Assembly (NCBI GenBank): GCA_021299635.1
Contig: JAJTFA010000003.1
Coordinates: 78,079-142,078, forward strand
Length of the DNA stretch: 64,000 bases
Origin: Sphingobacteriales bacterium
GTDB lineage: Bacteria > Bacteroidota > Bacteroidia > UKL13-3
Reading direction: 5' to 3'
A program made the translations under genes and the position numbers. Positions 1 to 64,000 of this stretch are shown here, piece after piece (positions within the stretch are counted from its first letter, which is position 1; each line of letters starts with the position of its first letter). The notes beneath the pieces are model-generated. The model was given only the letters and a program-made list of their open reading frames with translations, did no database searches and was not told the DNA's origin.

Positions 1-504
1 GATTACCGAAACAGGATAAATGGAAGGCTCATCCGGAAACTGCATGCAAATGGCCAGCATTTTTAAATTGCCCATGGTAGGGTAATTTACTTTTGGTGTG
101 CCTTTATACATACGCCCCATTTCTATGGCTTCGGCATTCATGGCATTAAAATCATCGGTAATGGCTTTAACCTGCACACTGTTAAAACGAAGGTGTTTTA
201 GTGGCAAATTCTTCTGCATGGCTGTTTCACTGATTTGGTTAGCAGCCTTCATGCCACTCAATACCAGGTAGCCCTTATTATCCAATATGGCATATTCGTA
301 AATGCCCTGTGCATTTGGTAAAATGGTATAGCCTTCTCCCGTTTCCTTATGATGTATAGCTTCATTGCCATGAATTCTGATGGTAAGCACAGACCCATCG
401 GCCTGCTTAATTTGCATAGGATATGGAGAAGCCGGGCAAATAGAGCGCTGGGCATTTGCCATTATTGAAACCAGCAGAATTAAAAGAAGCAGGTTATGTT
501 TCAT
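1..504 (-). CDS. Secreted protein, 5'-truncated by the window edge (start ATG at 504..502). The N-terminus resembles M6/immune-inhibitor-A-like metalloprotease-domain proteins of Bacteroidota.
   Basis: Hand translation of the minus strand from 504 gives MKHNLLLLILLVSIMANAQRSICPASPYPMQIKQADGSVLTIRIHGNEAIHHKETGEGYTILPNAQGIYEYAILDNKGYLVLSGMKAANQ...NLKMLAICMQFPDEPS... with no stop before position 1. It has a clear signal peptide. The QxDGSxxxIxxxGDE...GYT and LxMLxIxxxFxDEP patterns are recalled from M6-family annotations, not confirmed. The ORF track does not list it because it has no in-window stop. Confidence 0.45.
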   Translation of the reverse strand, partial: MKHNLLLLILLVSIMANAQRSICPASPYPMQIKQADGSVLTIRIHGNEAIHHKETGEGYTILPNAQGIYEYAILDNKGYLVLSGMKAANQISETAMQKNLPLKHLRFNSVQVKAITDDFNAMNAEAIEMGRMYKGTPKVNYPTMGNLKMLAICMQFPDEPSIYPVSVI

Positions 505-667
505 ATTTTTTTTGATAGCGTTTAATATTCCTCGGACAAATAATCATAAATGAGGGCAAAAATACAAGAGCTATTTCGTACCTTCGGTTATGCAGATGCA
601 ACATAAACAAGTTACGTTGTAGTCGGTTTTTACGTTTTGTCATATTCATGTTTAAAAATACAGCTCT

Positions 668-1387
668 ATGAAACAGCAGTTTTATGATGCCCGGATTATT
701 GATATCAAAGAGGAGAGCCCTGCCGTAAAGCGATTTTTCTTTCAGGTGCCGCATATGGAAAAATTCCATTTCAAACCGGGGCAGTTTGTGATGCTTAACC
801 TGCCCATTGATTCAAAAATCTCCTACCGCAGCTACTCCATTGCTTCCGCGCCATCAGATGACAATACGTTTGAGTTGATTATTGTGTTAAACCCGCCCGG
901 GCAAGGCACGCCCTATATGTGGGATAATTATAACATTGGCAGCACGGTGCCGGTTGCAGGGCCCATCGGTAAATTTACCTTGCCTGAGCACATAGCACAC
1001 GACCTGTGTTTTATAGCCACGGGAACAGGCATTGCCCCATTGCGCAGCATGCTGCTGCATGTACTCAATAATTACATTCCGCATAAAAACATATATATGA
1101 TTTTTGGCAACAGAAAAGTAGCGGATATTTTATACAAAACAGAGATGGAAGCTCTGGAAAAACAGTTTCCGGAGTTCAGGTTTATTCCTGTTCTATCTAG
1201 AGAAGAAGCGGCAACCTGGCAGGGCAAACACGGATATGTGCATGAGGTATACGAAGAAATTTTCAGCGACCACAGACCTGCATATTTTTATTTATGCGGC
1301 TGGAGTGCCATGCTTAAAGAAGCCCGCGAGCGACTGAGTAACATGGGCTACGGCAAGGAGCATATTAAGTTTGAGTTGTATGATTGA
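668..1387 (+). CDS. FAD/NAD(P)-binding oxidoreductase of the ferredoxin-NADP reductase (FNR) superfamily
   Basis: 239 aa. It carries an RSYSIAS-type FAD-binding motif (RxYS) and a GTGIAP NAD(P)-binding glycine-rich motif, with FNR-like length and organisation. Confidence 0.8.
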   Translation: MKQQFYDARIIDIKEESPAVKRFFFQVPHMEKFHFKPGQFVMLNLPIDSKISYRSYSIASAPSDDNTFELIIVLNPPGQGTPYMWDNYNIGSTVPVAGPIGKFTLPEHIAHDLCFIATGTGIAPLRSMLLHVLNNYIPHKNIYMIFGNRKVADILYKTEMEALEKQFPEFRFIPVLSREEAATWQGKHGYVHEVYEEIFSDHRPAYFYLCGWSAMLKEARERLSNMGYGKEHIKFELYD

Positions 1388-1622
1388 GTGGTTGTACCTT
1401 TATTATGCTCACATAAGAGTTTCAAGGCTTCTATATTCTTCATTTCATTTTTGATGCTGCTACTTGCTCTTAGCCATTAGCGTTTAACAATTTGAGAATT
1501 TCTTGCTTTCCAGTTTAGCTAAACTCAATTCTTCAATCAAGCTATTGCTAAATGTCATCATACCCAAAAATCTATCTTCCTATTCTCTCCAAGAATGAAA
1601 GCTTCAAAATCAATTACAACTC

Positions 1623-4600
1623 TTACTTAATTACAATTTTCTGCTGCAAACGATTATTATTTTCATCTACTATTAAGGTATACATGCCCGGAGCGAGCGG
1701 TGCGTTAACCGTTAATTCATTTTCACCGGCCTGCAGTGTGCTGCTCTGGCTCCATACTGTTTGACCAAGTAAATTAACTAACCGCGTTTCTACCGCAGTA
1801 GCATTTTTTGCCTGCATGGATATAGTGAAACTTCCATTACTTGGGTTTGGATAAACATGGAATGCACGTAAAGTACTGAGTTTATTTAAGCCTACATTAC
1901 CAATACTAACTTGTTTGCTTGAAGTATCTGTGCAACCTTGCGGGTTGGTTACAACCACCTTAACAGAGCCCGAACCATTGCTTAACCATTGCACCGTTGC
2001 TGCATTGGTATTTTGGCCGGCTACGACAATTCCATTATTTATCTGCCAGTTATAGCTATGATTTAATTGTTGTGCAATTGTGTAGAAATAGGGGGTGCTT
2101 GTTTTTAAGTTAAAACTATCGCCTAACATAGGACCTGTTGTTGGGTTGGGATGAACTATTACCTGCCTAACAATACTATCCTTGCAACCATAGTTTGTGG
2201 TGCTGATTAGTTTCACCGGATAAACACCAACTGCAGCATAGGAATTACCTGGATTTGAAAGTGTGCTCGTTACTCCATTTCCAAAATTCCATTGCACTGT
2301 ATAGCTTCCGTTATCAAGTTGCGTTGAGTCTTTAAATATAAACAGATTGCCCCTTATGCACTGGCCACTATCCTTAGTAGCTATGATTGATTTAGGAAGC
2401 GGAGCATTGAAGATGCGTATGGTGTCAGAGGTGTTTTTGCAACCAACATTATCTGTGAGTGTTACCGTGTATGCACCCGCCTCTGCCGCATTAAGAATTT
2501 GTGTTTGAGCAAGGCTATTATTTCCTTTTTTCCATTGGTAAGTATAACCACTGGCTGCAGTGAGTGCAATGTTATCATTCTTGCATAAACCTAACCTAGG
2601 TGTATTTACGGTTTTATCAGGCAGGTTGCGTATGCTAACCCTTACGCTATCGGTCAAGCTAAAACTGCCAATAGTTTGTGTGCATGTATATGTGGTATTA
2701 GTAGTTGGTGAAACAGTAATGCTTGTTGTGGTATCATTGGTTGACCATTGAACTTTGCTTTGTGTATTTACACCACCAGTATACAATGCTGTTATTTCTT
2801 TTTGAGTAAGTGCACGATTCCAAATTCCCACATCATCTATCTTACCTTTAAATCCATCTCCACCAATGTAAATCGAATCCGTGTTGTCAGGATTTTTATC
2901 GGTATAATTGCAAGTGGAAACTAATTGCCCATCAAGATATATTTTTTTTATGCCTGAGTTATTCCCTGTATTTTGATTTAAAGTAACAACCAAATGATAC
3001 CATTTATTAGTCGTTGGAGCATTAATGTAGCTCCAAGAACAATTACTACCTTGTACACCGGTACCCCAATACAACGCATTTGATAAGCGAAGAATGCTAT
3101 AGTCTCTAGCCGTGCTAAGACCACCCAAAGGTCCTTTGTTCAAAATAAACCCATATCTTTGTAGGTTTGATGTCGCAAGTAAATCTTCCTCATTAACCCA
3201 AAGTGAGATCGAAAGTTGTTTTCCATTTACTGTTCCCACACTATACTTTACTTCATGAGGAATGGCTATTTTACCTGTATTTTGGTTATTGTAATTAAAA
3301 TAGAAAGCGCTATTAGTCTTGCCATATCGATCATTCGTTCCAATAGTCGCACCACTTATTAAGCCATGATTATTATTTCCACTCTCATCAAGCGGGTTGC
3401 CGTTGAAGGGCCACCAGCTTAATAAATTTTTCTTGGGTATATAGCCTGGAACAGATAGCAGAATTTCTGTTCCCTCACATATAATTGTATCTCTTTGTTC
3501 AATACCATCAACAAAGACAACTTTAGTGCTATCAGTTGCTGAGCATCCTGCAGCATTTTGTGCAGTAACTTTATAAACCGAGGCATTCTTAGCCCATATT
3601 GTTTGAGTAGTATCTCCTGTGCTCCATACATATTTGGTATGACCAGCGCCTGCATTTAATAGGATGCTGTCAGCTTTAAATGCTATGGAGGTGTCCGGTA
3701 GTGATACAGTTGGTAATGATGCTACAGACACTCGAATACTATCTGTAAATGTATAACTACCTATTCGTTGGGTGCATCTGTATGTGGTATTGGTGGTTGG
3801 TGTAACAATAATGCTTGCTGCAGTATCGTTGGTTGACCATTGAACTTTGCTTTGCGCAGGCAAATTGCCTAGGATGGATAAACTAATGTTATTACCTGCG
3901 CAAATGGCAGTATCTTTTTGTTGTATGCCCTTTACAAGTAATACCTGGGTACTATCTGTTGCTGAGCAGCCATTTTGATCCTGAACCTTAACCGTAAAAT
4001 TACCATTAAATTTAACCCAGATATTCTGCGTTGTTCTACCGTTGTTCCATAGGTACGTATAGGCGCCTGTAGGAGCTGTAAGTAGAATACTATCTTGCTT
4101 GAATGCGATGCTGGTATCGGCTATATTAAGGTTTATGGGTGCTGAAACCTTTTGCATAAGTGTATTGCTGCTAATTCCACCATTCTTCAGCCTAAGCCTT
4201 ATGTAATAAGTACCTGGTGTTATGTTTAAAGTAGAATTAATACTTGTAACACTAGGGCCAAAACTTCGAATAGTATCAATTTTAGCTAGCGAGGTAAACA
4301 ATGGGTTAAGCGAATACTCTAGATAGGCTGTATCATTTAAAACATTAAATTGACTAACCGATATATTTGAATTACTATTAATAAATGCACACGCAACAGA
4401 GCTTATCGTTATTGCAACACATGGTGAGTCGCAAATTTTTACATCTGCATTGTATTGTGGTGCAATGCCATATCGCCTAGAACCACTTGACGAAAATTCT
4501 GTAACAATCCCACGGATGAATGATAGTGGCGTACCAACTGGGGGCGGTTGGAAAGTATTAGCAACTTTTGGTAAAGTATCTTCATTATCATCTCTGCGAA

Positions 4601-5327
4601 AATAGGCTGAAAAGTCTCTGACGTCAATTACATTACCTAAATTATCTCTTACTGTCCAAAAACTCCTGTTTCCACTAGTTGTAATAGAATTCACTATAAC
4701 ATTTCGTATGATAACCGGTGCGCCTTCCCATCTCTCTGCAGTCTGTTTTTGCGCCAAAGGCGAGCTTGTCTGCCCACCTTGAATTAAATCACTTACAGGA
4801 ATTTCACTATAAGTTATTGTTGTATCATTTAAAGATAATAACTCTACTGCGTTACTAAAAATTGAATTATTTCTAATGAGATTAATTTGAGTCTCACCTT
4901 GGAAGTCTCTTATTACTCCGGTAACTCTTACTCTTTTACCACGAACAAAATTTTGATAGAAATTGGTTTCTGTTAATAAATTGGCAAGCGTAGTTCCAGT
5001 TCCGCTTGGTTCACACATTACAAGAACACTACTCCAAGGTCCTCCTCCTATCCTTTGCATGTAGGCTGCTTTTCTGTTTACAGAAAGCCCATAAATCTTT
5101 GGATTCGTAACGACCACACCTTCAAAAGTAACGGTGTCTTGATAAGTTGTATTTTTAAAAACTGGGGTAGTGTAATCAGGCAAGGTATTAGCAGTTGAAT
5201 CTAGTAATCTTGCTTGGTTAACAAATTGAATAGAATCTATAGGTAAAATTGGATATGGTGCAAATTGTGCATAAGAGAAAATGGTCGTTAATCTCATAAA
5301 AACCAATAAGCAGAGTATTTTTTTCAT
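1623..5327 (-). CDS. T9SS-secreted multidomain surface protein with a LamG/concanavalin-like domain, PKD/Ig-like repeats and a T9SS C-terminal sorting domain
   Basis: 1234 aa with an N-terminal signal peptide (MKKILCLLVFMRLTTIFSYAQ). There is an internal repeat, QSKVQWSTNDT(A/T)xSIxV(T/S)PTTNTTYxCTQxIGS..., occurring twice and also similar at DNA level. A LamG-like stretch reads LLSWWPFNGNPLDESGNNNHGLISGATIGTNDRYGK. A PKD-like stretch reads TVQWNFGNGVTSTLSNPGNSY. The C-terminus VYPNPSNGSFTISMQAKNATAVETRLVNLLGQTVWSQ...GMYTLIVDENNNRLQQKIVIK is a typical T9SS CTD. Confidence 0.85.
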   Translation of the reverse strand: MKKILCLLVFMRLTTIFSYAQFAPYPILPIDSIQFVNQARLLDSTANTLPDYTTPVFKNTTYQDTVTFEGVVVTNPKIYGLSVNRKAAYMQRIGGGPWSSVLVMCEPSGTGTTLANLLTETNFYQNFVRGKRVRVTGVIRDFQGETQINLIRNNSIFSNAVELLSLNDTTITYSEIPVSDLIQGGQTSSPLAQKQTAERWEGAPVIIRNVIVNSITTSGNRSFWTVRDNLGNVIDVRDFSAYFRRDDNEDTLPKVANTFQPPPVGTPLSFIRGIVTEFSSSGSRRYGIAPQYNADVKICDSPCVAITISSVACAFINSNSNISVSQFNVLNDTAYLEYSLNPLFTSLAKIDTIRSFGPSVTSINSTLNITPGTYYIRLRLKNGGISSNTLMQKVSAPINLNIADTSIAFKQDSILLTAPTGAYTYLWNNGRTTQNIWVKFNGNFTVKVQDQNGCSATDSTQVLLVKGIQQKDTAICAGNNISLSILGNLPAQSKVQWSTNDTAASIIVTPTTNTTYRCTQRIGSYTFTDSIRVSVASLPTVSLPDTSIAFKADSILLNAGAGHTKYVWSTGDTTQTIWAKNASVYKVTAQNAAGCSATDSTKVVFVDGIEQRDTIICEGTEILLSVPGYIPKKNLLSWWPFNGNPLDESGNNNHGLISGATIGTNDRYGKTNSAFYFNYNNQNTGKIAIPHEVKYSVGTVNGKQLSISLWVNEEDLLATSNLQRYGFILNKGPLGGLSTARDYSILRLSNALYWGTGVQGSNCSWSYINAPTTNKWYHLVVTLNQNTGNNSGIKKIYLDGQLVSTCNYTDKNPDNTDSIYIGGDGFKGKIDDVGIWNRALTQKEITALYTGGVNTQSKVQWSTNDTTTSITVSPTTNTTYTCTQTIGSFSLTDSVRVSIRNLPDKTVNTPRLGLCKNDNIALTAASGYTYQWKKGNNSLAQTQILNAAEAGAYTVTLTDNVGCKNTSDTIRIFNAPLPKSIIATKDSGQCIRGNLFIFKDSTQLDNGSYTVQWNFGNGVTSTLSNPGNSYAAVGVYPVKLISTTNYGCKDSIVRQVIVHPNPTTGPMLGDSFNLKTSTPYFYTIAQQLNHSYNWQINNGIVVAGQNTNAATVQWLSNGSGSVKVVVTNPQGCTDTSSKQVSIGNVGLNKLSTLRAFHVYPNPSNGSFTISMQAKNATAVETRLVNLLGQTVWSQSSTLQAGENELTVNAPLAPGMYTLIVDENNNRLQQKIVIK

Positions 5328-5527
5328 GTTAATTGTGAAGTTAATTTTAATGGAAAAAACTATTTACCAAATTGAATAAACTTTTATTTGGTAAACCATG
5401 TGCAAGATAAAAATATTTTGAATATTGAGAAATCCAGCTTCTAATTCTTAACGATTAACAAATTGGTTTTTGGTTTACGTTGTCAACTGAATAGTGCTCT
5501 TAGGTTGATCATGTTTCGTTTTCATTG

Positions 5528-5621
5528 TTGTAGCCCGTAGGAGGGCCGAGCGTTATAAAAATGATTCGGGGAATCATTTTAGCGAGGAGCCAGACCGTGG
5601 GGCAGGTATTCCCCTAGGGCT
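5528..5621. repeat. Copy 1 of a tandem ~94-nt structured repeat that shares 14 nt with the 3' end of the adjacent tRNA-Glu
   Basis: The sequence ttgtagcccgtaggagggccgagcgttataaaaatgattcggggaatcattttagcgaggagccagaccgtggggcaggtattcccctagggct contains perfect internal hairpins (aaaatgattc/gaatcatttt and gggg/cccc). It is about 95% identical to copy 2. Confidence 0.7.
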
Positions 5622-5662
5622 AAAAAAGTACTAAGTCTTGAATATTGGTTAAAGCTTACTGC

Positions 5663-5692
5663 ATAAAAAAAGCCTCACCATAAGGTGAAGCT
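5663..5692 (-). terminator. Rho-independent terminator-like hairpin followed by a T-run on the minus strand, between repeat copies 2 and 1
   Basis: The stem is gcctcacc ataa ggtgaagc and is preceded on the plus strand by a7, which is a T-run after the hairpin on the minus strand. Confidence 0.5.
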
Positions 5693-5705
5693 GGGAATTT
5701 ACTTT

Positions 5706-5798
5706 TTGTAGCCCGTAGGAGGGCCGAGCGTTAGAAAATGATTCGGGGAATCATTTTAGCGAGGAGCCAGACCGTGGGGCGGGTATTCCCCAAGGGCT
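5706..5798. repeat. Copy 2 of the tandem ~94-nt structured repeat
   Basis: The sequence ttgtagcccgtaggagggccgagcgttagaaaatgattcggggaatcattttagcgaggagccagaccgtggggcgggtattccccaagggct differs from copy 1 at only a few positions. The unit period is about 177 bp (5528, 5706, and the tRNA 3' end at 5884). Confidence 0.7.
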
Positions 5799-5840
5799 TC
5801 AATATCATAAAGCGCAAAAAAATTGGATTATTTAACTGCA

Positions 5841-5867
5841 TAAAAAAAACCTCACCTGGGGTGAAGT
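5841..5867 (-). terminator. Rho-independent terminator immediately downstream of tRNA-Glu on the minus strand
   Basis: The stem is cctcacc tggg gtgaag, flanked by a8 on the plus strand, which is T8 after the hairpin on the minus strand. Confidence 0.55.
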
Positions 5868-5883
5868 TTTATCTCAATATTTG

Positions 5884-5955
5884 TAGCCCGTAGGGGAATC
5901 GAACCCCTCTTTCCAGGATGAAAACCTGATGTCCTAACCGATAGACGAACGGGCC
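5884..5955 (-). tRNA. tRNA-Glu (anticodon TTC)
   Basis: The minus-strand read GGCCCGTTCGTCTATCGGTTAGGACATCAGGTTTTCATCCTGGAAAGAGGGGTTCGATTCCCCTACGGGCTA folds as a cloverleaf. It has a 7-bp acceptor stem, U8, D-stem GTCT/GGAC, anticodon stem TCAGG/CCTGA, anticodon loop TTTTCAT (anticodon TTC), and T-arm AGGGG TTCGATT CCCCT. Position 1-72 appears to be a G.U pair. Confidence 0.85.
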
Positions 5956-6001
5956 ATTAAAGGGCTGCAAAAATAGGTCTCTTTTTTAATTTCCAAAAAG
6001 A

Positions 6002-6032
6002 TTTGTTTAAAAATATTGGTAGGGTAACTTTG
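6002..6032 (+). promoter_or_regulatory. Bacteroidota-type promoter for gap, with a -33 TTTG box and a -7 TAnnTTTG box
   Basis: TTTG lies at 6002-6005 and TAACTTTG at 6025-6032, about 19 nt apart and about 38 nt upstream of the gap ATG. This matches the established Bacteroidota sigma-A promoter consensus. Confidence 0.45.
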
Positions 6033-6055
6033 CAGCCGCTTAATAAAAAAACTAA

Positions 6056-7069
<1,014 letters not shown>

Positions 7070-7090
7070 GGAAATTTACATCTATAAACG

Positions 7091-7128
7091 GAAAACCCGA
7101 ATCATCTATGGTTCGGGTTTTTTTATTA
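7091..7128 (+). terminator. Rho-independent terminator after gap
   Basis: The hairpin aaacccgaa tcatctatgg ttcgggttt is followed by a T-run (tttttttatt). Confidence 0.7.
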
Positions 7129-7192
7129 GGTGTTACTGATTACAGGATTTTAATTTGGTCATTAAAACATAATCTTTCAATTTTTCTAATCC

Positions 7193-7501
7193 CTACTCAA
7201 CCACCTCCATTAAACTTCTGAAGGCAACAAATTTGCCGTCAAAAAATTTTTTGGTTTCGGCTTGCAGGGCAGGAGCGCAATCACGCTGATACGTCTCATA
7301 ATCGGCCATCGATTTTGCTGTGTACTGAATAACATAAGTTGCACCAGTTTCATCGGGTTGCCTGGTAAGCAATTTTGCCATTTTGTACTCAGTAAAAAAA
7401 CCGGTGCGCATTACATCCGGTATGTGCATTTGCTTCATCCAGCTGAGCCATTGCTCATGCACATCATCTTCTACATTAATAGTTACGTTGTAAATAATCA
7501 T
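7193..7501 (-). CDS. Small conserved hypothetical protein, likely of the DUF4286 family
   Basis: 102 aa beginning MIIYNVTINVEDDVHEQWLSWMKQ... This N-terminus is characteristic of a small Bacteroidota family (DUF4286) that I recall. There is no detectable signal peptide. Confidence 0.55.
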   Translation of the reverse strand: MIIYNVTINVEDDVHEQWLSWMKQMHIPDVMRTGFFTEYKMAKLLTRQPDETGATYVIQYTAKSMADYETYQRDCAPALQAETKKFFDGKFVAFRSLMEVVE

Positions 7502-7503
7502 AT

Positions 7504-9339
7504 TTATTCAATTAAGTTATCGCCACGCAAGGCGCGGTATCGCTTTCGTACTTCGGTAATAAAAAAACTACCCGGAAAGGTATTCATAAATTGCTCGTAC
7601 AATTTTTTTGCTTGTTCTCTGTCGGCAAGATTTACTTCGGTAATATAAGCTAGTGTATACAATGCATTGTCGCCAAGTATGCCTGAGCCATGTTCTTTGA
7701 GCAGTTGTTCCAGGTAGCCTGTTGCTTTGGAATAGTTACGTTGTTTAATACAAATTTCACTACGTTTAAATAACACATCATCCGCTAATGCATGACGCGG
7801 AAATAGCAGATCAATGCTATCTAATAGCATAAGTGCTGCCGCTGTTTGATTTTGAAAATAATATAGATCTGCTCTGGCAAAAAGTTCTAGCGGGTCTTCA
7901 ATACTGTCAATGGTATTGTCTTGAATAAGCAAGGAAAGTTCCAACGCATTATTGGCAATCAGTTGTGTAGTTGCCGTTTTAAGTACATCCAGTTGGGCAC
8001 GTGCCCACTCAAACTCACCGAGGTAATAAGACAGGCGTGCATTTCTGAATTTGGCTTCCTGCCCAAGCGGGTCTTCTAAAAAATCTTTATCAACTTGTCC
8101 GTAAAGCAGCATGCCTTCCCACTCCTCACCTTTCAACACATAAATATCACCAAGCTCTAGTTTGCACTCTGCCTTAAACTTGTTATCCAAGCGCGGCAAT
8201 TCAATAATTTCATTGAATAACGCAATACCGGTTTCGAAATTTTTTAAATGGTAAATCCTTAGTCGCGCCAGCTCACGCATGGCAGATGCCGTAAAATACG
8301 TTTTGCCAAATTCCTGAATATAGTTGAGGTAATCTGTTTCCAATATTTTAATATCTTCGGCAGAATAGTTTCCTGTAAAAAAAACCTTTTTGTTTTTAGC
8401 ATCCAGCATGCCGGTGCGCGCATTCAGGTAATAAGGTTTGGTATTTCCGAATGCAGTGGCAACGTATGCAAATATGAAAGCAGCGGCATCAAATTTTTCA
8501 TTAGCACACGCCAGATACCCTAAATCAATAAGCCTGCGACCTTCTTCTTTGTAGCGTTTATCTATTGCCTTTGCATGTATAAATGCATTGTCAAAATCTT
8601 TGCGTTGCACATATAACCAAATCAGCATTTCATTATATACCTCATTGCCCGGAAAATCCTTACTTTTTTTAATCAACGAAGTTTTTAATATCTGATAATC
8701 GGCATTGTTCTCAATAAACAGTTGCAGGTATCCTTCTACATCTTCTATCAATGACGGGTTGTTTTGCAATGCATTGAGGTATTCTTCACACATCATTCGT
8801 GTTTCTTTTTTCTCGCCATATAGCTGTGCAAGCGGAATGGCAAATAATGAAATGCTGTTGCCATTGATTTTCCTGCCGCGCAAATAGGTTCCAATGGCCA
8901 GATCTGTTTCTCCTCTTTTCTGAAAGGCATTGGCTGTTTCGGTGATATACATTTCACCCGGCTTTAGTTTGCTTATCACTTCATCCCATTCTTTTTTTGC
9001 TTTTTCTGCTCGACCGGCTTTTTTATATACATAGCCCAGATCAACGGGGTAGTAGGCATTGTCTTCGTTTCTGCGCACTTGTTTCTTCACCATTTTTTCG
9101 GCATCATCAAAACGGTTTAGTTTAAAATAACACAACAACAGATTTTCGTAATAATAACCGGATTGACCTGTTTTATTCAGCAGCTTTTCATATAAATCAG
9201 CGGCTTTATCAAACTCATTGTTGCCAAAATATTGTGCAGCCAGCTGTTCATCTTTTTGCTGGGCAAATACACTTAGGCCAAGGCACCAGAAGTATAATAA
9301 AATAATGGGCTGCTTTAACATTGTTGCGAAAATAGACAA
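7504..9339 (-). CDS. Secreted tetratricopeptide-repeat (TPR) protein
   Basis: 611 aa. It has a signal peptide (MSIFATMLKQPIILLYFWCLGLSVFAQQ) and many TPR-like 34-aa helical repeats with the A/Y/F/L pattern. Confidence 0.75.
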   Translation of the reverse strand: MSIFATMLKQPIILLYFWCLGLSVFAQQKDEQLAAQYFGNNEFDKAADLYEKLLNKTGQSGYYYENLLLCYFKLNRFDDAEKMVKKQVRRNEDNAYYPVDLGYVYKKAGRAEKAKKEWDEVISKLKPGEMYITETANAFQKRGETDLAIGTYLRGRKINGNSISLFAIPLAQLYGEKKETRMMCEEYLNALQNNPSLIEDVEGYLQLFIENNADYQILKTSLIKKSKDFPGNEVYNEMLIWLYVQRKDFDNAFIHAKAIDKRYKEEGRRLIDLGYLACANEKFDAAAFIFAYVATAFGNTKPYYLNARTGMLDAKNKKVFFTGNYSAEDIKILETDYLNYIQEFGKTYFTASAMRELARLRIYHLKNFETGIALFNEIIELPRLDNKFKAECKLELGDIYVLKGEEWEGMLLYGQVDKDFLEDPLGQEAKFRNARLSYYLGEFEWARAQLDVLKTATTQLIANNALELSLLIQDNTIDSIEDPLELFARADLYYFQNQTAAALMLLDSIDLLFPRHALADDVLFKRSEICIKQRNYSKATGYLEQLLKEHGSGILGDNALYTLAYITEVNLADREQAKKLYEQFMNTFPGSFFITEVRKRYRALRGDNLIE

Positions 9340-9422
9340 AGCTGCTGATGTTGTGTATAAGCAACGAAATTTCAGTGAAATAATTTTATGTAATTTGAAT
9401 CGTTAACCAGCAATAAAGGATT

Positions 9423-30501: not shown

Positions 30502-31575
30502 TTAGGAGCTGATGCCTTCTTTTAGTTTCTCTGCATTTTCTGCTATTTGCAGTTGGTCTAAGAATTCCTGAATTTCTCCGTTCATTACTTCCGGTAAATT
30601 ATATACGGTGTGCCCAATGCGGTGATCCGTTACACGACCCTGCGGATAATTATAGGTTCTGATTTTTGCAGAACGATCGCCTGTTGATACCATGGTTTTA
30701 CGTTTCTTCGTAACCTCTTCCTGTCTTTTCTGTACTTCCATTTCGTACAGCTTTGATCGCAGCATTTGCATGGCTCTTTCACGATTTCCGTTTTGGGTAC
30801 GCTCTACCTGGCAAACCACCACTATACCTGTTGGCTTATGGGTTAACATAACTTTAGATTCAACCTTATTTACGTTTTGGCCACCTGCGCCACCTGAACG
30901 TGCAGTTTGCATGTCAATATCTGCCGGATTCAATTCAAAGTCCAGATCTTCGGCTTCCGGTAAAACCACTACTGATGCGGCTGACGTATGCACACGTCCT
31001 TGTGTCTCGGTGTCGGGCACACGCTGCACGCGGTGCACACCGCTTTCATATTTTAAAATACCATAGGCTTCTTCACCTGTTACCTCCATCACCACTTCCT
31101 TATAACCACCTGCAGTGCCTTCGGTAAAATCAATCACTGCTGTTTTCCATCCGCGCTTCTCACAGTAGCGGCTATACATGCGGAAAAGGTCGCCTGCAAA
31201 TAAACTCGCTTCATCACCTCCCGTCCCTGCGCGTATTTCCATAATGGCATTCTTGCTGTCTTCCGGATCTTTAGGGATAAGCATTAACCTTATTTCTTCT
31301 TCCATTGGCGCAACCAACGGGTCAAGCTCTTCTAGCTCTCCTTTGGCCATTTCTTTCATCTCCTGATCTTTCTCGGTGTTCAGTAATTCTCTGGCATTGG
31401 CTATGTTCTCCAACAGGTTTTTGTAAACAAGATATTTGTCTACAATTTTCTGCAGGTCTTTGTATTCGCGATTTAGTTGGGTAAAACGCTTCATATCAGC
31501 AAGTGCATCCGGCTGTGTAAGCATTTCACCTACCTGATCGAAACGTTGTTTGATGGCTTCTAATTTATCCAGCAT
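30502..31575 (-). CDS. prfA: Peptide chain release factor 1
   Basis: 357 aa. It has the GGQ motif ([17 protein letters not shown]) and an RF1-type [20 protein letters not shown] region (PxT tripeptide context, not the SPF of RF2). No programmed frameshift is needed, in keeping with RF1. Confidence 0.9.
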
Positions 31576-31621
31576 CTGATATCGTGGTTGGGCGTGGCAA
31601 AAATAGGAAAGAAGCGCGAGG

Positions 31622-32449
31622 CTAAAAAGAATAAATGCTTATCCTGTCGGGTAAAAGCAAATATAAACGTCCCTTTTCAATGCTAAGATCCAATACCGGA
31701 GCTGTTTGAGGCAAACCAAAACTACTGGTTAAAAAGGTTTTAAGGTGGTATTTAAAAATGCTATTTTTTTGCTGATAGTATATCTCATCACCAATAACCT
31801 TTACCTGTTCATTGCATTTTATAGGCAAGGTTTTCAAATAATGGGCAAAAACATCAAACAGCATGATACCTATATTGGAATCAACCAGAAATACCCGATT
31901 ATTATCATCAAACACATAGGTTGGCGAGAGTTGCTTTTGCTTTACAAACTGCCTGATATTACCGCTTGTCTGTGCGTTTTCTCCGTTTTTATCCATTCGT
32001 TTCAGTTGCAAATCTGCCAAATCAAATGCCCATATGCCGTTATCAAAAGAGCGTGCTATGGCTGATGCCTGAGTTATTTGATATTGTTCCAGTTTCATCT
32101 CTCCGCGAAAAGCCAGATTGTTATCTAAAAACACCACAAGATTCAGCTCTTTATAAAATACATAAATTTCAAGCGGATTGGTGGCATCAATATGAGAGAT
32201 ATTGCCAATGTATTTATAATTAAGTGTGCTTAGCAGCGCGCCATCAGGGCTGTATTTATACAATTGATTGGTTTTGGTAACCACATACAAGTTACCTAAC
32301 CTGTCGGTATGAATGTCTTTAGCTTCAATATCAATATGCTTAATGAGCCTGTAGGTTGGAGTTGCCGCACTATCAACGGTTGATTGCTGGGCGCTGATAT
32401 TATCAAGGCAAGAAAACAAAAACAATAGACTTAGCAGCAGATATTTCAT
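31622..32449 (-). CDS. Secreted hypothetical protein
   Basis: 275 aa with a signal peptide ([21 protein letters not shown]). There are no recognisable catalytic motifs. Its start overlaps the stop of the upstream LpxH-like gene by 4 nt (ATGA), which suggests co-transcription. Confidence 0.6.
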
Positions 32450-33192
32450 AGATGAAAAGTTTGCAGGCTAAGTGTTTCGCCATTAAATACAGCATAGGTG
32501 TTAAATCCTATCCAGTCTCCAAGGTTTACATATCGGCTTTGTTCCGTTAGTTTATATTCCATGGGCAGGTGTCTGTGTCCAAAAACAAAATAGTCGAATG
32601 ATTCTTCTTGCAAGATGCTACGACAATATCTGATTAGAAACTCCTTCTCTTCATAAAAAGTAAAATTGCCATCAAACGTTTTTAGTTTGCTTTGATGAGA
32701 AAGCCAATTGGCAACTCCTATACCTATGTTGGGATGCAACATTGAAAAAATTTTCTGAAAAAAACGGTTTCTGTATATCCAGAGTATGGTTTTAAATCTG
32801 CGTTGCTCCGGTCCTAAACCATCGCCATGTCCGATATAAAATTTTTTGCCATTAATGGTTCTTATTATTGATTTTTCATGCACCTGCACACCCAGTTCTT
32901 TTTCAAAATAGCCGAATTGCCACAGATCATGATTACCATGAAAAAAATGAACGGGGATGCCTGCATCGGTAAACTCAGCAAACTTTGCCTGCAGCCTAAC
33001 AAATCCTTTTGGCACCACTGTTTTGTATTCAAACCAAAAGTCAAAAATATCGCCAACAATAAATAACTCTGCACAATCAGGCTTAATTTCATTAAGCCAT
33101 TTGATAATGCGTTGTTCTCTTTCGCTGCTGCTTTTTGCATCAGGGATACCTAAATGAAAATCTGAGGCGAAATATGTTTTTTTTAAAGTCAA
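32446..33192 (-). CDS. lpxH: UDP-2,3-diacylglucosamine diphosphatase (LpxH-like calcineurin-type metallophosphoesterase)
   Basis: 248 aa with the metallophosphoesterase motifs SDFHLG, GDIFDFW, GNHD and GHRH, in an LpxH-like arrangement and size. Confidence 0.65.
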   Translation of the reverse strand: MTLKKTYFASDFHLGIPDAKSSSEREQRIIKWLNEIKPDCAELFIVGDIFDFWFEYKTVVPKGFVRLQAKFAEFTDAGIPVHFFHGNHDLWQFGYFEKELGVQVHEKSIIRTINGKKFYIGHGDGLGPEQRRFKTILWIYRNRFFQKIFSMLHPNIGIGVANWLSHQSKLKTFDGNFTFYEEKEFLIRYCRSILQEESFDYFVFGHRHLPMEYKLTEQSRYVNLGDWIGFNTYAVFNGETLSLQTFHL

Positions 33193-33209
33193 TATTATTT
33201 CTTACCCTG

Positions 33210-33863
33210 TTATTGTTTTACATCCTGAATTAAGAATACATATAACTCTTTTGGTCCGTGCGCACCTGTTACAATTTTTCTTTCAATATCACTGGTTCTT
33301 GAAGGTCCGGTGATGTATGATATCATGGAAGGCATATTTCTGCCGTATTTGTTTTTAAGCTGCTGTAAGCTATCTTTAATTTCCATAACCACCTGAGATG
33401 AGTAAGCGATAACAATATGCACTGAAGGATAGATGGTAAGCACGCGCGTATTTCTAACCGAGCTTACCAGGATGCTGCCGGTGCGCGCCACGAGGCTTTC
33501 GCAGGTGGTAATACCAACCATTGCTTTAGCCAGTTGTTCTTTTTGGTGAAGGTAAGCAATGCCGCTATCGGTAAGCATTTCCTGCAGTTGGTTCTCTGCA
33601 CAAAAAATGTTTTTCAATTTTTTACGCTCAATTAAAGTCAGCAGTTTATCTAAGCAATCAAATTTATTATCGCATACTACAAACTGGCCTTGTGTTTCTG
33701 TGAAATTTTTTGCAAAAGTTTCAAGTATCGACTCTCCCGCAGGGGGCTGCTCATATACATTCGACTCCAAATCAATATTGGCATATTTGCTTTTTGATTT
33801 GAAAATAAGCGCTGCCCTAACTTTTTTGAGTATTTTTTCTTTTGAAGTAGTTTGTTCCACCAA
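33210..33863 (-). CDS. LUD-domain protein (LutC/YkgG family)
   Basis: 217 aa. Its LUD-domain length and pattern (..ILVSSVRNTRVLTIYPSVHIVIA..) resemble lactate-utilisation protein C-like proteins. No lutA/lutB-like partners are in the window. Confidence 0.5.
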   Translation of the reverse strand: MVEQTTSKEKILKKVRAALIFKSKSKYANIDLESNVYEQPPAGESILETFAKNFTETQGQFVVCDNKFDCLDKLLTLIERKKLKNIFCAENQLQEMLTDSGIAYLHQKEQLAKAMVGITTCESLVARTGSILVSSVRNTRVLTIYPSVHIVIAYSSQVVMEIKDSLQQLKNKYGRNMPSMISYITGPSRTSDIERKIVTGAHGPKELYVFLIQDVKQ

Positions 33864-33926
33864 TCTGCAAGGTATAAAAAACTTCGGCTTTTAAAAAGCG
33901 AAGGGAAGCCCCATAAAAATCAAAAC

Positions 33927-33958
33927 ATAAAAAAAGCCGACTGTTAAGGTCGGCTTAA
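33927..33958 (-). terminator. Rho-independent terminator after ftsH on the minus strand
   Basis: The minus-strand read aagccgac cttaacag tcggctt is followed by T7 (the plus-strand a-run at 33928-33934). Confidence 0.65.
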
Positions 33959-33963
33959 GTAGG

Positions 33964-36081
33964 TTATGAAAACAAGGTTGGATTTGTGTGATTTTTAGGT
34001 TCTTCTTTTGGCGGTTCAGGTTTATTTGCCGCTGCTTCTTTTTCCTGCTCAAGTATTGTCGTTTCTTCCTCAGCAGGAGTAATAACATTTTCTGCAACAA
34101 CAGGGGCTGGGGCTTCTTCCGTCTTAGCTTCAAAAGGGCGTTTGCCTAATATTTCTTCCAGGTCATGCTGAAACAAAATTTCCCGCTTTAATAAAATCTG
34201 AGACAGATTTTCCAGATGATCCTTTTTCTCCAGTAATAATTTTTTGGTGCGGTTATAACAGGTATCTATCAGGTTGCGCACTTCAATATCAATCATCTCA
34301 GCTGTTTTATCGGAGTAAGGCTTGGTAAAGCCATATTCATTTTGTGGATCATGGAATGAAATATTGCCTACTTTAGGATTCATACCATATATGGTTACCA
34401 TGGCATAGGCCATTTTGGTAATGCGCTCCAGATCGTTTTGTGCACCGGTTGAAATACGTCCGAAAGTAATATCTTCTGCTACGCGTCCGCCAAGTGTCAT
34501 GCACATCATGTTTTCCATTTGCTCTGTGGTATACAGGTATTGATCTTTAGGTAAATACTGCGCATAACCCAAAGCTGCTACTCCGCGAGGCACGATAGAA
34601 ACTTTTACCAGCGGGTCAACACCCTCCAAGAACCAGCCAACAATGGCATGGCCGCTTTCATGGTAAGCAATGATTTCTTTCTCTTCAGGAGAGATGATTT
34701 TATTTTTCTTTTCAAGCCCACCAATCACCCGATCGATGGCATCCTGAAAATCCTGCATTTCAATCTTATCTTTTGATTTGCGTGCGGCAATCAGTGCTGC
34801 TTCATTGCACACATTAGCAATTTCGGCACCAGCAAAGCCGGCCGTTTGTGTTGCCAGACGCGCAGGGTTAACATCTGTGTTAAGTTTAAGCGGCTTTAAA
34901 TGAACATTAAAAATTTCTTCACGGCCTTTCAAATCCGGCTTATCAATGGAAATCTGCCTGTCGAATCTTCCGGGTCGAAGTAATGCAGGATCTAAAATAT
35001 CAGGTCTGTTGGTTGCAGCTAAAATGATTACACCCAAATCGGTGGCAAAACCATCCATTTCTGTGAGGAGTTGATTCAGGGTATTTTCTCTTTCATCGTT
35101 TCCGCCTTGCATAAGTGAACGTCCGCGTGCACGGCCAACGGCATCAATTTCATCTATAAAAATAATACAGGGCGCTTTTTCCTTTGCCTGACGGAATAAA
35201 TCTCTAACTCTTGATGCGCCAACACCTACAAACATCTCCACAAAATCGGAACCAGAAAGCGAGAAGAAAGGGACACCGGCTTCTCCAGCAACAGCTTTGG
35301 CAAGCAATGTTTTCCCTGTGCCCGGAGGGCCTACCAGCAATGCCCCTTTGGGTATTTTGCCACCCAAGTTGGTATACTTTTTCGGATGTTTTAAAAAATC
35401 AACAATCTCCATAACTTCAACCTTGGCTTCATCCAAGCCGGCAACATCTTTAAAGGTAACTTTAACCGATGCTTCCTTATCAAATAACTGCGCCTTTGAT
35501 TTACCAATATTAAATATCTGTCCTCCGCCACCCGGTCCTCCGCCCATTCTGCGAAATATAAATAACCACAATCCGATTAGCAATGCAAAAGGCAATAGCC
35601 AGCCAATGATATCGCCAAAATAATTATGTTGGGTTATGTACTCAACAGGTATTTGTAAGGTTTGGCCAGGATTGGCTTTTTCATAGGCCACACGTGCATT
35701 GTTTAAGTCAGTAGTAAATTGGTTAACATCACCGATTTCAAAGTAGTAATGCGGACCAACTTCATCGCCAAAAAAACCACGCTTCTTCAGGTCTTTGTAT
35801 TTTTCGTTTTTCAGTGATTCTTTTTTCAGGTAGACCTCGGCACGTTCCTTATTCACCACCATTATTTTTTCTACATCATTGCTCATAATCATCTCCGTCT
35901 CTACCTTAAACCAGGTAGTCTTTATTGCCACATCCTGCGGCAAAAATTGCAGACCAATGAATATGGCGAATATGATACCATATATCCAATAGAAATTAAA
36001 TTTTGGAACCTGAGGCATTTTTGGTTTTTGATTCCTTTTATCGTTTGCAGGAGCAGGGCCCCTTTCTTTGTTATCTGACAT
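33964..36081 (-). CDS. ftsH: ATP-dependent zinc metalloprotease FtsH
   Basis: 705 aa with an N-terminal transmembrane segment. It has a Walker A (GPPGTGKT), an AAA second region of homology, a zinc-binding HESGHA motif, and a low-complexity acidic/Pro C-terminal tail. Confidence 0.95.
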
Positions 36082-36151
36082 GTAATTGAGTTAAGGTATA
36101 AATTATAATAAGCAAGAATAGCAACAAATTGTTTGATTGGCAAACACGGAG

Positions 36152-36654
36152 CTACGACACTTTTTTAGAGGCAGGCAGCGATGGATAAAACCAGGCTTTG
36201 TAAATAGGAATTTCAAAATCCGTTTTTAGCTGGCCCATGGTGTTAATTTGTTTGTTAAAAGTGGTAGAAGAAGAAGAGAGTTGTCCGGAATCAAGCATAT
36301 TTACCAATGTCTGTTTTTGGGTAATAATTAATCCCTCTGCAGTCATCACCTCAATTTGCAGGCGGTTAAATAGCAATATGCCTAAGGCATTTTCCAGTTT
36401 TTTAAAAAAGGCAACAGATTTATCAATACCGCAGCCACTGGCCGCATTTACCGATTCATTTAAAGCAAGCACGGGAAAAATGTCATAAATAATATCAAAT
36501 GCAGCATCCATTTTATGTTCATGAGAGGTCCATCCATTTATAAATTGCCTGGCCTCTTCATGCATTTGCTCCTGCTCGGCAGCTGTTAAAGTCCTGTTGG
36601 CGGCATAAAGCCACACACGTGCTTCGTCAGGTAAATGATTAAGTCTGTTCATCC
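36152..36654 (-). CDS. Hypothetical protein of about 167 aa, with the start taken at the internal ATG
   Basis: The track ORF is 219 aa and overlaps the 3' end of the MscS gene. A start at M54 (MNRLNHLPDEARVWLYAANRTLTAAEQEQ...) removes the overlap. I recognise no family. Confidence 0.45.
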
Positions 36655-36765
36655 GGGTTAAATCAATAGTCGCAAAGTTACCAAAAATCAAGCCATTGAC
36701 ATATTGGCATAAATAACATTTGGGAAGAGGTTGAAAAAAGAAAGCACAAAGGTCTTTACTGCACC

Positions 36766-37854
36766 TTATTGTTGCAGGTGAATGGTTTGTGTAGGGAAAG
36801 CAAATGCACACCCATGCTTCTCAATAATTTTCATGATGCTTAAATTAATTTGCTCTTTCACATCAACCATTACTTCAAATTCATTGCTCTTCACAAAATA
36901 AATAACCAAAATATTCAGAGAGCTGCTGTCGAAATCAACAAAACGCACCACAAACTCATCTCCGGTTTTAGGGTGTGAATCAATAATGGATTTTATTTCA
37001 TCAATAATACCGGTTATCTGCTCAGGTTTGCTATTATAAGTTAATGCGATATTGAAGCGAACCCTTCTCATGTCACTTAAGGTTATATTGTTTAATGCCG
37101 TGTCAATTAATTTTTTATTGGGCACGGTTATCAGGCTTTTTTCCAGTGTGCGTATGCGTGTGGTTCTGAAACCCACATGCTCAATGCGGCCTGTAATGCC
37201 ATCTGCTTCTATTAAATCACCTGCCTTAAAAGGCTTATCCAGATAAATTACAAAAGATCCAAGCAGGTTTGCCAGCGTATCCTGCGCTGCCAGAGCCACT
37301 GCCAATCCGCCTATGCCCAAAGAGGCAACAAGAGCAGTAATATTTACATCAAATACAAACCTAAGGCCTGCAAATACACACATTACAACAAGCACTACTT
37401 TAATGAGTTCCTTAAGAAAATTGGATAACTCAAAGGATACAGGCGACTCTTCTCTGTTTTGCAACACGTAGGCAAAAAAGTCGGTTGCCTTTAGCAGTAT
37501 TTTGGTAATAACCACAAACAAGGCAATTCCATAGAGGGCATCAATAAACCAGCGCAGCCCATATTGGGTATCGGGTACTAAATTCCAGTTTTCAGGAAAA
37601 TTGAGACGTTCAAAAGCAAAATATAGAATCAGCAATAAAAGCAATTGCTCAATTGGTTTTCGGAGCAATTCAACAAATACTTCCGAAAACTGATTTTTTG
37701 AAAATTGCTTAAATATTCGAAAAGATTGACGACTTAAAAACGTGGCGCCAAATCTTTTTAATAAAATACCCAGTAGCAGGATGCCCGCGCACCAAGCATA
37801 ATCTCTGAGGGTATTTCCAAAAAAACCTGTATTTAACCATGCGACTTGTTCCAT
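36766..37854 (-). CDS. Mechanosensitive ion channel, MscS family
   Basis: 362 aa. It has transmembrane helices followed by the MscS pore/beta domain (..LGIGGLAVALAAQDTLANLLGSFVIYLDKPFKAGDLIEADGITGRIEHVGFRTTRIRT..). Confidence 0.85.
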   Translation of the reverse strand: MEQVAWLNTGFFGNTLRDYAWCAGILLLGILLKRFGATFLSRQSFRIFKQFSKNQFSEVFVELLRKPIEQLLLLLILYFAFERLNFPENWNLVPDTQYGLRWFIDALYGIALFVVITKILLKATDFFAYVLQNREESPVSFELSNFLKELIKVVLVVMCVFAGLRFVFDVNITALVASLGIGGLAVALAAQDTLANLLGSFVIYLDKPFKAGDLIEADGITGRIEHVGFRTTRIRTLEKSLITVPNKKLIDTALNNITLSDMRRVRFNIALTYNSKPEQITGIIDEIKSIIDSHPKTGDEFVVRFVDFDSSSLNILVIYFVKSNEFEVMVDVKEQINLSIMKIIEKHGCAFAFPTQTIHLQQ

Positions 37855-37981
37855 AGCACAAATGTAATGATATGATTAATTAGTAGGAGCAAGTGCATTG
37901 ATAAGTATTGTTTTTCAAGCCGTTTGGACATAAGATAACAATATTTGCTTTTAGCCTATTATCATTGCAATGTAATTTAGC

Positions 37982-39229
37982 ATGCTTTCACCACATCAGA
38001 TCGTAATTATTGGAGCAGGGCCTGCCGGTTGTGCCACCTCTTTATTTTTGGCCAAGCAGGGCATACCGCACACTATTATTGAAAAGCAAACCTTTCCGCG
38101 CGATAAGATTTGCGGTGATGCCCTAAGTGGCAAAACCGTGTATGTGCTCAATGAACTAAATCCGCAAATTGTGCATCAGTTTGCAGCACAAACCGATAAG
38201 TTCATTGATAGCTGGGGGGTAAAGTTTGTGGCACCAAACGGGAAGCACATTGATATTCCGTTTAAATCAGACATGAGCAATCAAGCTCATCCACCGGGTT
38301 TTATTGCCAAAAGGGTGCATTTTGACCATGAGTTGTTTAAGCTTATCGATACACGATATGCACATGTGCTGCAAGGTGCTGAAGTAACTGAAATTAAGCA
38401 AAACCAGGGCATTTCAGAAATCACGTATTCCCAAAATGGCAAAGCAGAAATCATTAGCGGTATACAGCTATTGATTGGTGCCGAAGGTGATCGCTCTATT
38501 GTTGCCAAGAAACTGGCAGGTTTATCAAAGGAGAATAATCACTATTGTGCGGGTATCAGGGCATATTACAAAGGGGTAGAGGGCATGCATCTGCAAAATT
38601 TTATTGAATTACACTTTTTAGAAGAATTGTTACCGGGATATTTCTGGATTTTTCCTCTACCAAATGGAGAAGCCAATGTGGGTGCAGGCATGCTTAGTGC
38701 CACCGTGAGCAAAAAAAAGGTGAACCTTAAAGCCGATATGCTAAGAGCCATTGCCAACAATCCTAAAATTAAAGACAGATTTAAGAATGCCACCTTGCAG
38801 GGCAAAATACAAGGCTGGGGTTTGCCGCTGGGCTCAAAAAAAAGACGGCTTTCCGGAAACGGATATCTTTTGGTAGGAGATGCGGGCTCTTTAATTGACC
38901 CATTTACCGGTGAAGGTATAGGCAATGCCCTATACAGTGGCATGATGGCAGCCTCAGTTATAGAGGAGGCAATTAAAGCCAATAAATTTGATGAAGCATT
39001 CTTAAAACGTTATGATTTAGCTTTTTACAATAGGCAATGGGATGAGCTGAAATTAAGCCATACCATGCAAAAACTATGTAAATATCCCTGGCTGTTTAAC
39101 TTTGTGGTTAATAAAGCCAACAAAAATAAAGCGCTTAGAGAAACAATCAGTTGCATGTTTGAAGACCTTGATTTAAGGGCCAAGTTGCGTAATCCGCTTT
39201 TCTACGCCAAACTGCTGTTAAACGATTGA
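37982..39229 (+). CDS. FAD-dependent oxidoreductase of the geranylgeranyl reductase family
   Basis: 415 aa. The N-terminus IVIIGAGPAGCATSLFLAKQG is a GxGxxG dinucleotide-binding fold, and GDAGSLIDPFTGEGIGNAL is the typical second FAD motif of geranylgeranyl reductase-like enzymes. Confidence 0.8.
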   Translation: MLSPHQIVIIGAGPAGCATSLFLAKQGIPHTIIEKQTFPRDKICGDALSGKTVYVLNELNPQIVHQFAAQTDKFIDSWGVKFVAPNGKHIDIPFKSDMSNQAHPPGFIAKRVHFDHELFKLIDTRYAHVLQGAEVTEIKQNQGISEITYSQNGKAEIISGIQLLIGAEGDRSIVAKKLAGLSKENNHYCAGIRAYYKGVEGMHLQNFIELHFLEELLPGYFWIFPLPNGEANVGAGMLSATVSKKKVNLKADMLRAIANNPKIKDRFKNATLQGKIQGWGLPLGSKKRRLSGNGYLLVGDAGSLIDPFTGEGIGNALYSGMMAASVIEEAIKANKFDEAFLKRYDLAFYNRQWDELKLSHTMQKLCKYPWLFNFVVNKANKNKALRETISCMFEDLDLRAKLRNPLFYAKLLLND

Positions 39230-39300
39230 GGCAATTCTGAAATTATTGCTACTTTTGCACCGACTTTTTTTAGTCGCTTAACTTAAAATTCTAGCTCATT

Positions 39301-40524
39301 TTGAAAAGAAAGGTAGTTGTAGCAGGAGGAGGTGCAGCAGGTTTTTTTGCTGCCATAACCTGTGCGCAGGCAAATAAAGATGCAGAGGTTATAATTCTGG
39401 AAAAAACCAATAAGCTGCTAAGCAAAGTGGCTGTTTCCGGTGGTGGGCGTTGCAATGTTACGCATGCCTGTTTTGATCTGAAACAGTTGTCGCTCTCATA
39501 CCCAAGAGGGGAGAAGCAACTCAAAAGTGCATTCAGCAGGTTTATGACCACCGATACCGTTAAATGGTTTGAAGAAAGAGGTGTGAAATTAAAAACGGAG
39601 GAAGATGGCCGCATGTTCCCAACCACCGATAACTCTGAAACCATAATAAAATGCTTGCTAAAAGAAGCTAAAAAGTTAAAAATAGAAATTAAGGAGCAAA
39701 CAGAGGTTAAGCAAATAACTCCGCGTTTTCAAGGTGGTTTTGAATTAAAATTGGGCAGTGGCGAAAAAATGGAGTGCGATAAACTAATTGTTGCGTGCGG
39801 TGGCAGCCCTAAAATTGAGGGGCTAAATTGGATTAAAGAACTGGGCCATGAAATTATTGAGCCAGTGCCTTCTCTATTCACCTTTAATATTCAGGATGAA
39901 GAATTGGCAAACCTACAGGGTATTTCTGTTAATCCTGCCAAAGCAAAAATTCTGGATACCAAAATGGAATTTAGCGGTCCGGTACTTATTACACATTGGG
40001 GGCTTAGCGGACCTGCCATATTAAAATTATCATCTTACGGAGCACGCATCCTTGCAGAAAAAGATTACGATTTTCAGGTACAGATAAATTGGATGAATGA
40101 AAAGAAAGAAGAAGTAGCACGCCTGGAACTTATGAATTTAAAAGCAGCCAATCCTTCCAAGCAAATCAATGTGTTATTCCCTTTTATACTACCCAAACGT
40201 TTACTGCATTATCTGTTTGAAAAAACCGGCATTAACGATAAAATGAAGTGGGGCGAAATTTCTAAAGAAGATGTAAACCGCTTTGTAAATAACTTGCTTT
40301 ATGATACCTACCACGTAAAAGGCAAAACTCCTTTTAAGGAAGAGTTTGTTACCTGCGGTGGTATTGGGTTAGATGATATTGATTTTAAAACCATGCAAAG
40401 TAAGCGTTGTAAAGACATACATTTTGCAGGCGAAATTCTGGACATTGATGGCATAACCGGAGGTTTTAATTTTCAGGCCGCATGGACCACCGGTTACCTG
40501 GCAGGCCTAGGCGCGGCTAAGTAG
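39301..40524 (+). CDS. NAD(P)/FAD-dependent flavoprotein of the HI0933/BaiN (aminoacetone oxidase-like) family
   Basis: 407 aa. It has VVVAGGGAAGFFAAITCA (GxGxxG), VSGGGRCNVTH (the HI0933 signature) and a C-terminal FAGEILDIDGITGGFNFQAAWTTG. Confidence 0.8.
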   Translation: MKRKVVVAGGGAAGFFAAITCAQANKDAEVIILEKTNKLLSKVAVSGGGRCNVTHACFDLKQLSLSYPRGEKQLKSAFSRFMTTDTVKWFEERGVKLKTEEDGRMFPTTDNSETIIKCLLKEAKKLKIEIKEQTEVKQITPRFQGGFELKLGSGEKMECDKLIVACGGSPKIEGLNWIKELGHEIIEPVPSLFTFNIQDEELANLQGISVNPAKAKILDTKMEFSGPVLITHWGLSGPAILKLSSYGARILAEKDYDFQVQINWMNEKKEEVARLELMNLKAANPSKQINVLFPFILPKRLLHYLFEKTGINDKMKWGEISKEDVNRFVNNLLYDTYHVKGKTPFKEEFVTCGGIGLDDIDFKTMQSKRCKDIHFAGEILDIDGITGGFNFQAAWTTGYLAGLGAAK

Positions 40525-40543
40525 TTCATCAGCATTTATACAG

Positions 40544-41044
40544 CTATTTTATAGCAGCATTCTGATGTGCTGATTTCAGGTATTGCAGGTATGCTTGCAT
40601 CTCCTCAGCTCTCTTTGTTCCAATCATTACGGTTTGCCCATTTTTTAGCGTAAGCTCTAATCCTATATTACCGGAAATACTGTAGGCTCGTTTTTTCGTA
40701 AATAACCCCAGCCTATAACCCCAGCCTCCGTATTCTGTAATTGGGCTATACTTTTTTATCTCCGCTCGGCTGATGTTATCCCATAAAAATTTTTTCTGTT
40801 TAGACATAAGCAGGCTAAACTTTACAGAAATACCGTTTTCATCAATTTGTGTATGCAGGTTTAATACCTTTATCAAAACAACCAAAATGAGCGTAATAAC
40901 TAACCCGATAAGCCAAAATAGTAATTGCTCTTCAATGCCACCATTATTAAGATAAGTGGTAAAAATCCATGCCGCAGCAATGGGTATATATAGCAGTTTC
41001 CAGCTGCTGTTTCTTGCTTCCTGTTTTTCGTTAAAAGGCTCCAT
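40544..41044 (-). CDS. Hypothetical membrane protein, possibly with a bacterial PH-like domain
   Basis: 166 aa with two N-terminal hydrophobic helices and then a soluble domain. No motif was recognised. Confidence 0.45.
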   Translation of the reverse strand: MEPFNEKQEARNSSWKLLYIPIAAAWIFTTYLNNGGIEEQLLFWLIGLVITLILVVLIKVLNLHTQIDENGISVKFSLLMSKQKKFLWDNISRAEIKKYSPITEYGGWGYRLGLFTKKRAYSISGNIGLELTLKNGQTVMIGTKRAEEMQAYLQYLKSAHQNAAIK

Positions 41045-41188
41045 GAAAAGAGATTCAATAATTTATTTTGCCTATGCAAAGATGCTAAAAAAGCAGTTAG
41101 CCGGAGTGGCAATATGTTACAGTCAATTAGATAAGCCACAATTCTCGTTTTCGCTTTCGTTCATTTTACTGTAATTTGCAATGCTTTT

Positions 41189-43273
41189 ATGATACACGCA
41201 GAACCCAAAAGAACCCTCATTACTGCAGCATTGCCATATGCAAACGGACCCGTTCATATTGGTCATTTAGCCGGCTGCTACCTGCCTGCAGATATATATG
41301 CCCGCTATTTGCGCCTGTGCGGTAAAGAAACACTTTTTGTTTGCGGCAGCGATGAGCATGGCGTGGCCATTACCCTTAAGGCTAAAAAAGAAGGCATTAC
41401 CCCTCAACAAATGGTTGATAAATACCACACCCTCATGAAAGAAAGTTTTGAGCAATTTGGTATTTCTTTCGACATCTATCACCGCACCTCAGAAAAATTA
41501 CATGCTGAGACAGCATCAGATTTTTTTAAGGTGATGTATGATAAGGGTGGTTTTATAGAAAAAACAGAGGAGCAGTATTATGATGCCGATCAAAAACAAT
41601 TTTTAGCCGATCGCTATATTACCGGTACTTGTCCGCGCTGCGGCAACGCAGGTGCCTATGGCGATCAGTGTGAAAAATGCGGAACCAGTTTAAGCCCTAA
41701 AGATTTAATTAATCCGCGATCAGCCATCAGCGGCAATACACCGGTGCTTAAAACAACCAGCCATTGGTACCTGCCGCTAGATCAATTGCAGAAAACGTTC
41801 TTAAATGATTACATAAACCAGCATAAAGACGACTGGAAGGTAAATGTATACGGTCAATGCAAAAGCTGGCTGGATGCAGGTTTGCAACCACGTGCCATTA
41901 CACGTGATTTGGATTGGGGTGTGCCTGTGCCTGTAAAAGGGGCCGAAGGCAAAGTGCTTTATGTTTGGTTTGATGCACCCATCGGTTATGTATCGGCTAC
42001 CAAAGCCTGGTGTGAAGCCAACGGAAAAAATTGGCACGACTACTGGGATAAAAATAGCGGAACCCGTTTGCTGCATTTCATCGGTAAAGACAATATTGTA
42101 TTTCACTGCCTCATATTTCCTGCCATTTTGCATGCACAGGGTGAGTTTGTGCTACCCGATAATGTTCCGGCAAATGAGTTTTTAAATCTTGAAGGCGATA
42201 AAATTTCCACTTCGCGTAATTGGGCTGTTTGGCTGCATGAGTATCTGCATGATTTTCCGGGGAGGGAGGATGAGTTGCGATATGTACTTACCTCTATTGC
42301 TCCTGAAACCAAGGATAGTGATTTTAGCTGGAAAGATTATCAGCAGCGTGTAAATAGTGAATTGGTTTCCATACTGGGTAATTTTATTAACCGCGTAATG
42401 GTACTTACCTGGAAATTTTTTGATGGGAAAGTTCCAGCCTACAATGCAGCATACCATACGCAGGATCAGCAATACCGCAAGGAGCTGAAGTATGGTTTTC
42501 ATGTGATGGAAGAGGCACTTCGCCACTTTCGTTTTCGCGAGGCACAATCAGAATTAATAAATATGGCCCGTTTGGGCAATAAGTATCTGGCAGAGCTGGA
42601 ACCCTGGCACCTCATTAAAACGGATAAGGAAAAAACAGCCAGTGTATTGCATTTTGGATTACAGATTGCAGCTGCGCTTAGCATTGCAGGCAGGCCTTTT
42701 CTACCAAAAACCGCTGATAAAATTGCCTCTTTGCTTAACCTTACTTTTGATAAGAAATTGTGGGATGTGCATTTTTTTGAAAGTCTTGAGTTTTTAGGAG
42801 CAGGTCATCAACTCAATGAAGCATCCATTTTGTTTAAACCCATAGAGGACGAAGAAGTGCAAAAACAAACGGACAGATTAGAACAGATAAAAAAAGATAA
42901 CGAAAGCAAAACGGCAACACAGCCAACTGCGCTTAATGCCGTTAAGACAGATATTACGTATGATGATTTTGATAAGATAGACTTACGTGTAGGTAAAATT
43001 CTGGAAGCAGAGCGTGTGCCTAAAGCAGATAAATTATTAAAACTTACTGTGGATTTGGGTTTTGAAAAGCGTACCATTTTATCAGGTATTGCTGAGTATT
43101 ACAAGCCGGAGGAATTGGTTGGCAAACTGGTAACGGTTGTGGCTAACCTGGCACCCCGCAAAATACGAGGTATTGAAAGTCAGGGAATGCTGCTCATGGC
43201 AGGAAATGATTTTGGTAAATTATACAGCGTGGGACCTGAGCAGGATATTGAGCCCGGTAGTGTAGTGAAATAA
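41189..43273 (+). CDS. metG: Methionine--tRNA ligase with a C-terminal tRNA-binding (EMAP/Trbp111-like) domain
   Basis: 694 aa. It has a HIGH motif ([14 protein letters not shown]), a zinc knuckle ([18 protein letters not shown]), KMSKS-like ISTSRN, and a C-terminal [25 protein letters not shown]-fold. Confidence 0.95.
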
Positions 43274-43326
43274 ACAAAATGGCGTGGCACCTTGATTTGT
43301 ATAGCAGATTGCAGATATTTGCGGCA

Positions 43327-43356
43327 TTCAATGGATAGAATAGATGGTCTCGTAGT
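43327..43356 (+). repeat. Permuted partial duplicate of the 5' third of the downstream tRNA-Arg
   Basis: TTCAATGGATAGAATAGATG followed by GTCTCGTAGT equals tRNA positions ~11-30 followed by positions ~2-11, which is about 1.3 tandem copies of the tRNA 5' 30-mer. It sits 80 nt upstream of the intact tRNA. The spacer holds nested perfect hairpins (cgaaaaat[..gcaaac gat gtttgc..]atttttcg and aaaatc aaa gatttt). Confidence 0.6.
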
Positions 43357-43435
43357 CCCGAAAAATAGCAAACGATGTTTGCGTAATTTTTCGAGGATGC
43401 TCGCGACAGAGCAAAATCAAAGATTTTGACTGGAT

Positions 43436-43510
43436 GGTCTCGTAGTTCAATGGATAGAATAGATGTTTCCTAAACATTTGATACAGGTTCGATTCCTGTC
43501 GAGACTACCA
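43436..43510 (+). tRNA. tRNA-Arg (anticodon CCT), with an encoded 3' CCA
   Basis: GGTCTCGTAGTTCAATGGATAGAATAGATGTTTCCTAAACATTTGATACAGGTTCGATTCCTGTCGAGACTACCA folds as a cloverleaf. It has U8, A14, G18G19, anticodon stem GATGT/ACATT, anticodon loop TTCCTAA (anticodon CCT), and T-arm ACAGG TTCGATT CCTGT. Position 1-72 appears to be G.U. Confidence 0.8.
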
Positions 43511-43775
43511 ATCCTTTTCTTCTCATATCAACTTATCTAATACCCTATTTTGGGCAATTTGTGGAATCTTCTTTGTCTGCTGTGAAGCCATTTCGTATCA
43601 ATGGATTTTAATCGGGCAAAAAGCATATAAAGTTGTTTTATGAGTTCTTCTCTCTTGCTGTAATCATCAGTATATTAGATAAATGCATAAATATTATCCA
43701 TTTTATTGGTTTGGGCGCAAGGAAAAAGTCTAAATCTCGTCTAACTTCTTTACTTGCAATGCGTCACACCAACCC

Positions 43776-44462
43776 ATGCGTATTCTAATACTTTTTCTGC
43801 TTTTAGGCCATACCCTCTTTGCTCAACTTAATGAGCAGTGCACCATAAACGTTCACATTCGTTTTGGCCAATCTGATATGCAAGTTGGTGACACATGTTA
43901 CCCAATTTTTCAAACCGACAGCCTGAGGCTGGAAGCGGTGAAGTTTTATATGGCAGGTATTGAGTTATGGAAAGATAATAAAAGGGTTTGGGCAGAGCCA
44001 AACAGTTTTCATTTAATTGATGCAACAGAACCGGCATCCATGAAAATTAAACTGCCAATATCCAACGCCATACAGTATAACCAATTAAAGTTTAGCATAG
44101 GCATAGATAGTGCTACCAACACAGCAGGTGCCATGGGTGGTGATTTAGATCCAACCAAAGGAATGTACTGGACATGGCAAAGTGGGTATATTAATGTTAA
44201 AATGGAGGGAACGTATAGCCGAAGCACTGCACGAAACAAAAAGTTTCAATTTCATATTGGTGGGTATAAGTATCCATATGCTGCAGTGCAGCCTATTTCG
44301 TTGCCTGTACAATCTAACTCAGGTATACATCTGGCATTGAATTTAGAACAATTATTGGAACGCTTGTTTACAGATAATCAGTTTGAAATAATGTCTCCGT
44401 GTCAGGAAGCGGTGAGGGTGTCTCAACAGATGGCAAGCCTTTTTACACTTATGAATCCATGA
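43776..44462 (+). CDS. Secreted MbnP-like (putative copper-binding) protein, partner of the downstream di-haem peroxidase
   Basis: 228 aa with a signal peptide (MRILILFLLLGHTLFAQ). Its size, position immediately upstream of a MauG/MbnH-like di-haem CCP with a 4-nt overlap, and conserved Trp-rich stretch (GMYWTWQSGY) fit my recollection of MbnP-family proteins. This is not verified by search. Confidence 0.5.
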   Translation: MRILILFLLLGHTLFAQLNEQCTINVHIRFGQSDMQVGDTCYPIFQTDSLRLEAVKFYMAGIELWKDNKRVWAEPNSFHLIDATEPASMKIKLPISNAIQYNQLKFSIGIDSATNTAGAMGGDLDPTKGMYWTWQSGYINVKMEGTYSRSTARNKKFQFHIGGYKYPYAAVQPISLPVQSNSGIHLALNLEQLLERLFTDNQFEIMSPCQEAVRVSQQMASLFTLMNP

Positions 44463-45493
44463 AAAAGCAGATACTATTTTTACTACTCATCACGGTGCTT
44501 ATCTGCGGATTTACGGCTGAGCAAATTCAACTATTTTCTATCCCTAAAGGTTGGCCTAAGCCTGCCTATAACATGCGCAAAAATCCATTACAAGCGGCTA
44601 ACATAGCGTTGGGCCGTGTATTGTTTTATGATCCGATTTTATCGGCCAATCAAACCATATCCTGTGCAAGTTGTCATTCGGTATATACAGCCTTTACGCA
44701 TGTTGATCATTCATTGAGTCATGGAATAAACGATAGGGTAGGAAAGCGCAATGCTCCTGCGCTGATGAATCTTGCCTGGCACTCTTCGTTTATGTGGGAT
44801 GGGGCCATCAATCATCTCGATATGCAAGCCCTGGCTCCTATTACACATCCGGATGAAATGGGTGAGAACCTTGAAAGTGTCGTATCAAAATTGAAGGCAT
44901 CAGCTTTGTATCCTTCACTTTATTATAAAGCTTATGGCGACAGCCAGATAACAGGTCAGCGCACATTGCAGGCAATTTCTCAGTTTCTGCTCACCTTGGT
45001 TAGCGCGCAATCAAAATATGATAGCGTGATGCGAAAAGAGGCTATATTTACCCAACAAGAGCAAAATGGTTATCGGTTATTTAAACAGCATTGTTCATCA
45101 TGCCATACCGAACCTCTATTTACCAACTTACAATATGAAAATAATGGTTTACCTGTTGATACCTCTCTAAATGATTACGGGCGAATGCACGTTACTTTAA
45201 ATCCATCAGATTCCTTACGATTTAAGGTTCCAACCTTACGTAATATTGAATTCTCATATCCTTATATGCACGATGGGCGTTTTCAGAAGTTAGCACAGGT
45301 ACTCAATCATTATACAAATGGAATACGTCAAAGCACTACAAGCGTGGCTATACTTAAGCTTCCAATTGTACTGAACTCAAATGAGAAAGTTGATGTGATT
45401 GCTTTTTTACTTACGCTAACCGATAAGCATTTTTTATTCAACCCACAATATACTTACCCCAAACAGCTTTTATCAATCAACCAAACCCCTTAA
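44459..45493 (+). CDS. Di-haem cytochrome c peroxidase (MauG/MbnH/CCP family)
   Basis: Two CxxCH haem-binding motifs are present (CASCH and CSSCH), with a signal peptide (MKKQILFLLLITVLICGF) and CCP-like length. I take the start at the ATG at 44459, not the upstream extension in the track. Confidence 0.85.
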   Translation: MKKQILFLLLITVLICGFTAEQIQLFSIPKGWPKPAYNMRKNPLQAANIALGRVLFYDPILSANQTISCASCHSVYTAFTHVDHSLSHGINDRVGKRNAPALMNLAWHSSFMWDGAINHLDMQALAPITHPDEMGENLESVVSKLKASALYPSLYYKAYGDSQITGQRTLQAISQFLLTLVSAQSKYDSVMRKEAIFTQQEQNGYRLFKQHCSSCHTEPLFTNLQYENNGLPVDTSLNDYGRMHVTLNPSDSLRFKVPTLRNIEFSYPYMHDGRFQKLAQVLNHYTNGIRQSTTSVAILKLPIVLNSNEKVDVIAFLLTLTDKHFLFNPQYTYPKQLLSINQTP

Positions 45494-45503
45494 ACCCATT
45501 TAA

Positions 45504-46865
45504 ATGAAACAACTAATTCTAATGGCAACACTTGCATGCAATATATTTGCATTGCACGCACAAACCAATCCGGTTATTACAAAATGGCTCCTTAATACAA
45601 CAGGTATTAAAGGTAGGCACTATATTAAAAACAACTCAACGCCCATTCAGGATGCAGACTCTGCAAATGTGAAGGGAGTACTTTATTCTGCAACGGCAGC
45701 ATACATTAGAGCAAATGGTATTCCGGCATACATTACAGGGCCTTTTATGGATGGCAATCCTAATTTAGCCGGTAGTCAAAACGCCATTTTTAAATTCCCC
45801 CTGAACCCCGTGCAAAACACCGGAACCTTGTCACCAACAACCGGAGGGAATATTGGATTATTTATTAATGGAGTAGCATTATTTGACTACCGTGATGGGG
45901 CTTCGTGGCAAAATGCTACAAGTACCCTCAAGGGTGGACCATACGGAGGCACAGGTGATGGTGTTTGGAACAGAGATGCAGTTGTAGGAGAGCGCCTGGG
46001 ATTTGATTGTTCCAAAGGTCATCCTGCAGGCACTAACTATCATCACCACCAAAATCCAAGTGCGTTTAAATTAGATATTAAAGTAATATCAACCATTTGT
46101 AATCTTTATGATGCAGATGGTTTGTATGTAATTGATAGCTCTAAACATTCTCCGCTGATTGGATTTGCCTATGACGGTTTCCCTATTTACGGAGCATATG
46201 CTTATAAGAATGCAGACGGAACAGGAGGAATTGTGCGCATGAAATCTAGTTATAAGCTGCGGAGCATTACAAAGCGGAATACAAATGTAGACGGTGTAGC
46301 TGTAACTGCAGGCCCTGATGTAAGTGTAACGTATCCGTTGGGTTATTTCAGAGAAGATTATCAATACAACCCAACCTCAGCTGCTACACCCGATTATCTG
46401 GATGAACACAATGGCCGGTTTTGCGTAACACCGGAATATCCAAATGGTATCTATTGTTATTTTGCAACGGTTGATGAAAACTGGAATTCAGCTTATCCTT
46501 ATGCAGTAGGTCCAACTTTTTATGGGGTAAAGAGCGCATCTAAAGTTACCTCCATTACTGAGTCCGTTACGAAGTATGAACCGTCAACCACCAGCTTAAT
46601 GCAGGTACAATTAGAGTCTTCTTTCATCTCTGTTTTTCCTAACCCTACCAGTGATCTTATAGCGGTTCAGTTAAATGATATCAATCAAACGGACCTGCTA
46701 GTAAAGCTATATGATGCCACAGGAAAATTATTGGATCAAACTACTTTATTTCAGGGCAGCACCATTGCATACTTTGATGTGAGTAAAGCATATGCCGGAA
46801 ATTATATTATCCATATAACAGATGGAACCAATCTTGTAACCCGAAAAATTATCTTGACTAAATAA
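45504..46865 (+). CDS. YHYH-family (PF14240-like) protein carrying a T9SS C-terminal sorting domain
   Basis: 453 aa with a signal peptide. GHPAGTNYHHHQNP is the YHYH-type His cluster and DYLDEHNGRFCVTPEYPNGIYCYFAT is the second conserved YHYH-family block. The C-terminus ISVFPNPTSDLIAVQLNDINQTDLLVKLYDATGKLL...GNYIIHITDGTNLVTRKIILTK is a T9SS CTD. Confidence 0.65.
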   Translation: MKQLILMATLACNIFALHAQTNPVITKWLLNTTGIKGRHYIKNNSTPIQDADSANVKGVLYSATAAYIRANGIPAYITGPFMDGNPNLAGSQNAIFKFPLNPVQNTGTLSPTTGGNIGLFINGVALFDYRDGASWQNATSTLKGGPYGGTGDGVWNRDAVVGERLGFDCSKGHPAGTNYHHHQNPSAFKLDIKVISTICNLYDADGLYVIDSSKHSPLIGFAYDGFPIYGAYAYKNADGTGGIVRMKSSYKLRSITKRNTNVDGVAVTAGPDVSVTYPLGYFREDYQYNPTSAATPDYLDEHNGRFCVTPEYPNGIYCYFATVDENWNSAYPYAVGPTFYGVKSASKVTSITESVTKYEPSTTSLMQVQLESSFISVFPNPTSDLIAVQLNDINQTDLLVKLYDATGKLLDQTTLFQGSTIAYFDVSKAYAGNYIIHITDGTNLVTRKIILTK

Positions 46866-47009
46866 GCAGTACGATTGGATTTAGCTTTGCTTTATTTCAT
46901 GATTTTCCCGGTTCATACAGACGTACATGGGCACCAATACTAAAGATCTAAGACACTTGAGTTCAGGTAAGCTTGCTTAGGCGGATGCGGTAATCAATTT
47001 GGTTTATCT

Positions 47010-49010
47010 TTATTCTGCCTCATCACCCAAAATACCATCCGGGCTCATTATGGTGTCAACCAGATTAGTATCCGGTGCAAGCTTAATAAACTCTTTTGCT
47101 TTACCCGGAACAGGAAACAGGTGTGTTAGGTTCATGGTATCTTCCGGCATTAAAACCGTTCTGCGAACCATCAAATCAGATAAAAATTTAAACTGCCTGC
47201 CTACAAAATCTTTCAGGTTTCCTTGTTTGTCAAAACGCCACATAAACCCTTTCGGCCGTGGAATAATGGTTGCTAAAAACAAGCTCTCTCCAAGGGTTAA
47301 GTCTGAAGGTTTTTTATTAAAGTAAAAACGTGATGCCTCGCCAATACCATAAACATTGGGCCCCCATTCAATGATGTTTAAATACACCTCAAACATCCGC
47401 TCTTTGCTGGATAAGCGATTGTTTTCTAAAATGTATACCAGCAATATTTCTTCCAGTTTTCGCGATAGGGTTTTTTCTCTTGTTAAGAATACATTCTTAA
47501 CCAACTGCATGCTGATGGTGCTGGCACCGCGTGCAAATTTTCTTTTACGGATGTTTTTAATTATTGACTGACGGAAGGCTTCATCAATAAAACCTCGGTG
47601 ATAAAAGAAAGAAGGATCTTCGGTAGTAAGCACAGATTTTTTTAGGTAGGGTGAAATCTGATCAAGCGGAGTAAAATCAGGATTGGCAAGGCTAACCAGG
47701 ATGGGGCGCATGGGTCTTCCGTTTTCAATTGGCACGTACACAAAATCACTGTTAAGCTTATTTAGATTAGCTTCACCATATTGTTTAATAAACAGACCAT
47801 ACTTTTGCAGGTTGCTTTCAAAAATCAAGTCTCTTGGTTTGTTTTCATTGTAAACAAAATCCATACGGTAATCAAACGAGCCTTCTACCAGCATGCCCTG
47901 AAAATGTTTAAAGAGTCCTTCCGGTAAGGATGATATAAATTCTTGTGCCGGCATTTGCGGTATGCGAATACCAAGCCTGACAATGGTATCAGGGCTGTTT
48001 TCAAATTGTATAAACGGATAAAATGCAACTTGATTAAAACGAATAACAGAACTGCTATCTAAACCTATAAAGCTTTCACCTGCCTGCACATGATAAGCAA
48101 TCGATGCATGGTTTATCACCACATCACGTTTAGATATTTTGGGATGATTGATTAAAAATTGTGAAATGGAGGCAGAGCCTTTAACGTGCAATACATCATC
48201 TTCCAGGGTTACGGATGCCAGTGTAAAACGAATTGAATCAAAACCGGCATGCAGGTTAAATTTATCTGTAATATAGGGTATACGAATACCACCGGTATCC
48301 TGATTAAACAATTGAACATCGGCTTTCTTTTCTTTCGGGCTGGCACTACCTTCAAGCACCCAATGCTGCTTAAAATCCCTGGCATTTACCAGGATTTCAG
48401 AGTGCAATGCCTTATCTGCCAGTTGCAACTGTTGCACTTGGAACGAAACAGTTTGCGCATCCTCTCTCAGCCTCAGTTCACATGCTTCTAACAGCAAATT
48501 ACTTGGCACCTGAGATAATATTTTTGAAATCAGGTTGTAAACTGTTTTTGCATAGTTTGATTGCTTATCGGCATTGGCATCTTCGCCTGATGGTTCATCA
48601 TCGGATTTTTCAGGATGCAGAAAATAATCAATATTGCTTACAGAATCTGTTTTAACCAATTGTATAAGGCCATTTTCAACCAGTACGTCCCTTATCCTAA
48701 AATCAAGGAGTAGCGCGTATCCCAGCCTAATGCTGCTTTGCACGTTTTGAGCATACAGCAAGGTATCCATCTGGTTGGGTACCAAACAAAGGTTTTCAAT
48801 ATGAACGCCTGCCAGTCCGGTAAATGTAGCATTGCTATAGGTTAATTTTGTTTGGTAAGTAATTTGTAGTTTTACAGCAGCTTTATCAAGTACCTTGCGC
48901 AATGCATAATTGCGCAACGCAAAGAATGCCACAATAGATAAAAGCAAAAAAACACCGGCAGCAAAGGCCAGTGTTTTAAATAGTTTTTTTACGTTTAAGG
49001 CAATAGCCAT
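47010..49010 (-). CDS. Membrane-anchored peptidoglycan glycosyltransferase (GT51 transglycosylase domain) with a large N-terminal domain
   Basis: 666 aa. An N-terminal transmembrane segment precedes a C-terminal GT51 region (..TTEDPSFFYHRGFID..ASTISMQLVKN..RK..E..L..LE.. ..YLN..WG..YGI..AS..YF) of the monofunctional transglycosylase type. Confidence 0.8.
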   Translation of the reverse strand: MAIALNVKKLFKTLAFAAGVFLLLSIVAFFALRNYALRKVLDKAAVKLQITYQTKLTYSNATFTGLAGVHIENLCLVPNQMDTLLYAQNVQSSIRLGYALLLDFRIRDVLVENGLIQLVKTDSVSNIDYFLHPEKSDDEPSGEDANADKQSNYAKTVYNLISKILSQVPSNLLLEACELRLREDAQTVSFQVQQLQLADKALHSEILVNARDFKQHWVLEGSASPKEKKADVQLFNQDTGGIRIPYITDKFNLHAGFDSIRFTLASVTLEDDVLHVKGSASISQFLINHPKISKRDVVINHASIAYHVQAGESFIGLDSSSVIRFNQVAFYPFIQFENSPDTIVRLGIRIPQMPAQEFISSLPEGLFKHFQGMLVEGSFDYRMDFVYNENKPRDLIFESNLQKYGLFIKQYGEANLNKLNSDFVYVPIENGRPMRPILVSLANPDFTPLDQISPYLKKSVLTTEDPSFFYHRGFIDEAFRQSIIKNIRKRKFARGASTISMQLVKNVFLTREKTLSRKLEEILLVYILENNRLSSKERMFEVYLNIIEWGPNVYGIGEASRFYFNKKPSDLTLGESLFLATIIPRPKGFMWRFDKQGNLKDFVGRQFKFLSDLMVRRTVLMPEDTMNLTHLFPVPGKAKEFIKLAPDTNLVDTIMSPDGILGDEAE

Positions 49011-49028
49011 AAATGTTATGAAGGAAAC

Positions 49029-49595
49029 TTAAACGTGCATCAATTCAGCTTCTTTTGCTGCTGTGATGTCATCAATCTTTTTGATATAATTATCAGTAGT
49101 TTTCTGAATTTGTGCTTCAGCAGCTTTGGCTTCATCCTCTGCCAAACCTTCTTTTTGAAGTTTCTTTGCAGCCTCATTAGCATCTTTACGAATATTGCGA
49201 ATGGCTACCTTGGCATGCTCCGCCTCACCTTTCACTTTTTTCACGGTTTCTTTTCTGCGCTCTTCGGTTAAAGGTGGAAGGATAATACGCACAATATTGC
49301 CATCATTGCTGGGCTGTAGCCCAAGATTGGCAATTACAATACCTTTTTCAATAGGTTGAATCATGGCTTTTTCCCATGGCTGTATCACAATTGATTTTGC
49401 ATCAGGCGTGCTAACATTGGCTACCTGATTTAAAGGAACTAAGCTGCCGTAGTAATCTACTTTTACTGCATCAACCATACTTGGATGAGCTTTACCAGCG
49501 CGAATTTTTGCAAACTCTGCTGCAGCATGATCAATGGCTCTATCCATAGCCGATTTTAGATTATCAAATACTTCTTTTAAACGTGGGTCGCTCAT
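49029..49595 (-). CDS. frr: Ribosome recycling factor
   Basis: 188 aa. The conserved RRF sequence (..EFAKIRAGKAHPSMVD.VKVDYYG...PLNQVANVS.PD...IQPWEK...IEKGI...LGLQPSNDG.IVRI.LPPLTEERR..) is present. Confidence 0.95.
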   Translation of the reverse strand: MSDPRLKEVFDNLKSAMDRAIDHAAAEFAKIRAGKAHPSMVDAVKVDYYGSLVPLNQVANVSTPDAKSIVIQPWEKAMIQPIEKGIVIANLGLQPSNDGNIVRIILPPLTEERRKETVKKVKGEAEHAKVAIRNIRKDANEAAKKLQKEGLAEDEAKAAEAQIQKTTDNYIKKIDDITAAKEAELMHV

Positions 49596-49662
49596 AGTGA
49601 TTTACTTTTAATAAGGGATTCGAAAATAGTGAAAAAGAAAATATGAAAAGAGATGAAAAAAA

Positions 49663-50370
49663 TCAGCTTACCAGGGTACCTACTTTTTTACCCTCGCAAA
49701 CTTTCAGGAAGTTGCCTTTTTTATTCATATCAAATACCATGATGGGCATATGGTTTTCCTGACACAAGGTAATGGCCGTCAGGTCCATCACATTCAGGCC
49801 CCGCTCATATACTTCATTGAAACTAATTTTATCAAAACGCTTGGCATTTTTATCTTTTTCAGGATCGGCTGTATAAATGCCATCCACACGCGTGCCTTTA
49901 AGCACCAGGTTAGCTTCTATTTCCACTGCCCTTAAAGAGGCAGCAGTATCTGTTGTAAAGTAAGGGTTACCGGTGCCGGCACCAAAAATAACGACACGAC
50001 CTTTTTCTAAGTGGCGCATAGCTCTTCTACGAATAAATGGCTCGCATATTTGTTCCATTTTAATGGCACTAAGCAAGCGGGTTTTAATCCCATTTTTTTC
50101 TAACGCGCCTTGTAACGCCATAGCATTAATTACAGTTGCCAGCATACCCATATAATCAGCCTGTGCCCTGTCTGCAATTCCGCCAGAAACGCCTTGTATA
50201 CCTCTGAAAATATTTCCGCCCCCTATAACAACTGCTATCTGCACACCTTTATCAAGCACTTGTTTGATATCGTTTGCATATTGTTCTAAAATTTTTGGGT
50301 CAATGCCATATTGTTGATTGCCCATCAGGGATTCACCGCTGAGTTTAAGGAGTACACGTTTATACTTCAT
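49663..50370 (-). CDS. pyrH: UMP kinase
   Basis: 235 aa. The N-terminus [12 protein letters not shown] and GGGNIFRG are UMP kinase signatures. Confidence 0.95.
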
Positions 50371-50407
50371 TTGGGTTGGGTTTGATATAAATTATACAAG
50401 TATACGG

Positions 50408-50437
50408 CAAAAAAAATCCCCCAATAACGGGGGATTA
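50408..50437 (-). terminator. Intercistronic hairpin with a T-run between tsf and pyrH, a possible attenuator or partial terminator
   Basis: The minus-strand read atcccccgttattgggggat is followed by T8 (the plus-strand a8 at 50410-50417). Confidence 0.55.
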
Positions 50438-50451
50438 AAAAATTTATTTGA

Positions 50452-51285
50452 TCAGCCTAAAGCTATACGTTTGAAAGCTTTTATAACCAATCCTTTTTCA
50501 ATGCCTTCTAGCATTTGGCCTATGCTCTTGGAATTATCTTTAACGAATTCCTGATTCATTAAGGTTGATTCTTTATAGAACTTACCCAACTTACCCTGAG
50601 CAATTTTTTCAAGCATGGCTTCTGGTTTGCCTTCGGCACGAGCTTGTTCTTTGCCAATTTCTATTTCACGCGCAACAACAGTTGGGTCTACATCATCTTT
50701 GTCAACTGCAACAGGATTAAGAGCGGCTACCTGCATAGCCACATCTTTGCCCGCTACAAAATTTGCATCACTTGGTGCGCTACTTAAAGAAACCAATACA
50801 CCCAAGCGGTTTGCACCATGTATGTAAGGAACGATGTTTTCCCCGTTCATCAGTTCGTAACGCACTACGTCAATTTTTTCACCAATCTTACCAACCTGAT
50901 CTGTTATACGCTCAGCAAGTGTTGCGCCATCAAAAGGCAATGCCTTTAATGCATCAGCGTTAGCAGGTTTATTAGCCAAGGCAAGATCTGCAATGGCGTT
51001 TGCAAATTTTACGAAGTCTTCATTTTTTGCAACAAAATCGGTTTCGCAACTAAGTTGAACAATCACACCGGTTTTTCTGTCGGCTGTTGTTTTAGCAATA
51101 ACGGCACCTTCTTTTGCTTCACGGTCGGCACGAGCTGCAGAAACCTTTGCGCCTTTTTTACGAAGATTATCAATCGCGGCTTCAAAATCGCCATTGGCTT
51201 CGGTTAGGGCTTTCTTACAATCCATCATTCCGGCTCCTGTCATTTGGCGGAGCTTATTTACATCAGCTGCACTGATAGTAGTCAT
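50452..51285 (-). CDS. tsf: Elongation factor Ts
   Basis: 277 aa. The N-terminal UBA-like LRQMTGAGMMDCKKALTEANGDFEAAIDNLRKKG and the remaining EF-Ts core are present. Confidence 0.95.
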   Translation of the reverse strand: MTTISAADVNKLRQMTGAGMMDCKKALTEANGDFEAAIDNLRKKGAKVSAARADREAKEGAVIAKTTADRKTGVIVQLSCETDFVAKNEDFVKFANAIADLALANKPANADALKALPFDGATLAERITDQVGKIGEKIDVVRYELMNGENIVPYIHGANRLGVLVSLSSAPSDANFVAGKDVAMQVAALNPVAVDKDDVDPTVVAREIEIGKEQARAEGKPEAMLEKIAQGKLGKFYKESTLMNQEFVKDNSKSIGQMLEGIEKGLVIKAFKRIALG

Positions 51286-51373
51286 AGTCTATTTTGGTTA
51301 AATGTTGATTATTAAATGATTAATTAATGAAAAGTAGGTAAAAAAATCGGCACTCAGCCGATTCTTTTAATGC

Positions 51374-52114
51374 TTATGCTTCTTCTTTTTCAGCTGCAGC
51401 TTCTTTGCTGTCTGCTTCTGTTTCTTTTTCACGTTTTCGTTCAGCCAAGCCTTCTACAATTGCATCTGTAATCACACGTGATATCAGTGCTATTGATTTG
51501 GCAGCATCATCGTTTGCCGGAATCGGGTAATCCACTACAGTTGGGTCAGAATTGGTATCTACAATACCAAAAGTAGGGATGTTTAACTTATGCGCTTCGG
51601 CAACTGATATATGCTCTCGCTTAATGTCTATGATAAATAATGCAGCAGGCAGGCGGTTTAAATCGGCAATACCTCCAAGCAATCTTTTCAGCTTTACTTT
51701 CTCACGCTCTACCATCAAACGTTCTTTTTTGTTGATGTTTTCGTAAGTTCCGTCTGTAGCCATTTTCTCCAGTGCTTGGAGTTTTTTAATGGATTTGCGC
51801 ACGGTAGCAAAGTTGGTTAGCATACCACCAAGCCAACGCTCGGTTACAAAAGGCATGTTAACGCGTGCTGCTTCATTTTCAATGATTTCCTTGGCTTGTT
51901 TTTTAGTAGCCACGAAAAGCACTTTGCGTCCTGATTTCACAATGTTTTTAATGGCTGCTGCGGCCTCATCCAGCTTAACAGCTGTTTTGTTTAAATCGAT
52001 GAGGTGGATTCCGTTCTTTTCCATAAAAATGTATGGGGCCATTTTCGGATTCCATTTGCGGGTTAAGTGTCCAAAGTGAACACCCGCTTCCAATAATTCT
52101 TCCTGTTTTACCAT
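51374..52114 (-). CDS. rpsB: 30S ribosomal protein S2
   Basis: 246 aa. [24 protein letters not shown] and the rest of the S2 core are present, with an acidic C-terminal tail. Confidence 0.95.
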
Positions 52115-52152
52115 TTAGATTAAGTGTATATTGATTCGTTAAAAAATAGAGA

Positions 52153-52539
52153 TTAACGTTTAACGAACTGGAAGCGTCTGCGGGCTTTTTTCTGACCTGG
52201 TTTCTTACGCTCAACCATACGTGGGTCACGGGTAAGTAAACCAACAGCCTTCATAGCGGGCTTCAGTTCTGCGTTGTATTTTACCAATGCACGTGCAATA
52301 GCCAGTTTTACTGCATCAGACTGGCCGGTTACACCACCACCATCTACATTACAGTTAACATCAAACTGGCCGGCCGTACCGGTTACTTCAAAAGGTTTAT
52401 TTACGCTGTTTTGCAGCAATACAGTTGGAAAAAACACGTTGGCTTCTTTTCCGTTTACTGTAATTTTACCTGTTCCGGCAGTCATGTAAATGCGGGCAAC
52501 AGATGTTTTTCTTCTTCCTAATGCGTTTATCGCTTCCAT
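52153..52539 (-). CDS. rpsI: 30S ribosomal protein S9
   Basis: 128 aa with the C-terminal GQKKARRRFQFVKR and GRRKTSVARI signatures. Confidence 0.95.
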   Translation of the reverse strand: MEAINALGRRKTSVARIYMTAGTGKITVNGKEANVFFPTVLLQNSVNKPFEVTGTAGQFDVNCNVDGGGVTGQSDAVKLAIARALVKYNAELKPAMKAVGLLTRDPRMVERKKPGQKKARRRFQFVKR

Positions 52540-52542
52540 TGA

Positions 52543-52986
52543 TTAGAATTTTAAAGGTTTAGGCTGTTGTGCAGCATGTGGATGCTCAGAACCTGCATAA
52601 ACATATAGGTTTCTGAAAATTTCACGACCCAATTTATTGTTTGGCAACATGCCATCAATAGCGTGCTCCACAACATAGGTTGGTCTTCTTTCTAACAAGT
52701 TTTTGGCTGTTTCAAAGCGCTGTCCGCCCGGATAGCCTGAGTAAAACACATATTCCTTCTCCTCACGCTTATTTCCCGTAAAACGGATTTTGTCTGCATT
52801 GATGATGATGACATTATCTCCGCAATCTACATGGGGAGTAAAATCAGGCTTGTGCTTGCCTCTTAAAATGTTTGCCACTTTACTGGCAAAACGGCCTAAT
52901 GTTTGGCCTTCTGCATCAACAATAAACCACTCTTTTTTTACGGTGGCGCTGTTGGCTGAAACTGTTTTATAACTTAAAGTATCCAC
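52543..52986 (-). CDS. rplM: 50S ribosomal protein L13
   Basis: A GTG start at 52986 gives VDTLSYKTVSANSATVKKEWFIVDAEGQTLGR..., a canonical L13 N-terminus. The longer 169-aa ORF in the track adds a non-conserved 22-aa extension, which I reject. Confidence 0.9.
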   Translation of the reverse strand: MDTLSYKTVSANSATVKKEWFIVDAEGQTLGRFASKVANILRGKHKPDFTPHVDCGDNVIIINADKIRFTGNKREEKEYVFYSGYPGGQRFETAKNLLERRPTYVVEHAIDGMLPNNKLGREIFRNLYVYAGSEHPHAAQQPKPLKF

Positions 52987-53023
52987 AATAGATAATATTA
53001 ATTCGGTTTTGTTTAAGGGGTGG

Positions 53024-53056
53024 CAAAAATATGGCAAGGTTTTGTAATTCACAACT
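53024..53056 (-). promoter_or_regulatory. Putative Bacteroidota-type promoter for the rplM-rpsI-rpsB-tsf operon
   Basis: A minus-strand TATTTTTG (-7 box; plus coordinates 53024-53031) sits about 38 nt upstream of the GTG start. A TTG-containing -33-like box lies about 20 nt further upstream. Confidence 0.35.
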
Positions 53057-53144
53057 AATTGTGAAAAAAAGTAAAATCACAGGGCTTTTTATTGCCCTAA
53101 TTGATTCTCAGATGATTGCGTGAAGTTGTTTAAGCCTTGTCCGC

Positions 53145-53621
53145 TTAAAGTATTTTAACAAATCTTTTGGTTCTGTAAACGCCATCTGAATTGTATACAT
53201 ATACGATATAGCTTCCTATGGTTAAATAGCTGATATTGATATCAGAAGAAAACCAAGGTGCAGCGGTGAGCTCCTGCTCTATCCATAGGCGCCCCCAAAT
53301 ATCAAAAACAAACAGCCTGGAAAACTTTGGGGTGCTCTGCTGTATGGTAAATGTAAAGCTTGATTGGGCATAGGTAGGTAGAATGTCTATCTCATAGCCT
53401 GAGCAGGAACCATCAGTATAGGTTCGTACCCCGTTTCTCAGTTGGGCATCACACACATTTCTGTATGTTTTGTTGTCGCATCCGCAAACAGGTCTGAATT
53501 CTGTTGGGCATGGGAAGCCAGGACTAATGCTTAATGAATCAATACATCCTCCCCATTGCCCGGCAGCCTGAAATCCAGATGCACACCATATAAACAGCAA
53601 ACATGGGATGAAGATTTTCAC
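53145..53621 (-). CDS. Small T9SS-secreted protein with a Kazal-type serine protease inhibitor domain
   Basis: 158 aa with a signal peptide (KIFIPCLLFIWCASGFQAAGQ). The Kazal core CPTEFRPVCGCDNKTYRNVCDAQLRNGVRTYTDGSC carries PVCG-x-D-x-x-TY-x-N-x-C. The C-terminal ~70 aa (..LFVFDIWGRLWIEQ...ISYLTIGSYIVYVYNSDGVYRTKRFVKIL) resembles a T9SS CTD. The GTG start overlaps the pyk stop by 1 nt. Confidence 0.6.
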   Translation of the reverse strand: MKIFIPCLLFIWCASGFQAAGQWGGCIDSLSISPGFPCPTEFRPVCGCDNKTYRNVCDAQLRNGVRTYTDGSCSGYEIDILPTYAQSSFTFTIQQSTPKFSRLFVFDIWGRLWIEQELTAAPWFSSDINISYLTIGSYIVYVYNSDGVYRTKRFVKIL

Positions 53622-55057
53622 TATTTTATTTCTGTAATTTTAAGTGCATTTGTTCTTGCCCTTTCTTTAATTGGCATGCTTGCCGTATTAATAACTAGAT
53701 CACCCTTTTTAATAAATCCCATTTCAACCAATGCGTCATTCACCGTTTGTATGGAATGATCGGTGCTGTCAAATCCCTTATAATAAAATGCACGCACCCC
53801 CCAAACCAGATTGAGGGTGGAAATGAGGCGTACATTGCTTGTAAAGATAAAAATGGTTGCCCTGGGCCGGAATGACGAAATTTTATATGCAGTATAGCCG
53901 GAGAAAGTCATGCTTACAATGGCTGCAGCTTTAAGGTGGTCTGAAATGCGAACGGCTGTAAAACATATTTCATCACTTAAAAATGTAGGCGATTGTTCTG
54001 TTGGCCTTTTACCTTTAAAAAAGGGGGCATTGGTTTTTTCGGCTTCCTTAATGGTTTCGTGCATATACCTAACTGAAAGCACCGGATATGCGCCAACAGA
54101 CGTTTCTGCACTGAGCATTACCGCATCTGCACCATCCATAACTGCGTTGGCAATATCATTTAACTCAGCACGTGTAGGAGAGGGGTTTTGAATCATGCTT
54201 TCCATCATCTGGGTTGCAATAATTACGGGTTTACCTTTTTCAATGCACTTCTTCACAATCATCTTTTGAATAATGGGCACTTGTGCCATAGGCATTTCTA
54301 CGCCTAAATCGCCACGTGCTACCATCACCCCATCAGTTACCTCTAAAATTTCATCAAGATTTTTAACTGCTTCTGGTTTTTCAATTTTGGCAATTACGCG
54401 TGGTTTCCATTCGTACTGGTCAATAATCTGTTTAAGCTCAATAATGTCTTCTGCCTTGCGCACAAAAGAAAGTCCAATCCAATCCACTTTCTGTTCTATG
54501 CCAAACAACAAATCAGCTCGGTCTTTTTCAGTTAATGCCGGAATAGATAAATTGGTATGTGGCAGGTTAAAACCTTTTTTAGAAGAGAGCGCTCCGCCAA
54601 AAGTAACTTTACATTTTATTTCATCCACGCCATTGCTTGAAAGAACTTCCAGCTGCAACTTTCCGTCATCCAGCAAAATCAATTCACCGGGTTTTACATC
54701 TGCCGGCAGCGTGTTAAATTTAACCGATATTCTTTCTGCAGTTCCAATTTCGGGTTTTGTGGTTACTGTAATAATGGAATCTGTTTTAAGTGTTATTTTC
54801 CCATCTTTCATTTCTCCCACACGCAATTTTGGACCTTGCAGGTCAAGTAACTTTGCTACAAAAGTTCCCTTACTTTTATTAACGGCATTGATATTATCTA
54901 TTACCTGTTTGTGGTCTTCATAGCTGCCGTGGGAAAAATTTAGTCGGCATACATCTACTCCTTCATCTATAATGGCAGAAAGGTTTTCTATAGAACAGGT
55001 AGCCGGACCAATGGTGGCCACAATTTTTGTGCGGTTAAAAAACGGAGTTTGTTTCAT
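53621..55057 (-). CDS. pyk: Pyruvate kinase
   Basis: 478 aa. TKIVATIGPA, the K+-site/active-site motifs (..MVARGDLGVE..), and a C-terminal allosteric domain are present. Confidence 0.95.
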   Translation of the reverse strand: MKQTPFFNRTKIVATIGPATCSIENLSAIIDEGVDVCRLNFSHGSYEDHKQVIDNINAVNKSKGTFVAKLLDLQGPKLRVGEMKDGKITLKTDSIITVTTKPEIGTAERISVKFNTLPADVKPGELILLDDGKLQLEVLSSNGVDEIKCKVTFGGALSSKKGFNLPHTNLSIPALTEKDRADLLFGIEQKVDWIGLSFVRKAEDIIELKQIIDQYEWKPRVIAKIEKPEAVKNLDEILEVTDGVMVARGDLGVEMPMAQVPIIQKMIVKKCIEKGKPVIIATQMMESMIQNPSPTRAELNDIANAVMDGADAVMLSAETSVGAYPVLSVRYMHETIKEAEKTNAPFFKGKRPTEQSPTFLSDEICFTAVRISDHLKAAAIVSMTFSGYTAYKISSFRPRATIFIFTSNVRLISTLNLVWGVRAFYYKGFDSTDHSIQTVNDALVEMGFIKKGDLVINTASMPIKERARTNALKITEIK

Positions 55058-55067
55058 TGCGGCAAAA

Positions 55068-55484
55068 TTAAAAATTCAAATGCTGTCTTTGTTTTAAATG
55101 TTTGTGTTGCAATTCCGAAATAAGCTGTACTTCAGGAATTGACTGAATAAGGCGTGTAAAGGTAGTTTTTTCAAAGAACTCCAGCCCGCCTTTTATAATA
55201 ATGAAATAATCAATATTACGTAACTCATTCATGAGCAGTAAGGATTCATCTCTGTTCTGTAATAAATAAAATGAAAGATGGTTTATTTCATCCGTGTAAT
55301 AATAACGGTGATGAAATTGTTGTATCCCCTCTCCTGAATAAATAACGAGATCGTCATCAGAAGCAAACTGATAACCGAGGTGTTTGTTGATAAGCCACGA
55401 CATGCGGTGCGGTATTTCCTGCGATACAATGCCGAAAAGCAGAAAATCATCGTCATATCCGGTATCCAAAAATATTTTTTTCAC
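55068..55484 (-). CDS. Small conserved hypothetical protein, possibly related to the IPExxxVDY family that I recall lying near acpP/pyk in Bacteroidota
   Basis: 138 aa. ..LFGIVSQEIPHRMSWLINKHLGY.. is loosely like the IPExxxVDY family motif. There is no signal peptide. This is a low-confidence family assignment. Confidence 0.45.
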   Translation of the reverse strand: MKKIFLDTGYDDDFLLFGIVSQEIPHRMSWLINKHLGYQFASDDDLVIYSGEGIQQFHHRYYYTDEINHLSFYLLQNRDESLLLMNELRNIDYFIIIKGGLEFFEKTTFTRLIQSIPEVQLISELQHKHLKQRQHLNF

Positions 55485-55675
55485 TTCGCAAAGGTTGGTA
55501 TTGCGGAGCAGAAAATTGCATCAGGTAACCAAATATTTACAAGCATCTTACGCCCCCGTTGTACTAAAAGAATGACACTGTTTTTTGGTTTTATTTTCAA
55601 AAAAATGAAGCTTTTGCCTTTTTCATTAAAAAAATACTTTATTTGCACCCTCAAAACCTTTTAAACCAAACAATA

Positions 55676-55915
55676 ATGTCAGACATCGCAACAAGAGTAA
55701 AAGCTATCATTATGGATAAGCTTGGCGTAGAAGAAAGCGAAATCACCAACGAATCAAATTTTACCAATGATCTTGGTGCCGATTCGCTCGACACTGTTGA
55801 ACTTATCATGGAATTTGAAAAAGAGTTCAACATTGCCATTCCTGATGATCAGGCTGAAAAAATCGGCACGGTAGGTCAGGCTATCTCCTACATCGAGCAG
55901 AACGTAAAAAGCTAA
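55676..55915 (+). CDS. acpP: Acyl carrier protein
   Basis: The start is at [18 protein letters not shown].... The phosphopantetheine-attachment motif [17 protein letters not shown] is present, with the Ser in DSL. The upstream extension in the track is rejected. Confidence 0.95.
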
Positions 55916-55946
55916 TTTTTACCCTCATTTTTAAAAAGACAGTTCA

Positions 55947-57194
55947 ATGTCATCTCGCAGAGTAGTTGTTACAGGAATTGGTGCACTAACACCCATTGGT
56001 AACAATTTACAGGAGTATTGGAACGCATTGTCGAACGGTGTGAGCGGGGCAGGCCCTATCACCCGTTTTGACGCTTCCAAGTTTAAGACCCGTTTTGCCT
56101 GTGAATTAAAAAACTTTGACGTTAACAATTTTATCGACCGCAAAGAAGCACGCAGAATGGATCCTTATACCCATTATGCTATTATTACTTCTGATGAGGC
56201 GATAAAGGATTCAGGTCTTGATTTGGAAAAAATCAACAAAGACCGTGCAGCAGTTATATGGGCATCAGGAATTGGTGGTTTAACCAGTTTTTTTCATGAA
56301 GTGGTTGCTTTTGGCCGCGGTGACGGCACACCACGTTTCAGCCCGTTTTTTATTCCGATGATGATTGCCGATATCGCTGCAGGCCTCATTTCTATTAAAT
56401 ATGGATTCAGGGGTCCAAACTTTGCTGTTGTATCGGCCTGTGCCAGCTCAACAAATGCTATTTCAGAAGCTTTTCATTACATACGAATGGGCAAGGCAGA
56501 TTTAGCCATTACCGGTGGATCTGAAGCTTGCGTAAATGAACCTGCCATTGGCGGATTCAACTCAATGAAAGCCCTTTCAGAAAGAAATGATAGCCCTGAA
56601 ACAGCCTCAAGGCCTTACGATAAAGACCGCGATGGATTTGTGTTGGGCGAAGGCGCAGGTGCCCTCATTCTGGAAGAATACGAGCATGCGGTAGCACGCG
56701 GAGCAAAAATTTATGCAGAGATTGTAGGTTGCGGAGCATCAGGAGACGCATACCATATGACTGCCCCACACCCTGAAGGATTGGGTGCAAAAAATGTGAT
56801 GCACATGGCATTGAATGATGCCGGATTGAAACCGGAGGATGTTGATTATATCAATGTGCATGGCACATCTACACCGCTTGGCGATCCGCAGGAAATAAAA
56901 GCTATACAAAACGTATTTGGCGATCATGCCTTTCATTTAAATATCAGTTCTACCAAATCAATGACCGGCCATTTACTAGGCGGTGCAGGAGCCATTGAAT
57001 CAATTGCCTGCCTATTGGCTATTAATAAAGGAATCATTCCGCCTACCATTAATCACTTCACTGATGATCCGGAAATAGATCCTAAGCTTAATCTTACCTT
57101 TAACAAAGCGCAGCAGCGTGAAGTAAAGGTTGCATTAAGCAATACCTTTGGTTTTGGTGGCCATAATGCTTCGGTTATCTTTAAAAAAGTGTAA
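55947..57194 (+). CDS. fabF: 3-oxoacyl-[ACP] synthase II (KAS II)
   Basis: 415 aa. The active-site Cys context AVVSACASSTNAI, the His-His pair (..HGTSTPLGD.. and ..KSMTGHLLGGAG..) and overall KAS II architecture are present. Confidence 0.95.
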   Translation: MSSRRVVVTGIGALTPIGNNLQEYWNALSNGVSGAGPITRFDASKFKTRFACELKNFDVNNFIDRKEARRMDPYTHYAIITSDEAIKDSGLDLEKINKDRAAVIWASGIGGLTSFFHEVVAFGRGDGTPRFSPFFIPMMIADIAAGLISIKYGFRGPNFAVVSACASSTNAISEAFHYIRMGKADLAITGGSEACVNEPAIGGFNSMKALSERNDSPETASRPYDKDRDGFVLGEGAGALILEEYEHAVARGAKIYAEIVGCGASGDAYHMTAPHPEGLGAKNVMHMALNDAGLKPEDVDYINVHGTSTPLGDPQEIKAIQNVFGDHAFHLNISSTKSMTGHLLGGAGAIESIACLLAINKGIIPPTINHFTDDPEIDPKLNLTFNKAQQREVKVALSNTFGFGGHNASVIFKKV

Positions 57195-57205
57195 ACCTTT
57201 ATACT

Positions 57206-57943
57206 TTGGTTAAACGTTTACTCAGCAGCGTTTTCATTTTACCATTTTCTAAGCACAAGATTTTGTGCAAAAACATTTATCATATATCAGGCGTGGTGCC
57301 TACAAATGTTAAGTGTTATATCCAGGCACTCAGGCATCACTCGGTATCAAGCACCATTCATGAAAATGGTTCCAAAGACAGCAATGAGCGTTTGGAGTTT
57401 TTAGGTGATGCGGTTTTAAATACCGTAATAGCAGAATATCTGTTTAAAAAATACCCGTTTAAAAGTGAAGGTTTTTTAACCGAGATGCGCTCCAAAATAG
57501 TAAGCAGAGAAAGTTTAAACGAACTGGCATTAAAGTTAGGACTGAATCACTTGGTGGTGTATGATAGAAGAGCTCTTGGCATAAATAATAAAAACACCAT
57601 TTTCGGCAATGCGCTGGAGGCTTTTATAGGTGCCATATTTTTGGACGCAGGATTTTATTCTGCAAAAAAATTTATTACCTACCGCATGCTTGCTCACCTT
57701 GATATTGATAAGATACAAAACACTGAGAAAAATTTTAAAGGTAAACTCATTGAGTGGGCTCAGAAAAATAACCATAGCATAGCATTTGAAAGCATGGAAG
57801 AAATGAGTGGCAAGCAAAAAATTTATACGGTAAGTGTGGTTATTGATAACGACACCAAAGGCATGGCCGAGCACATTTCTAAAAAGAAAGCTGAGCAAAT
57901 GGCATCAGAAAAAGCTGCAGAGTTGCTAGGTATTGCGCTTTAA
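57206..57943 (+). CDS. rnc: Ribonuclease III
   Basis: 245 aa. The RNase III signature ERLEFLGDAVL is followed by a C-terminal dsRBD (..KGKLIEWAQKNN...YTVSVVIDND..). Confidence 0.9.
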   Translation: MVKRLLSSVFILPFSKHKILCKNIYHISGVVPTNVKCYIQALRHHSVSSTIHENGSKDSNERLEFLGDAVLNTVIAEYLFKKYPFKSEGFLTEMRSKIVSRESLNELALKLGLNHLVVYDRRALGINNKNTIFGNALEAFIGAIFLDAGFYSAKKFITYRMLAHLDIDKIQNTEKNFKGKLIEWAQKNNHSIAFESMEEMSGKQKIYTVSVVIDNDTKGMAEHISKKKAEQMASEKAAELLGIAL

Positions 57944-57974
57944 AGCAAAGGCAATCTTACTGTAGTAATATTTA

Positions 57975-59387
57975 TCAATTAGCACTATTTGTTGTACCCT
58001 CAAACTCTAAATTGAGGTTGCGAATATTGGCAAATCCGCCATATACATTTTTAACCAAGGTAAAACCTTTTGATTTAAGGAAGGAAGCAGCAATCATGCT
58101 TCGATAACCACCTGCACAGTGCACCAAGTATTCCTCATTCTTGTCCAAATTGCTATAATCTTTTGTAAGCGTATCAAGCGGAAAGTTTAACGCAGTTTTC
58201 ATATGTAAACCGGCAAACTCACCCGGCTTGCGCACGTCCAACACTTTTACTGCAGTGTTTTTAACATCAAGTGCAAACTCTTCATCATCAATGCTGATAA
58301 TCATATCATACCTTTTACCGGACTCTTTCCAAGCGTCAAAACTTCCTTTCAAATAGCCCTTGATATGCTCAAAACCCACACGGGTTAAGCGTTCTATGCT
58401 TTCTCTTTCTTTCCCTTCATCTGCCACAATCACAAGGGGTGTTTGAATATCGAGTAATGTAGCAGCCCAGATGGCATACTGCCCGTTTAGTCCGAAATTG
58501 AGTGCACCCGGAATAAATCCTTGTTCAAACACATCGGGTATTCGTGTATCAACTATGGTGCATCCATCATGCGTGTATTTTTCAAAGGCTTCTATAGAAA
58601 GTGGTATTAAGCCATTTTCTATAATTTGTTCTATTGGTGTATAGCCTTGCTTATTTAATTTGGCATCTTTAAAAAAATAGGCCGGTGCAGGATGTATACC
58701 TTCGGTTAAAGTTTTAATAAATGCTTCTTTACTCATGCTTTGTAAGGCATAATTATTTTCTTTTTGCTCACCTATGGTTGAGAAAGTTTCTTTACCAATA
58801 TTTTTACCGCATGCACTTCCAGCACCATGCGCAGGGTAAACAATAACTTCATCAGGCAATGTCATAAGCTTATTGCGCAAAGAATCATACATCATCCCGG
58901 CAAGTTCTTCCTTGGTCATTACACCATCCAGTAAATCAGGTCGGCCTACATCGCCAACAAACAGTGTATCACCAGTAAAAACGCAGTGTGCTTTACCCAT
59001 TTCATCAAGCAATAAAAAGCAGCTTGATTCCGGGGTATGGCCGGGCGTGTGCAGTACCTGAATGGTAAGTTTTCCCAGTTTTATTTCCTCACCATCGGTT
59101 GCAACATGCACCGGGTAGGCTGTTTGGGTAGTTGGTCCGTAAATAATTTTTGCACCTGTTTTGTTTGCAAGGTCTATGTGTCCGCTTACAAAGTCGGCAT
59201 GAAAATGTGTTTCAAAAATATATTTGATATTGGCGTGATGTGATTGTGCAAGTTGCAGGTATGCATCATAATCTCTTAGCGGATCAATGATGGCGGCTTC
59301 GCCTTCCGATTCGATATAATATGCTGCCTGTGCAAGGCAATTGGTATAAAGTTGTTGTATAAACATGGCTGTGAAATTAGCTAACAA
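57975..59387 (-). CDS. MBL-fold metallo-hydrolase fused to two rhodanese domains (persulfide dioxygenase / CstB-like)
   Basis: 470 aa. The N-terminal ETHFHADFVSGH is the HxHxDH metallo-beta-lactamase motif, as in ETHE1-like enzymes. Two C-terminal rhodanese-like modules follow, the second with an active-site-loop Cys (..EYLVHCAGGYRSMIAASFL..). Confidence 0.75.
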   Translation of the reverse strand: MLANFTAMFIQQLYTNCLAQAAYYIESEGEAAIIDPLRDYDAYLQLAQSHHANIKYIFETHFHADFVSGHIDLANKTGAKIIYGPTTQTAYPVHVATDGEEIKLGKLTIQVLHTPGHTPESSCFLLLDEMGKAHCVFTGDTLFVGDVGRPDLLDGVMTKEELAGMMYDSLRNKLMTLPDEVIVYPAHGAGSACGKNIGKETFSTIGEQKENNYALQSMSKEAFIKTLTEGIHPAPAYFFKDAKLNKQGYTPIEQIIENGLIPLSIEAFEKYTHDGCTIVDTRIPDVFEQGFIPGALNFGLNGQYAIWAATLLDIQTPLVIVADEGKERESIERLTRVGFEHIKGYLKGSFDAWKESGKRYDMIISIDDEEFALDVKNTAVKVLDVRKPGEFAGLHMKTALNFPLDTLTKDYSNLDKNEEYLVHCAGGYRSMIAASFLKSKGFTLVKNVYGGFANIRNLNLEFEGTTNSAN

Positions 59388-59519
59388 ATATATATTTTTT
59401 GACCAGTCAATTTAATAGCTCGATTCATATAGAGTTAACATTAGCTTGATTTAAATATAAAATCTGCATAACAATGTGGTGGCTTTTATAAGCCTATTTC
59501 GTAGCTCATTTAAACACAT

Positions 59520-62500
59520 ATGAGCAGAAATAATTTACTCTCGTTATTTGGTATTATTTGCGTGCTTTTTTGCGCGATTCCATTTAATACCCAAGCACAA
59601 ATCAATGTGCAGCTTCTTGGCAGGTATTCTATTGGTACCTACAATTCAAATGGTGGTGTAGCTGAAATATCAGCTTACGACCCAAGTACCAAACGAATGT
59701 ATGTTGTTAACGGACCGGACACTTCATTCAGAATTGTGAATATGGCCAATCCGGCTATTCCTGTTCTGATTTCAACCATCTCTGTTAAACCTTATGGTAT
59801 TGATGTAACATCTATAACCACAAATAAAAAAGGATTGGTTGCCATTGCGGTGATAGATTCGAACGGAAAAACAAATCCCAGCAGCATCGTATTTTTAGAT
59901 GCAAATGGAAGTTTCATCAGTAAGGTGAAAGCAGGAGCGAATACTGACCATATTATCTTTACACCGGATGGTAAAAAATTATTGTGTGCCAATGAAGGAG
60001 AGCCCAATGTTGGATATACGATAGATCCTGAAGGTTCCATTTCTATCATAGATGTATCAGGTGGTGCTTCATCGCTTACACAAGCCAATGTGCAAACAGC
60101 AGGGTTTACTGCTTTCAATGCTCCTGCCACCATTAATCCCAATATCCGCATTTTAGGAAGAATACAAAGCGGAGGCGCTTTCCTACGCAACTCAACAGTT
60201 GCTGAAGATTTGGAACCGGAGTACATCGCTGTTTCTGATGACAACAGCACAGCGTGGGTAACTTGCCAGGAGAATAATGCACTGGCAGTGGTGAATATAA
60301 ATACAGCTACAGTTACAGCACTTTTACCGCTAGGTTTCAAAAACCACAATTTGGCTGGCAATGGCCTGGATGCATCCGACAGACAATCTTCTATATTACC
60401 GGGAATAATCAATATCCGCACCTTACCTGTATTCGGCATGTATCAGCCCGATGGCATTGTTAGCTACCGTGCAGGCAGTCAAACATTCTTGGTAACTGCA
60501 AATGAAGGTGATGCCCGCGCAGATTGGGGCAGTGCCAATAATGAAGAAGTAAGAGTAAATAACGCCTCGTTTATATTGGATACAGTTAAGTTTGGTGGGG
60601 CAGCGGCAGTAGCAGCAATAAAAACCGATAGTGTATTAGGCCGTTTAAATGTAACCAACCGCTGGGGCGATTTCAATAATGACGGCAGAATAGATAGTAT
60701 CTTTACGTTTGGCGCACGTTCATTTTCTATCTGGAATGCAACTACTGGTGCATTGGTGTGGGATAGCAAAGACGATTTTGAACAACGCATTGCAGCGCTT
60801 CTCCCGTCAAACTTTAATGCAGGCCACACCACCAATGCTTTGGATGATCGCAGTGATAATAAAGGTCCCGAACCTGAAGCTGTTACAATTGGTCGCATAC
60901 TCGATTCGACCTATGCATTTGTTGGTCTTGAGCGTATTGGTGGTTTCTTTGTTTACAATATTACTAATCCCAATAATCCGTATTTTGTTCAATATATTAA
61001 CACCAGAAATTTTAGCGTAACGCCCAGCCAGGCTAATTTAGCAACAGTAGGAGATTTGGGTCCTGAAGGCATAGTGTTTATACCACGAAACGAAAGCCCC
61101 AACGGAAAAGATTTGATAATGCTTTCCAACGAAGTAAGCGGCACCGTTGCAATTTATCAGGTCAATTCACGTAGCGCTTATCAGATGCAAATTTTACATT
61201 CATCAGATATGGAGAGCAGTGTTTCTGCAGTAGTGGACGCTCCGAATTTTGCAGCCGTTGTGGATGAGCTGGAAGACCGCCACACCAATACACTTATCCT
61301 TTCTTCAGGCGATAATGTGCTTCCGGGTCCGTTTTTGTCATCAGGTGAAGATGCTTCATTGCAAACACCTCTGCGCACAACGGCATCATCTTACTGGTCG
61401 GGAAACAGCGGTCAACTGCGTGCTGCTATTGGCCGCCCTGATATTGCTATCATGAATGCAATTGGATACAATGCATCTGCTTTAGGAAACCATGAATTTG
61501 ATTTGGGAACATCAGAATTAAACAGTCAGATTGGTGTAGATATAAGAAGTAGTGGGGCAGACAGGCGCTGGATAGGTGCTCAATTCCCGTTTGTATCATG
61601 TAACCTTAACTTTGCAAATGATGTTAATTTAAGTTATCTGTATACCAACCAGATATTATCAGATACAGCATTCAGAACTTCACCAACCATTACTGCCAAC
61701 TCACAAAAAAGAGGTATTGCACCTTCTGTAATTATTGAACGCGGTGGCGAGCGCATTGGTATAGTAGGTGCCACTACACAGGTTTTGGCTTCTATATCAT
61801 CTCCGGGAGCCACAACAGTTACAGGCGGACCAACAGATAATATGCCCTTACTTGCTAGCATTATTCAACCGGTGGTTGATTCGCTCCGTTCGTTGGGCAT
61901 CAATAAAATTATTTTACTCTCGCACCTGCAGCAAATTGCCAATGAAAAAGCGCTGGCCCCTTTGCTCAGGCATGTAGATATTATTATTTCGGGTGGTAAC
62001 CATGCATTCACTGCAGATGGCAACGACCGCTTAACTCCGGGTCATGCAGCTACAGAAAGATATCCTATTTTAACGACCAACAATAACGGACAGCCTTTGG
62101 CTATTCTAAACACCACCAGTGAGTGGAAATATGTTGGCCGTTTTGTTTGTGATTTTGACACAGCGGGTGTGTTGTTGCCTAACTTGCTCGACTCAACCAT
62201 AAATGGTGCTTATGTAGCCGATACGGCAATGGTTACATCACTTTGGGGCAGCTATGCTGCTGCATTTGCAACCGGAACCAAAGGAGCCAATGTAAGAATA
62301 TTGTGCAATGCTGTTGGTTCTGTTATTACCGCAAAGGATGGCAACAAATTCGGCAGATCAAACGTGTTTCTGGAAGGCAGAAGAAATTTTGTTAGAACAG
62401 AAGAAACAAATTTTGGTAACCTTACATCTGATGCCAACCTGTGGTATGCCAAACAATATGATCCTCAGGTGAGGATTTCTATAAAAAATGGCGGAGGTAT

Positions 62501-64000
62501 TCGCTCAGCCATCGGATATGTAAATGCTGTAGGCTCTAATGTAACACTGGAGCAAACGCTTGCCAACCCAAGTGCAAATAAAAACAGAGGAGATGTATCG
62601 CAATTGGATATTGAAAACTCATTGCGCTTTAACAACGGTTTGGTTATTGGAACAGTAAATGCTGCCGGCTTAAGAAGAATATTGGAACACGGTATTTCTG
62701 CAACGCTGCCGGGTGCTACACCGGGTCAATTCCCTCAGGTAGGTGGGGTGCAGTTTAGCTACGATACCACGCGCCCGCGCGGCAGTGAGATACTTTCGCT
62801 GGTTGTTACCGACTCAGCCGGAAACCGCTTGGATACCATTGTGCGCAATGGATTGCTGGTGGGCGATACCACACGTACGTTTAAATTGGTAACCCTTAAC
62901 TTCCTGTTCACCGGGGGCGATTCGTATCCGTTTCCTGCCAATGCTACCAACAGGGTAAATCTGGATACAGCAATAAAAAATACAGGCATCGCCACCTTTG
63001 CGGCTATTGGCAGTGAGCAAGATGCGTTTGCCGAATACATGGGTACTTTTCATACGGCTACTCCTTTCAATGTAAGAGATACTTCATTGATTGGCGACAG
63101 AAGAATTCAGTTGCTTAATGCACGACCAGATGCGATTTTTCCAGAAACTAATCCGCCATCTACTATACTACAGGCAAGAAATATTTCTGCTCCAAATCTT
63201 GTGCGTATCAGAGGCGTAGTTACCCGTGCATGGGGCCGATTCATTTATGTGCAGGATGCTACAGCTGCTATTGGTGTTCGTCAATCTGCAGGTGCTATGG
63301 TTGATTCCATCACCTCAGGTGGTTTAAGAGCAGGGGATAGTGTAGAAGTAATTGCCAATAGAAATGACTTTAACAATTATGCGCAAATTCAATTAGCAAG
63401 TGGTGCATACACACCAACAAATACTGTTATTAAACTAGCAAGCAATAGACCACTTCCTGCTGCGCAAACCATTACTGTAAAACAATTTTTAGCTAACCCT
63501 GAAAGCTTTGAAAGTGAATTGGTGCGTATTGTAAATCTGAGAACAGGCAGTACTGGTAATTTTGCAGCCAGCACTAATTATACCGTATGGGATGGAACCA
63601 CCACAGGCGATACCACAGTGCTGCGTGTGATTGCAGCAGCCGATACTGAAATTGATGATGCACCGGCATTGGCTATACCATCAGGCCAATTTACTTTTGA
63701 AGGCACCGTTATCCAATTCTGTTCATCGCCTACAAGCGGTTGTGCAACAGGGTATCAATTGCAGGGTGTACGCAAATCAGACATAATTCCGCAGTTGGGT
63801 ACATTTAACTTGGTAGGTCCTGCATCGGGCACACGCTTGGTTACCTCATCGGGTAATACAAATAATGTTGTCATCAACTGGACCCGCTCTTCCAATGCCA
63901 TTCGTTACCGCTGGTACTTGGATGTTCCTGCCGGCAGCTTTAATCCCGGCTTGTATTCACAGCTTTCAAACAATAACGGAGCTGATACCTTGCTAACATT
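59520..64000 (+). CDS. Large secreted multidomain 5'-nucleotidase/UDP-sugar-hydrolase-family protein, 3'-truncated by the window edge
   Basis: Hand translation from the ATG at 59520 stays open to the window end (more than 1490 aa) and has a signal peptide ([27 protein letters not shown]). The N-terminal ~500 aa look like a phytase-like / choice-of-anchor-I beta-propeller (..[21 protein letters not shown].., ..[30 protein letters not shown].., ..GPEGIVFIP..). The 5'-nucleotidase metallophosphatase motifs follow ([40 protein letters not shown]), then a 5'-nucleotidase C-terminal domain (..[16 protein letters not shown].. ..[16 protein letters not shown]..), then a further OB/Ig-like region. It is absent from the ORF track because no stop occurs in the window. 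Confidence 0.75.
   Translation, partial: [1493 protein letters not shown]

Follow-up and report, generated by a model that had tools for sequence, protein, structure and literature searches.

tRNA-Glu-anchored copies of a widespread palindromic repeat in Bacteroidota-like bacteria

Why should a tRNA-Glu gene be followed by two highly structured units that end in the 3' end of the tRNA but do not otherwise look like one? An earlier note, made from sequence alone, had described two near-identical units of ~94 nt at 5528-5621 and 5706-5798 that recur at the same ~177-bp period as the tRNA gene, begin on the plus strand with the same 14 nt, contain perfect internal hairpins and an outer closing stem, and are in part followed by terminators. 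To determine whether this arrangement is real, we analyzed the whole 64,000-nt stretch of DNA carrying it (hereafter the window). ARAGORN and the Rfam tRNA model (56.5 bits) place tRNA-Glu(UUC) at 5883-5955 on the minus strand, and Tandem Repeats Finder reports a single array at 5528-5856 with a period of 177, 1.9 copies and 84% matches. The 14-mer TTGTAGCCCGTAGG occurs exactly three times in the 64 kb, at 5528, 5706 and 5881, against 0.25 expected; the third copy is the 3' end of the tRNA plus 2-3 trailer bases (CCTACGGGCTACAA, 5881-5894 on the plus strand). A 41-nt stretch of the unit body is identical in both units, with 0 matches in shuffled sequences. The perfect 10-bp hairpin AAAATGATTC/GAATCATTTT, termed P3, lies at 5558-5580 and 5735-5757, and the GGGG/CCCC hairpin and the AGCCC/GGGCT closing stem are present in the sequence and in the minimum-free-energy folds. 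On the minus strand the units fold at -30.3 and -29.8 kcal/mol (z = -2.5 and -2.25), whereas the plus strand gives z of about -1. The array is flanked by a gene for a 1234-aa type IX secretion system (T9SS) cargo protein and by the GAPDH gene (gap), and the ten other ORFs of the window that were examined are housekeeping genes. The observation made in the earlier note is thus confirmed, everything described in it lying at the stated coordinates.

The transcriptional signals around the array were examined next. Upstream of the tRNA, on the minus strand at 5968-5997, TTTG is followed after about 18 nt by TATTTTTG, which ends 12 nt before the tRNA 5' end; this resembles the Bacteroidetes -33/-7 promoter consensus, although the assignment is inferred by reading the sequence and a sigma-70 scan found nothing. 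Minus-strand terminator-like hairpins with T runs lie after the tRNA (T2, 5870-5846, 11-bp stem) and after unit 2 (T1, 5692-5671, 9-bp stem), the two being homologous (CTTCACC..GGTGAGG) and forming the first elements of two modules, A and B, respectively. No terminator follows unit 1. Between the tRNA terminator and the unit no promoter could be recognised, no sigma-70 match being present and only near-matches to the Bacteroidetes -7 box that overlap T tracts.

The units are not simple duplications of the tRNA, as the earlier note had stated. ARAGORN finds only the real tRNA and the Rfam tRNA model gives no hit on the units at E <= 10 on either strand; a tRNA-like fold of the antisense strand with a true T arm was also considered and was not supported. 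The body is nevertheless not wholly unrelated to the tRNA, a point that the earlier note had missed. On the plus strand, 5599-5621 (GGGGCAGGTATTCCCCTAGGGCT) and 5776-5798 resemble the T arm plus acceptor 3' strand of the tRNA (GGGGTTCGATTCCCCTACGGGCT). Read on the minus strand, the 5' part of each unit (AGCCCTAGGGGAATACCTGCCCC), which includes the GGGG/CCCC hairpin and AGCCC, is therefore a decayed reverse complement of the tRNA's own 3' end (AGCCCGTAGGGGAATCGAACCCC), and each unit consists of an inverted tRNA 3' end, a core of ~62 nt, and a direct copy of the tRNA 3' end plus trailer ACAA. In unit 2 these parts lie at 5776-5798, 5718-5777 and 5706-5719, and in unit 1 at 5599-5621, 5540-5602 and 5528-5541, all on the minus strand. 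The inverted copy is clearer in relatives (designated here by L numbers): L012 has GGAGAATCGAACCCTCC, L043 has 23 of 24 bases of its neighbouring tRNA's 3' end in inverted order, and L013 and a variant unit in L003 carry TTGTAGCCC at the 5' end. These results refute the possibility that the units are decayed tRNA-Glu pseudogenes or chance similarities: although they share 14 nt (23 nt with 5 mismatches) with the tRNA 3' end and have an xGCCC 5' end, no cloverleaf is found, the 5' part is the reverse complement of the tRNA 3' end and not its 5' half, the shared body has no match in shuffled sequences, and in most relatives the core is found without any tRNA.

To assess the stability of the array, contigs encoding exactly the same GAPDH were compared. 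They carry two standard units as in the window (L001, L004), one standard unit plus a variant unit (L002), or two standard units plus the variant (L003); copy number varies from 1 to 3 among strains with identical GAPDH. The variant shares only the last 44 nt with the standard unit, starting in the loop of the central hairpin; it has a different, highly hairpinned body, found only in these close relatives, and a perfect 14-bp terminal inverted repeat of the tRNA end. The differences are whole terminator-plus-unit modules gained or lost between copies of the tRNA 3' end, where the breakpoints lie. Such changes can be explained by ordinary homologous unequal crossing-over. Several contigs carrying this GAPDH end inside the array, indicating that it breaks assemblies.

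We then asked whether the units have relatives elsewhere. A scan of a genome collection with a purine/pyrimidine pattern for the non-tRNA part identified a close relative (L011) and two distant metagenome-assembled genomes (L012, Bacteroidia; L013, Roseivirgaceae), in both of which a single unit follows tRNA-Glu and a terminator. The three lineages share the block CTGGCYCCTYCGCTAAAA-hairpin-TTTYYTAACGCTCGGYCCTCC, with hairpin stems that differ but stay paired (ATTC/GAAT, CTCC/GGAG, TCC/GGA). A metagenome scan with a pattern for the core only (..CTGGCTCCTYCGCTAAAA-hairpin-TTTCTTAACGCTCGGYCCTCC) returned at least 120 loci, and an HMM of the core gave 167 hits in 130 loci, with up to 5-6 per contig; in the window it hit only the two tandem copies, with 43.2 bits for unit 1 and 45.5 bits for unit 2, so that dispersal within this particular genome is not shown. 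The invariance of CGCTAAAA and TAACGCTCGGNCCTCC within the metagenome set is imposed by the search pattern, and the independent evidence for conservation is the comparison of the window with L012 and L013. Neighbouring SusC-like and T9SS genes and a GC content of 32-51% point to Bacteroidota. Rfam searches at gathering and E-value thresholds on the window, the variant unit, 15 large loci, a subfamily-i repeat (see below) and 10 small loci found only tRNAs and one group II intron. Three scans of viral contigs and a BLAST search of plasmids found nothing, giving no support to a phage or plasmid origin, and literature searches found no description of this element. The family is absent from Rfam and from repeat annotation, in agreement with the earlier note, which had recognised no known family.

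The relatives occur in four settings. Firstly, in arrays of unrelated ORFs on one strand (glutamine amidotransferase, YARHG, a ParE pair and others; L133, L107, L017 and L031), each ORF is followed by a 200-610-nt attC-like repeat that begins at the stop codon and contains the core near its 3' end (subfamily i). These arrays obey the integron cassette rule: each cassette starts G|TTAnnnnnn and its own terminal repeat starts with the exact reverse complement nnnnnnTAAC, with 0-1 mismatches in 10 nt in 13 of ~17 cassettes, and many end boxes are the canonical GCCTAAC/GTTAGGC. A genuine group II intron domain 5-6 lies in one such array, L089, on the opposite strand. Secondly, the core occurs in intergenic palindromes of about 125 nt with arms ACCCCCTTYC.../...GRAAAGGGGGT, in either orientation relative to genes. 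Thirdly, it is linked to tRNA-Glu in the window lineage and in L012, L013, L043, L096, L098, L106 and L123; the order is always tRNA-Glu, terminator, unit, on one strand, and a terminator usually follows the unit (L011, L013, L043, L096, L098 and L123). Fourthly, it lies inside Rhs/YD-repeat ORFs (L061, L073, L077 and L113), antisense, in frame and without stops. One insertion reads ..FRFNGKEW[EGRALRNKPVAYFSEGASLPRWRG]NFYYGARYYDP.., a second site follows PWG, and the Rhs_assc_core profile is interrupted at position 22/23, matching only from position 23 onward, after the insertion. The arms differ between subfamilies but stay complementary. In the tRNA-linked lineages both arms track the neighbouring tRNA, AGCCCGTAGG/CCTACGGGCT versus AGTCCGTGGG/CCCACGGACT, and the match includes 1-3 trailer bases that are not in the mature tRNA.

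To distinguish a constraint on DNA from one on RNA, base pairing in the central hairpin was analyzed. Among 26 distinct stem sequences, 589 of 601 pairs (98%) are Watson-Crick, and the exceptions are 4 G·U, 4 A·C and 4 other, so that wobble pairs are neither common nor biased to a strand. This is the pattern of a DNA palindrome rather than of a selected RNA helix. RNAalifold finds compensatory changes in 5 pairs. The antisense frame is open in most relatives, but unit 1 has a stop and the constraint is on base pairing, so coding potential was rejected. A group II intron domain 5/6 was rejected as well: the hairpin has domain-5-like geometry (14 bp plus a 2-nt bulge), but the Intron_gpII model does not hit it and the triad pairing is wrong.

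The main rival explanation is that the units are small RNA genes, or 3'-external-transcribed-spacer RNAs, as one of the options in the earlier note had it. In this view, transcription reading through the tRNA-Glu terminator would yield the unit and the next terminator, the closing stem copying the acceptor/T-stem stack would be cut by RNase P and the 3'-end trimming enzymes like a tRNA, and the conserved single-stranded C/U-rich strands on either side of the hairpin would bind a protein or G/A-rich RNA targets. The terminators that follow tRNA and units on the same strand are as expected of a transcribed gene, the closing stem equals the acceptor stem, with A1-U72 in place of G1·U72, plus the discriminator base, and only the minus strand folds better than shuffled sequences. 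RNAalifold also supports a short 3' hairpin, GGYCC/GGRCU, that covaries with the tRNA type and competes with the closing stem. In addition, the gap / tRNA-Glu / terminator / unit arrangement is kept between genomes whose GAPDH is only 56% identical; the core stays 78% identical (shuffled mean 57%, maximum 65%) while the gap-tRNA spacer is at noise level (48% versus 45%), which looks like selection for a local function. Against this view, no promoter is recognisable between the tRNA terminator and the unit, only 10-20 nt separating them in L013 and L106, unit 1 has no terminator, the hairpin shows no G·U excess on the supposed RNA strand, the arms copy trailer bases and an inverted T loop, neither of which has meaning in RNA, and no Rfam family matches. 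Furthermore, the same core occurs antisense inside ORFs, in either orientation between genes and within attC-like sites, and outside the tRNA-linked setting downstream terminators are lacking. The small RNA, whose expression and processing are inferred from the sequence layout alone, is therefore neither proven nor excluded, and we consider it possible but less likely than a DNA-level element.

A second possibility is that the units are inert scars, i.e. attL/attR-type duplications of the tRNA-Glu 3' end left by successive integrations and deletions of genomic islands and later amplified by unequal crossing-over. Direct repeats of a tRNA 3' end are the classic footprint of tyrosine-integrase elements, a lone tRNA-Glu-3'-like remnant exists in L014, L012 has an extra partial repeat, GCTCGGTCCTCCTA, followed by an AT-rich orphan ORF after the unit, and copy number is unstable. 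However, scars would keep neither a 62-nt core at 78% identity next to a randomised spacer nor a covarying hairpin, would not recur in more than 120 unrelated contexts without tRNAs and do not explain the inverted copy, and among the window ORFs examined no integrase or island lies beside the array. Conservation and family data argue strongly against this explanation, which is very unlikely.

The topology of the modules was compared with that of the cassettes. The outer 5' flank of unit 1 (5622-5630, minus sense GTACTTTTT) is complementary to the start of its own module (AAAAAGTA, plus strand 5698-5705, just after unit 2 on the minus strand) and not to its own downstream flank. Unit 2 behaves likewise with the tRNA trailer, as do the single units of L013 (CCTTTTTTGCG with CGAAAAGG), L012 and L043, the pairing extending over 8-17 nt. 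This is the topology of the subfamily-i cassettes, but as it is equally described as a long palindrome centred on each terminator, it is suggestive and not decisive. An invertible terminator, generated by recombination between the T arm and its inverted copy, was not supported, as no inverted spacer was seen between the related contigs L096 and L098. Searches for an associated enzyme gave no candidate: no recombinase, transposase or HUH nuclease was found in the window ORFs examined or near the relatives, clustering of 1137 flanking ORFs from 120 loci showed no recurrent partner, and tblastn with an approximate IntI1 sequence found nothing in the window and hit only one ordinary Bacteroidetes integrase, in L073. 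Retron, bridge-RNA, omega-RNA and DGR models were rejected as no reverse transcriptase, recombinase or TnpB lies nearby.

Combined, these results lead us to propose, tentatively and at less than even odds, that each unit is a copy of a palindromic repeat acting at the DNA level, as a hairpin-forming recombination site of the attC or REP kind. The core is a structure-conserved, sequence-variable 9-10-bp hairpin flanked by two conserved pyrimidine-rich strands and closed by mutually complementary arms, which in the tRNA-Glu-linked subfamily are copies of the tRNA 3' end. In this model the repeating module is trailer, terminator, inverted arm, core and direct arm, the tRNA 3' end acts as the anchor site, and modules are added, lost and exchanged by recombination at the repeated tRNA-3'-end copies. 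The analysis itself establishes the membership in the family, the arm-core-arm anatomy, the covariation of the hairpin without strand bias, the strain-level gain and loss of whole modules, the old linkage to tRNA-Glu and the presence of the same core inside the recombination sites of cassette arrays. We infer, on the other hand, that the single-stranded or cruciform DNA is the active form, that a recombinase or HUH-type nuclease encoded elsewhere acts on it rather than plain homologous unequal crossing-over, and that transcripts of the units are by-products of tRNA read-through. The extreme conservation of the core is not explained by the attC analogy, since in integrons the integrase binds the arms and not the centre. 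The interpretation given in the earlier note is thus partly supported: an unusual repetitive element and repeated recombination at the tRNA 3' end, two of its three options, both fit the data, whereas the third, the small RNA, is weakened.

A more speculative and unlikely, but not excluded, view is that the tRNA-Glu locus is a small, integrase-distal cassette platform of a new type, in which the tRNA-Glu 3' end plays the part of attI, each terminator-plus-unit is an ORF-less cassette and the folded stem of its site reproduces the double-stranded tRNA-Glu 3' end. The shared core would then be a mobile or recruitable module that also builds the giant (200-610 nt) attC sites of Bacteroidota cassette arrays, giving a concrete lead on where attC sites and cassettes come from, an old open question. 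If the DNA-level reading is right, one conserved 62-nt module links tRNA-linked tandem repeats, a curiosity known since the E. coli tyrT locus, interspersed palindromic repeats that can sit in frame in genes, and the recombination sites of gene-cassette arrays, which are usually treated separately. A family that exists both free-standing and inside unusually long attC-like sites makes the question of their origin testable by comparative genomics and recombination assays. These sites are also longer than the size limits used by integron-finding software, and the integron literature searched reports few integrons in Bacteroidetes and does not describe such sites.

The units were finally compared with known systems. 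Like the attL/attR duplications made by integrative elements, they involve direct repeats of the 3' end of a tRNA gene extending a few bases past it, but the repeats are 177 bp apart with no element between them, an inverted copy is also present and the content is conserved far beyond neutral expectation. Like REP/BIME/REPIN, ERIC and Rickettsia palindromic elements (RPE), the family comprises short, hairpin-forming repeats, multicopy across the relatives but with only the two tandem copies in the window, lying between genes in either orientation, and, as for RPEs, some copies, in relatives only, sit in frame inside protein-coding genes; the sequences are unrelated, the phylum differs, a conserved centre with subfamily-specific arms is unusual, neither a RAYT or TnpA partner nor a target-site duplication was seen at the loci examined, and the stable tRNA-Glu-anchored subfamily has no counterpart known to us. 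As in integron attC sites, the units are imperfect palindromes whose ends pair (AGCCC(U)AGG/CCUA(C)GGGCU) and whose stems vary in sequence but keep their structure, and modular arrays are formed; the same core lies inside cassette-array sites with canonical boxes. However, the window units have no RYYYAAC/GTTRRRY boxes, their modules hold only a terminator and no ORF, no integrase was found nearby, the centre is conserved where that of attC sites is variable and their ends conserved, and the related attC-like sites are far above the usual 57-141 nt. The closest named precedent for the local picture is the E. coli tyrT locus, with its 178-bp repeats and RtT RNA (RF00391), where tandem repeats of almost the same period lie directly downstream of a tRNA gene and on its strand, each carries the last bases of that tRNA, and copy number changes by recombination between the repeats. 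Co-transcription with the tRNA and processing are features of rtT, and would here be an inference from the terminator layout alone. The two systems belong to different phyla and show no match in sequence or structure, the RF00391 model giving no hit even at E <= 10 on 5300-6100, and the units described here carry in addition an inverted copy of the tRNA end and a core that belongs to a dispersed family found without tRNAs.

A variant unit was present in L003 (155-325) and L002 (683-850), two contigs encoding the same GAPDH as the window, and in the close relative L011 (240-400). This variant shares only the last 44 nt with the standard unit, the breakpoint being located in the hairpin loop, and it carries a different body made of three perfect hairpins together with a perfect 14-bp terminal inverted repeat of the tRNA-Glu 3' end; in L011, the 5' arm has two uncompensated changes. 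Several independent assemblies carrying the identical GAPDH (contigs L005, L006, L008 and L010) break inside the tRNA-Glu/repeat array, with contig ends 158-192 nt upstream of gap (about position 5880-5913 of the window). The array is therefore an assembly breakpoint, and copy numbers in MAGs may be understated. At 43436-45493 of the window, tRNA-Arg(CCT) is followed by an MbnP-like gene and a di-haem MauG/CCP-like peroxidase gene; no repeat units follow this tRNA. The window also contains a single ORF of 4265 aa on the plus strand (17216-30013).

In L012, a distant MAG of the Bacteroidia with a tRNA-Glu-linked unit, a partial second copy of the 3' end of the unit (GCTCGGTCCTCCTA) was found 22 nt after the unit (about 2100-2120, minus strand); it is followed by an AT-rich segment with an orphan 178-aa ORF (1426-1962), before GC-rich core genes, and this may be a small inserted cassette or island. 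The comparison of two other tRNA-Glu-linked loci, L043 and L106, showed that the same terminator (CGCCCGCCATAG...GCGACGGCGGGC) follows the unit in L043 but follows the tRNA itself in L106. Terminator and unit modules therefore appear to be shuffled between lineages. In other loci (L078, positions 1420-1600, and L029, L058, L086 and L093), the core was found as head-to-head pairs in which a partial inverted copy is nested in the 5' arm of a full copy.

Cassette arrays with canonical integron end boxes (GCCTAAC...GTTAGGC) that obey the cassette rule were found in contig L133 (1-5194) and also in contigs L107, L017, L031, L046, L051 and L088. The attC-like repeats of these arrays are 200-610 nt long, well beyond the usual 57-141 nt, and no integrase is visible on these short contigs. 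In L133 (2330-2650), the long attC-like repeat contains 4-6 tandem sub-repeats of about 45 nt (TTGTACCGCGACAC... / TTGCACCGTGACAGCTTTCTGGCT...) that resemble iterons or protein-binding arrays. In contig L089, a group II intron domain 5-6 (2701-2778, minus strand; Rfam, 60.4 bits) lies inside a cassette array on the strand opposite the cassettes. The intron perhaps extends to about 3128; if its 5' end is near this position, it would be an ORF-less intron of about 420 nt. The layout recalls that of attC-targeting group IIC introns.

Lastly, the core was found in frame, antisense and without stops inside Rhs/YD-repeat genes of four metagenome loci (L073, 2448-4013, minus strand; L113, 3379-4104, plus strand; L061, 597-660; L077, 289-352), at two positions, after GKEW and after PWG. 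At these sites it interrupts the Rhs_assc_core domain, as Rickettsia palindromic elements interrupt genes.

Follow-up and report, generated by a model that had tools for sequence, protein, structure and literature searches.

In Methylosinus trichosporium OB3b, the copper-binding protein MbnP carries a kynurenine, Kyn174, which is formed in an MbnH-dependent manner from a tryptophan in a conserved WxW motif; copper binding requires this residue, and the copper ligands are His, Met, Kyn and water (PMC11951088). MauG, a Tyr-ligated di-haem enzyme, oxidises Trp residues of its partner pre-methylamine dehydrogenase in the periplasm (PMC11951088). In Methylococcus and Methylomicrobium, the surface or secreted copper protein MopE/CorA is genetically paired with the periplasmic di-haem peroxidase MCA2590/CorB (PMC3621798, PMC11951088). 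Extracytoplasmic Cu2+/Ni2+-binding modules have also been described in the form of the anglerases (Ang-1/Ang-2) with HupE/UreJ-2 (PMC12537917). The YHYH domain comes from another literature: Iyer et al. 2021 predicted it to be a tail-associated Zn hydrolase (three His and an Asp) in jumbo phages, and noted its fusions with phage tail and lectin domains (PMC7824862).

In a 64,000-nucleotide stretch of DNA from a Sphingobacteriales bacterium (GCA_021299635.1 JAJTFA010000003.1:78079-142078; the whole stretch is the window referred to below) we analysed three genes encoding an MbnP-family protein, a MauG/MbnH-type di-haem enzyme and a YHYH protein with a T9SS sorting domain. Our leading reading, which we hold tentatively, is that the trio is an operon, conserved across Bacteroidota, for a module that handles metal, most probably copper, in the cell envelope. 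The features on which the analysis draws are these:

43738..43744, + strand: CGTCTAA heptamer, 31 nt 5' of the ORF1 ATG; sequence confirmed
43776..44462, + strand: ORF1, MbnP-family protein, 228 aa (PF20243); signal peptide aa 1-17, MRILILFLLLGHTLFAQ; no T9SS tail
44160..44180, + strand: GMYWTWQ (aa 129-135) in ORF1, holding M130 and the WxW motif (W132, W134)
44253..44255, + strand: H160 of ORF1, the only invariant His in its MbnP subfamily
44459..45493, + strand: ORF2, MauG/MbnH-type di-haem enzyme, 344 aa (PF03150); signal peptide; 4-nt overlap with the ORF1 stop
44663..44677, + strand: first haem-binding motif of ORF2, CASCH (aa 69-73); C69, C72 and H73 invariant in 51 homologues
45092..45106, + strand: second haem-binding motif of ORF2, CSSCH (aa 212-216); C212, C215 and H216 invariant in 51 homologues
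45311..45313, + strand: Y285 of ORF2, candidate Tyr axial ligand of the six-coordinate haem; invariant in 51 homologues
45504..46865, + strand: ORF3, YHYH protein, 453 aa (PF14240); signal peptide aa 1-20, MKQLILMATLACNIFALHAQ; C-terminal T9SS sorting domain
46020..46058, + strand: H173 and NYHHHQNP (aa 178-185) of ORF3; Y179, H180 and H182 form the family YHxH signature
46146..46148, + strand: H215 of ORF3, fourth universally conserved His of the YHYH domain; 99% (108 representatives)
46401..46424, + strand: DEHNGRFC (aa 300-307) of ORF3; D300, N303, G304 and R305 conserved family-wide
46632..46853, + strand: type A T9SS C-terminal sorting domain of ORF3 (aa 377-450; PF18962 and TIGR04183)

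A first-pass annotation had described three co-directional ORFs with 4-nt and 10-nt junctions, and the sequence agrees: all three are present at the positions it gave, ORF1 and ORF2 overlap by ATGA (44459-44462), and the ORF3 ATG (45504) follows the ORF2 stop (45493) after 10 nt. Each N-terminus reads as signal-peptide-like. Upstream of the locus lie metG and a tRNA-Arg, and downstream a convergent gene of 666 aa; the spacer 5' of ORF1 showed no sigma-70-like promoter. The CGTCTAA heptamer in this spacer may very tentatively be read as a promoter -10 element of the ECF type: CGTCTA(A) also occurs 25-45 nt 5' of MbnP in four related loci with no ECF-set gene upstream (L002, L003, L007 and L017) and, in L074 and L079, 5' of the ECF sigma gene, against a background of ~1e-4 CGTCTA per nt.

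The earlier identification of ORF1 as MbnP-like was upheld by both profile and model. ORF1 matches the Pfam MbnP family (PF20243) with E=7.6e-43 and 147 bits (cut-off 27) across profile positions 2-183 of 189, and its close homologues carry the NCBI name "MbnP family protein". Its AlphaFold2 model (pLDDT 86.7) indicates the MbnP fold, as the only significant match in a Foldseek search of the PDB was MbnP 7L6G (E=5e-7, probability 1.00); the six chains of that entry gave E values of 5e-7 to 3e-6 and TM scores of 0.55-0.63, and the next match had E=0.4. The protein differs from Methylosinus MbnP in being only 12-14% identical to it and ~60 residues shorter, and its score against the NCBIfam equivalog TIGR04052 (MbnP_like_WxW) is 38.7 bits, under the cut-off of 140. 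M130, W132, W134 and H160 are invariant in two alignments of 37 and 33 homologues, in keeping with the Met/His/Kyn site of Methylosinus MbnP. The WxW of GMYWTWQ is thus a candidate for the Trp that becomes kynurenine, M130 a candidate Met ligand and H160 a candidate copper ligand; M130 and H160 may correspond to the Met and His copper ligands of 7L6G, an entry that a profile built from the sequences of this MbnP subfamily did not reach. Given its signal peptide and lack of a T9SS tail, ORF1 is predicted to reside in the periplasm.

ORF2 had been called a two-CxxCH, MbnH/MauG-like enzyme, a description that also stands, with a match to CCP_MauG (PF03150, E=1.1e-52) and both haem-binding motifs invariant. 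Among NCBIfam models it scores highest with TIGR04039 (MbnH family), at 205.8 bits, under that model's cut-off of 362.85, followed by MauG at 176.8 bits against an equivalog cut-off of 443.85; there are no mau genes here, unlike in the MauG system. Residues 18-334 can be aligned end to end with 6E1C (E=3e-38), and the NHYTNG motif that holds Y285 pairs with IDIYSEGG of that structure, whereas the Nitrosomonas peroxidase 1IQC shows a gap opposite the motif, followed by ...TMGRIQL.... A tyrosine of this kind, in place of a methionine, as distal haem ligand is what we take to be a MauG-type rather than a peroxidase-type feature. Like ORF1, the enzyme is predicted to be periplasmic. Since both proteins fall under the strict NCBIfam cut-offs, we consider ORF1 a divergent member of the MbnP family and ORF2 a divergent member of the MbnH family.

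The pair shares with MbnP/MbnH of Methylosinus (7L6G, 6E1C) a WxW periplasmic partner immediately 5' of a MauG-like di-haem enzyme, the fold of ORF1, and an end-to-end ORF2 alignment that includes the Tyr motif. It departs from that system not only in its profile scores but also in its surroundings, which lack methanobactin genes and a TonB-dependent transporter; mbnA/B/C and MbnT are absent from the flanks and none of them recurs in 160 related loci. Further differences are the third conserved gene, the T9SS-tailed YHYH, and apparent ECF-type regulation.

The third gene product matches YHYH (PF14240) over aa 96-328 with E=4.5e-57 and 193.6 bits (cut-off 25), and its tail matches Por_Secre_tail (PF18962, E=2.5e-12) and TIGR04183 (48.6 bits, cut-off 23), so that the annotation of ORF3 as a YHYH protein with a T9SS C-terminal domain is confirmed. 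Together with the signal peptide read from the sequence, the sorting domain marks ORF3 as type A T9SS cargo. Two His-rich metal sites had been proposed, and both motifs are there, but across 108 diverse YHYH representatives their histidines are unequally conserved: H173, H180 and H182 stand at 100% and Y179 at or above 90%, whereas H181 of NYHHHQNP reaches only 46% and H302 of DEHNGRFC 35%, the latter being invariant only inside the Bacteroidota subfamily. In the same representatives D168, D224 and D300, like H173, H180, H182 and H215, are conserved in at least 90%, and from this conservation these His and Asp residues are predicted to form a metal site. The domain and its conserved His/Asp are shared with the YHYH proteins of Iyer et al. 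(PMC7824862); ORF3 differs from the phage proteins as a T9SS cargo in a copper-type gene neighbourhood. No solved structural relative of YHYH was found, and its structure prediction reached a pLDDT of only 41.

The gene order is not a peculiarity of this strain, as the neighbourhood surveys proposed in the first-pass annotation make clear. Starting from YHYH, we collected 80 GTDB Bacteroidota species loci; MbnH is present in 60 of them, always co-directional and in 48 immediately 5' of YHYH, and MbnP is present in all 53 loci with upstream room. Starting from MbnP, we found MbnH in all of the 36 metagenome contigs that extend at least 2.6 kb downstream, and YHYH in 33 of them. The trio spans several Bacteroidota orders. 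Sampled independently and set between differing outer flanks, 60/80 and 33/36 loci show the adjacency, far more than chance would give. YHYH is the best conserved member of the trio, with a median identity to the 80 species loci of 66%, compared with 62% for MbnH and 40% for MbnP. Twenty of the 80 loci have no MbnPH nearby.

Several further genes recur around the trio in relatives, namely an ECF sigma/anti-sigma set, TlpA/ResA-like redoxins, and T9SS-tailed enzymes of three kinds: a CueO-like multicopper oxidase, sulfatase-like proteins and PhoD/metallophosphoesterase-like proteins. In 25 of the 80 loci, MbnP is immediately preceded by genes for an ECF sigma, a small membrane protein and a 154-aa protein. 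In five species loci the CueO-like oxidase (NF008205, 377 bits) separates MbnH from YHYH, and in further loci it lies at another position within or next to the cluster, which strengthens the link to copper suggested earlier. The sulfatase-like and PhoD-like neighbours speak for nutrient scavenging, not for copper. Unlike these clusters, the window holds no ECF, multicopper oxidase or redoxin genes.

Beyond Bacteroidota, the idea that YHYH proteins generally partner with MbnPH did not hold. In Deinococcota and Pseudomonadota, all seven contexts examined, which belong to another YHYH subfamily, are without MbnPH, and YHYH is instead followed by a protein with a mature N-terminal His, fused in six of the seven to HupE_UreJ_2. 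The Cu2+/Ni2+-binding anglerases are built in the same way (PMC12537917), though the paper on them makes no mention of YHYH. Proteins of this architecture hold the place in gene order beside YHYH that MbnPH holds in Bacteroidota; anglerases are absent from the window and from the Bacteroidota loci, and the N-terminal-His domains are likened to the crystallised Ang-1 by their architecture. By analogy, the cross-phylum context offers an independent hint tying YHYH to Cu/Ni capture.

These data allow us to propose how the module might work. All three products would be exported by Sec. In the periplasm, ORF2, with peroxide-derived oxidising power, would turn the WxW tryptophan of ORF1 into kynurenine, completing a copper site of Met, His and kynurenine like that of the Methylosinus MbnP/MbnH system. 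ORF3, with its four invariant His and acidic residues, would fold in the periplasm while awaiting the T9SS and there swap metal with MbnP, most likely being metal-loaded before export; surface capture of metal that feeds inward is the less likely direction. YHYH would then be shown on, or freed from, the cell surface. In many relatives the module would come under the adjacent ECF sigma/anti-sigma pair and be extended by the T9SS-exported CueO-like oxidase and the TlpA-like thiol-disulfide oxidoreductases.

T9SS cargo is exported by Sec and then waits in the periplasm before translocation across the outer membrane, so the three proteins share a compartment. The "compartment mismatch" previously suspected between a surface-routed YHYH protein and two periplasmic partners thus falls away, and MopE/CorA with its di-haem peroxidase provides a precedent (PMC3621798). 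It is the closest one for a periplasmic enzyme combined with a surface protein; the differences are that MopE/CorA has another fold, is not a YHYH protein and is not exported by the T9SS, and that here a separate periplasmic MbnP is present as well.

Weighing against the copper-module reading are the sub-cut-off scores of ORF1 and ORF2, the YHYH loci that lack MbnPH (no residue tells linked copies from unlinked ones), the sulfatase-like and PhoD-like neighbours in relatives, and the missing accessory genes in the window. In addition, Arg, Asp and Glu are conserved beside the YHYH histidines, and these residues, with the Zn-hydrolase view (PMC7824862), suit an enzyme equally well. YHYH might be a secreted metal-dependent (e.g. 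Zn) hydrolase acting on an extracellular polymer or ester, with no copper link, that lies beside MbnPH through a shared ECF envelope-stress or nutrient-scavenging regulon. The phage tail and lectin fusions fit such a role, as do the giant multidomain proteins common in the YHYH family, the T9SS-tailed sulfatase-like and PhoD-like neighbours, and the sulfatases that recur in proteobacterial YHYH contexts too. Co-regulation alone, however, leaves unexplained why the trio keeps a tight, co-directional, short-spacer adjacency across orders while other regulon members vary, and it does not account for the invariable Cu/Ni-capture-type N-terminal-His neighbour, usually permease-fused, in other phyla. 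We regard a purely hydrolytic role as somewhat unlikely.

The same parts can also be read in the opposite physiological direction, which is the only difference from the copper-module reading: as a defence against copper stress rather than acquisition or delivery, in which ECF-sensed copper overload would induce MbnP as a periplasmic copper sponge, MbnH as a peroxidase or maturase, YHYH as a copper sponge at the surface, the CueO-like protein as a cuprous oxidase, and the redoxins for thiol repair. Copper-stress gene sets include CueO, Scs and TlpA-type proteins, and the combination of CueO-like oxidase, TlpA/ResA-like redoxins and ECF set resembles them. Yet methanotrophs express mbnPH and mopE/corA when copper is limiting, not when it is in excess (PMC3621798), and the partner in other phyla is HupE/UreJ-2, an importer-type permease (PMC12537917). 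A defensive function seems unlikely to us.

A third possibility is that the MauG-type enzyme acts on YHYH itself, which would acquire a kynurenine or quinone cofactor on Trp or Tyr in the periplasm before T9SS export, with MbnP as a second substrate or accessory. Parallels would be MauG acting on pre-methylamine dehydrogenase, or peroxidases of the CorB/MopE type with surface copper proteins. MbnH rather than MbnP is the gene that abuts YHYH in the 48 loci above, and YHYH has invariant aromatics (W155, Y179, Y229, Y317 and Y319), to which the Bacteroidota subfamily adds W135 and W327 together with H39 and H302. MopE/CorA, a kynurenine-containing surface or secreted copper protein with a di-haem enzyme, offers a precedent (PMC3621798, PMC11951088), and one proteobacterial YHYH adjoins a di-haem DHOR (PF06537). 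Nevertheless, MbnP, with its invariant WxW, is the known type of substrate and always accompanies MbnH (53/53); most YHYH proteins from other phyla, from phages and from eukaryotes lack a MauG-like neighbour yet keep the same core residues; and no residue was found that sets MbnPH-linked YHYH copies apart from unlinked ones. We consider this distinctly improbable. That the three genes were brought together by chance or in this strain alone, an idea for which we found no support beyond the lack in the window of the accessory genes seen in relatives, is refuted by their recurrence between unrelated outer flanks across orders and can be set aside with near certainty.

Returning to the copper-module reading, a broader version, possible though on present evidence doubtful, is that the widespread YHYH domain is a general extracytoplasmic copper (or Cu/Ni) handler whose dedicated partner is swapped between phyla, kynurenine-based MbnP/MbnH in Bacteroidota and an N-terminal-His "anglerase"-HupE/UreJ-2 fusion in Deinococcota and Pseudomonadota. 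On this view MbnPH of Bacteroidota would be the first periplasmic system described for the metallation or oxidative maturation of T9SS cargo, and would serve YHYH as well as the co-clustered, T9SS-exported multicopper oxidase before either exits the periplasm. The recurrent trio provides a testable lead towards a part for the uncharacterised YHYH domain in the handling of metal, probably copper.

The three genes lie on the + strand where the first-pass annotation placed them, and our ORF calls bear out its junctions, a 4-base ATGA overlap between ORF1 and ORF2 and 10 bases between ORF2 and ORF3. The locus is laid out as follows.

Upstream of the trio: metG
43436-43510: tRNA-Arg(CCT), between metG and ORF1
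43776-44462, + strand: ORF1, MbnP-family protein, 228 aa
44459-45493, + strand: ORF2, MbnH/MauG-type di-haem enzyme, 344 aa counted from the ATG
45504-46865, + strand: ORF3, YHYH protein with a T9SS tail, 453 aa
Downstream of the trio: a convergent gene of 666 aa

Bounded by metG and the tRNA on one side and the convergent gene on the other, the trio is a self-contained unit; G+C content is even throughout the region. Rfam returned the tRNA and no regulatory RNA upstream of ORF1. A permuted copy of the 5' part of the tRNA lies approximately 100 nt upstream of the tRNA gene. It shows as an exact repeat of 20 nt (43327-43346 and 43446-43465) and a second repeat, of 19 nt and 89% identical (43338-43356 and 43428-43446), and may have been left behind by a rearrangement or by integration at the tRNA.

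Profile and structural searches upheld the family assigned to each product from sequence. ORF1 matches the Pfam MbnP family PF20243 (E=7.6e-43) and scores 38.7 bits against NCBIfam TIGR04052, below the cut-off of 140. Searches of the PDB by sequence, with ORF1 alone or with a 37-member profile of its MbnP subfamily, did not reach 7L6G, the MbnP structure from Methylosinus trichosporium. An AlphaFold2 model of ORF1 built from 33 homologues (pLDDT 86.7) was used in a PDB fold search, where the only significant matches were the six chains of 7L6G (E 5e-7 to 3e-6, probability 1.00, TM 0.55-0.63); the best match thereafter had E=0.4. Invariant residues of the subfamily include M130, W132 and W134, which form a WxW motif, and H160. 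The copper site of the prototype MbnP is made up of Met, His, water and Kyn174, the last derived from a Trp of the WxW motif (PMC11951088).

ORF2, described earlier as MbnH/MauG-like with two CxxCH motifs, matches CCP_MauG (E=1.1e-52), and its top NCBIfam model is the MbnH family, with a score under the cut-off. All 51 aligned homologues keep both CxxCH motifs and Y285. ORF2 aligns over its full length with 6E1C, the MbnH structure from M. trichosporium OB3b, placing Y285 over the Tyr of IDIYSEGG, whereas the canonical Nitrosomonas peroxidase 1IQC has a gap opposite Y285, followed immediately by TMGRIQL. As far as alignment can tell, this pattern is a MauG-type signature, the Tyr at this position being presumably a haem ligand. 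A reading of ORF2 as a lipoprotein (LICG) was ruled out, C16 being kept in just 8% of homologues. ORF3 matches YHYH PF14240 (E=4.5e-57) together with a type A T9SS sorting domain.

The first-pass annotation had allowed that this adjacency might be peculiar to the strain. Close relatives of ORF3 number in the thousands in Bacteroidota metagenomes, the best 120 clusters being 71-98% identical. A survey from the YHYH side, taking one genome per GTDB species, found at least 495 loci, of which the best 80 were used; these are labelled Chitinophagales, Saprospiraceae, Sphingobacteriales, Flavobacteriales and others. An MbnH homologue is present at 60 of the 80 species loci, always on the same strand as YHYH. 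It lies immediately upstream of YHYH at 48/80, is separated from it by one multicopper oxidase gene at 5/80, and follows the order YHYH-MbnP-MbnH at 4/80, while MbnP was present at all 53 loci having room upstream of MbnH. The genes flanking the module vary between the 80 loci, and median identity to the window genes is 66% for YHYH, 62% for MbnH and 40% for MbnP. The MbnP-side survey, a metagenome scan yielding 80 contigs, gave the same picture: where at least 2.6 kb lay downstream (36 contigs), MbnH was found in 36/36 and YHYH in 33/36. With MbnH at 60/80 species loci and YHYH on 33/36 MbnP-side contigs, the adjacency is not idiosyncratic, and the trio appears from both directions of search. 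In several genomes YHYH-CTD genes come in pairs, arranged in tandem or on either side of MbnP-MbnH (survey loci L001, L005, L025, L044, L050 and L081 11763-14758). Some MAG records with a clearly Bacteroidota-type T9SS locus are titled Bifidobacterium sp., Asaia bogorensis or Chitinophaga pinensis (L037, L045, L010, L021, L027, L080) and look like mislabelled or mis-binned public assemblies. Other MAG labels name candidate cultured genera, such as Fluviicola and Flavipsychrobacter.

We clustered the ORFs of the 80 loci and scanned representatives to identify recurrent neighbours. Directly upstream of MbnP, 25/80 loci carry genes for an ECF sigma factor and two further proteins, one of 86 aa and one, membrane-anchored, of 154 aa; a Chondrinema homologue of the latter gives a weak LTXXQ match. 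Other recurrent neighbours are a CueO-like multicopper oxidase with a T9SS tail, AhpC/TSA-Redoxin (TlpA/ResA-like) proteins of two kinds, PhoD/metallophosphoesterase-like proteins with T9SS tails, and a sulfatase-like protein with a T9SS tail, next to YHYH at 22/80 Bacteroidota loci (e.g. L010 1069-2451, L013 10297-11946). The Bacteroidota sulfatase-like representative has CSSTR in place of the usual sulfatase CxPxR, and a sulfatase also sits beside YHYH in two proteobacterial-type contexts (L167 2399-3679, L172 2569-4197). Loci without the MbnP/MbnH pair mostly group multicopper oxidase, sulfatase-like, YHYH, redoxin and phosphoesterase genes, and some loci combine both gene sets (e.g. L005, L044, L150). 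The window holds no homologues of the ECF set, multicopper oxidase, redoxin or sulfatase-like genes. It does carry a CGTCTAA element at 43738-43744; CGTCTA(A) stands 25-45 nt upstream of the MbnP start here and in L002, L003, L007 and L017, which have no ECF-set gene upstream of MbnP, and also immediately before the ECF sigma gene of L074 and L079. The counts are small (approximately 5 observed against approximately 0.3 expected). Since the element resembles the CGTC -10 of ECF promoters, the operon in the window might be under the control of an ECF sigma factor encoded elsewhere, a weak lead. Tested as a candidate auto-regulated promoter of the ECF sigma gene, CGTCTAA was present upstream of just 2/24 sigma genes, whose start calls are unreliable.

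The YHYH family extends to bacteria, phages and eukaryotes (2259 clusters at 50% identity, E up to 0.001), with many giant multidomain members. The earlier question of whether YHYH proteins partner MbnP/MbnH generally can be answered in the negative from a second, equally well conserved subfamily in Deinococcota and Pseudomonadota, for which seven distinct contexts were compared (a Deinococcus plasmid, Hydrogenophaga and five from MAG or metagenome assemblies): MbnP or MbnH was found in 0/7. Directly after YHYH, all seven instead encode a protein with a predicted mature N-terminal His (A|HLMVAQ[RKH]GT[LI]N), its domain of approximately 170 aa being fused to a HupE_UreJ_2 permease in 6/7. These proteins include:

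L162 8821-9915
L164 4808-5935
L167 4854-5951
L170 5987-7102
L172 6294-7442
L168 5978-6586

In L168 the domain is an unfused protein of 202 aa, and YHYH has a gene for a di-haem DHOR (PF06537) beside it. Further neighbours are an OmpR-type two-component system (5/7), sulfatase (2/7), redoxin (1/7) and di-haem DHOR (1/7). A Cytophagales plasmid has an intermediate order of sigma factor, small protein, LTXXQ-like protein, YHYH, N-terminal-His membrane-anchored protein and TlpA. The same architecture is found in the anglerases described in 2025, proteins that use their N-terminal His to bind Cu2+ (Kd ~70 nM) and Ni2+ and that are proposed to feed the permease; YHYH is not mentioned in that work (PMC12537917). 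Homology of our domains to the crystallised Ang-1 was sought and could not be shown. Together the two gene contexts show YHYH accompanied across phyla by an envelope signalling system and an extracytoplasmic Cu/Ni-binding-type protein, and only the identity of the latter changes.

Residue conservation in YHYH was scored over 108 diverse representatives. At least 90% conserved are H173, H180, H182 and H215, the acidic residues D168, D224, D300, E163, E284 and D285, and W155, R245, R258 and R305; H181 (46%) and H302 (35%) fall below that level. The Bacteroidota subfamily has further invariant residues C169, C199, C307, H39, W135, H302 and W327. The conservation across the 108 representatives fits the prediction by Iyer et al. 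of a metal site formed by three His and an Asp, which they took to be that of a Zn hydrolase (PMC7824862). PDB sequence and profile searches with YHYH matched the T9SS tail and no solved relative, and a structure prediction from a 23-sequence alignment was unusable (pLDDT 41). Residues specific to YHYH copies linked to the MbnP/MbnH pair, as against unlinked ones, were sought and none found. In some YHYH proteins an additional domain of approximately 90-190 aa is inserted ahead of the T9SS tail (e.g. P0014, P0018 and P0081 in our alignment A1).

Proteins destined for the T9SS are first exported across the inner membrane by Sec and remain periplasmic until they are translocated. The compartment mismatch proposed earlier, a surface YHYH protein with periplasmic partners, therefore dissolves, as all three products meet in the periplasm. 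We tentatively favour a model in which the trio is a copper-handling unit. MbnH would oxidise the WxW Trp of MbnP to kynurenine, creating a periplasmic copper site; ahead of export, MbnP would exchange copper with YHYH and, at loci that have one, with the T9SS multicopper oxidase, and YHYH would then act at the cell surface. The direction of copper transfer is held with lower confidence still. For a periplasmic enzyme with a surface partner there is a precedent in methanotrophs, in which a di-haem peroxidase goes together with MopE/CorA, a kynurenine-copper protein that is surface-associated or secreted (PMC3621798). It is unlikely that YHYH is instead an unrelated secreted hydrolase sharing co-regulation alone with the pair. 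A role in copper-stress defence rather than copper supply is rather improbable; it overlaps the favoured model and differs from it in physiology alone. Direct modification of YHYH by MbnH seems quite doubtful, and chance adjacency is refuted by the locus surveys.

MbnP/MbnH pairs are widespread outside methanobactin operons. The pair in the window is of a known kind: its fold, motifs and synteny mark it as a divergent member, and it falls under the strict NCBIfam cut-offs. What is new is the conserved T9SS-exported YHYH third gene, the ECF-type context, the T9SS multicopper oxidase and the cross-phylum partner swap. We found no literature linking YHYH with MbnP/MbnH in a search that left the two likeliest neighbourhood-analysis papers outside it. 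The strongly conserved trio gives a concrete, testable context both for MbnP/MbnH pairs and for the YHYH family, reinforced independently by the finding that in other phyla YHYH is linked to a different system for Cu/Ni capture. It also raises a general and little-studied question, namely how T9SS-exported metalloenzymes obtain their metal during their periplasmic stay. Bacteroidota of freshwater and soil have the module in abundance, and it may bear on copper cycling there.

What the first reader, a model, noticed from the sequence alone, without database searches (positions are those of the whole stretch)
53145..53621. Kazal-type protease-inhibitor domain in a small T9SS cargo protein whose start overlaps the pyruvate kinase stop
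The cysteine spacing CPTEFRPVCGCDNKTYRNVCDAQLRNGVRTYTDGSC matches the Kazal fold signature (PVCG-x-D-x-x-TY-x-N-x-C). Kazal domains are mainly eukaryotic and uncommon in bacteria. Here one is fused to what looks like a T9SS CTD and translationally coupled by a 1-nt overlap to pyk inside a housekeeping operon. A surface-displayed protease inhibitor could protect T9SS cargo or the cell surface from self or foreign proteases.
Basis: partly seen in the sequence, partly recalled or inferred. Interest (0 to 1): 0.5.

Follow-up and report, generated by a model that had tools for sequence, protein, structure and literature searches.

The report
Small secreted Kazal protease-inhibitor protein
This is a real, conserved gene for a tiny protease-inhibitor-like (Kazal) domain that a freshwater Bacteroidota bacterium most likely exports through its type IX secretion system; such proteins are common in this phylum and already named by annotation pipelines, but I found no experimental study of them.

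Summary
ORF 53145..53621 (-) encodes 158 aa. Its GTG start shares one base with the pyk TAG stop. It scores above the Pfam cut-offs for both Kazal models. Its C-terminal 80 residues fold as a seven-strand sandwich whose best structural match is a T9SS C-terminal domain. The gene is under strong purifying selection (dN/dS 0.05-0.08).

The interpretation needs correcting on three points.
- Kazal domains are not rare in Bacteroidota. Profile searches find thousands, including standalone small proteins and proteins with up to 21 Kazal repeats ending in a T9SS CTD. NCBI already names this exact protein a 'Kazal-type serine protease inhibitor family protein'.
- The pyk coupling exists only in the four closest genomes. 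Elsewhere the gene overlaps the stop of a multi-PAS histidine kinase (28 of 80 loci). It sits just upstream of rplM in 41 of 80.
- rplM has its own conserved promoter-like block, so the gene is the last gene of the pyk unit rather than inside a ribosomal operon.

All relatives lack the classical fifth Kazal cysteine and carry an extra one (CGC), which implies a rewired disulfide.

The reactive loop (C-P-T-E-F-R-P-V-C, P1 Thr) aligns without gaps to moth GmSPI-2, a Thr-P1 subtilisin and proteinase K inhibitor. A secreted subtilisin-type inhibitor is therefore the best guess, untested. This is an ordinary new member of a known kind.

The parts
53145..53621 (-). Complete gene (158 codons plus TAA stop) for the Kazal-CTD protein, with a GTG start
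   Evidence: ORF list and sequence. dN/dS is 0.077 and 0.046 against L002 and L003. The exact protein is in NCBI as MCE2787349.1.
53619..53623 (-). TAGTG junction: the pyk TAG stop and the GTG start share one base (53621)
   Evidence: Sequence. The identical junction is present in L001-L003.
53559..53621 (-). Signal peptide, residues 1-21 (MKIFIPCLLFIWCASGFQAAG). Inferred signal peptidase I cleavage exposes the invariant Gln22.
   Evidence: The AF2 model has a helix at residues 4-15. Gln22 is invariant in 27 of 27 sequences. This fits the Bacteroidetes Q-rule (PMC5837995). No signal-peptide predictor was available.
53397..53558 (-). Kazal domain, residues 22-75. Cysteines are C26, C38, C46, C48, C57 and C73. 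The classical C5 position (Gln60) is not Cys, and the extra Cys48 lies in the motif CGCD.
53484..53510 (-). Predicted reactive-site loop C38-P-T-E-F-R-P-V-C46. By alignment, P1 is Thr40, P1' is Glu41 and P2' is Phe42.
   Evidence: Gapless profile alignment to GmSPI-2 (C-T-T-E-W-D-P-V-C) and alignment to ovomucoid. GmSPI-2 has P1 Thr7 and seven residues between the two cysteines (PMC4169406).
53148..53396 (-). T9SS type A C-terminal sorting domain, residues 76-158: a seven-strand beta-sandwich ending ...KRFVKIL
53621..55057 (-). Pyruvate kinase gene directly upstream, overlapping the Kazal gene by one base
   Evidence: ORF list. The orthologue lies upstream in L001-L004 only.
53015..53071 (-). 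57-nt non-coding block, 56 of its 57 positions identical in five genomes. It carries a Bacteroidetes-type promoter: TTG at 53054-53052, a 20-nt spacer, then TATTTTTG at 53031-53024. This is most likely the rplM operon's own promoter and marks the 3' boundary of the pyk-Kazal unit.
   Evidence: Alignment A4. Reading it as a promoter rests on the known Bacteroidetes TTTG/TAnnTTTG consensus (my own knowledge) and is an inference.
53080..53099 (-). Weak terminator-like hairpin after the Kazal stop. It is not conserved in relatives.
   Evidence: Consensus scan found 2 sites against 3.5 expected by chance. The stem is broken in L001-L004.

Best explanation
The gene encodes a pre-protein with three parts: a Sec signal peptide (residues 1-21), one non-classical Kazal domain (residues 22-75) and a type A T9SS C-terminal sorting domain (residues 76-158).

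Inferred pathway. The protein crosses the inner membrane by Sec. Signal peptidase I exposes Gln22, which is probably cyclised to pyroglutamate. Three disulfides form in the periplasm: C38-C57 and C46-C73 as in all Kazal domains, and C26-C48 by elimination. The CTD then targets the folded protein to the T9SS translocon and is cleaved off near the conserved Ser-Gly after Cys73. This leaves a passenger of about 53 residues that is either released or attached to the cell surface.

Inferred function. The passenger acts as a standard-mechanism (substrate-like, tight-binding) inhibitor of serine endopeptidases through the exposed loop C-P-T40-E-F-R-P-V-C. Subtilisin-family (S8) enzymes are the most likely targets, because the closest solved relative, GmSPI-2, has the same loop length and the same P1 Thr and P1' Glu, and inhibits subtilisin and proteinase K.

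Expression here is coupled to pyk by a TAGTG stop/start overlap.

Shown: the gene, its domains, its fold, its conservation and its synteny. Inferred: export route, processing, disulfide pairing, inhibitory activity and target class.
For: - Kazal HMMs score above cut-off.
- PDB sequence hits are all Kazal inhibitors.
- The profile alignment to GmSPI-2 is gapless, E 1.7e-11.
- The CTD fold matches the mirolase and NucA CTDs. Its seven strands fit the 3+4 beta-sandwich described for CTDs (PMC11285876).
- Four other proteins in this window carry Por_Secre_tail above the cut-off, so the genome uses T9SS cargo signals.
- Gln22 is invariant, which fits the Q-rule (PMC5837995).
- Purifying selection is strong.
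- All six Cys are invariant in 80 loci. The extra Cys co-occurs with C1 across 1010 Kazal domains (706/166/30/108, odds ratio about 15).
- P2' is always Phe or Tyr and Pro-Val precede C3, while P1 and P3' vary. This is the pattern expected of Kazal contact residues.
Against: - There is no biochemical evidence for any bacterial member. Searches of the held literature found none.
- The CTD HMM scores for this sequence are below the curated cut-offs.
- Most relatives have an eight-residue loop, commonly C-P-D-P-[ST]-[YF]-x-P-V-C. Aligned from C3 this puts Pro or Asp/Asn near P1, which is poor for a canonical inhibitor. Part of the family may not inhibit S1 or S8 enzymes.
- No protease gene is a conserved neighbour, and no secreted serine protease is encoded in the window.
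- Non-inhibitory Kazal-like domains (follistatin, agrin) also appear among the structural and sequence matches.
Confidence: 0.6

Rival explanations
1. It is a T9SS-exported Kazal-like module that does not inhibit proteases. Instead it serves as a small disulfide-rich binding, adhesion or decoy domain on the cell surface, as follistatin- or agrin-type Kazal-like domains do in animals.
For: - Most family members have an eight-residue loop with conserved Pro-Asp-Pro, which is unlike good P1 residues.
- No conserved protease neighbour was found.
- Relatives with many Kazal repeats also carry PKD and Ig domains typical of adhesins.
Against: - The window protein keeps the canonical seven-residue loop with Thr-Glu, as in an active inhibitor.
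- The best matches are true inhibitors: GmSPI-2, infestin and ovomucoid.
- Standalone bacterial relatives have ovomucoid-like loops, C-T-M-E-Y-x-P-V-C with P1 Met.
Confidence: 0.25
2. The protein's main role is tied to its conserved neighbours. It could be an extracellular partner or output of the multi-PAS histidine kinase that it is translationally coupled to in most relatives, or a gene whose position affects expression of the rplM operon. Protease inhibition would then be incidental.
For: - An orthologous PAS-HisKA-HATPase_c kinase lies directly upstream in 28 of 80 loci, with ATGA or TAATG overlaps in 17.
- rplM lies directly downstream in 41 of 80 loci.
- The two adjacencies occur partly independently. 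L043 and L047 have the kinase but no rplM. L005-L012 have rplM but no kinase.
Against: - In the window's own clade the kinase is replaced by pyk with no change to the protein, and no kinase homologue is in the window.
- In other clades neither neighbour is present (L050-L080).
- rplM has its own invariant promoter-like block.
- Selection acts on the protein sequence and its secretion signals.
- The synteny can be explained by vertical inheritance in compact genomes.
Confidence: 0.08
3. The protein is a periplasmic or outer-membrane inhibitor that is not a T9SS substrate. On this view the C-terminal beta-sandwich is a generic Ig-like domain rather than a sorting signal.
For: - TIGR04183 and PF18962 scores for this sequence are below the curated cut-offs.
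Against: - The domain sits at the extreme C-terminus and ends in a K-x-F-V-K-type strand.
- 12 of 27 relatives hit PF18962, and multi-Kazal relatives pass the cut-off.
- The family CTD profile cross-hits the C-termini of validated CTD proteins in the same window.
Confidence: 0.07

Closest known systems
GmSPI-2, Galleria mellonella silk protease inhibitor 2 (PDB 4HGU / 2M5X)
   Different: GmSPI-2 is an insect silk protein of 36-40 residues with four Cys. The window domain has an N-terminal extension carrying C26 plus an extra Cys48 (CGC where GmSPI-2 has CGK), which implies a third, non-classical disulfide. It is also fused to a T9SS CTD.
Ovomucoid third domains (OMTKY3, OMSVP3, quail OM3), the classical Kazal inhibitors of MEROPS family I1
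   Same: They are the best PDB sequence hits (1e-5). Loop chemistry is similar: quail C-P-K-D-Y-R-P-V-C and turkey C-T-L-E-Y-R-P-L-C against C-P-T-E-F-R-P-V-C here. They share the beta-hairpin, helix and strand fold.
   Different: The classical 1-5, 2-4, 3-6 disulfide pattern is not kept. C5 is replaced (Gln60) in all 80 relatives.
Standalone small Kazal proteins of Bacteroidota (Hymenobacter, Pontibacter, Fulvivirga and Phaeodactylibacter among the named records), called 'Kazal-type serine protease inhibitor' by NCBI
   Same: They have the same six-Cys C-x11-C-x7-C-G-C-x8-C-x14-C subtype in 119 of the best 120 hits. They share the same phylum where a source name is given, and are secreted.
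   Different: They are 70-110 aa with no CTD, and many have a lipobox-like signal. Their loops typically have P2 Thr and P1 Met (C-T-M-E-Y-x-P-V-C).
Multi-Kazal T9SS cargo proteins (for example P0152, P0161, P0151, P0149)
   Same: They have the same Kazal subtype followed by Por_Secre_tail above the Pfam cut-off. The architecture is the same in principle.
   Different: They carry 3-21 Kazal repeats, often with PKD or Ig domains, in 400-2500 aa. The window protein is the minimal form, with one Kazal domain and the CTD.
Secreted microbial inhibitors aimed at foreign proteases: Phytophthora EPI1/EPI10 (Kazal-like, target the tomato subtilase P69B) and bacterial ecotin
   Same: They share the functional logic proposed here. 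An exported inhibitor neutralises exogenous serine proteases rather than the cell's own (PMC9904509).
   Different: EPI1 and EPI10 are from an oomycete. Ecotin is an unrelated fold (family I11) and is periplasmic. Neither uses the T9SS.

Membership tests
Kazal-type inhibitor domain (Pfam PF00050 / PF07648; MEROPS I1) | Score above the curated HMM threshold | tested here: met
   Kazal_2 scores 29.3 against 22.8 and Kazal_1 scores 27.7 against 21. 27 of 27 relatives hit Kazal_1.
Kazal-type inhibitor domain (Pfam PF00050 / PF07648; MEROPS I1) | Kazal fold: a short beta-hairpin, one alpha-helix and a C-terminal strand | tested here: met
   [not shown]
Kazal-type inhibitor domain (Pfam PF00050 / PF07648; MEROPS I1) | Classical six-cysteine pattern with 1-5, 2-4 and 3-6 disulfides | tested here: not met
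   C5 (C4+3) is Gln60 and is never Cys in 80 relatives. An extra Cys follows C3-Gly. Non-classical Kazals without the 1-5 bridge, such as GmSPI-2, are accepted members (PMC4169406). This therefore excludes 'classical Kazal' but not the family.
Kazal-type inhibitor domain (Pfam PF00050 / PF07648; MEROPS I1) | Canonical reactive-site loop: seven residues between C2 and C3, with P1 at C2+2 | tested here: met
   The loop is C38-PTEFRPV-C46 and aligns with GmSPI-2 and ovomucoid. Across the 80 loci the feature is mixed: 59 have eight residues, 20 have seven and one has twelve.
Kazal-type inhibitor domain (Pfam PF00050 / PF07648; MEROPS I1) | Tight-binding inhibition of a serine endopeptidase | not testable with these tools
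   This needs recombinant protein and enzyme assays.
T9SS type A CTD cargo (TIGR04183 / PF18962) | CTD HMM score above the curated threshold | tested here: not met
   TIGR04183 scores 20.7 against 23 and PF18962 scores 16.1 against 27 for this sequence. 12 of 27 relatives match at E<=0.01, best 1.4e-6. Multi-Kazal relatives pass the cut-off.
T9SS type A CTD cargo (TIGR04183 / PF18962) | Seven-strand Ig-like beta-sandwich at the extreme C-terminus | tested here: met
   [not shown]
T9SS type A CTD cargo (TIGR04183 / PF18962) | N-terminal Sec signal peptide | tested here: inconclusive
   Inspection shows a Lys2 n-region, a hydrophobic helix at residues 4-15 and an invariant Gln at +1. No dedicated predictor was available.
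T9SS type A CTD cargo (TIGR04183 / PF18962) | The host genome uses a T9SS | tested here: inconclusive
   No core T9SS gene was found among the annotated ORFs of the 64-kb window. Four other proteins there carry Por_Secre_tail above the cut-off, so a T9SS is strongly implied.
T9SS type A CTD cargo (TIGR04183 / PF18962) | T9SS-dependent export with removal of the CTD | not testable with these tools
   This needs secretion assays in wild-type and T9SS-mutant backgrounds.
Conserved pyk-Kazal operon | Stop/start overlap with pyk, and conservation of that linkage in orthologous loci | tested here: inconclusive
   The overlap is present here and in L001-L003, and L004 has a 3-nt gap. pyk is absent upstream in the other 76 loci.

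The most novel reading that the evidence does not exclude
The six-cysteine 'C1 ... C3-Gly-Cys' form seen here and in hundreds of Kazal domains in my searches, mostly from Bacteroidota where a source is named, may be an undescribed third non-classical Kazal disulfide topology, with C1 bonded to the residue two after C3 instead of to C5. T9SS export of one to more than twenty such domains would then form an unstudied extracellular anti-protease shield of freshwater Bacteroidota. Its ancestral expression would be wired to a cytoplasmic multi-PAS histidine kinase by translational coupling.
Probability: 0.2. Interest if true: 0.55.

Novelty: new member of a known kind. Interest (0 to 1): 0.3.

Why it matters
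If the inhibitor reading is right, this would be among the smallest T9SS passengers I am aware of, at about 53 residues. That makes it a convenient minimal cargo for studying T9SS recognition and CTD cleavage. It is also an easy entry point to a large class of Bacteroidota Kazal proteins, single-domain and multi-domain, for which my searches of the held literature found no experimental study. Their targets could be the cell's own secreted subtilases, competitors' proteases or grazers' digestive enzymes. The answer would bear on how abundant freshwater Bacteroidota survive in protease-rich surroundings. As a genome observation it is ordinary: the domain is already recognised by NCBI's annotation pipeline and the architecture is common.

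Tried and rejected
- **Known RNA elements.** An Rfam scan of 49000-57500 at E<=1 found nothing relevant.
- **Intrinsic terminator after the gene.** The only hairpin (53099..53080) is a weak consensus match: 2 sites found against 3.5 expected from shuffles. Its stem is not conserved in L001-L004. My own pattern scan found terminator-like hairpins downstream in only 7 of 79 loci, but that script did not recover the window-type hairpin in the close relatives, so it is a weak negative.
- **Spurious ORF.** Rejected on dN/dS and conservation.
- **Kinase elsewhere in the window.** No homologue of the upstream histidine kinase was found by tblastn at 1e-3.
- **Partner protease.** None is adjacent here. 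Elsewhere I saw only an M10 metallopeptidase with a CTD two genes downstream in one distant locus (L083) and two CTD proteins of unknown type in L084. No secreted serine protease is among the window's ORFs of 180 aa or more.
- **Literature.** Six searches for bacterial or T9SS Kazal proteins found nothing on point. The Kantyka/Rawlings/Potempa 2010 review of prokaryotic inhibitors is not held.
- **Whole-protein fold search.** It was dominated by the beta-sandwich and showed nothing for the Kazal part, so I modelled the domain on its own.
- **Disulfide geometry.** It could not be measured because model coordinates are not exposed.

Full report
**Observation.**
Read on the minus strand, 53623..53619 is TAGTG. 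The pyruvate kinase TAG stop and the GTG start therefore share base 53621.

GTG is the credible start. It gives a Lys-containing n-region and a hydrophobic core before an invariant Gln. Relatives start with ATG at the equivalent position. The same TAGTG junction is kept in three other species-level genomes, and L004 has a 3-nt gap.

**Kazal domain.**
Pfam Kazal_2 (29.3 bits, cut-off 22.8) and Kazal_1 (27.7 bits, cut-off 21) both pass. Against PDB sequences, the hits at E<=0.1 are all Kazal inhibitors, led by ovomucoid third domains (1e-5) and leech tryptase inhibitor.

**Cysteine pattern.**
It is not classical. Across 27 database relatives and 80 genome loci the spacing is C-x11-C-x7/8-C-G-C-x8-C-x14-17-C. 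The few exceptions are one x12 loop and x12 or x15 before C2 in six loci. The classical C5, three residues after C4, is never a cysteine. An extra cysteine always follows C3-Gly.
- C2-C4 and C3-C6 are the universal Kazal bridges, so C26-C48 is the third pair by elimination.
- Among 1010 Kazal domains in the proteins I retrieved, the extra Cys and an N-terminal C1 co-occur (706/166/30/108, odds ratio about 15).
- I could not measure the distance in the model because coordinates are not exposed. The pairing is inferred.

**C-terminal domain.**
On this sequence alone the T9SS models fall short: TIGR04183 scores 20.7 against 23, and PF18962 scores 16.1 against 27. The family-level and structural evidence is good.
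- 12 of 27 relatives hit PF18962, best 1.4e-6.
- The full-length model (pLDDT 89.2) has seven strands between residues 76 and 156.
- This matches the 3+4 sandwich described for CTDs (PMC11285876).
- A profile of the family's CTD also hits the extreme C-termini of three large proteins in this window. Pfam confirms Por_Secre_tail above cut-off in those three and in a fourth, an endonuclease I protein. The genome clearly uses this export signal.
- Gln22 is invariant, as expected from the Bacteroidetes Q-rule for signal peptidase I substrates (PMC5837995).

**Is it a real gene?**
Yes. dN/dS against L002 and L003 is 0.077 and 0.046, close to the values for the neighbouring housekeeping genes. A pattern scan of one genome per species found 195 stretches encoding a relative. 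The best 80 all cover both the Kazal domain and the CTD. Nearly all are freshwater metagenome-assembled Bacteroidota, plus the complete genome of Bacteroidetes bacterium UKL13-3.

**How common is this?**
- A domain-only profile found 5477 protein clusters. The best 120 are 67-112 aa standalone Kazal proteins. Those with a source name are from Bacteroidota (Hymenobacter, Pontibacter, Fulvivirga, Phaeodactylibacter), apart from one Planctomycetota record.
- 119 of those 120 have the same CGC subtype, and several are named 'Kazal-type serine protease inhibitor' by NCBI.
- A full-length profile against 1.84 billion representatives found 8590 hits at E<=1e-3, 2297 at E<=1e-10 and 281 at E<=1e-30. 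The top ones carry up to 21 Kazal repeats. Six of the eight I checked carry several Kazal repeats plus Por_Secre_tail above cut-off, and a seventh (P0147) has 14 Kazal stretches without a detectable CTD.
- The exact window protein is in NCBI (MCE2787349.1 and others, 44 contigs) as 'Kazal-type serine protease inhibitor family protein'.
- I found no experimental paper on any bacterial Kazal protein or Kazal T9SS cargo in the held library.

**Genomic context.**
- pyk lies upstream only in L001-L004, the closest genomes.
- In 28 of 80 loci the upstream gene is an orthologous cytoplasmic sensor kinase with several PAS domains, HisKA and HATPase_c. Its stop overlaps the Kazal start in 17 of them: ATGA in 11 and TAATG in 6.
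- In 41 of 80 loci rplM-rpsI-rpsB-tsf follows on the same strand, usually with pyrH after it, and usually 45-200 nt downstream.
- The two adjacencies occur partly independently.
- In the window, the spacer between the Kazal stop and rplM contains a 57-nt block (53015-53071) in which 56 positions are identical in five genomes, even where synonymous sites are saturated. It carries TTG, a 20-nt spacer and TATTTTTG, which fits the Bacteroidetes promoter consensus known to me. rplM then probably starts at GTG 52986, giving 147 aa as in L081.

So the gene is the last gene of the unit formed by the 138-aa ORF (55068..55484), pyk and the Kazal gene. It is not embedded in the ribosomal operon. Tight coupling to whatever lies upstream is a recurrent habit of this gene, and I have no explanation for the kinase link.

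**Function.**
- The window's loop C38-P-T-E-F-R-P-V-C46 has the canonical seven residues. It aligns without gaps to GmSPI-2 (C-T-T-E-W-D-P-V-C) and to ovomucoids (C-T-L-E-Y-R-P-L-C). That makes Thr40 the P1 residue and Glu41 the P1' residue.
- I therefore favour a standard-mechanism inhibitor aimed at subtilisin-family proteases, exported by the T9SS and then released or surface-attached.
- Against this, 59 of the 80 loci have an eight-residue loop, commonly P-D-P-[ST]-[YF], which would put Pro or Asp/Asn near P1.
- No protease is a conserved neighbour, and non-inhibitory Kazal-like domains exist.
- My confidence that this is a T9SS-exported Kazal domain is about 0.9. My confidence that it inhibits a serine protease is about 0.55-0.6.

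**Verdict.**
This is the minimal, single-domain member of a large Bacteroidota family that annotation pipelines already recognise but that appears unstudied experimentally. The non-classical cysteine arrangement and the kinase coupling are the only features that go beyond the ordinary.

Noticed in passing
window 53015-53071 (- strand); rplM start near 52986: A 57-nt non-coding block has 56 of 57 positions identical in the window and L001-L004, although synonymous sites are saturated against L004. It holds TTG, a 20-nt spacer and TATTTTTG, which fits a Bacteroidetes-type promoter. rplM most likely starts at GTG 52986 (147 aa), not at 53052 as the mechanical ORF list gives.
   Followed up: partly
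L013, L019-L029, L031, L037, L038, L041, L045-L049 and others (gene upstream of the match at about 5001): An orthologous multi-PAS histidine kinase (up to 1632 aa) ends with ATGA or TAATG overlapping the start of the Kazal-CTD gene in 17 of 28 loci. No response regulator was seen next to it. The reason for this coupling is unexplained.
   Followed up: partly
window 17216-30013 (+): A giant 4265-aa protein has TIG/IPT domains, a BNR-associated N-terminal domain and a Por_Secre_tail CTD above cut-off. It is a very large T9SS cargo, probably an adhesin.
   Followed up: no
window 43776-46865 (+): MbnP (43776-44462) and a di-haem cytochrome c peroxidase of the MbnH type (44399-45493) are followed by a YHYH-domain protein with a T9SS CTD (45504-46865). 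This looks like a copper-related cluster whose third member is exported by the T9SS.
   Followed up: no
[not shown]
   Followed up: no
window 55068-55484 (-): A 138-aa ORF directly upstream of pyk has no Pfam match at E<=1e-3. It is conserved in L001-L004 but evolves about as fast as the Kazal gene (64-96% identity).
   Followed up: no
L050, L052, L053, L056, L057, L059, L060 (CTD region of the match): Seven of the loci in this clade carry an extra cysteine pair in a CTD loop (for example PSFCDGVFCK). This suggests an added disulfide inside the sorting domain.
   Followed up: no
L008, L011, L021, L032, L043, L050, L052 (record titles): Several MAG records holding this Bacteroidota-type gene are titled as unrelated taxa (Comamonas, Bifidobacteriaceae/Bifidobacterium, Vulcanococcus, Methylacidiphilales), and L008, L011 and L021 also carry the Bacteroidota-type rplM synteny. 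The taxon labels of these records look unreliable.
   Followed up: no
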